A DNA stretch of 29,759 nt from Planctomycetota bacterium (GTDB lineage: Bacteria > Planctomycetota > UBA11346), in NCBI GenBank assembly GCA_038231435.1, contig JBBRLJ010000053.1, forward strand, positions 1-29,759, written 5' to 3'. Below the pieces are notes generated by a model. The model was given only the letters and a program-made list of their open reading frames with translations, ran no database searches and was not told the DNA's origin. The position numbers were made by a program, and so were the translations under genes. Shown one piece after another: positions 1 through 29,759 of this stretch (the stretch's first letter is position 1; the number at the start of each line of letters is the position of its first letter).

Positions 1-46
1 CCGGGGGGACAGCGACTCCACCCCGGCAGCCACCCCCCAGTTTTGA

Positions 47-209
47 CGGGGGGCCCCATCGCTCCGCGATGGGGCGGGCGCCGAGGGGCGGTCGGCGGAT
101 ACAATCGGCGTAGCCGATCCGCCGACGATTTCGTAGCGCAGCGAAGAAATCGAGCCCCGACAAAGCCCGTGGGGTAGGCCCGCAGGGCCGTAGGGGCGAA
201 GCCCCTGAA
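47..209 (-). repeat. Multi-hairpin dispersed repeat (REP/MITE-like), diverged copy of the element at 29344-29759
   Basis: The reverse complement reads ttcaggggcttcgcccctacggccctgcgggcctaccccacgggctttgtcggggctcgatttc...gccccatcgcggagcgatggggcccccc and is colinear with 29486-29645. Further hairpins at 1-26 and 33-53 suggest the element may continue off the window edge. Confidence 0.92.
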
Positions 210-212
210 GAA

Positions 213-1613
213 TTAGCCCTTCTCGATTCCCAGCTGGTCCATGCGCTTCTTCAAGGTGATGCGGTTGATGCCGAGGATCTCGGCGGCCTTGAGTTGATTC
301 CCGGCGGTGCGGGCGAGCACTTCGCGGAAGAGCGCGGATTCGATCTCGTCGAGCGCGCGCTGGTGGACTTCTCCGGGATGCTGGTTGACCAGGCGTGCTC
401 CGAGGGCGGCGATCGCGGCATTGAGCGTGGACGGAGCCGGGCCATCGGCCGACGGGTTGATGGATAGGTGCTCAGGACCGATGATGCCGCCCTGGGCGAG
501 CACGGCGGATTCCTCGAGCACGTGCTTGAGCTCGCGGACGTTGCCGGGCCAGCGATGGCGCTTGAGGGACTCCATCGCCTCGCCGGTGATCGCGACCTGG
601 CGCGACAGGCGGGTGGCGATGCGGCCGAGCACGAAGCGCACCAACGCCGGCAGATCGTCGAGACGATCGACCAGCGCCGGCAGATGGATGGTCACCACGC
701 GCAGCCGATAGCCGAGATCCTCTCGGAACGAACCGCTCGCGGCCGCCTTGGCGAGATCGCGGTTGGTGGCGGCGACGATGCGCACGTCGACTTTGATCTC
801 GTCTTCTCCGCCCACGCGGGTGAAGCGCTGGTCCTCGAGGAAGCGCAGCAGCTTGACCTGCGCCGGCGGCGGCAGCTCGCCGATCTCGTCGAGGAACAGC
901 GTGCCCCCGTTCGCAGCCTCGACGCGGCCTATCTTGCGCGTGCGCGCGTCGGTGAAGGCGCCGGGTTCGTGGCCGAACAGTTCGCTCTCGACCAGCCCGT
1001 CCGGCAGCGCCCCGCAGTTGACCGCGATGAACGGTTGGTCGCGGCGCGGGCTGAAGCGGTGCAGGGATCTGGCCACCAGCTCCTTGCCGGTGCCGGACTG
1101 GCCGGTGATGAGCACGCCCAGGTCGGTACCGGCGGATGCCGCGATGCGGCGGTACACTTCCTGCATCGCCGGCGTCGAGCCGACCAGGGTGTGTTCGGGC
1201 TCCGAGCCTGGACTCTGCGGATGGGCCGCGGCCGCGAGCGTATCCTCGCCAAGCGCGCGGCGCACCAGATCGAGGGTACGATCGAGGTCGAGGGGTTTGG
1301 GCAGGTAGTCGAAGGCGCCACGGCGCACCGCCTCGACGGCGGTCTCCATGGTCCCATGAGCGGTGGACACCACCACCGGCAGGGACGGATGCTCGACGTG
1401 CAGCGCCGCCAGGAGGTCGAGGCCGCTCTCGCCGGGCATGCGCACGTCCGTGATGACCAGGTCGGGACGGTGCCGACGCACGGCGCGCCGGGCAGCTGCG
1501 GCGTCGGCCGCCACCTGGACGCGGTAGCCGTGCGAGACGAGCGCCTGCTCGAGCGCCCAACACACGGCCGCGTCGTCGTCTACCACCAGGATGAGCGAGG
1601 CGTCGTCGGGCAT
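213..1613 (-). CDS. Sigma-54-dependent response regulator, NtrC/AtoC family (REC + AAA+ + Fis-type HTH)
   Basis: REC (ILVVDDD, DVRMPG, FDYLPKP), Walker [24 protein letters not shown], Walker [28 protein letters not shown]-terminal [17 protein letters not shown]. Start taken at ATG 1613; 1628 is an alternative. Confidence 0.95.
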
Positions 1614-1686
1614 CGGACGGGCCAGCATGCGGCCTGGATGCGGCGACGGAAGCCTGGTGCGAGCAAGCGCCTGGAACCAGGGGCGG

Positions 1687-1716
1687 TTGACAGGCGGGAG
1701 TGCCGTGGTGTATCAA
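1687..1716 (+). promoter_or_regulatory. Candidate sigma-70 promoter for the OM barrel gene
   Basis: Perfect TTGACA (1687-1692), 18-nt spacer, then TATCAA (1711-1716), in the short divergent intergenic region. Confidence 0.45.
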
Positions 1717-1746
1717 ACCCACACCTGCCGTCCTTGGAGACCCCTC

Positions 1747-3267
1747 GTGCCCAGCCAGACCCCTCGAATCCCGACCTCCGGCCTCGCGATCGGCATCGGC
1801 GCCACGCTCGCCTCTCTGGCGTGGAGCGGAGCGGTACACGCCCAGGATTCGTTCATCGTCGGGCCGCGGGCCCTGGGCATGGGCGGGGCGAACGTCGCGG
1901 TCACCGACGACTACACCGCGCAATTCTACAATCCGGGCGCCTTCGGATTCTTCCGCGAGCGCAACGAGACCGGCGAGCGCACCGCGCTCGACAACAACGA
2001 CATCGGGCGCAAGAGCTGGGGCTTCGGGGTCGATGCCGGCGCCGGCAGCCAGGTGCAAGGCCAGATGGGCCGCTACCTCGATCAGCTCCAGTCGGTCGAC
2101 TACCAGCGCCTCGGCGCCCAGGGCGTGCAGAACGCCCAGGATGTGCAGGACCTGGTGAAGGTCGCCAACGGGCTCGCGCACGTCAACGACACCGGCAACG
2201 CCGTTTCGGGCGAGGCCACCGGCGGCGTCGGATTCCGCTTCCCCAATCCCTTCGGCCGCGGGTCCTTCGGACTCGGAGCGCGCGGCTTCTTCCAGGCCAC
2301 GGGCAAGGTGCAGAACGTCGATCGCACCAACCTCGGATTCTCGGTGGGCAACCTCGACACCCAGATCACCGCCAGTGGCGCCTCGGGCGACGGCACGGTG
2401 CAGGTGTTCACGCCAGCGCAGCAGGCGCAGCTCTCGGGCGCCGGCCTGAGCGCGAATTCGATCCAGGTGCTCGACCTCAATGCCCGTACCCAGGGCGTGA
2501 CCCCTGCTGAGGCTCAAGGCTTCACCGACCTACTCACCCAGATCGCCGCCACCACTGGTGGCGCCGGCGGCGGACCACTCAGCTCGAACACCACCAGCGT
2601 GGTCTTCCGCGGCTTCGGGCTGGGCGAGGTCCCCCTCACCTACGGTCGTTCGATCGGTCCGATGCTCAGCGTCGGCGCCTCCGTGAAGCTGATGGTAGGT
2701 CGGGTTTACGGCACTTCGGTGCTGGTGTTCAGCGACAACGCCGACCAGGCGTTCTCGAACATGAACAGCAACTACCGCCAGACCATCAACGTCGGCGTCG
2801 ACGTCGGCGCCATGCTGCGCCTACCGAAGCTGCAGGTGGGCCTGGTGGGACGAAACCTCAACGCCCCGAATTTCAAGGGGCCGACCGTCAATGGCGTCAC
2901 CTTCAACGACGTGCGCGTCGATCCCCAGGCGACCCTGGGTGTCGCCTTCATCCCCTTCACAACGCTCGCCATCGAGGCCGACTGCGACCTCAACCCGGCG
3001 TCGACCACCCTCGACGGCTACGACACCCAACGGCTGTCCGGCGGCATCGAATGGAATATCGGCCACGTGCTCGCGCTGCGTGCCGGCGCCTTCACCAACC
3101 TCTCCGAGAACGACGTGCCCTACGTCGTCACCGGCGGCATCGGACTCAACCTGTTCCTCATCCGCCTCGACATCTCAGCGGGCGCGTCGCCCAAGCGCGA
3201 GCAGTTCAACGGGCACCAGTTCCCGAAGGAAGCGCACGCCGCGGTCGGGGTCCAGGTCGACTTCTGA
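1747..3267 (+). CDS. Outer-membrane beta-barrel protein, TraF_2 (conjugal transfer TraF-like)/FadL-PorV-like clan
   Basis: GTG 1747 is preceded by GGAGA. Signal peptide ends AVHA-QD. N-terminal GPRALGMGGANVA...FYNPG motif, alternating amphipathic beta-strands, and a terminal Phe (VGVQVDF) typical of BAM substrates. Confidence 0.8.
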   Translation: MPSQTPRIPTSGLAIGIGATLASLAWSGAVHAQDSFIVGPRALGMGGANVAVTDDYTAQFYNPGAFGFFRERNETGERTALDNNDIGRKSWGFGVDAGAGSQVQGQMGRYLDQLQSVDYQRLGAQGVQNAQDVQDLVKVANGLAHVNDTGNAVSGEATGGVGFRFPNPFGRGSFGLGARGFFQATGKVQNVDRTNLGFSVGNLDTQITASGASGDGTVQVFTPAQQAQLSGAGLSANSIQVLDLNARTQGVTPAEAQGFTDLLTQIAATTGGAGGGPLSSNTTSVVFRGFGLGEVPLTYGRSIGPMLSVGASVKLMVGRVYGTSVLVFSDNADQAFSNMNSNYRQTINVGVDVGAMLRLPKLQVGLVGRNLNAPNFKGPTVNGVTFNDVRVDPQATLGVAFIPFTTLAIEADCDLNPASTTLDGYDTQRLSGGIEWNIGHVLALRAGAFTNLSENDVPYVVTGGIGLNLFLIRLDISAGASPKREQFNGHQFPKEAHAAVGVQVDF

Positions 3268-3391
3268 TCTGCGCGATGGCGCGCATCGTCGCCGGTCACT
3301 CGTCTCGCCATCGCCGCTTCCCATCATCTTACCCCAATCTGTACAGGCGGGCGCGCGTTGACTTCCACGCAGCGGTGATGGGATCGGGACG

Positions 3392-4891
3392 ATGACCGCC
3401 ACGCCCGTCGAACGTGCCGCGCGTGACGACGGCGCTCCGGTCGCCGAGTTGGCGCGTCACGCGGCGACCTTCCTGGCGAGCGGCTCCTGGAATCGTGAAC
3501 GACTGGCCGCCATCGCCGCCGAATCCAACCACCTGCCGCCACGCTCCCTGGTCAACGCCAAGGCGCTCGGGCAACCGGACACGGCCGCGATCGTCACCGG
3601 TCAGCAGCCGGCCGTCGGAGGCGGCCCCCTCTACACCCTGATCAAGACCGCCCACGCCATCGCCATGGCGCGTGCGTTGTCGGCCGCGGGCACGCCGTCG
3701 GTGCCGGTGTTCTGGTGTGCGAGCGAGGATCACGATCTCGGCGAGGCCGGCCATGCCGATCTGATCCGCCGCGATGGCGCGATCACGCGCTACGCCAACA
3801 CGCTGGGTGGCGGCCGACAGAGCCTGCGCCACCGGCCCGCTCGTCTCTGGTGGGACGGTCTGATGGCCACCTGCCGCGAGCAGCTCGGCCCTGGACTCGG
3901 CGCGGATTTCCTCGCCAGTCATGCGCCGATCCACGGCGGCTCGGGCCATGGCGGCGACGACGGTGGCGAAGGAATGGGCGCGTGGCTGTGCCGTCTGCTG
4001 CGCTCGGTCTTCGCCGCTCACGGACTCGTCTGCCTGGAAGCGCACACGTTGCGGCCGCTGTGGCCAAATGCCCTGCGGGCGGCTCTCGAGCGTTGGCCCG
4101 CGGACGGACTCGCGCGCGTACGCGCGGCAGCGCTCGTGCGCGGAGCAGCCGATGCGTTCGGTGAGCTCCCCGAACCGCCGCTGTTCGCAGATCGTGCGGA
4201 CGCGCGAGAGAAGCTGACGCGCGAGCAGGCGCTGGAGCTCGCGCGCACGCGTCCGCTCGACCTCAGCCCCGGCGCGCCACTGCGCCCGATCCTGCAGCAG
4301 GCCGCGCTGCCTGCGGCGCTGTATGTGGGCGGACCTGGTGAACTCGCCTATCACGCCTTCCTCGGCCCGGTCTACGCAGCCGCTGGCGTGCAGCCGCCGC
4401 AGCTGGTGCCGCGCTGTTCGATGGCCCTGGCTCCGTCGTGGTGGACGCGCGCCGTGGCGCGCTGGGGCATCGACCCTGAGCGGATCTACGCCGACTCGGA
4501 GCCGCCCTTGCTGCCCGACCCCGGCGATCCGCTCGATGCTCCGCTGGACGTCCTGGACCACGCCATCGCGGACGTCGAACGCGCCGCCGAAGGACGCGAA
4601 GCAGTGGCGCTGCGCGCGCGGCGCCTGCGCCGCGACCAGAGACGCCTGCGGGCGGCAATCCAGACTGGCCTGCGCAAGGCCGCGTCGCTACCTCCGTTCG
4701 GCCAGGTGCGTGCCTGGCTCTACCCGCGCGGGCAGCCCCAGGAGCGCGTGATGAGCCTGTTCCAGGCGCTCTGGGAGCACGGCCCTGGCGTGGGCGAGGT
4801 CCTGGTTGAGGCCGCCGGCAGGCTCACGCCTGGGGAAGCGGGGGTGGTGAGGCTCGACGTACGTCAGGAAGGGCCAGAGACCGGATTCTAG
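3392..4891 (+). CDS. bshC: Bacillithiol biosynthesis cysteine-adding enzyme BshC
   Basis: Family motifs IVTGQQP..GGPLYTLIK, VPVFW.ASEDHD..E, SP...LRP..Q...LP...YVGGPGELAY and C-terminal PQERV. Confidence 0.88.
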   Translation: MTATPVERAARDDGAPVAELARHAATFLASGSWNRERLAAIAAESNHLPPRSLVNAKALGQPDTAAIVTGQQPAVGGGPLYTLIKTAHAIAMARALSAAGTPSVPVFWCASEDHDLGEAGHADLIRRDGAITRYANTLGGGRQSLRHRPARLWWDGLMATCREQLGPGLGADFLASHAPIHGGSGHGGDDGGEGMGAWLCRLLRSVFAAHGLVCLEAHTLRPLWPNALRAALERWPADGLARVRAAALVRGAADAFGELPEPPLFADRADAREKLTREQALELARTRPLDLSPGAPLRPILQQAALPAALYVGGPGELAYHAFLGPVYAAAGVQPPQLVPRCSMALAPSWWTRAVARWGIDPERIYADSEPPLLPDPGDPLDAPLDVLDHAIADVERAAEGREAVALRARRLRRDQRRLRAAIQTGLRKAASLPPFGQVRAWLYPRGQPQERVMSLFQALWEHGPGVGEVLVEAAGRLTPGEAGVVRLDVRQEGPETGF

Positions 4892-5010
4892 AACTCCAGC
4901 ATCCGTCTCTTATCCATCCGGCCTGCAAGCCTTCCGGCCTCCCCCGCTGATCCTGCCGCCCCATTGGCGCCGTTGCCCCCTCCCCGCCCAGGCGGTATAT
5001 ATCAGCACGC

Positions 5011-7719
5011 ATGGCCGACGATCCGCTCATCGGCTTCCAGACCGATTCGCTGCGCTTCGAGAAGCTCCTCGGCAAGGGCGCCATGGGGGCGGTCTACCGC
5101 GGGGTGCAGCTCGGGCTCGACCGCGCAGTGGCCATCAAGGTGATCTCGCCCCAGCTCGCGGATGATGCCGATTACATCGCGCGCTTCGGCCGCGAGGCCC
5201 GCACCATCGGCAAACTCGTCCACCCGAACGTGATCGCCTGCCACGATTTCGGCCCAAGCCCCGGTCCACGTGGCGAGCAGCTGTACCTGATGGTGCTCGA
5301 GTTCGTCGATGGCTGGAGCCTCGGCGGGCTCGCGAAGGGCAAACGCCTCGCGGTACGTCAGGTGCTCGAGCTGCACAGCCAGGCCGCCGAGGGTCTCTAC
5401 GCCGCGCACCAACTCGGCATCGTTCATCGCGACGTCAAGCCCGACAACATCATGGTGACCAAGACCGGCGATGCCAAGCTCGCCGACTTCGGGCTGGCGC
5501 GCCAGATGGAGAACGCGCAGCTCACGCAGGCCGGCTCGATCATGGGCAGCCCGGCCTTCATGTCTCCGGAAGCCTGCCGCGGTGAGGAGCCGACGCCGGC
5601 TTCAGACATCTACAGCCTCGGCTGCTCAGTCTACCAGACGCTCACCGGCGGGGCCGTCTATCCTTCGAACAGTGCGCTGCAGGTCATGCAGGAGCACTTG
5701 AATTCGCCGATCCCCAAGCTGAGTGCCAGCCGCCCCGATCTCGCGGCGCTGCAACCACTGCTCGAGCGCTGCCTGGCCAAGGATCCGAAGAGCCGTTTCC
5801 CAGATGCTCACGCGCTCGCCAAGGCCTTGCGCCACGCGGCCACGCAGGTGCCCAAAGACCTCATGGCGGGACGCATGGCGCGCGCCGAGCTGGCCTCGGC
5901 CGCAGAACCCGGGACGTCGCAGACCGAGGTCTCGCGCCCGTCACTGGGCAAGCGCGCCGACGCGACGCACGCCACGGAACCCATGTCGCCCGTGGTCAGG
6001 CAACGGCGCCGGCTGGTCGTCGGCGTGGTCGGCGCCATCGTCGCGTGCATAGTGGTGCTGGCGGTGGTGGGCAAGAAACCACCGCCATCACCAGCGACGC
6101 CCACCGTGCCCACCGTCGCCGTCACGCCAGCCGACGCGCATCCGGCCTCGCCCACTCCAGCCGTCCCCGCTCCCTCGCCCAAGACCGCGCCAGTGGACGC
6201 CCACACCGCCGCCATCACCGCGACCTTGGACAACGCCCAGCGTCTCATCCGCGACTCGGATCTGCCGAAGGCCGAAGCAACCCTGCGCGATCTCATGGTC
6301 AGCGGCGAGCTCAAGACGCGGAAGAAGGCGCTGCAGGAGGAACTCGACCAGGCTTGGAAGGCGCAGGCCGCCAAGATCGCCCAAGACCTCGATATCCAGG
6401 AGCGGTTGATCACGCGCGATACCGCGACGGCGATAGCCGGCCTGGAAGCCCTGCGCGTGCCCGATCACCACCCCGATCTGATCGCGCGGCGCGACAAGCT
6501 GCTGGCGCAGGCGCGCGAGCACAAGCCCGTCACGCCGCCGGTCGTCGCCGTCCGTCCGAGCACGCCCGACACCGCGCCCCAGACCGTGAACGAACTGCCC
6601 AAGGTGACGCTGCTACGCAACGAGGATCTCGCTCCGCTGCAGCGCGTGCCCGCCGGACACCCCCGCCTGCCCGGAAAGCTCCCGCTCGGGGACCTGCTGC
6701 TCGCCTTCAGCCAACCCTTCCAGGAGCGCACCTGCCTGCTGCTGCGCATGCCGGCAAGCCGCGGTGGCGAGGATGGGCTGCTGCTGGTCATCCATGGCGG
6801 AACGCTGGGAGAGAAACGCACCCTGCGCGTCGAAACCAGACCGCTCGGGGGCCAGGCGGCGGAGCTGTTGCAGAACGTCACCCTGTCGGGAACGGACTGG
6901 GATGTGGTGCCGTTGCGATTCACCGACCATATGCAGGGAATCCGCGAGGTCTTCCTGAGCACCGTTGGAACGGTGCGCGAGCCCTTCTACCTGGCCAAGG
7001 CAGCGTTCTGCGCGAACGGTATTCCGGGATGGAACGATCTCGGCCTGGCCGCGGGCACGCTCACCCAGATGGACACCCTACGCAACGGCTCCTTCTTCCA
7101 CCTGATCGGCGCGATCAAGTCGCGGCGCACGGACTTCCCCCAATACGACCAATGCCGGATCGCCCTGCCCGATGCATTGTTCAAGGACGCGCACGACCAG
7201 ATCGCCACGCTGCTCTCGTCTCTGGATGCGCGCTTCGCCACCGATCCCGCACATCCAGACCACGAGAAACCCAGCGCCGGCCGCGCGGTGATCCCGTATT
7301 CGAACGCCACCGCCGTTCGCTATCTCATCGACAAATCGGGCGGAGAGCGCGGCAAGACCAACGTCTTCTTCCTCCTGCTCTCGACGGCCAAAGCGCCAGA
7401 GATCAAGGCGCAGGAAGCGGTCGATTCATTCAAGGATGCCTGCGAGAAGGCTCCGGGGATCCTGCCGGTGCTGGTGCTGAGCTCGAACGCATACGAGGGA
7501 CCGCTGCGCGCCGAATGGCAGGCGCTGATCGCCGAGATCCGCGCCGGCTTGCCGGGCTTGCCGATCATCGATCTCGCCGAGGTGCCGATCCAGCTCGCCA
7601 GGTACGGCGTGCCGATCACGCTGTCGTCGAAGGCCGGTCAGGACGCTCTGCTGGCCGGATTCGAGGCGGGCGTGGCTGAATTGCGCTCGCGCATCGACTT
7701 CGTGATCAACCACTTCTGA
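5011..7719 (+). CDS. Membrane-anchored Hanks-type Ser/Thr protein kinase with large uncharacterised C-terminal region
   Basis: Intact GKGAMG, VAIK, HPNV, HRDVKPDN, DFG, GSPAFMSPE and SDIYSLG motifs. One TM helix (LVVGVVGAIVACIVVLAVV) after RQRRR, then a Pro/Thr-rich linker. Confidence 0.93.
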   Translation: MADDPLIGFQTDSLRFEKLLGKGAMGAVYRGVQLGLDRAVAIKVISPQLADDADYIARFGREARTIGKLVHPNVIACHDFGPSPGPRGEQLYLMVLEFVDGWSLGGLAKGKRLAVRQVLELHSQAAEGLYAAHQLGIVHRDVKPDNIMVTKTGDAKLADFGLARQMENAQLTQAGSIMGSPAFMSPEACRGEEPTPASDIYSLGCSVYQTLTGGAVYPSNSALQVMQEHLNSPIPKLSASRPDLAALQPLLERCLAKDPKSRFPDAHALAKALRHAATQVPKDLMAGRMARAELASAAEPGTSQTEVSRPSLGKRADATHATEPMSPVVRQRRRLVVGVVGAIVACIVVLAVVGKKPPPSPATPTVPTVAVTPADAHPASPTPAVPAPSPKTAPVDAHTAAITATLDNAQRLIRDSDLPKAEATLRDLMVSGELKTRKKALQEELDQAWKAQAAKIAQDLDIQERLITRDTATAIAGLEALRVPDHHPDLIARRDKLLAQAREHKPVTPPVVAVRPSTPDTAPQTVNELPKVTLLRNEDLAPLQRVPAGHPRLPGKLPLGDLLLAFSQPFQERTCLLLRMPASRGGEDGLLLVIHGGTLGEKRTLRVETRPLGGQAAELLQNVTLSGTDWDVVPLRFTDHMQGIREVFLSTVGTVREPFYLAKAAFCANGIPGWNDLGLAAGTLTQMDTLRNGSFFHLIGAIKSRRTDFPQYDQCRIALPDALFKDAHDQIATLLSSLDARFATDPAHPDHEKPSAGRAVIPYSNATAVRYLIDKSGGERGKTNVFFLLLSTAKAPEIKAQEAVDSFKDACEKAPGILPVLVLSSNAYEGPLRAEWQALIAEIRAGLPGLPIIDLAEVPIQLARYGVPITLSSKAGQDALLAGFEAGVAELRSRIDFVINHF

Positions 7720-7729
7720 TCGGCTCTAT

Positions 7730-7762
7730 CTCCAGCCGAGCTCCAGCGGAGCTCCACCCGAG
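7730..7762. repeat. Three tandem 11-bp direct repeats overlapping a 7-bp hairpin between convergent genes
   Basis: ctccagccgag / ctccagcggag / ctccacccgag; inverted repeat gagctcc-agc-ggagctc at 7738-7754. Confidence 0.7.
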
Positions 7763-7795
7763 GAAAGCGCTCGAACGCCCACCTCGTGGTGCCAG

Positions 7796-8791
7796 TCAGC
7801 GCGCGGCCGCGGCGCGATCGGGCTGCAGTCCGCGCACCAGCAGCAGATCCTCGCAGGCGTCATCGATGGTCGCCAGCTCCTCGGGCCAGGCCGCCTCGCC
7901 GGCGCAGTGCGCCGCGAAGCAGTCGTACGGCGTGCCGACCGCCGCGGGCGCGACGAACAGCCGTTCGTCACCACGGCGGGTCGCGCGCAGGTAGGGTCTG
8001 CCCTCGCGCGTCGCCGGCTCGCAATACCAGCCCTCGCTGGTCACCAGCATCAGGTGGTCGAGGTGCTCGCGATCATTGCCCTCGCGAGACCAGGTCGCCA
8101 GCTCAGCGGCCCAGGTGATGAACAGGTAGGCCGCCCCGCGATCGGCGAAATCGACCTTCATGGATTCGGTGTCGGCGCAGGGGATGTCCTGGACCAGACG
8201 GTCGCTGCTCAGCGTCGCGCGTACCACCGGCCGCCCCATCAAGAAGCGCGCGGCGTTGAGATTGTGGATCATCGCGTCCATGAACGGTCCGCCGTTCTTG
8301 ACGGGATCGGTCGCCCAGGCGTTCCACTTCGGCGACGCGTGCACCCAGTCGCGTTTGTACAGCGCGAGCTTGCCGAGCTCACCGCCCACGAGTACCGCCT
8401 TGGCCGCGCGCGCGAACGCGTCGCCGGTACGGCCGTAGATGACCGCGGCCTTGCGCCCGGATCCGGCGACCGCGGCGCGGATGCGGCGAGCGTCCTCTGG
8501 CGAGGCGGCCAGCGGCTTGGTCGCGAGCACGTGCTTGCCGGCTTTGAGCGCGGCGATGAAGGGATCGGCGCGCAGCCACGGCGGCATGAACAGCGCGACC
8601 GCATCCACGGTGGGATCGGCGATGATGTCCTCGGCCGACGGCGCCACGCGGGCACCGAGCTTGGTGGCCCAGTGATTCGCGCGTTCGGCCGAGGGATCGA
8701 AGACTGAGGCCACGCTCAGGCGCGTGCTCGAGGACAGGGACGGCGCCTGCCAGCGCAGAAAATCGCCGCAGCCGATGATACCGAGCTTCAT
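7796..8791 (-). CDS. Gfo/Idh/MocA family oxidoreductase
   Basis: MKLGIIGCG Rossmann start, GKHVLATKPLA (variant of EKP), GGPFMDAMIH. Start overlaps the upstream stop (ATGA). Confidence 0.92.
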   Translation of the reverse strand: MKLGIIGCGDFLRWQAPSLSSSTRLSVASVFDPSAERANHWATKLGARVAPSAEDIIADPTVDAVALFMPPWLRADPFIAALKAGKHVLATKPLAASPEDARRIRAAVAGSGRKAAVIYGRTGDAFARAAKAVLVGGELGKLALYKRDWVHASPKWNAWATDPVKNGGPFMDAMIHNLNAARFLMGRPVVRATLSSDRLVQDIPCADTESMKVDFADRGAAYLFITWAAELATWSREGNDREHLDHLMLVTSEGWYCEPATREGRPYLRATRRGDERLFVAPAAVGTPYDCFAAHCAGEAAWPEELATIDDACEDLLLVRGLQPDRAAAAR

Positions 8792-9837
8792 GTCGAACCC
8801 TTCGAGGTCTTGGCGTTACTGGCGGATATCTGGGGCTTCTCGGATGCGAGTCCCCTGCCGGAATCGTGGATCGCGAGCAGGCGCTCGATCATGGCGTCGC
8901 TCCCAGAACCGATCACCTTGCGCCGTGGATCGGCATCGAACCATGCGAGCGTACGCGCGATGCCGTCGGCGAAGCGGATGGTGGCGTTGAACTCCGGGAC
9001 GAAACGCTTGATCTTGGCATTGTCGAAGATCGTGCTGACCGCCTTGTCGCCGAGCAGGTTGCCGGTCTCGCCGGGAAACGCCGCGCAGATGTCCTCGCTG
9101 GTCATGTGGACGATCCTGGCCTCGGCGCCCACCGCGCGCGCGACCTGCTGGTGGATCTGGTCCCAGGTCAGCAGTTCGTCGCTGGTGATGTGGAAGGCGT
9201 GGCCGAGCGACTGCGGATGCGCGAGCAGGCCAACCAGGCCGACTGCGAAATCGTCGGCATGAGTGATGGTCCATAGCGAGCTGCCGTCCCCATGCACGAC
9301 CACGCGCTTGCCAGCGCGCATGCGTTCGACCAGGGTGTACTCGTTCCACGACGCCAACGGCAGCGGGATGACCGTGTCGTAGGTCAGGGACGGGCGTACG
9401 ATGGTGGCGGGGAAGCCATCCTCGCGGCAGGCGCGCTGGAGGCGCTCCTCGCAGGCGATCTTGTTGCGCGAGTATTCCCAGAAGGGATTCGCGAGCGGAG
9501 TCGATTCGGTGATGACCGGATGCGAGAGCGGCTTCTGGTAGGCCGAGGCCGAGCTGATGAAGATGTATTGCCCGCAGCGCCCGCGGAACAGGCGCAGATC
9601 GCGCTCGATATCCCCCGGAGTGAAGGCGATCCACTGCACCACCGCGTCGAACCGGCGCCCGCGCAGAGCCTCCGCGGTGGCGGCCTCGTCGGCGATGTCG
9701 GCGGTAATGGTTTCCGCGCCCTCGATCGCCGCGCGGGTGCCGCGGTTGAGCACGTGCAGGCGGATGCCCCGGGCGAGCGCCAGGCGGCTGCACGCCGTAC
9801 TGATGTTGCCGCTGCCGCCGATGAAGAGCACGTCCAT
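8788..9837 (-). CDS. NAD-dependent epimerase/dehydratase (extended SDR)
   Basis: VLFIGGSGNIS, YIFISSASAY, YSRNK (YxxxK), TIVRPSLTY. Strong SD AGGAGG upstream of ATG 9837. Confidence 0.92.
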   Translation of the reverse strand: MDVLFIGGSGNISTACSRLALARGIRLHVLNRGTRAAIEGAETITADIADEAATAEALRGRRFDAVVQWIAFTPGDIERDLRLFRGRCGQYIFISSASAYQKPLSHPVITESTPLANPFWEYSRNKIACEERLQRACREDGFPATIVRPSLTYDTVIPLPLASWNEYTLVERMRAGKRVVVHGDGSSLWTITHADDFAVGLVGLLAHPQSLGHAFHITSDELLTWDQIHQQVARAVGAEARIVHMTSEDICAAFPGETGNLLGDKAVSTIFDNAKIKRFVPEFNATIRFADGIARTLAWFDADPRRKVIGSGSDAMIERLLAIHDSGRGLASEKPQISASNAKTSKGST

Positions 9838-9910
9838 GGCCACCTCCTCGTGCCATGCTGGCGGATGGACGCCGGTTGTCTTCCGCGCCCACGACCCAGA
9901 TTGTACTTTC

Positions 9911-10768
9911 ATGACCTCAGCTCCAGTTCTGGCCTGGGAACGCGCCTCGTGGCTCGAGGAACGCGTGCTGTGCAACGTCAGCCAGGCCTTCTATCCCCCG
10001 GGCTTCGCCTTCATGCGGCATTCGCATGATTATGCCGAGTTCTTCTTCATCGAGCGCGGCCGCGGCATCCACCACCTGGCGGGATCGAGCGATCCGCTGG
10101 GGCCGGGCGATCTGGTGTTCATCCACCCGACCACCGAGCACGCACTGGCGGCGACCGGCGATGGCCCGCTGGTGTTCCTGAACATCACCATCGCCCCGGG
10201 CGAATTCGCCGCCCTGGCTCGCCGCTATGCATCCAGCGGAGCGGATTGGCCGTGGCGACGCACCGCCCGCCCAACCGTCCGCCACCTCGCCGGGCACGAA
10301 CTCGATGTCTTCCTCGCCGACGCGCGCGCATTGATGCAGCCCGGCGCCTGCGGCGACCGCCTGCGTGTCGAGGCGTTCCTCATGCATGTCATGGCGCGCG
10401 CCCGCGATGCCCAGTCCGCCCGCGCGGATGATGCCCCGCCGCGCATCGCCACCGCGCTCGCAAGGCTCGAGGATGACGCCGAGCTGCTGCGGGGCGGTGT
10501 CGCTGCGCTCGCCGAGCGCGCCGGCTGCGGGCGTGCGTGGCTGAGCCGATTGGTGCGCCGCCACCGCGGCATCAGCGCGCGCGAGCTGGTCATGCGTACG
10601 CGCCTCGACGCCGCCGCGCGGCGCCTGCGCGCCGGAGACGAGGGCATACCTGCGCTCGCCGACGCCTGCGGCTTCCCCAATCTGAGCAATTTCTACCGCC
10701 TCTTCCGCCGCCGTTTCCACTGCACACCGGCGCGCTGGCGTGCTGGCCATGGCGGCGGGTTCGCATGA
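9911..10768 (+). CDS. AraC family transcriptional regulator (cupin + HTH), divergent from the SDR/Gfo pair
   Basis: HSHDYAEFFFIERGRG.H cupin motif; C-terminal LADACGFPNLSNFYRLFRRRFHCTP..WR AraC signature. Confidence 0.92.
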   Translation: MTSAPVLAWERASWLEERVLCNVSQAFYPPGFAFMRHSHDYAEFFFIERGRGIHHLAGSSDPLGPGDLVFIHPTTEHALAATGDGPLVFLNITIAPGEFAALARRYASSGADWPWRRTARPTVRHLAGHELDVFLADARALMQPGACGDRLRVEAFLMHVMARARDAQSARADDAPPRIATALARLEDDAELLRGGVAALAERAGCGRAWLSRLVRRHRGISARELVMRTRLDAAARRLRAGDEGIPALADACGFPNLSNFYRLFRRRFHCTPARWRAGHGGGFA

Positions 10769-10871
10769 TCGGTTCGCCAGGGCCCGATCGGGACCCCGGA
10801 ATGCCCGCACAACGACATGGACGCGCTCGCGAGCGTATTGGCCGCCGCTGGGCCCGGCTATGGTCGCACCC

Positions 10872-13043
10872 ATGAACGCATCACCGGTGGACCTCCCCTT
10901 CTTGTGGGGCGCCCAATACTACCGCGCTCCGACCCCGGATGCGTCGTGCTGGGCGGGCGACCTGGCGCGCATGCGCGAGCTCGGCTTCACCGACGTGAAG
11001 TTCTGGGTCCAATGGCGCTGGTCGGAGCGCGAGCCGCGGCGCTTCGTCTGGGACGACCTCGACCGCCTGATGGATCTCGCCCAGTCCAATCGGCTGCGCG
11101 TGACCCTCAACACCATCTTCGACGTCGCGCCGACCTGGCTCTACCGCCAATTCCCGGACGCCAAGCAGATCACCGCGGACGGACGCGTGATCGAGCCCTA
11201 CGCGCTCGGCCACCGCCAGATCGGTGGAGGTCCCGGTCCATGCTACAACCACCCCGGCGCCCGCGCCGAACGCGAGCGCTTCCTCACCGAGACCGTCGCG
11301 CATTTCGCGCCGCATCCAGCGCTCACCATGTGGGACATCTGGAACGAGCCCGAGCAGTGCTTCCCCTCGCGCGATCCGCGCCCGGGAAACTACGTCTGCT
11401 ATTGCGCGAACTGCCTGTCCGGCTTCATCGCCTGGCTGCGCGACCGCTACGCCTCGCTCGAGGCGCTCAACCAGCGCTGGGGCCGCTGTTATGTGCGGTG
11501 GGACGAGGTCGAAGCGCAGCGCGTGCCCGACACCATCGTCGACTGGATCGAATGGCGCGAGTTCCAGCTCGACACCATGGCCGGCGAGGCGCGCTGGCGG
11601 CTCGCCGTGGCCGAACGGCTCGATCCCGGCCGGGTGCGCTACCTGCACGTCGTACCCAACACCATGGACTGCTTCAACGCGGTCAGCTGCGTCGATGATT
11701 TCGATCTCGCCGGCGATTGCCAGGTGTTCGCTTCGACGATGAACGCCTCGGCGAACTCGACGATCCAGACGCTCTCGGCTGGGCACGGCAAGATCTGCTA
11801 CAATGTCGAGAGCCACATCGATTTCGGCTCGACCGGCATGCACCAGCGCATGCTCGGCCTCGCCGACCTGCGCCGCGACCTGTTGCCGCAGATAGGCCTG
11901 GGCGTGAAGGGCTTCCTGTTCTGGCAGTACCGCGCCGAGACGCTCGGCACCGAGTCGCCGGCGTGGGGACTGGTGCGGCCGGATGGCTCTGATCGCCCGA
12001 TCACCGAGGGCGCGCGCGTCTTCGGCGCGGCGCTCGCTCCTCGCCAATGGGCGCTGATGCGCGCGCATCCAGGACCAGCGCCGATCGCGATCTGGAAGAG
12101 CCGCCAGAACGAGCTCTTCCATCACGCCATCCATGGTGGCTTCGGGCAGCTCGTCGAGGCGGTCGACGGCTACGTCCAGACGCTCTACTGGAGCAGCCAC
12201 GCCTTCCGCTTCGTCTCCTCGGCGATGCTCGCCGCCAACGCGCACGAGGGCGTGCGCCTGCTGATCATGCCCTCGTGCTATTGGCTGTCGGCCGCCGAGG
12301 CGGCCGCCTTGCGCGTGTTCGTCGCGCGCGGAGGCGTGCTGCTCGCCGAGGCGCATCTCGGCGCCTACGACGCCGACGCCGGGCGGCACAGCCAACGCGT
12401 GCCCGGCCACGGCCTCGACCAGGCGTGGGGGATCAACGAGATCGATTCCACGTCGTCCTACCACCTGCGACTGCAGCAGATCGAGGCCTTCGCCGGCGAA
12501 CTCGCGCCCGATGTGCGCAAGGCCTTGAGCGCGGCTGGCGCCAGCGGCGGCCAGTTCTTCCCCATCGACATAACCAGCGGCGGGCGCACCTGGGGCTCGG
12601 ACCGTTTCGCCCTGCTCGGCGGCGATGATCTGACCATCGAAGGATCGTTCGCCGGACTGCCGTGCATCGCCTCGAAGCAGCTCGGCGAGGGCGCGCTGTT
12701 CTATGTCGGTACGCGCTGGGGTCAGGCGACGCGCAAGGATGCCGATGCGCTCCTACCGCTGCTACGCCGCGCGCTCGCACGGGCCGGGGTTTCCCCCATC
12801 GCCGATTCCCGCGCCGGCGCGGTGCACATCGACGTGCTGCTCGAGGGACCGTCGCCGCGTTTCCTGGTGGCGGTCAACCGTTCGGCGGACACCCATGAGG
12901 CGCGCCTCGCGCTCCCGGGCCGTTGGCGGGGGATCTTCGATGGAGCGGTGATCGCGCCAGGCGCGCCGGTGATCGCCCTGGCGGAGTCGGCGGAGATCTA
13001 TGAGCCGATGGAGCCAATGGAGCCAATGGAGCCGATGCCCTGA
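10872..13043 (+). CDS. GH42-like beta-galactosidase (TIM barrel + trimerisation domain)
   Basis: WGAQYY, W...E..P..F.W..LD, WDIWNEP (acid/base), CYC..C...F..WL..RY.SL.ALN.RWG, YNVE (likely nucleophile), FWQYR...G.E, and a glutamine-amidotransferase-like trimerisation segment. No signal peptide. Confidence 0.88.
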   Translation: MNASPVDLPFLWGAQYYRAPTPDASCWAGDLARMRELGFTDVKFWVQWRWSEREPRRFVWDDLDRLMDLAQSNRLRVTLNTIFDVAPTWLYRQFPDAKQITADGRVIEPYALGHRQIGGGPGPCYNHPGARAERERFLTETVAHFAPHPALTMWDIWNEPEQCFPSRDPRPGNYVCYCANCLSGFIAWLRDRYASLEALNQRWGRCYVRWDEVEAQRVPDTIVDWIEWREFQLDTMAGEARWRLAVAERLDPGRVRYLHVVPNTMDCFNAVSCVDDFDLAGDCQVFASTMNASANSTIQTLSAGHGKICYNVESHIDFGSTGMHQRMLGLADLRRDLLPQIGLGVKGFLFWQYRAETLGTESPAWGLVRPDGSDRPITEGARVFGAALAPRQWALMRAHPGPAPIAIWKSRQNELFHHAIHGGFGQLVEAVDGYVQTLYWSSHAFRFVSSAMLAANAHEGVRLLIMPSCYWLSAAEAAALRVFVARGGVLLAEAHLGAYDADAGRHSQRVPGHGLDQAWGINEIDSTSSYHLRLQQIEAFAGELAPDVRKALSAAGASGGQFFPIDITSGGRTWGSDRFALLGGDDLTIEGSFAGLPCIASKQLGEGALFYVGTRWGQATRKDADALLPLLRRALARAGVSPIADSRAGAVHIDVLLEGPSPRFLVAVNRSADTHEARLALPGRWRGIFDGAVIAPGAPVIALAESAEIYEPMEPMEPMEPMP
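13002..13037 (+). repeat. 9-bp tandem repeat x4 (gagccRatg) encoding (EPM)4 at the GH42 C-terminus
   Basis: gagccgatg gagccaatg gagccaatg gagccgatg directly before ccc-tga. Confidence 0.9.
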
Positions 13044-13077
13044 GGCCGGCGCCAGCTGGGGTGGACCGCGGGCTGGC

Positions 13078-15963
13078 TCATGCTCCGTAGAGCTCCTTCA
13101 CCCGCGCCTGGAACTCCTCGCTCAGGCGTGTGCCCTCGCGCATCTTCTCTTCGACCGAGGCCGGCCCCGCCATGAGCAGCGCCATGGCTTCCTGCAATTC
13201 GCGACCCAAGCGCTGGGCGACCTGGTATTTCTCGGCGTAACCATCGGACGTACCTGGAGTCGCTGGCGCATCCGATGTGCCAGACGCCCCCGTCCCGATG
13301 CCCGTCCCTGACCGAGGCGGCGGCGAGGGCGGAGGCACGGGAATGGTCGCGCGGATGTCGCGCAGCGCGTATCCACCTTCGACGGACAGGTCGAAGGTTG
13401 GATCGGCAAGGATGTCCGCGAGCGCTGCGACCACCTCGTCGCGCCAGGTTGGATGGGCGCCCATCTTGGCGAGCCAGCGCAATGCCGCGCGGCGGAGGCG
13501 ATCGTCGTCATGGACCGAGCGCTTGCTGGCCACCAACGAGATCGCCCCGCGCACCAGGGCGATGCCGGGATCGCCGATCTGCTCTAAGGCCTTCGTCAAG
13601 GACTTCGCGTTCGCTGGCGTCGGGTCGGCCAGCAATTCGTTGAGAAATCTCGCCGCGACCCGGTCCGACAGCATCGACGCGTCGTCGAGCACGGCGGGCA
13701 GGAGCGCGACGAATCCGGCGAAACCGCCGAACGCGTGTTCCACCGCCCGAGGGTCCAGCGCGAACTGCCCCGACCCGCGCGGTGCGCGCTCCTGGTGGAT
13801 GTGCAGCGCCTCGAGTCGGATCCCGGGATCGCCTGGCCGCAGCGCGGTGGCGAGCAGGAAGCGCAGCAGGCCCTGGTCGGGAACGCCACCTGGCGCATGG
13901 ATCAACTGGTGCTCGGCGAGCTTCAGCAGCTCGCCCCTTCCAACGTCATCGACGCTCGCGAAACGGCTGGCGACGAAATCCCCGGGTAGCGCATCCCAGC
14001 GCGATTCCTCGGGGATGCCGTGGATGGACAGCCGCAGACGGCGCAGGGCCAGGTCGTAGTGGTGGTTGCCGTGCTTGCCGATGGCCTCGAGACCGGCGAT
14101 GACGCGCTCGCGCCAGCGCGGATGCGCTCCGATCCTGGACACCAGCGTGATCATCGACTCGATGGTGTACGGCCAGTAGTCGCCGGCGGCAGCGGCGAGC
14201 AGCACCGCCACCAGCTCGTCGGCGCCACGTTCCTCGGCCTGGATCGCGACGATGGCCTCGTCGTCGACCGAGCCCAGGAACGTCGCCATGAATTCGAAGA
14301 TGCCGACCTCCTTCATGGTCGCGTGATCGCCGATCAGCGCCGCGAGCCTCGGCAGGAAGTCCGCCACCGATCCGAAGAAACGGCACACGCACGCGACGGT
14401 GAAACGGAATGGCCCCTCGCCGCGGCGGTCGCCCTGGTGCTGGTACCAGCGGTGGAGCACCCACCACGCCGCCGCGCGGGTCTCGGCGGTGAATGGGCCG
14501 AAGACCACTGACATGACGAAGCGGTGGAGGGCTTCATCACCGCGTGCCTCGAGTTGCTTCTCGGCGTAGCGCAGCAGCGCGGCGCGCGTTGGCGGATCGG
14601 CTCCGGCGAAGCGCGCGGGCACGAATCCATCCGGGATCGCCCCGCGGCTGGCGGTTTCCATCAGGCCGTACTGGTTCGTGGTGAAGAGGCCGTTCTCCAC
14701 CATGTGGGCCACGATATCGATGAGCGCATCCGCCGGCAGGGCGGCCTGCTCCGAGAGCATGGACTGCAGGATGGAGCGTTCGTTGCCGGATGAGCGCGCG
14801 GCGCGGGCGATGCGCGGGGCCCATTCCGGACGCAGCCCGCGGCAGAGGATGCGCGCCGCGCGTTCGCGCAGGGTGTCGTCCGTGGTGCTCTCGACGATCC
14901 CCAGCAGCGTCTCGCCGAGTTCGGGAGCCGACTCCTTGCGGCGAACAAGAGTCTCGACCAGCTCGCGCTGCACCTCCAGCGGACTCGAACGGATCGGCTC
15001 GGCCACCGGGGCGATGACGCCAAGCTCGATGAGCGCATTGCCAGCGGCTATGCGCTCGAGGTCGTCACCCGCCAGCCCCGCGCGCAGCCGGTCCAGATCT
15101 CCGAGCGCCAGCGCAGCGCCGAAGGCGAGCTCGCGGTTCGTCGACGCCAACGCCGCGCGGACCAAGTCTTGGTCGACGAGCCCGAGCAGCGCAAGACCTA
15201 CGGACGCCGCGAGCTTCGTTTCCGGATCGCTTGCGGGATCGGTCGCCGACCCGGCGACGCGGGCCTGGAGCTCGGCGATCAGCTCGCGAGCCAGGTCGCG
15301 CGCGTGTCCGAACCTCTCCCTCACCCGCCAGCCGGAGAGGATCAGCGCCGCTTCGGCGCGCATGGCGGGGTCGCCGCCTCGGAACACCCCCGCCACCTGG
15401 TCATGCGCCTTCCAATCGCCCAGCCGCAGCCGGGCCAGCCACGCCAGAGCGCGGGTGTCCGCGAACGGCGTGGCCACCTCGATCCCCATCACCACTCGCA
15501 GATCGTCACCCGGCGGCAGCGGTGCGGCGGTCATACGCGCCAGGACAGCTTCAGGCCACGGCAGCTGAGGGATCAGCTGGTCCTCGAGCGCGGTGCTCCA
15601 GGACTTCCCGCGCAGGAAGCCCTCGAGGACCCGCACCTCGTCGACATGACGGGCGACCGCGATGGCGTGGCGCTGGTAGATGCGCGAGAAGTTTTCGATC
15701 TGGTCGGCGTCGAACTCAACCAGCTGCTTGGGGATGGTGAAGCGATCGGTGCCAGCGTCCTTGAGCATGCGCGCGGCGCCGAAGAGCCGCTCCTCGACGA
15801 TAACGGCTCCGCACGAGCGGCAGAACTTCGCCGCCGGCACCCACTTCACGCACCAGAAGCAGCGCACGTCGCGCCGCACCGCCTTGCCGCAGAAGGAGCA
15901 CAGATCGCCGGCCTTCCAATCCGGAGGCTGGGCATGGCCGCAGCCGTCGCACACCGCGCGCAT
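13078..15963 (-). CDS. Uncharacterised 961-aa protein: N-terminal double zinc ribbon, HEAT/ARM-like helical solenoid with internal duplication, Pro/Gly/Thr linker and C-terminal helical hairpin
   Basis: Four CxxC pairs in the first 51 aa (CDGC, CSFC, CFWC, CRSC). HEAT-like segments (DPAMRAEAALIL, DDTLRERAARIL, DDRLRRAALRWL). Start lies 3 nt after the upstream stop. No TM helix or signal peptide visible. Confidence 0.85.
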   Translation of the reverse strand: MRAVCDGCGHAQPPDWKAGDLCSFCGKAVRRDVRCFWCVKWVPAAKFCRSCGAVIVEERLFGAARMLKDAGTDRFTIPKQLVEFDADQIENFSRIYQRHAIAVARHVDEVRVLEGFLRGKSWSTALEDQLIPQLPWPEAVLARMTAAPLPPGDDLRVVMGIEVATPFADTRALAWLARLRLGDWKAHDQVAGVFRGGDPAMRAEAALILSGWRVRERFGHARDLARELIAELQARVAGSATDPASDPETKLAASVGLALLGLVDQDLVRAALASTNRELAFGAALALGDLDRLRAGLAGDDLERIAAGNALIELGVIAPVAEPIRSSPLEVQRELVETLVRRKESAPELGETLLGIVESTTDDTLRERAARILCRGLRPEWAPRIARAARSSGNERSILQSMLSEQAALPADALIDIVAHMVENGLFTTNQYGLMETASRGAIPDGFVPARFAGADPPTRAALLRYAEKQLEARGDEALHRFVMSVVFGPFTAETRAAAWWVLHRWYQHQGDRRGEGPFRFTVACVCRFFGSVADFLPRLAALIGDHATMKEVGIFEFMATFLGSVDDEAIVAIQAEERGADELVAVLLAAAAGDYWPYTIESMITLVSRIGAHPRWRERVIAGLEAIGKHGNHHYDLALRRLRLSIHGIPEESRWDALPGDFVASRFASVDDVGRGELLKLAEHQLIHAPGGVPDQGLLRFLLATALRPGDPGIRLEALHIHQERAPRGSGQFALDPRAVEHAFGGFAGFVALLPAVLDDASMLSDRVAARFLNELLADPTPANAKSLTKALEQIGDPGIALVRGAISLVASKRSVHDDDRLRRAALRWLAKMGAHPTWRDEVVAALADILADPTFDLSVEGGYALRDIRATIPVPPPSPPPRSGTGIGTGASGTSDAPATPGTSDGYAEKYQVAQRLGRELQEAMALLMAGPASVEEKMREGTRLSEEFQARVKELYGA

Positions 15964-15966
15964 GGA

Positions 15967-16527
15967 CTATCCGCGGGTCTTGCGGATCCGGCCCCAGAGC
16001 GCTTCCTTGTCGGCCGCGCTCATCGACGCCAGCCGCTTCGGGATCTCGTCCTTGGCCAGGCCTTCGCGTTTGAGATGAACGGCGAGATCGAGCTCGAACG
16101 TCGGGACGAACTCGGCGCCGCACTGGCGGCAGAACTTGCCCGGGCCGCTCGACGAGCACCAGTAGCACGAGAGCATCGGCTCCGCCTGCTTGCCGCACGA
16201 CACGCACAGGTCGCCGCTGTGGTACTCCTTCGGCTGCTTGGTCTTGCAGTGGATGCAGTAGACGGCGTCGGGCGAATCGACCATCACGGTGCCCGAGCCG
16301 CCCGAGCCGCCATGGACCGCAGCGGCGCCGTTCGCCCACTGCAGCACCGCGGTCGCCACGCTCTTGGTCACACCGGGAACCAGGTCGACCAGCGTGGCGG
16401 CGTCGCCCACGGTCTTGAAGTCGTCGCGCGTGGCGACTCCCGCCTTCGCCAGCTTCTTGAGCAGCGCGGGCGTCAGCCCTTTCGAGGCGAGGATGTTCTT
16501 CTCGAGCGTGCTGAAGGCCTTGGCCAT
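15967..16527 (-). CDS. Uncharacterised 186-aa protein: tandem helix-hairpin-helix (HHH_5-like) domain + double zinc ribbon
   Basis: GLTPALLKKLAKAGVATRDDF...LVDLVPGVTKSVATAV matches the HhH pattern. GGSGGSG linker, then CIHC, CVSC, CYWC, CRQC. SD GGAGGA upstream. Confidence 0.88.
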   Translation of the reverse strand: MAKAFSTLEKNILASKGLTPALLKKLAKAGVATRDDFKTVGDAATLVDLVPGVTKSVATAVLQWANGAAAVHGGSGGSGTVMVDSPDAVYCIHCKTKQPKEYHSGDLCVSCGKQAEPMLSCYWCSSSGPGKFCRQCGAEFVPTFELDLAVHLKREGLAKDEIPKRLASMSAADKEALWGRIRKTRG

Positions 16528-16673
16528 GATTCCTCCGTCAAGGATCCAGGTCTACGCGGCGCAGGCGAAACCGCCAGCGCCCGACGTGCCTTGGGTAGGA
16601 CATTGCGTCGTCTGGGGCCGCCAGGGAGCTCTTCTTGGAACACATTGTCCGGTTGGACAGCGGGTCGAAGACG

Positions 16674-18641
16674 TCAGGCCCCCAGCGCCTTGCGCTTGTC
16701 GATCAGTAGCTGCACGACTGCGGGATCGGCGAGAGTAGAGATGTCGCCGAGGTTGTCGGTCTCCATGGCGGCGATCTTGCGCAGGATGCGACGCATGATC
16801 TTCCCAGAGCGTGTCTTCGGCAGGCCGGGGGTGATCAGCAGCTTATCGGGTGTGGCGATCGGCCCGATCTCCTTGCGCACCTGGGCGATCAGGCCCTTGA
16901 TCAGTTCGGGGCTCTCGTCGTGTCCCGCCTTGAGGATGACGTAGGCGAAGATGCCGGTGCCCTTGATCTCGTGCGGGAAGCCGCAGACCGCGGCCTCGGC
17001 GCAGGCGGGATGCGCGACCAGCGCGCTCTCGACCTCGGCGGTGCCCATGCGATGGCCCGAGACGTTGATGACGTCGTCGACACGGCCGGTGATCCAGTAA
17101 TAGCCGTCGGCGTCGCGCTTGCAGCCGTCGCCGGTGAAATAATACCCGGGGTAGGGCTGGAAATAGGTCTTCAGGAAGCGGTCGTGGTCGCCGTAGATGG
17201 TGCGCGCCATGCCCGGCCAGGGCTGCTTGAAGCACAGCACTCCGGAGACTTCGTTGCCCTGGATCTCTTGGCCTTTCTCGTCCATCAGCGCCGGCACCAC
17301 GCCGAAGAACGGCAGGGTCGCGGACCCGGCCTTCAGATCGGTCGCGCCCGGGAATGGCGTGATCATGATGCCGCCGGTCTCGGTCTGCCAGAAGGTGTCA
17401 ACGATGGTGCAGCGGCCTTCGCCAACGACCTCGTAGTACCAGCGCCAAGCCTCGGGATTGATCGGCTCGCCGACCGAGCCGAGCACACGCAAGCTCGAGC
17501 GGTCGTATTTCTTTGCCAGGGCATCGCCGTCCTTGGCGATGGCGCGGATCGCCGTGGGCGCGGTGTAGAAGATGGTGATCTTGTGGCGCTCGACCATGTC
17601 CCAGTAGCGGCCCGAATCCGGGAAGGTCGGGATGCCTTCGAACATAAAGGTGGTCGAGCCGTTGGCGAGCGGGCCGTAGACGACATACGAATGGCCGGTC
17701 ACCCAGCCGACGTCGGCCGCGCAGCAGTAGATGTCGCCCTCGCGGCAGTCGAACACGTATTTGTGGGTCATGGCGGCGTAGAGCAGGTAACCGCCGGTGG
17801 AGTGGGCGATGCCCTTCGGCTTGCCGGTCGAGCCCGAGGTGTAGAGCAGGAACAGCGTGTCCTCGGCGTCCATCGCCTCGGCCGGGCAGTACGGCCGTTC
17901 GCGGGCGCAGGCCTCGTCGAGGTACTGGTCGCGGCCGGGCTTCATATCGATCGTGCCGCCGGTGCGGCGCGCCACGAACACGCTGTGCACGCCAGGGCAG
18001 TGCGCGAGAGCCTCGTCGGCGGTCTTCTTGAGCGGCACGGTCTTGCGGCCGCGCAGGCCCTCGTCGGCGGTGATCAGGGCCTTGCAGTCGGAATCGAGGA
18101 TGCGGTCCTTGAGCGCCTCGGCGCTGAAGCCGCCGAACACCACGCTGTGGGTCGCGCCGATGCGCGCGCAGGCGAGCATCGCGTATGCGGCCTCGGGGAT
18201 CATCGGCATGTATATCGCCACGCGCTCGCCGCGGCGGATGCCGCGCGCCTTGAGCGCGTTGGCCAGCTTGCAGACCTCGCGGTGCAGCTCGCGGTAGGTG
18301 ATGCGCCGCACCTGGCCGGGTTCGTCAGCCTCCCAGAGGATGGCCACCTGGTCGGCGCGCTTGGCGAGATGGCGGTCGATGCAGTTCTCGCTGACGTTCA
18401 GCTGGCCACCCAGGAACCATGAGCTCAGGCCCTCGGGGAACGAACAGTCCATGACCTGATCGAACGGGCGCTTCCAGGTCAGGAAGCGGTTGGCCATGTC
18501 CGACCAGAATCCCGACGGATCCTTCACGCTTCGCTCGTAGAGCTTCTGGTATTCAGCCTTGCTCGCGATGTGGGCCCCGGCGCGCACGCGGTCGATGACC
18601 GGATAGAGGTCCTTGAGCTGGGGAACGGGGGCGCCGGACAT
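16674..18641 (-). CDS. acs: Acetyl-CoA synthetase (AMP-forming acetate--CoA ligase)
   Basis: [83 protein letters not shown] upstream of ATG 18641. Confidence 0.97.
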
Positions 18642-18875
18642 GGGTACTCCTGGTGCTGCTGATGCAGGGGCTGAGGCCGCCGCGCTCGGCGGGTCCTCGA
18701 CGATAAGGGCGGACGAGGTCGCGAGAAGCTCGCAGGACATGCTGCGTCCCTCCCAGCGGGGCACGGCCAATTCCACCCGGCATCGGGATCCATGCCGCCT
18801 GGGCATCCGTGGCAGACGTCTGATGCATGCTGCCCGCAGGCCACCGGCAGGAGCCGCGAGTCCAGTCTGAATGTT

Positions 18876-18889
18876 TTAATACGTATCAC
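18876..18889. promoter_or_regulatory. Candidate CRP/FNR-family binding site in the acs upstream region
   Basis: TTAAT-ACGT-ATCAC matches TTGAT-N4-ATCAA at 8/10 positions, within an unusually AT-rich patch. Confidence 0.35.
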
Positions 18890-19000
18890 TTGCGGATTTC
18901 CTTCCGATCTGGATAGGTGTGCCGCTGCGGCTCGCGCGGAGCCGGGACTTGACGGTCCGGTTCGATCCCACCTCGCCGTCCCACCCTCAAGGACCACCCC

Positions 19001-19138
19001 ATGACCGACCGCCACGCACGCCGCGGCAATGCCCTCGCCCGCCGCCGCGGAATGTCCAAGAACGAACGCCTCGCCGTGATCGCCCTGGTCTTCCTGCTCG
19101 TCGCCTGCGTCGGGTGCATCGGTTTCGCGATGCGCTGA
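19001..19138 (+). CDS. Small 45-aa single-TM protein with prepilin-like N-terminus (below ORF-track cutoff)
   Basis: MTDRHARRGNALARRRG-MSKNERLAVIALVFLLVACVGCIGFAMR*. AAGGA SD 7 nt upstream of the ATG, strongly GC3-biased codons, fills an otherwise empty gap. Confidence 0.65.
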   Translation: MTDRHARRGNALARRRGMSKNERLAVIALVFLLVACVGCIGFAMR

Positions 19139-19194
19139 GGCCGCAACCGGGCCTTCCTGCGCATCCGCCTGCTGGTGGCGCGCGTATCCATGGC

Positions 19195-19929
19195 ATGACG
19201 CCCACGCCCAGCCGCTCCCCCATCATCGCCCTCATCGCGGTCGCATGGGCGTTGGTGCTGGGTGGAAGCCGAGCCGCGGGGGCCGAGGCTGCACTGCGCT
19301 CACTGCTCGCCCTCGGCGATTCCTACACCATCGGCCAGAGCGTGCCCGAGGAGCAGCGCTGGCCGGTCCAACTCGCAGCCGCGCTGCGCGCCGTGGGCAC
19401 GCCCGTTTCCACGCGGATCATCGCCACCACCGGTTGGACGACCGACGAGCTGCTCGTTGGCATCGCATCGGCAGCCCCGAAGGGACCCTACGATCTGGTC
19501 ACCCTGCAGATCGGCGTTAACGATCAGTTCCGTGGCGGCACCGCCGACACTTACGGAGAGCGCTTCACGGTGGCACTCGCCTCGGCCATCGCCCTCGCGG
19601 GCGGACGTCCCTCACGGGTCATCGTCGCCTCGATCCCGGATTGGGGCGTGACCCCCTTCGCGCGTGGACGCGATAGCCACCACATCGCCGCCGCCATCGA
19701 CGCGTTCAATGCGGTGGCCAAGGCGCGCACCGAAAAAGCCGGAGCCGCGTGGATCGACATCACCCCGATCTCACGGCGCGCCGCCGATGACCACGCACTG
19801 ATCGCGGCAGACGGCCTGCATCCGGCGGGCTCAATGTACGCCTCATGGGTCGAACACCTGCTGCCCGCAGCACAACGTGCCCTCGGCACTGCCGGCCCTA
19901 CAGCGAGCCAGGTGCCGCAGGCGCCGTGA
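19195..19929 (+). CDS. SGNH/GDSL hydrolase (lysophospholipase L1-like esterase) with signal peptide
   Basis: Blocks LALGDSYTIG, IATTGWTT, QIGVNDQ and DGLHP; hydrophobic N-terminal segment. Confidence 0.93.
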   Translation: MTPTPSRSPIIALIAVAWALVLGGSRAAGAEAALRSLLALGDSYTIGQSVPEEQRWPVQLAAALRAVGTPVSTRIIATTGWTTDELLVGIASAAPKGPYDLVTLQIGVNDQFRGGTADTYGERFTVALASAIALAGGRPSRVIVASIPDWGVTPFARGRDSHHIAAAIDAFNAVAKARTEKAGAAWIDITPISRRAADDHALIAADGLHPAGSMYASWVEHLLPAAQRALGTAGPTASQVPQAP

Positions 19930-19947
19930 TGCCTGTCATCGGAGCGA

Positions 19948-20424
19948 TCAGGAAACCAGACGCCACATCGCGACTTCGTCGCAATCGAGGAAGCGGTGGC
20001 AGCGCACGCACTCGCCCCAGACCTTTTCTGGAAGGCGCGAGCGGTCGACCTTGGTGAAGCCGAGCTTGGTGAAGAACTCGACCTGGTAGGTCAGGCAGAA
20101 CATGCGCTCGAGGCCGAGGCGGCGACCTTCCTCGAGGCAACGCGCGACCAGCTCCTTGCCCACGCCCTTGCCTTGCGCGGCTTCGGCCACCGCCAGCGCC
20201 TTGAGCTCGGCGATCTTGTCGGTGGCGATGTGCACCGCGGCGCAACCGACGATGCCACCCACCTCTGCCTCGGCGACGATGAAATCACGGACGGTGTCGT
20301 AGAGCTCGCTCATCGGCCGCGGCAGCATGAGCTGCTTCGCCGCGAATGCCCCGATCAGAGCGTTCAACCCAGGTACGTCGGTCGGCCGCGCGGGGCGGTA
20401 GGCGATGTCGAGTCCAGTGGCCAC
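19948..20424 (-). CDS. GNAT N-acetyltransferase, short ArgA-like (amino-acid/N-acetylglutamate synthase type)
   Basis: MLPR, AELKALAV....QGKGVGKELV (acetyl-CoA motif A), FCLTYQVEFF.KLGF, LPEKVWGECVRC.RF..CDE.AM. GTG start. Confidence 0.85.
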   Translation of the reverse strand: MATGLDIAYRPARPTDVPGLNALIGAFAAKQLMLPRPMSELYDTVRDFIVAEAEVGGIVGCAAVHIATDKIAELKALAVAEAAQGKGVGKELVARCLEEGRRLGLERMFCLTYQVEFFTKLGFTKVDRSRLPEKVWGECVRCHRFLDCDEVAMWRLVS

Positions 20425-20475
20425 GGAGGCATTAAACCGCGCTCCGCCGGCGGCGCCATGCTCGGCCGCGCGCCG

Positions 20476-22872
20476 TCAGAACACCAGGTCGAACGCGGCC
20501 CGGCCGTGGATCTCGTGCGTCGCGCCCGGTAGCCGCAGGCTGGCCGTCACGCCTGGGGGCAGATCGACCACCAGCCTGCGGCCATCGCGGCCGACGCGAT
20601 CCCACGCGACCTCGAGCGGCCCCTGTGGCACGACCACGCGCACACGGCAGTGGTCCAGCGCGTCCAGCGCCGGCCGCAGCACGCAGCGCGCGTAGCCTGG
20701 CTGCTCGGCCGACAACCCCATCAGGCCACGATAGGCGAGCCACGGCATCACCGCCGACCAGGCGTGGTTCAACGAATCGTGCAGTTCGCCGCCGAAAGCC
20801 TCCCAGGTGGTGGTGGCGCCCCGCGAGAGCATGGGCTCGAAGCGTTGGCGCAGCAGGCGCACCGCCGCCGGCACCATGCCGCAGCCGATCATCGCCTCGG
20901 CGATGAAGAAGTACCCGTAGGGCGTGGAGGCTGCGATCTCGGGCCGCTGGTCGGTGGCGATGCACGCGGCGAGCGTGCGCTGGGCATCCTCGCCGGTCAG
21001 GACGCCCGTGGTGATCGCGAGCGCGTTGACGATCTGGCTCGACGTTCCGTAGGTCCCATCGGCGAGCCGGCAGTCGGCGATGAGCGAGGTGGATGGATCG
21101 CGGAAGGTCGCGCCGATGCGCGCTCGCAGGCGCTCGGCCTGGGCGCCCCAGCGGTCGTCGGCGCCGATGCCACGAGCGACTTCCGACAGACCCTGCAGGG
21201 CCTGGAGCCAGAACAGCTGCAGTCCGGCGTTGACGTCGCGGCGGTCGATGGCGGTGCTGTCGCGCGGATGCCAGCCCAGCCCGGGATGATCGAGGAACAG
21301 CAGCGCGTCGGGAGCATCGGGATGACGTGCGCGCAGCATCGCGCGTACCCGCTCGACCAGCATCCAGCCGTCGTCGCCCACGCAGGTCTCGAGATCCGCG
21401 ACGATGCGCGCGATTCCCGGCAGGGTCTCGGCGGCCAGCGCGCGATCACCGGTGAAGCGGAACGCGCGCCGCAGCACCTCGGCCGGCACCAGGCTGTACT
21501 CGATCAGGCAGCCGCCCATGCCGAAGAGGCTGGCGTTGACCACCCCCGCGGTCTCGAACTCGTCGATGGCCGCGCGGCAGAGATGGCGCAGATGGCTGAA
21601 ATCGCCGCTGAGATGCCCGGCGAGGTCGGCGATCCATACGCCGTCGCCCCAGTAGGCCCCGACTTCGCGCGTGTTGCAGTCGTAACACGCGGCCTGGGTA
21701 TTCAGCACCACGCTGCGCCGGCTGATGTCGTAGACCAGTCCGACCACCTGATCGGAGCAGGCGAAGGCGTCGCGGTACGGCAGGTCGGCATGGCATTCGC
21801 GCGCGCGCAGGTCGCGCACCACGATGCGGCCCTCGCCGTCCTTGAGCGATAGCAGGATCCAGCGGAAGCCGTGGAAGCCGAGCAGCCGGCAGCGGTTCAG
21901 GCCCGGGCCCAGGCGCATGCGCGCGACGTAGTGCGAACCATTGCGCGTGACCTCGGGGCGATCGTCGACGAAACGCTCGGTGAAGCCGAGATCGACGGTG
22001 CAATCGGTCTCGCACTCGATCTCGACCACCAGATCGCCGGCGCAGACGCGGCGCAGGTCGTAGGTGAGCGCCCAGCCCTTGTCGCCGCGCCGGCGATCGA
22101 GACGTACCCCGGCCGGGCCGATGCGATCGACCAGGTCGGCGTCCCAGGCCGGCGACCAATGCTCCTGGCTCAGCCGCCGCGCGAGATCCTGGATGAGGAA
22201 CACCTCGGGATTGCAGCGGTGGATAGCCGGCGGCGCCAGCGGGCGCACGTCGCGCCACGTGAGCGGCGGGACCTGGCGCGGTCGGAAGGTGGTCGCGCGG
22301 GCAGGACCTGCGATCAGGCGCGCCGGCGCGGGCAGCGCGGCGGGGACGCCGAGCGCGTAGTCCTCGGAGGCGAAGCGCGCGAGCACCGCCGCGTCGCCAT
22401 GGCGCATGTCGAGATCCTCGATTGGCTCGCGCGCCCAGGACATTCGTGGCGGCTCGGGATTCAGCAGCCGCAGCGCATAGGCCTTCCAACCCTCGGCGTC
22501 GATCAGGCGATGGCCTCCAACCTCGATCGCCACCGCCAAGCCGGGCTGGTCGGACAGCGCCCACTTGGTGATCATGCCGAACCAGCGCACGATGATGAAT
22601 ACCTCGTTGTCGCCTGGACGCAGCCACGACGACAGGTCGATGCTGTCGACGGTGACGATCGGCTTGCGGAAGGGAGCGGGGCCGGCGGCGACAAAGCGCC
22701 CGCCGACGTAGAGGCGCCACTGGGTCTCGGCGAACAGGTGGATGAGGGCCGGCTGGCCGATCTGCCACGCCAAGGTGCGCACGAATCCCGCGCAGGCGTT
22801 GCGTTGCGGCAGGCCCTCGGCCCACAGCCACGGCACGCCATCGAGCACCTGGGTCACGGGGCCGAGGGTCAT
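20476..22872 (-). CDS. GH78-like alpha-L-rhamnosidase family glycoside hydrolase
   Basis: YDCNTRE..AYWGD (cf. DCPxRE...W.GD), GFRW, ATTTWE, SLNHAWS, VPQGPLEVAW. SD GGAG upstream of ATG 22872. No signal peptide. Confidence 0.85.
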   Translation of the reverse strand: MTLGPVTQVLDGVPWLWAEGLPQRNACAGFVRTLAWQIGQPALIHLFAETQWRLYVGGRFVAAGPAPFRKPIVTVDSIDLSSWLRPGDNEVFIIVRWFGMITKWALSDQPGLAVAIEVGGHRLIDAEGWKAYALRLLNPEPPRMSWAREPIEDLDMRHGDAAVLARFASEDYALGVPAALPAPARLIAGPARATTFRPRQVPPLTWRDVRPLAPPAIHRCNPEVFLIQDLARRLSQEHWSPAWDADLVDRIGPAGVRLDRRRGDKGWALTYDLRRVCAGDLVVEIECETDCTVDLGFTERFVDDRPEVTRNGSHYVARMRLGPGLNRCRLLGFHGFRWILLSLKDGEGRIVVRDLRARECHADLPYRDAFACSDQVVGLVYDISRRSVVLNTQAACYDCNTREVGAYWGDGVWIADLAGHLSGDFSHLRHLCRAAIDEFETAGVVNASLFGMGGCLIEYSLVPAEVLRRAFRFTGDRALAAETLPGIARIVADLETCVGDDGWMLVERVRAMLRARHPDAPDALLFLDHPGLGWHPRDSTAIDRRDVNAGLQLFWLQALQGLSEVARGIGADDRWGAQAERLRARIGATFRDPSTSLIADCRLADGTYGTSSQIVNALAITTGVLTGEDAQRTLAACIATDQRPEIAASTPYGYFFIAEAMIGCGMVPAAVRLLRQRFEPMLSRGATTTWEAFGGELHDSLNHAWSAVMPWLAYRGLMGLSAEQPGYARCVLRPALDALDHCRVRVVVPQGPLEVAWDRVGRDGRRLVVDLPPGVTASLRLPGATHEIHGRAAFDLVF

Positions 22873-23072
22873 GCTGATGACTCCATGTGGATTGCGATGG
22901 TCTCGGTCATCGCGATCGATCCAGTTCACGTGCTTCCGCGCCGAAGGCAACCACGGGCGCTCGAGCGACGCAATTCTGGACAGCCCGAGGCACGTGGCGT
23001 GGCGCTCGCCATCGCTTCGCGCGTGGCGCCCTTCCCGGTTGAGCGCTCGGCGCCGGGTCCAAGGTGTGCGGC

Positions 23073-24068
23073 ATGATCCGCGCCATCGCCATGATCTTCC
23101 TCCTCATGCTCATGGTCTGCGCCGCCAGAGCGGCCGAACTTGCCGTCGAGCCCACCGTGCTCGGCGACGGCGCTCACCGCTATCAATGGGTGCCCGAATG
23201 GCTGTCGCTGCCCGAGGGCGTCGTGCTCGGCGGCACCCACGGGTGCGTCGCGGTCGACCGCCAAGATCGCATCTTCGCGAACACCGAGGGCGAATTCGCG
23301 GTCATCATCATCAGCGCCGATGGCCACTTCGTGAAGGGCTGGGGCAAGGATTACCGGCACGAGGCCCACGGCATGTGCCTGATCGCCGAGGGCGACCACG
23401 AGGTGATCTGGCTCGCGCATTTCGGTCGCCACGAAGTGGTGAAATTCAGCCTCGACGGCGAGGTCCTGCAGACCATCCCGTGGCCGAAGGGCTGCGCGGC
23501 CTACGCTAGCGCAGACGAGTACCGGCCCACGGCCGTGGCGGTGTCCGCCTCGGGTGACGTGTACGTGGCTGACGGCTATGGAAAAGGCTGGGTGCACCGC
23601 TTCAGCGCCGCTGGCGCGCTCATCCAATCGTGGAACGGCTCGGAGGGTGCCGCCGGAGCGTTCTCTTGTCCGCATGGCATCGGCATCGACGCGCGCACCT
23701 CGCCAGAACGCGTGGTGGTCTGCGACCGCGAGAACCATCGCCTGCAACTGTTCAGCCTCGAGGGCGCGTACCTGGGCGTGGTCGATGGGCTCAGGCGGCC
23801 ATGCAAGGCGATGTTCCACGGCGACGATCTGGTGGTGCCCGACCTGCAAGGCCGCGTGACCATCCTCGACCGTGAGTATCATGTCGTCGCCCAGCTCGGC
23901 GATAATCCCGACGCCGCCAAGCGCGCGAACTACGAGGTGCCGCCTGCGCAATGGAAGGACGGCGAGTTCACCGCCCCCCACGGCGCCGCCTGGGACTCGA
24001 TGGGCAACCTCTACGTCGAGGACTGGAACCGCACCGGACGCATCTCCAAGTTACAGCGCGTCAAGTGA
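23073..24068 (+). CDS. Secreted NHL-repeat six-bladed beta-propeller (peptidylamidoglycolate lyase-like)
   Basis: Signal peptide ending ARA-AE; NHL repeats RPTAVAV...GDVYVADGYG, FSCPHGIGID, VCDRENHRLQLF, FTAPHG.AWD..GNLYV. Confidence 0.88.
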   Translation: MIRAIAMIFLLMLMVCAARAAELAVEPTVLGDGAHRYQWVPEWLSLPEGVVLGGTHGCVAVDRQDRIFANTEGEFAVIIISADGHFVKGWGKDYRHEAHGMCLIAEGDHEVIWLAHFGRHEVVKFSLDGEVLQTIPWPKGCAAYASADEYRPTAVAVSASGDVYVADGYGKGWVHRFSAAGALIQSWNGSEGAAGAFSCPHGIGIDARTSPERVVVCDRENHRLQLFSLEGAYLGVVDGLRRPCKAMFHGDDLVVPDLQGRVTILDREYHVVAQLGDNPDAAKRANYEVPPAQWKDGEFTAPHGAAWDSMGNLYVEDWNRTGRISKLQRVK

Positions 24069-24187
24069 TGCGGCGGGGCGCCGTGGGCGTTGCGGCACCC
24101 GCCCCGCGCTGTAAGCGAATGAGCTTCATGATGTTCAAATTACGCGCTGGGGATCGCATACCCTGCCGCAGCCCATAGTCTGAAGCC

Positions 24188-27184
24188 ATGGACAAGGACG
24201 TCATCGCGAAGCTCAGCCAGACCATCACCCTCGAGCACGGCGAGATGGGAGCCGATGCGACGCCTGTCCCACCGCTCGGCTCAGGCCCGACGGTTGGGGA
24301 CGTCCCGTCGACCGCCACGGCGGCGGAGCCCGCGAGCGTCCACCCGGGTCTGGCTGCGCTCATGCGCGAGCGTGGACAGGGCCGTCCGCTCAAGGATATC
24401 ATCGCCGCCTCCACACCAGAGCGGCGCGATGAGCGCATCGACACGCCGAACCAGGTGGTATCGATCGCCATCGGCGCGTGCGGATCGCTCGCTCACGCCC
24501 ATCGACTCGGCTTCGTCCACCAGGACGTGAAGCCAGGAAACATCTTCGTCGGAGAATTCGGCGAAGTGCAATTGAGCGACTGGCGCAGCGCCATCCGCAT
24601 GGACGATCCGGCGGAGCGGCGGCGTTGGAGCGCCACGCCGCTCTACATGAGTCCCGAGCAGGCCAATCATCAGCCGACCGATGCCCGCACCGATGTCTAC
24701 TGCCTGGGTGCCACGCTCTTCGAGATGCTGCTGCTGCGTCCGCCCAACCTGGCGCTCGATGAGGAGACGCTGTGGGCGAAGAAGCGTATCGGCGCGATCG
24801 ATCGACCGACCGACGACGAGCGGCGGCAGGTGCCGGGCCCGCTCCTGGCCGTGGCCATGAAGGCTCTCGCCGCGGATCCACGAGACCGCTATCAGGATGC
24901 CGCCGCGATGCTCAAGGCGTTGCGCGACTACCAGGAGGGCTTGGCGACCAGCGCTGCGCCCGGATCGCTGAACGAGTGGCCCATGCGCTGGTACCGGCGC
25001 AATCGCACACTCTTCTGGATGGCGGCGGTAGGGGCGGTGCTGCTGGGCGCCGTATCGTGGATGCTGGCGGTCGAGAAAGCCAAGGAGCGCGCGCAGTGGC
25101 GCGTGGTCTACGATGCCGATTTCAAGGGCACGACGGCGAAGGCTCTCGACCGCTCCTGGATCCCCACCGTGTCGGCGAACAGCCACGACCCGTTCACGCC
25201 GATCTCGTTCACCTCGGAAGAATTCGCGATCGACGCCAAGGGACTGACCATCCATGGCACCCAGGGCGGCTATGTCGACGTCTCCTACCGCAACGATCTG
25301 GTCGGCGATGTCCGTGTGGAGTGGGACTACGCCTGCGATCATCGCAACCTGAATTACAACTGCTACATCGGCGGGTCCAACCGCTGGAACTCGCACATGT
25401 TCCACATCGGATCCTGGAACAACCCGGCCTACGCCGCGCTGACCCACGGGGCGGACTACAGCGTCATCGACAGCGATTTCCTCGAGCATCCGCTGGCCGC
25501 GGGACACGTATACCGCTTCGCGATGGAGCAGGATCATGGGCGGTTGCGCCTGCTCATCGATGAGCGCGTGATCTTCGATCTCGACAATCCATCCGACATC
25601 TACGGCGACCGCTCGAACACCTTCGGCTTCGACGCCGTCGGCATCACCGATCTGCGCATCTCGCACGTGCGGGTGATGCACAAGCCCCTGCCGCAGAGGA
25701 TTTCGCCGCTCGCGGTGGCCGACAGCTTGCTGCAGATGCGCGACTACCCCAGCGCCGCCCAGCACTACCTCGACATCGAGAATTCCTACCCAGGCACCGA
25801 GCTGGCGCACACCGCCCACTTCCGCTACGCCATCAGCTGCCTGCGCGCCGGCGACACTGCCCACGCGGTCGAGCTGCTCGGGCGCCTCGCCTCCCAGGAC
25901 CAGGACGATCCGCAAACCCCCTACGCATGCTATGAGCTGTTGAACGCCCTCGGGCAGCAGGGTGACAAAAAGGCGATCTCGGAGCTGCTCGAGCGCTTCG
26001 GCCACTGGCAGGGCCATCCCGTCCTGCCTCGCGTCATGGCCTGGATCGCGGACAGCCACCTGGGCGAGCTCCAGACGCTGAAGGTCGAGAAGGTCGGCGA
26101 TCCCGAGCGCAGGCCCGACATCGTCGCGTGCATCAAGATGACCATCGCCGAGCTCCAGGAGTGGGGCCATCGCTACGACGTGGCATGGTGGAAGAACACC
26201 TACGCCTTCATCGCCGGCGATGTGCTGCGCTCCATGGGCGATGGTTCGGACGTGATCGCGAATTTTCCCCGCCAGTCCTTGACCTACCAATCGGCCCTGG
26301 CCGAGGCGGGGCGCTTCACCGACGTGTTGGAGTTGGCCCCGCCCGGCTCGCCCGCGCGGGCCTGGGCCCTGGTCGGCCTAGGCCGCCACGACGAGGTGCT
26401 GGCCGACGCCTTCTACCCTGAGGACATCAAGTGGGAATTGTACGCCCAGCGAGGCGACCTGCCGAAACTGCTGGAGAACCGCGCTCTGGTGCCGAGCCAG
26501 TGGGCGAAAACCCTGCTGCTCGCCGGTCGCTATGACGAGGTCATCGATCAAAGCCCCGATCCCAAGACCCTGGCTGCGGCGCTGGTCGCGCTCGGCAGGG
26601 CGAAGGAGATCGAGAGCCGCACCAACGACATGATCGCCGTATCGCGCGGGCTGGTCGAACTGCGCGAATACGATCAGCTTACCAGCCGCTTCCCGATCGC
26701 GTACGAGAACCTCTACCTGGCGGCGGAGCGGCAGTGGTTCGCCGGTGACCTCGCTGCGGCCGGAAAGCTGCTCGCCGACCTGGACCGCTCCCAGGCACCG
26801 CTCGAGATCAGCGACATCATGTTTGGACGCTATGTGTTCCCCGGCGTCATCAAGCTCATCAGTGGCACCTCCACCGATCCGGCCGTCGAGTTCGAGCCGC
26901 TGATCGTCCGCTCGCGCGGCTGGTATCAGCAGCAACTCTGGCACCAGCTGTCATACATCGCCGGAAAGATCGACGACCGTCAGTTCCTCGCCCAGCCCGA
27001 CCACAACCTGGTCGAGGAACGACTGCTGCTCGCCCAGGCGATCGCCAACGACGTGCGCGGCAAGCACGATGAAGCCCTCGCCGCCTACACCAAGTTCGCG
27101 GCCCTGCCGTGCTTCCGTCCGTCGTTCCGCGAATGCGACCGCGATTTCGTCACCTGGCGCATCCATGAGTTGACGCCGCGCTAA
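24188..27184 (+). CDS. Membrane-anchored pseudokinase: degenerate Ser/Thr kinase domain + TM + ConA-like beta-sandwich + TPR-like repeats
   Basis: C-lobe motifs present (HQDVKPGNI, TPLYMSPEQ, TDVYCLGATLFE, KALA.DP.DRY). No GxGxxG or VAIK; DWR stands in place of DFG/DWG. TM at ~25007-25072; TPR-like AAQHYLDIENSYPGTELA. Confidence 0.85.
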   Translation: MDKDVIAKLSQTITLEHGEMGADATPVPPLGSGPTVGDVPSTATAAEPASVHPGLAALMRERGQGRPLKDIIAASTPERRDERIDTPNQVVSIAIGACGSLAHAHRLGFVHQDVKPGNIFVGEFGEVQLSDWRSAIRMDDPAERRRWSATPLYMSPEQANHQPTDARTDVYCLGATLFEMLLLRPPNLALDEETLWAKKRIGAIDRPTDDERRQVPGPLLAVAMKALAADPRDRYQDAAAMLKALRDYQEGLATSAAPGSLNEWPMRWYRRNRTLFWMAAVGAVLLGAVSWMLAVEKAKERAQWRVVYDADFKGTTAKALDRSWIPTVSANSHDPFTPISFTSEEFAIDAKGLTIHGTQGGYVDVSYRNDLVGDVRVEWDYACDHRNLNYNCYIGGSNRWNSHMFHIGSWNNPAYAALTHGADYSVIDSDFLEHPLAAGHVYRFAMEQDHGRLRLLIDERVIFDLDNPSDIYGDRSNTFGFDAVGITDLRISHVRVMHKPLPQRISPLAVADSLLQMRDYPSAAQHYLDIENSYPGTELAHTAHFRYAISCLRAGDTAHAVELLGRLASQDQDDPQTPYACYELLNALGQQGDKKAISELLERFGHWQGHPVLPRVMAWIADSHLGELQTLKVEKVGDPERRPDIVACIKMTIAELQEWGHRYDVAWWKNTYAFIAGDVLRSMGDGSDVIANFPRQSLTYQSALAEAGRFTDVLELAPPGSPARAWALVGLGRHDEVLADAFYPEDIKWELYAQRGDLPKLLENRALVPSQWAKTLLLAGRYDEVIDQSPDPKTLAAALVALGRAKEIESRTNDMIAVSRGLVELREYDQLTSRFPIAYENLYLAAERQWFAGDLAAAGKLLADLDRSQAPLEISDIMFGRYVFPGVIKLISGTSTDPAVEFEPLIVRSRGWYQQQLWHQLSYIAGKIDDRQFLAQPDHNLVEERLLLAQAIANDVRGKHDEALAAYTKFAALPCFRPSFRECDRDFVTWRIHELTPR

Positions 27185-27211
27185 GGCAACCGCGACGAGG
27201 CAGGCCAAGCT

Positions 27212-27544
27212 TCAGTACTTGCGCACCTTGCCACCCTGGGGCGGCGGCACATTGACCGCGGGCTGATCGGGAATGCTCGCGTCGAGCCGTTCGATGATCT
27301 TGCCCAGGTACTGGCGGCGCTTCTCCTTGGCCTCGAGCTCCGCCTTCTTGGCGCGCAGTTCGGCGACCTCTGGCTGCTCGCCGAGGTACTGGGCGATGAA
27401 GTCGGCCTCGGCGAGATTGATCATGATCTCCTGCATGTCGACGTCGAGTTTCTCGAGCTCTTCGGCGTACTTGGCGCGGAAACGCTTGAGCACAGCGAGC
27501 TTTTGACCGTCGGAGAGCGTGGCGCTGAGTTGCTTCAAGGGCAT
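27212..27544 (-). CDS. Hypothetical 110-aa coiled-coil protein
   Basis: Normal protein composition (K/E/L rich, helical), GC3-biased codons, fits between folE2 and the convergent kinase gene. Confidence 0.8.
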   Translation of the reverse strand: MPLKQLSATLSDGQKLAVLKRFRAKYAEELEKLDVDMQEIMINLAEADFIAQYLGEQPEVAELRAKKAELEAKEKRRQYLGKIIERLDASIPDQPAVNVPPPQGGKVRKY

Positions 27545-27625
27545 GCGATCAGCCTAGTCCGCGCCGGGGATTTCCAATCGCGAAGGCGAATCCGGCATGG
27601 CGCGCCCGGACGGACCTGGACCGGC

Positions 27626-28618
27626 TCAGGCGCGAAAACCACCCGGTACGCCCTTGGCGACGACCGCCGCCGCATCATGCGGATGCAGGCTCTCCACGTG
27701 TGCGACCTCGATGCGGTAGTCGGCGATGCGGTGATCACCCTCGAGCGCCGACTTGAGGCGCCGGCCGGCGTCCTCGCAGAACATCAGGTTCGCGGCGTTC
27801 AGGCGCGCGAATTCCTGCTCGTCCTCGCGCTTGACCGCCGCCTGCACCGGCGTGCCGAGCGCGCGCTCGCAGAGGTCGATGAGCTCGATGAACCCTGGAG
27901 CATCGGCGGGATCGGCGACGGCGATGTCGATGGCCGCGTGGCTGCGCTGGCTATGTGGAATCGCCACCAACGAGCGCTCGGAGTCGAGCCATGCCGCCAC
28001 CTCGGCGGCCGGAATCGAGGCACGGCCGGCGAAATCGTCGCGGAAGCGCTCGGAGGTGAGCTGGCGCGCGAGCGCGGTCGAGCAGGGGCAGGTGCTCGCA
28101 TAGGCGATGCTCACGCCGAGCGTGAAGCGAAAGCGTCCGTCGCGGTCGTCACGTGTTGAGACCTCGCCACCGATCGACACCGGGTAGGCGCGCCACGCGG
28201 CGTTGGCGCTAGCGAGCGCCTGACGCTTCACTAGGTGATCGAAAGCTACGCGCACTGCCGCGCTCGAGCTGGTGCCGAGGTGCGAGCCGAGGAAGGACTG
28301 CAGGATGCGCCGGATCACTGTGAAGCCGAGCTCGTCCTCGGCGAGCATCGCCTGCAGCGCGAGATAGAGCCGCGACATGTGGATGCCCCGGGCCTCGGGG
28401 TCGTCGAGTCCGACGAAGGCATCGGCCCGCGCAGGCGCGAGCAGCGCCGCGCCCGATGACGGGTCGCGCAACCGTACCGGCACCTCGATGCCGGTCATGC
28501 CGACGCGGTCGAGGACGCCGCCGACGCGGCTGCCGCCTAGATGCGCGCTGTCGGTGAGGCGCCCAGACGCGTCCGCCCGGGTGCCGCCGAGACCGATCGC
28601 GCGGGCATCGTGGACCAT
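27626..28618 (-). CDS. folE2: GTP cyclohydrolase I type IB (FolE2)
   Basis: LDRVGMTGI, RGIHMSRL, YASTCPCS, PHSQRS, VKREDEQEFA.LNAANLMFCEDA.R, HVESLHPHDA. Confidence 0.95.
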   Translation of the reverse strand: MVHDARAIGLGGTRADASGRLTDSAHLGGSRVGGVLDRVGMTGIEVPVRLRDPSSGAALLAPARADAFVGLDDPEARGIHMSRLYLALQAMLAEDELGFTVIRRILQSFLGSHLGTSSSAAVRVAFDHLVKRQALASANAAWRAYPVSIGGEVSTRDDRDGRFRFTLGVSIAYASTCPCSTALARQLTSERFRDDFAGRASIPAAEVAAWLDSERSLVAIPHSQRSHAAIDIAVADPADAPGFIELIDLCERALGTPVQAAVKREDEQEFARLNAANLMFCEDAGRRLKSALEGDHRIADYRIEVAHVESLHPHDAAAVVAKGVPGGFRA

Positions 28619-28744
28619 GCTTGATTATTGCCGCGATCGGGCCCTCGACAAGGACCCCGGCAGCCGAACACGCCATCTTCGCGTACAGGGCCGCGCGCAG
28701 GATCGGCCTTGGGAATTGAGCCGTCGCATCCAGGATGCTCGGCC

Positions 28745-29341
28745 ATGGACCTGCCCGAGCTGATCCTGGCCAGCACGTCCCGCTACCGGCGGGAGCAGCT
28801 CGAGCGACTCGGTCTGCCATTCCGCTCCGTCGCGCCCGCCTGCGACGAGGAGGCCTTGAAGGCACCACTGTCGGCTGCGGGCGCCGCTCCGCGCGTGCTC
28901 GCCGAGGCCCTGGCCCTGGCCAAGGCCGAGAGCCTGCGCGCCACGCTGCCCGAGGCGGTGATCATCGGCGGCGATCAGGTCGCGGCGCTCGGGGATACGA
29001 TCCTCGGCAAGCCCGGCACCGCGGCGCGCGCGCGCGAACAGCTCGCCGCCCTCAATGGCCGCGAGCACGTGCTGGTGACCGCCATCGCGGTCGTCCACCG
29101 CGGGCATCTCTGGCGGCACACCGACATCTCGACCCTGCGCATGCGCCAACTCGATCCCGAGCAGATCCACCGCTACGTCGAGCGCGACCATCCGCTCGAT
29201 TGCGCGGGCTCCTACAAGCTCGAACGCCGCGGCGTGGCCCTCTTCGAACGCATCGTCTGCGAGGACCACTCCGCCATCACCGGCCTACCCCTGATGGCGC
29301 TGGCACGCATCCTCGCCGAGATCGGCTACCGAATACCGTAA
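28745..29341 (+). CDS. maf: Maf family nucleoside triphosphate pyrophosphatase, YceF-like subgroup
   Basis: LILASTSRYRREQL, LALAKA, IIGGDQV, ILGKP, PLDCAGSYKLE, ITGLPL. Confidence 0.93.
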   Translation: MDLPELILASTSRYRREQLERLGLPFRSVAPACDEEALKAPLSAAGAAPRVLAEALALAKAESLRATLPEAVIIGGDQVAALGDTILGKPGTAARAREQLAALNGREHVLVTAIAVVHRGHLWRHTDISTLRMRQLDPEQIHRYVERDHPLDCAGSYKLERRGVALFERIVCEDHSAITGLPLMALARILAEIGYRIP

Positions 29342-29343
29342 CA

Positions 29344-29759
29344 TTCAGGGGCTCCGCCCCTACGGCCTGGCGGCCTACCCCACGGGCTTTGTCGGGGCTC
29401 GATGTCTCCGCTGCGCTGCGACATCGTCGGCGGATGGGCTACGCCCATTGTATCCGCCGACCGCCACTCGGCGCCCGCTTTTTGTTTCAGGGGCTCCGCC
29501 CCTACGGCCTTCGGCCTACCCCACGGGCTTTGTCGGGGCTCGATGTCTCCGCTGCGCTGCGACATCGTCGGCGGATGGGCTACGCCCATTGTATCCGCCG
29601 ACCGCCACTCGGCGCCCGCCCCATCGCGGAGCGATGGGGCCCCCGGCTGTGTATGTTTCAGGGGCTCCGCCCCTACGGCCTTCGGCCTACCCCACGGGCT
29701 TTGTCGGGGCTCGATGTCTCCGCTGCGCTGCGACATCGTCGGCGGATGGGCTACGCCCA
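29344..29759 (+). repeat. Tandem array of the multi-hairpin repeat: copies at 29344-29478, 29486-29645 and 29657-window end
   Basis: Three near-identical units starting ttcaggggctccgcccctacggcc, separated by 7-11 nt T-rich linkers. Copy 1 lacks the last hairpin; copy 3 is cut by the window end. Confidence 0.95.

Follow-up and report, generated by a model that had tools for sequence, protein, structure and literature searches.

Effector-associated domain (EAD) coupling, as set out in the accessible part of Kaur et al. (2020; PMC7159879), puts the same small non-enzymatic domain at one end of both products of neighbouring genes, with one copy on a core component (VMAP, iSTAND, Ubl or GAP1) and others on usually enzymatic effector or signalling domains. 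In that account, EADs from neighbouring genes resemble one another more than they do other copies and interact homotypically, and carriers include Planctomycetota and Myxococcota. A second point of reference is the membrane-coat architecture of the PVC bacteria, whose definition, in the part of the source available (PMC2799638), requires an N-terminal beta-propeller followed by an alpha-solenoid. Here we describe two adjacent genes, A and B, which share a module of about 100 aa, within a window comprising the whole 29,759-nt stretch of Planctomycetota contig JBBRLJ010000053.1 that was analysed. Both open reading frames are present on the minus strand at the coordinates given in an earlier note on this DNA, 3 nt apart:

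13078-15963, minus strand: gene B, 961 aa, comprising module, alpha-solenoid and C-terminal hairpin; putative core scaffold or sensor
13087-13242, minus strand: C-terminal two-helix hairpin of B, aa 908-959; B proteins carry several alternative caps, of which this is one
13246-13338, minus strand: disordered Pro/Gly-rich linker of B, aa 876-906, pLDDT < 50
13348-15651, minus strand: predicted HEAT/ARM-like alpha-solenoid of B, aa ~105-872
15664-15960, minus strand: B copy of the module, aa 2-100, where most polar residues conserved among B proteins lie
15964-15966, minus strand: 3-nt spacer separating the A stop codon from the B start codon (TAG-TCC-ATG)
15967-16527, minus strand: gene A, 186 aa, a strongly conserved small protein; putative adaptor or regulator
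15970-16266, minus strand: A copy of the module, aa 88-186, built of two zinc ribbons (ribbon 1, C91-C111; ribbon 2, C121-C136) and three helices with a basic end
16324-16518, minus strand: N-terminal five-helix SAM/HhH-fold domain of A, aa ~4-68, without a GhG hairpin (structure model, fold search and motif count)
16532-16536, minus strand: Shine-Dalgarno GGAGG of gene A, read from the sequence

The 3-nt spacing is common to most tandem A-B loci, suggesting coupled translation of the two genes. Both frames also occur in contigs of four runs from a single study, and the source sample may itself be among these runs; no RNA data set was among the sequencing runs listed as carrying the frames. 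A search returned 650 relatives of gene A. Neither protein contains a transmembrane stretch. A promoter scan around the pair returned nothing, a terminator scan gave matches at chance level only, and Rfam had no match at the pair.

The module consists of two zinc ribbons and three helices and is 38% identical between A and B. BLASTP aligned A residues 91-175 with B residues 5-90 (33/86 identical, one gap, pair E 6e-15), and hhalign matched the helical tail alone (A 137-186 versus B 52-105) with 96.8% probability (E 2.7e-10), compared to a peak of at most 8% among 28 control windows along B. Among the nine four-CxxC segments in the genome, B scored 58.2 bits against the A module versus 28.5 bits for the best of the other seven. 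The likeness thus reaches past the cysteines and beats that of the other four-CxxC segments, which bears out the paralogy claimed in the earlier note and argues against a resemblance no better than that between arbitrary DZR domains. The module carries a fixed QP/GDLC/W/FCR pattern and a three-helix tail without a Pfam match; Pfam HHH_5, DZR and HEAT_2 all score below their curated cut-offs for A and B. In A the module is basic (mean charge +5), and its C-terminus keeps conserved K/R/W residues. Pair-carrying genomes contain two copies of the module and none elsewhere, and the A- and B-modules form separate clades in the tree (100/100 support). Distances among A-modules correlate with those among B-modules (Mantel r 0.74, 18 pairs), a correlation that follows from co-inheritance alone, and cognate A-B modules are exactly as similar as non-cognate ones (identity 0.348 versus 0.348, 18 pairs). 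As judged from sequence comparison, the module is shown to be the product of one old duplication, with both genes linked and co-diverging ever since, and its A and B versions split into two ancient clades instead of pairing up lineage by lineage.

We found that B adjoins A in 26/27 species-genome loci and in 71/72 informative metagenome loci, loci which are not independent of each other; the conserved adjacency anticipated for the pair is thereby upheld. The pair is present, patchily, in at least seven phyla (in Planctomycetota, 4/401 genomes), and most A-B loci have no third conserved gene. At one A locus (L097) no B lies within 3.6 kb downstream and only 294 bp of sequence is available upstream; two A proteins (P0351 and P0355) have no ribbon 1. 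Searches of viral contigs and GenBank phages returned no relative of A. B-type proteins (about 520-1614 aa) make up most of the best 150 representatives at 50% identity, and 8 belong to the A type. Over 12 loci, identity was 41-68% for the A N-terminal domain and 61-86% for the A module, compared to only 16-56% for B aa 330-600, showing by alignment that A is conserved and that the B solenoid is variable; the B cap varies as well. Cultured carriers of the pair include Hahella, Rapidithrix and a Deinococcus plasmid.

Across 301 Myxococcota genomes, A occurs in 13, always beside a two-ribbon B, and 47 genomes have one B-like gene and no match to A. Ribbon 1 is missing in 17/17 checked Myxococcota loci of B without A, which shows, among the copies compared, that B can persist without A and that ribbon 1 was lost in every such case. 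This co-loss probably reflects one or two events only, corresponding to a well-supported clade of 9 and one unplaced lineage. Because of these B-only genomes, we take B to be the putative core and ribbon 1 its likely A-dependent part. In 5 of the 13 Myxococcota pairs A and B are divergent or convergent and still adjacent. The lone B of many Myxococcaceae is syntenic and has metabolic neighbours; Myxococcus xanthus has a stand-alone B.

The structure model of B (pLDDT 91.8) contains only three short ribbon strands, followed by helices. Its solenoid matches CAND1, transportin, PP2A-A, CpcE/F and alphaRep (Foldseek E 4e-6 to 1e-4, VIA Z up to 10.5), so that the solenoid scaffold proposed for B is supported at the level of the model. 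Residues ~642-870 resemble an extra copy of the ~430-630 block and are absent from short B proteins (600-650 aa). Self-BLAST of five B proteins gave no internal repeat; cross-species alignments do show one. The commonest C-terminal cap among B relatives presumably resembles DUF6620. We rejected DUF6620 (PF20325) as an assignment, with no match in 4 such caps nor at the B locus in 4 genomes. No conserved catalytic set was found in A or B, in agreement with the earlier reading, and no toxic or enzymatic domain was recognisable in 54 scanned proteins, mostly module-bearing relatives.

For the modelled N-terminal domain of A, a fold search returned tied matches (Z 5.4-6.5, rmsd 2.4-3.5 over about 57-65 residues) to DisA, RAD51-N, SAM and NusA-AR2 (PDB 3c1y, 8faz, 6v0m, 5jti and 2jzb), with the HhH of UvrC also among the top matches. 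SAM folds (Z 6.3 for ASK3 SAM, 6.0 for tankyrase and SARM1) did not rank above the HhH entries. In a model-based comparison, such matches (Z < 8) indicate a common helix arrangement only. HHH_5 matches weakly in 19/38 A proteins; the HHH_5 scores recorded were 19.6-22.6 bits versus a cut-off of 27, and no SAM Pfam model matched. The GhG motif is present in 0/64 first hairpins and 4/64 second hairpins of aligned A proteins, the net charge of the domain ranges from -7 to +4, unlike the conserved basic face of DNA-binding (HhH)2 domains, and the family has its own invariant motif; K16 is invariant. A had no Foldseek match at E 0.001 in either the PDB or viral structures, a search of solved-structure sequences with the A profile returned only designed armadillo repeats through low-complexity likeness, and a weak search of 458 candidates found the domain in no protein longer than 326 aa.

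Neither A nor B matched PADLOC 2.0.0 at E 1, nor did 11/12 relatives, the twelfth matching only in a TPR region, and NCBIfam returned zinc-finger noise only, leaving the view that the pair corresponds to no named system intact. A search of the openly accessible literature found no paper on the A-B pair, which could be listed in subscription papers or in the source data that accompany PMC7159879 and PMC8195603. Neighbours of A-B loci are mostly housekeeping genes, and a conflict role, to which the earlier note likened the pair, is conjectural; we set aside a defence-island setting. At 1e-10, PADLOC families matched 11/146 neighbour ORFs from 26 loci, a raw count, unscaled to any background, from rough script gene calls; the matches are mostly generic (three Ser/Thr kinases, TPR, a C39-ABC transporter, QueC and a type II methyltransferase), and one locus (L011) has PDC-S08 and CapP matches. 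In the clade with long B proteins, a third gene encoding DUF1266 follows B.

Our preferred reading, which genomic evidence leads us to hold tentatively at a probability of roughly 45%, is that A and B are two subunits of a cytoplasmic non-enzymatic adaptor-sensor complex. We infer that the modules of A and B dock homotypically; the two zinc-ribbon/helix modules would form a pseudo-symmetric pair in which ribbon 1 of B provides the surface that depends on A. B would be the core, and we can only conjecture that its variable solenoid would recognise a protein ligand, whether of foreign origin or a cellular partner varying from host to host, and that its cap would pass on the output. A would act as the docking adaptor, its SAM/HhH-fold domain binding a conserved cellular protein or self-associating, and ligand binding to B could be relayed through clustering or release of A. 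This logic would resemble effector-associated-domain or death-domain coupling, with no enzyme in the unit. Complex prediction with A, B 1-340 and four zinc ions, from our own alignments, scored 0.00 in 2/2 runs with unfolded controls, a result uninformative by the calibration of the tool.

Other readings account for parts of these data. The earlier note cast A as a nucleic-acid-binding HhH subunit, and a version in which A binds DNA or RNA through this domain or its basic module and tethers the B scaffold, for example in sensing damage or foreign DNA, would fit the weak HHH_5 matches, the DisA, RAD51-N and UvrC HhH folds, the basic module with its conserved C-terminal residues, and K16. However, a nucleic-acid role for A is weak because the N-terminal domain does not have the GhG DNA-binding hairpin, the main-chain amides of which are the DNA-contacting element of XPF-family (HhH)2 domains in the part of the source available (PMC3905867). 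The variable charge of the domain, its equally good match to SAM domains and the absence of recurring DNA-repair genes among scanned neighbours also count against this role, and we consider it quite unlikely. It is likewise rather improbable that A and B form no direct complex, their modules binding the same or a similar third ligand in parallel and their linkage reflecting co-transfer of a two-gene cassette. The equal identity of cognate and non-cognate modules, the unfixed orientation and the DUF1266 gene of the long-B clade are consistent with this, but A loss accompanies ribbon 1 loss in B, linkage outlasts inversions, and a spacing of 3 nt points to coupled translation.

A might alternatively inhibit B by mimicking its module and capping a B homo-oligomer, B becoming active once A is removed or displaced, a logic analogous to that of antitoxins or CARD-only proteins. 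The small A protein is mostly encoded upstream of B and hardly ever found without it, B does occur without A, and A bears a full paralogous copy of the N-terminal module of B. We nevertheless judge inhibition unlikely, given the lack of recognisable toxic or enzymatic domains in the scanned proteins, the retention of B alone in syntenic metabolic surroundings in many Myxococcaceae, and a conserved A N-terminal domain that plain mimicry does not need. That B serves as a Planctomycetota-type structural scaffold, either cytoskeletal or resembling membrane coats, to which A is an accessory chain, appears very improbable: its long alpha-solenoid and karyopherin/CAND1-like Foldseek matches would suit such a role, and GATOR2 solenoids with linked zinc domains head the Foldseek list for A (non-significant, E 0.025), but the B model has no beta-propeller and only 4/401 Planctomycetota genomes carry the pair. 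Returning to the adaptor-sensor complex, an elaboration by analogy with animal SAM/death-fold adaptors, which we regard as a speculative and unlikely extension, would make the pair a minimal enzyme-free innate-immunity or conflict receptor. The fast-changing B solenoid would recognise a foreign protein and the modules would signal to A, the SAM-like domain of which would polymerise, as SAM domains do head to tail, into a signalling filament acting on a conserved host target; the one-ribbon B retained alone in Myxococcus and Corallococcus would then have been domesticated, and in the long-B clade DUF1266 would serve as the output subunit.

The pair establishes two protein families without a name and one new zinc-ribbon/helix module, linked across at least seven phyla, and provides a first genomic context for DUF1266. 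Sensor-adaptor modules would be expected to combine, as here, a conserved small partner with a variable solenoid, and the cultured carriers make both the pair and lone B (in M. xanthus) testable. Should A prove to polymerise when activated, a zinc-ribbon/SAM design would widen the range of eukaryote-like adaptor signalling in bacteria.

Compared to known families, the module has the four CxxC pairs of Pfam DZR (PF12773) but differs in its below-cut-off score, fixed pattern and three-helix tail; an ESM Atlas cluster of 279-aa DZR+HEAT proteins resembles B at 0.86 by features and serves as a lead only. B has the stacked helical pairs of HEAT/ARM solenoids such as CAND1, transportin, PP2A-A, CpcE/F and alphaRep, with TM-scores of at most 0.22 that mark a generic likeness to no specific relative. 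The A N-terminal domain is modelled with a five-helix arrangement like that of SAM, RAD51-N, NusA-AR and DisA-type HhH domains, matched at tied scores under Z 8, and its below-cut-off HHH_5 score, missing GhG and own motif set it apart from them. Like the coat-like proteins of PVC bacteria, as far as the accessible part of that source describes them (PMC2799638), B is a large alpha-solenoid in a planctomycete; we rejected it as a membrane-coat protein for want of an N-terminal beta-propeller in the model, and the pair is rare, patchy and spread far outside PVC. With EAD coupling, as far as the available part of its description goes (PMC7159879), the pair has in common one small non-enzymatic domain in two proteins of adjacent genes. 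It has neither the NTPase core system nor an enzymatic effector: Pfam scans of A and B relatives (which include one TPR fusion) found no VMAP, iSTAND, Ubl or GAP1 core or effector domains, and none recur among neighbours. We rejected the pair as an EAD system on the absence of core or effector fusions and the equal identity of cognate and non-cognate modules. Whereas neighbouring EADs are each other's closest copies, the A and B modules are old separate clades, built from zinc ribbons and helices and present in two copies per genome rather than many.

The pair lies on the minus strand; upstream is a gene for acetyl-CoA synthetase, and on the other side a beta-galactosidase gene in convergent orientation:

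15967-16527, minus strand: gene A, 186 aa, with a GGAGG ribosome site
13078-15963, minus strand: gene B, 961 aa, three bases from A

Pairwise alignment of A residues 91-175 with B residues 5-90 gave 38% identity with one gap, and across 36 aligned A and B modules eight cysteines and two glycines never vary, bearing out the paralogous module proposed in an earlier note. The helical tail by itself was matched by hhalign with a probability of 96.8% (E 2.7e-10), where 28 control windows along B reached no more than 8%; among the four-CxxC segments of the window's genome B matched the A module at 58.2 bits versus 28.5 for the best of seven others. These two comparisons show a likeness that goes beyond the spacing of the cysteines. 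Elsewhere in the window, a 9-bp unit repeated four times (13002-13037) encodes a Glu-Pro-Met repeat at the extreme end of the GH42 beta-galactosidase gene, and at its end the contig has a tandem duplication of 141 bp, the copies 98% identical (29344-29619), which resembles either a REP-type repeat or the edge of an assembly. This planctomycete genome also carries a BshC-like gene of the bacillithiol biosynthesis family (3392-4891, Pfam above cut-off), adjoined by a TraF_2-type outer-membrane protein gene, and a 998-aa Ser/Thr kinase gene with weak TPR/HEAT repeats (24188-27184), with a further kinase gene at 5011-7719.

Conserved adjacency of A and B, whose absence would have counted against the earlier proposal, was found in both locus sets, although with many close relatives among them the loci are not independent. 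In species genomes B adjoins A in 26 of 27 loci with A (in 25 downstream and on the strand of A, in 1 divergent); in the remaining locus the sequence stops within A. Among the best 80 of 151 metagenome matches, 71 loci were tandem (68) or divergent (3), 8 had <300 bases downstream, and one, L097, lacked B over 3.6 kb downstream of A and had only 294 bases upstream; of the 68 tandem loci, 51 show the A-B alignment offset that a 3-nt spacer gives. By record titles and protein names, the families occur in Planctomycetota, Acidobacteriota, Myxococcota, Armatimonadota, Pseudomonadota (Hahella), Bacteroidota (Rapidithrix A and B with consecutive accessions, Fulvivirga A, Myroides B) and a Deinococcus plasmid. 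Their spread is patchy: the pair is carried by 2/40 relatives, by 4/401 genomes of the window's phylum (its own included) and, centre genomes counted, by 2/401 genomes around comparison genome G409, 1/301 around G412 and 4/61 in a Hahella family sample, with 11-16 candidates scored per genome in the phylum searches, so that a blank there means 'not found'. No relatives were found in viral contigs or phage records. At loci L009 and L010, a short contig from a Bacteroidales-labelled genome shares its A module and upstream sequence with an Armatimonadetes genome, probably through an error of binning; likewise L020, with a Bdellovibrionales label, is very close to Myxococcota loci L018/L019. Locus L137 (genome G940) is possibly a decaying copy: its A match contains one internal TGA stop, and no B of its group sits on a longer branch.

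In a tree of 39 modules, the A and B clades separate with 100/100 support, module identity is the same for cognate and non-cognate A-B comparisons (0.348 each), and A-A and B-B distances are correlated (Mantel r 0.74, 18 pairs). Together these sequence data indicate that the duplication is a single, early event and that the pair has since moved as a unit. The module profile matched 60 of 301 Myxococcota genomes. In 13 of these A and B are neighbours, in tandem (8), convergent (3) or divergent (2) orientation; the other 47 have a single B-like gene. The A profile found A only in the 13 pair carriers among these 301 genomes, and fuller searches of 9 single-B genomes did not find A, while a control genome matched. 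Zinc ribbon 1 is missing in all 17 single-B loci checked, and its absence where A was not found hints that the ribbon in B is there for A. This co-loss, the best pointer to such a role, comes from one well-supported clade and one unplaced lineage, and two A proteins that themselves lack ribbon 1 count against it. Single-B forms include hypothetical proteins of Myxococcus xanthus, M. stipitatus and Corallococcus; the one-ribbon genes (L165-L176, L140-L156) are mostly open frames of ~810-980 codons, often beside SDR and quinone oxidoreductase genes.

The module profile gave 274 matches at E 0.001 among 1.84 billion representatives; the best 150 were mostly B-type, with 8 A-type and, among the weakest, a few unrelated multi-ribbon proteins. 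Across 54 proteins scanned, no fusion of the module to other domains was found except one TPR extension. In the B model (pLDDT 91.8) the module is followed by a long alpha-solenoid that runs to residue 872, and a disordered linker then leads to a C-terminal hairpin; the structural matches of B are generic HEAT/ARM proteins (TM-scores ≤0.22), in keeping with the HEAT-like solenoid predicted before. Conserved polar residues of B are concentrated in the module, and we saw no catalytic set or transmembrane stretch in either protein, agreeing with the earlier reading on catalysis. Identity across loci is 61-86% in the A module (12 loci) and 41-68% in the A N-domain (11 loci), and falls to 16-56% in B residues 330-600 (12 loci). 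B also varies blockwise in length, residues 642-870 of the window's B aligning to the 430-630 region of shorter relatives, and at its end: among 110 C-termini (last 75 residues), 25 carry a small helical cap, 6 the hairpin and 7, plus two pairs, a longer helical domain behind an acidic linker, with plain solenoid ends besides.

No third gene common to most loci was found, and neighbours are for the most part metabolic or regulatory, with PADLOC matches for 11 of 146, mainly to generic kinase, TPR or methyltransferase models. One planctomycete clade (L001, L038, L048, L066, L070, L072, L182) has the pair between genes for a 1-Cys peroxiredoxin and an Eco57I-like DNA methyltransferase, with parB, an FHA gene and dnaA close by, so near the replication origin; this arrangement looks like synteny. 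Within the clade of long B proteins, B is immediately followed by a DUF1266 gene, the sole DUF1266 match of each genome, in G616 (a low-GC genome from a Bacteroidales-centred sample) and in 4/4 Hahella-family carriers, two unrelated lineages (also at L026):

L180, 7798-8460: DUF1266 gene after long B
L181, 11901-13121: DUF1266 gene after long B

The window's genome and four other pair-carrying genomes gave no DUF1266 match. E. coli YbeR and YbeU, of the hscC locus, are presumably DUF1266 proteins; the covered passages of papers naming DUF1266 give no function. Immediately upstream of A at L180 (1203-3246) are three near-identical tandem genes of 213-215 aa, differing chiefly in the C-terminal tail (no Pfam match in the two scanned), with a TPR histidine kinase downstream. 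In one Myxococcota genome, a single case, B is followed immediately by a toxin-complex gene of the Tc family (SpvB/TcdB/RHS) encoding 2344 aa (L177, 561-7592).

In the A model (pLDDT 81.5) five helices make up the N-domain, and a flexible linker joins it to two zinc ribbons followed by three helices. Fold matches of the N-domain to DisA, RAD51-N, SAM domains (ASK3, tankyrase, SARM1) and NusA-AR2 are tied at Z 5-6.5, below the level that separates kinship from common arrangement. The nucleic-acid-binding HhH domain assigned to A in the earlier note fares poorly: the HHH_5 score is below the Pfam cut-off, N-domain net charge runs from -7 to +4, and the GhG motif appears in 0/64 first and 4/64 second hairpins, while in XPF-family (HhH)2 domains, as described in part of PMC3905867, the GhG hairpin contacts DNA. 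The module of A is basic (mean charge +5) and may bind nucleic acid. We consider it improbable that A is a nucleic-acid tether. Invariant residues of the N-domain (L8, I12, L13, K16, G17, G30, G41, W64) show that it has a constant partner, which is more likely to be a protein.

The data directly support paralogy, linkage, co-divergence, the contrast between conserved A and variable B, and the independence of B from A. Beyond these, we infer, at a probability of roughly 45%, that the A and B modules would pair with each other, the B solenoid would recognise a protein ligand and A would relay or control the signal through its SAM/HhH-fold domain; the RAZR study (PMC13017515) reportedly offers a precedent for a zinc finger in phage-triggered assembly. 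The shared module might instead make A an inhibitory mimic, which is unlikely, if somewhat less so than the tether. As doubtful as the tether is parallel action of A and B without a complex. A coat-like scaffold role for the solenoid of B is very improbable, and we rejected B as a membrane-coat protein because such proteins need a beta-propeller, according to the parts covered of PMC2799638 and bioRxiv 10.64898/2026.10.26.761892.

As the earlier note had surmised, the pair matches no named system: neither gene has a model in NCBIfam or PADLOC, the two ESM Atlas clusters for A are unnamed, passages of PMC8195603 contain no such pair, and our literature searches found no description, though supplementary tables of conflict-system papers could list it. 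A and B form a real, conserved unit of two genes, apparently undescribed so far, that is founded on a new zinc-ribbon/helix module. The pair would work like effector-associated domain (EAD) coupling, as set out in PMC7159879, but lacks two features that define EAD coupling there, namely a core or enzymatic effector and adjacent copies that are mutual closest relatives. Though its design principle is an established one, the A and B families are not.
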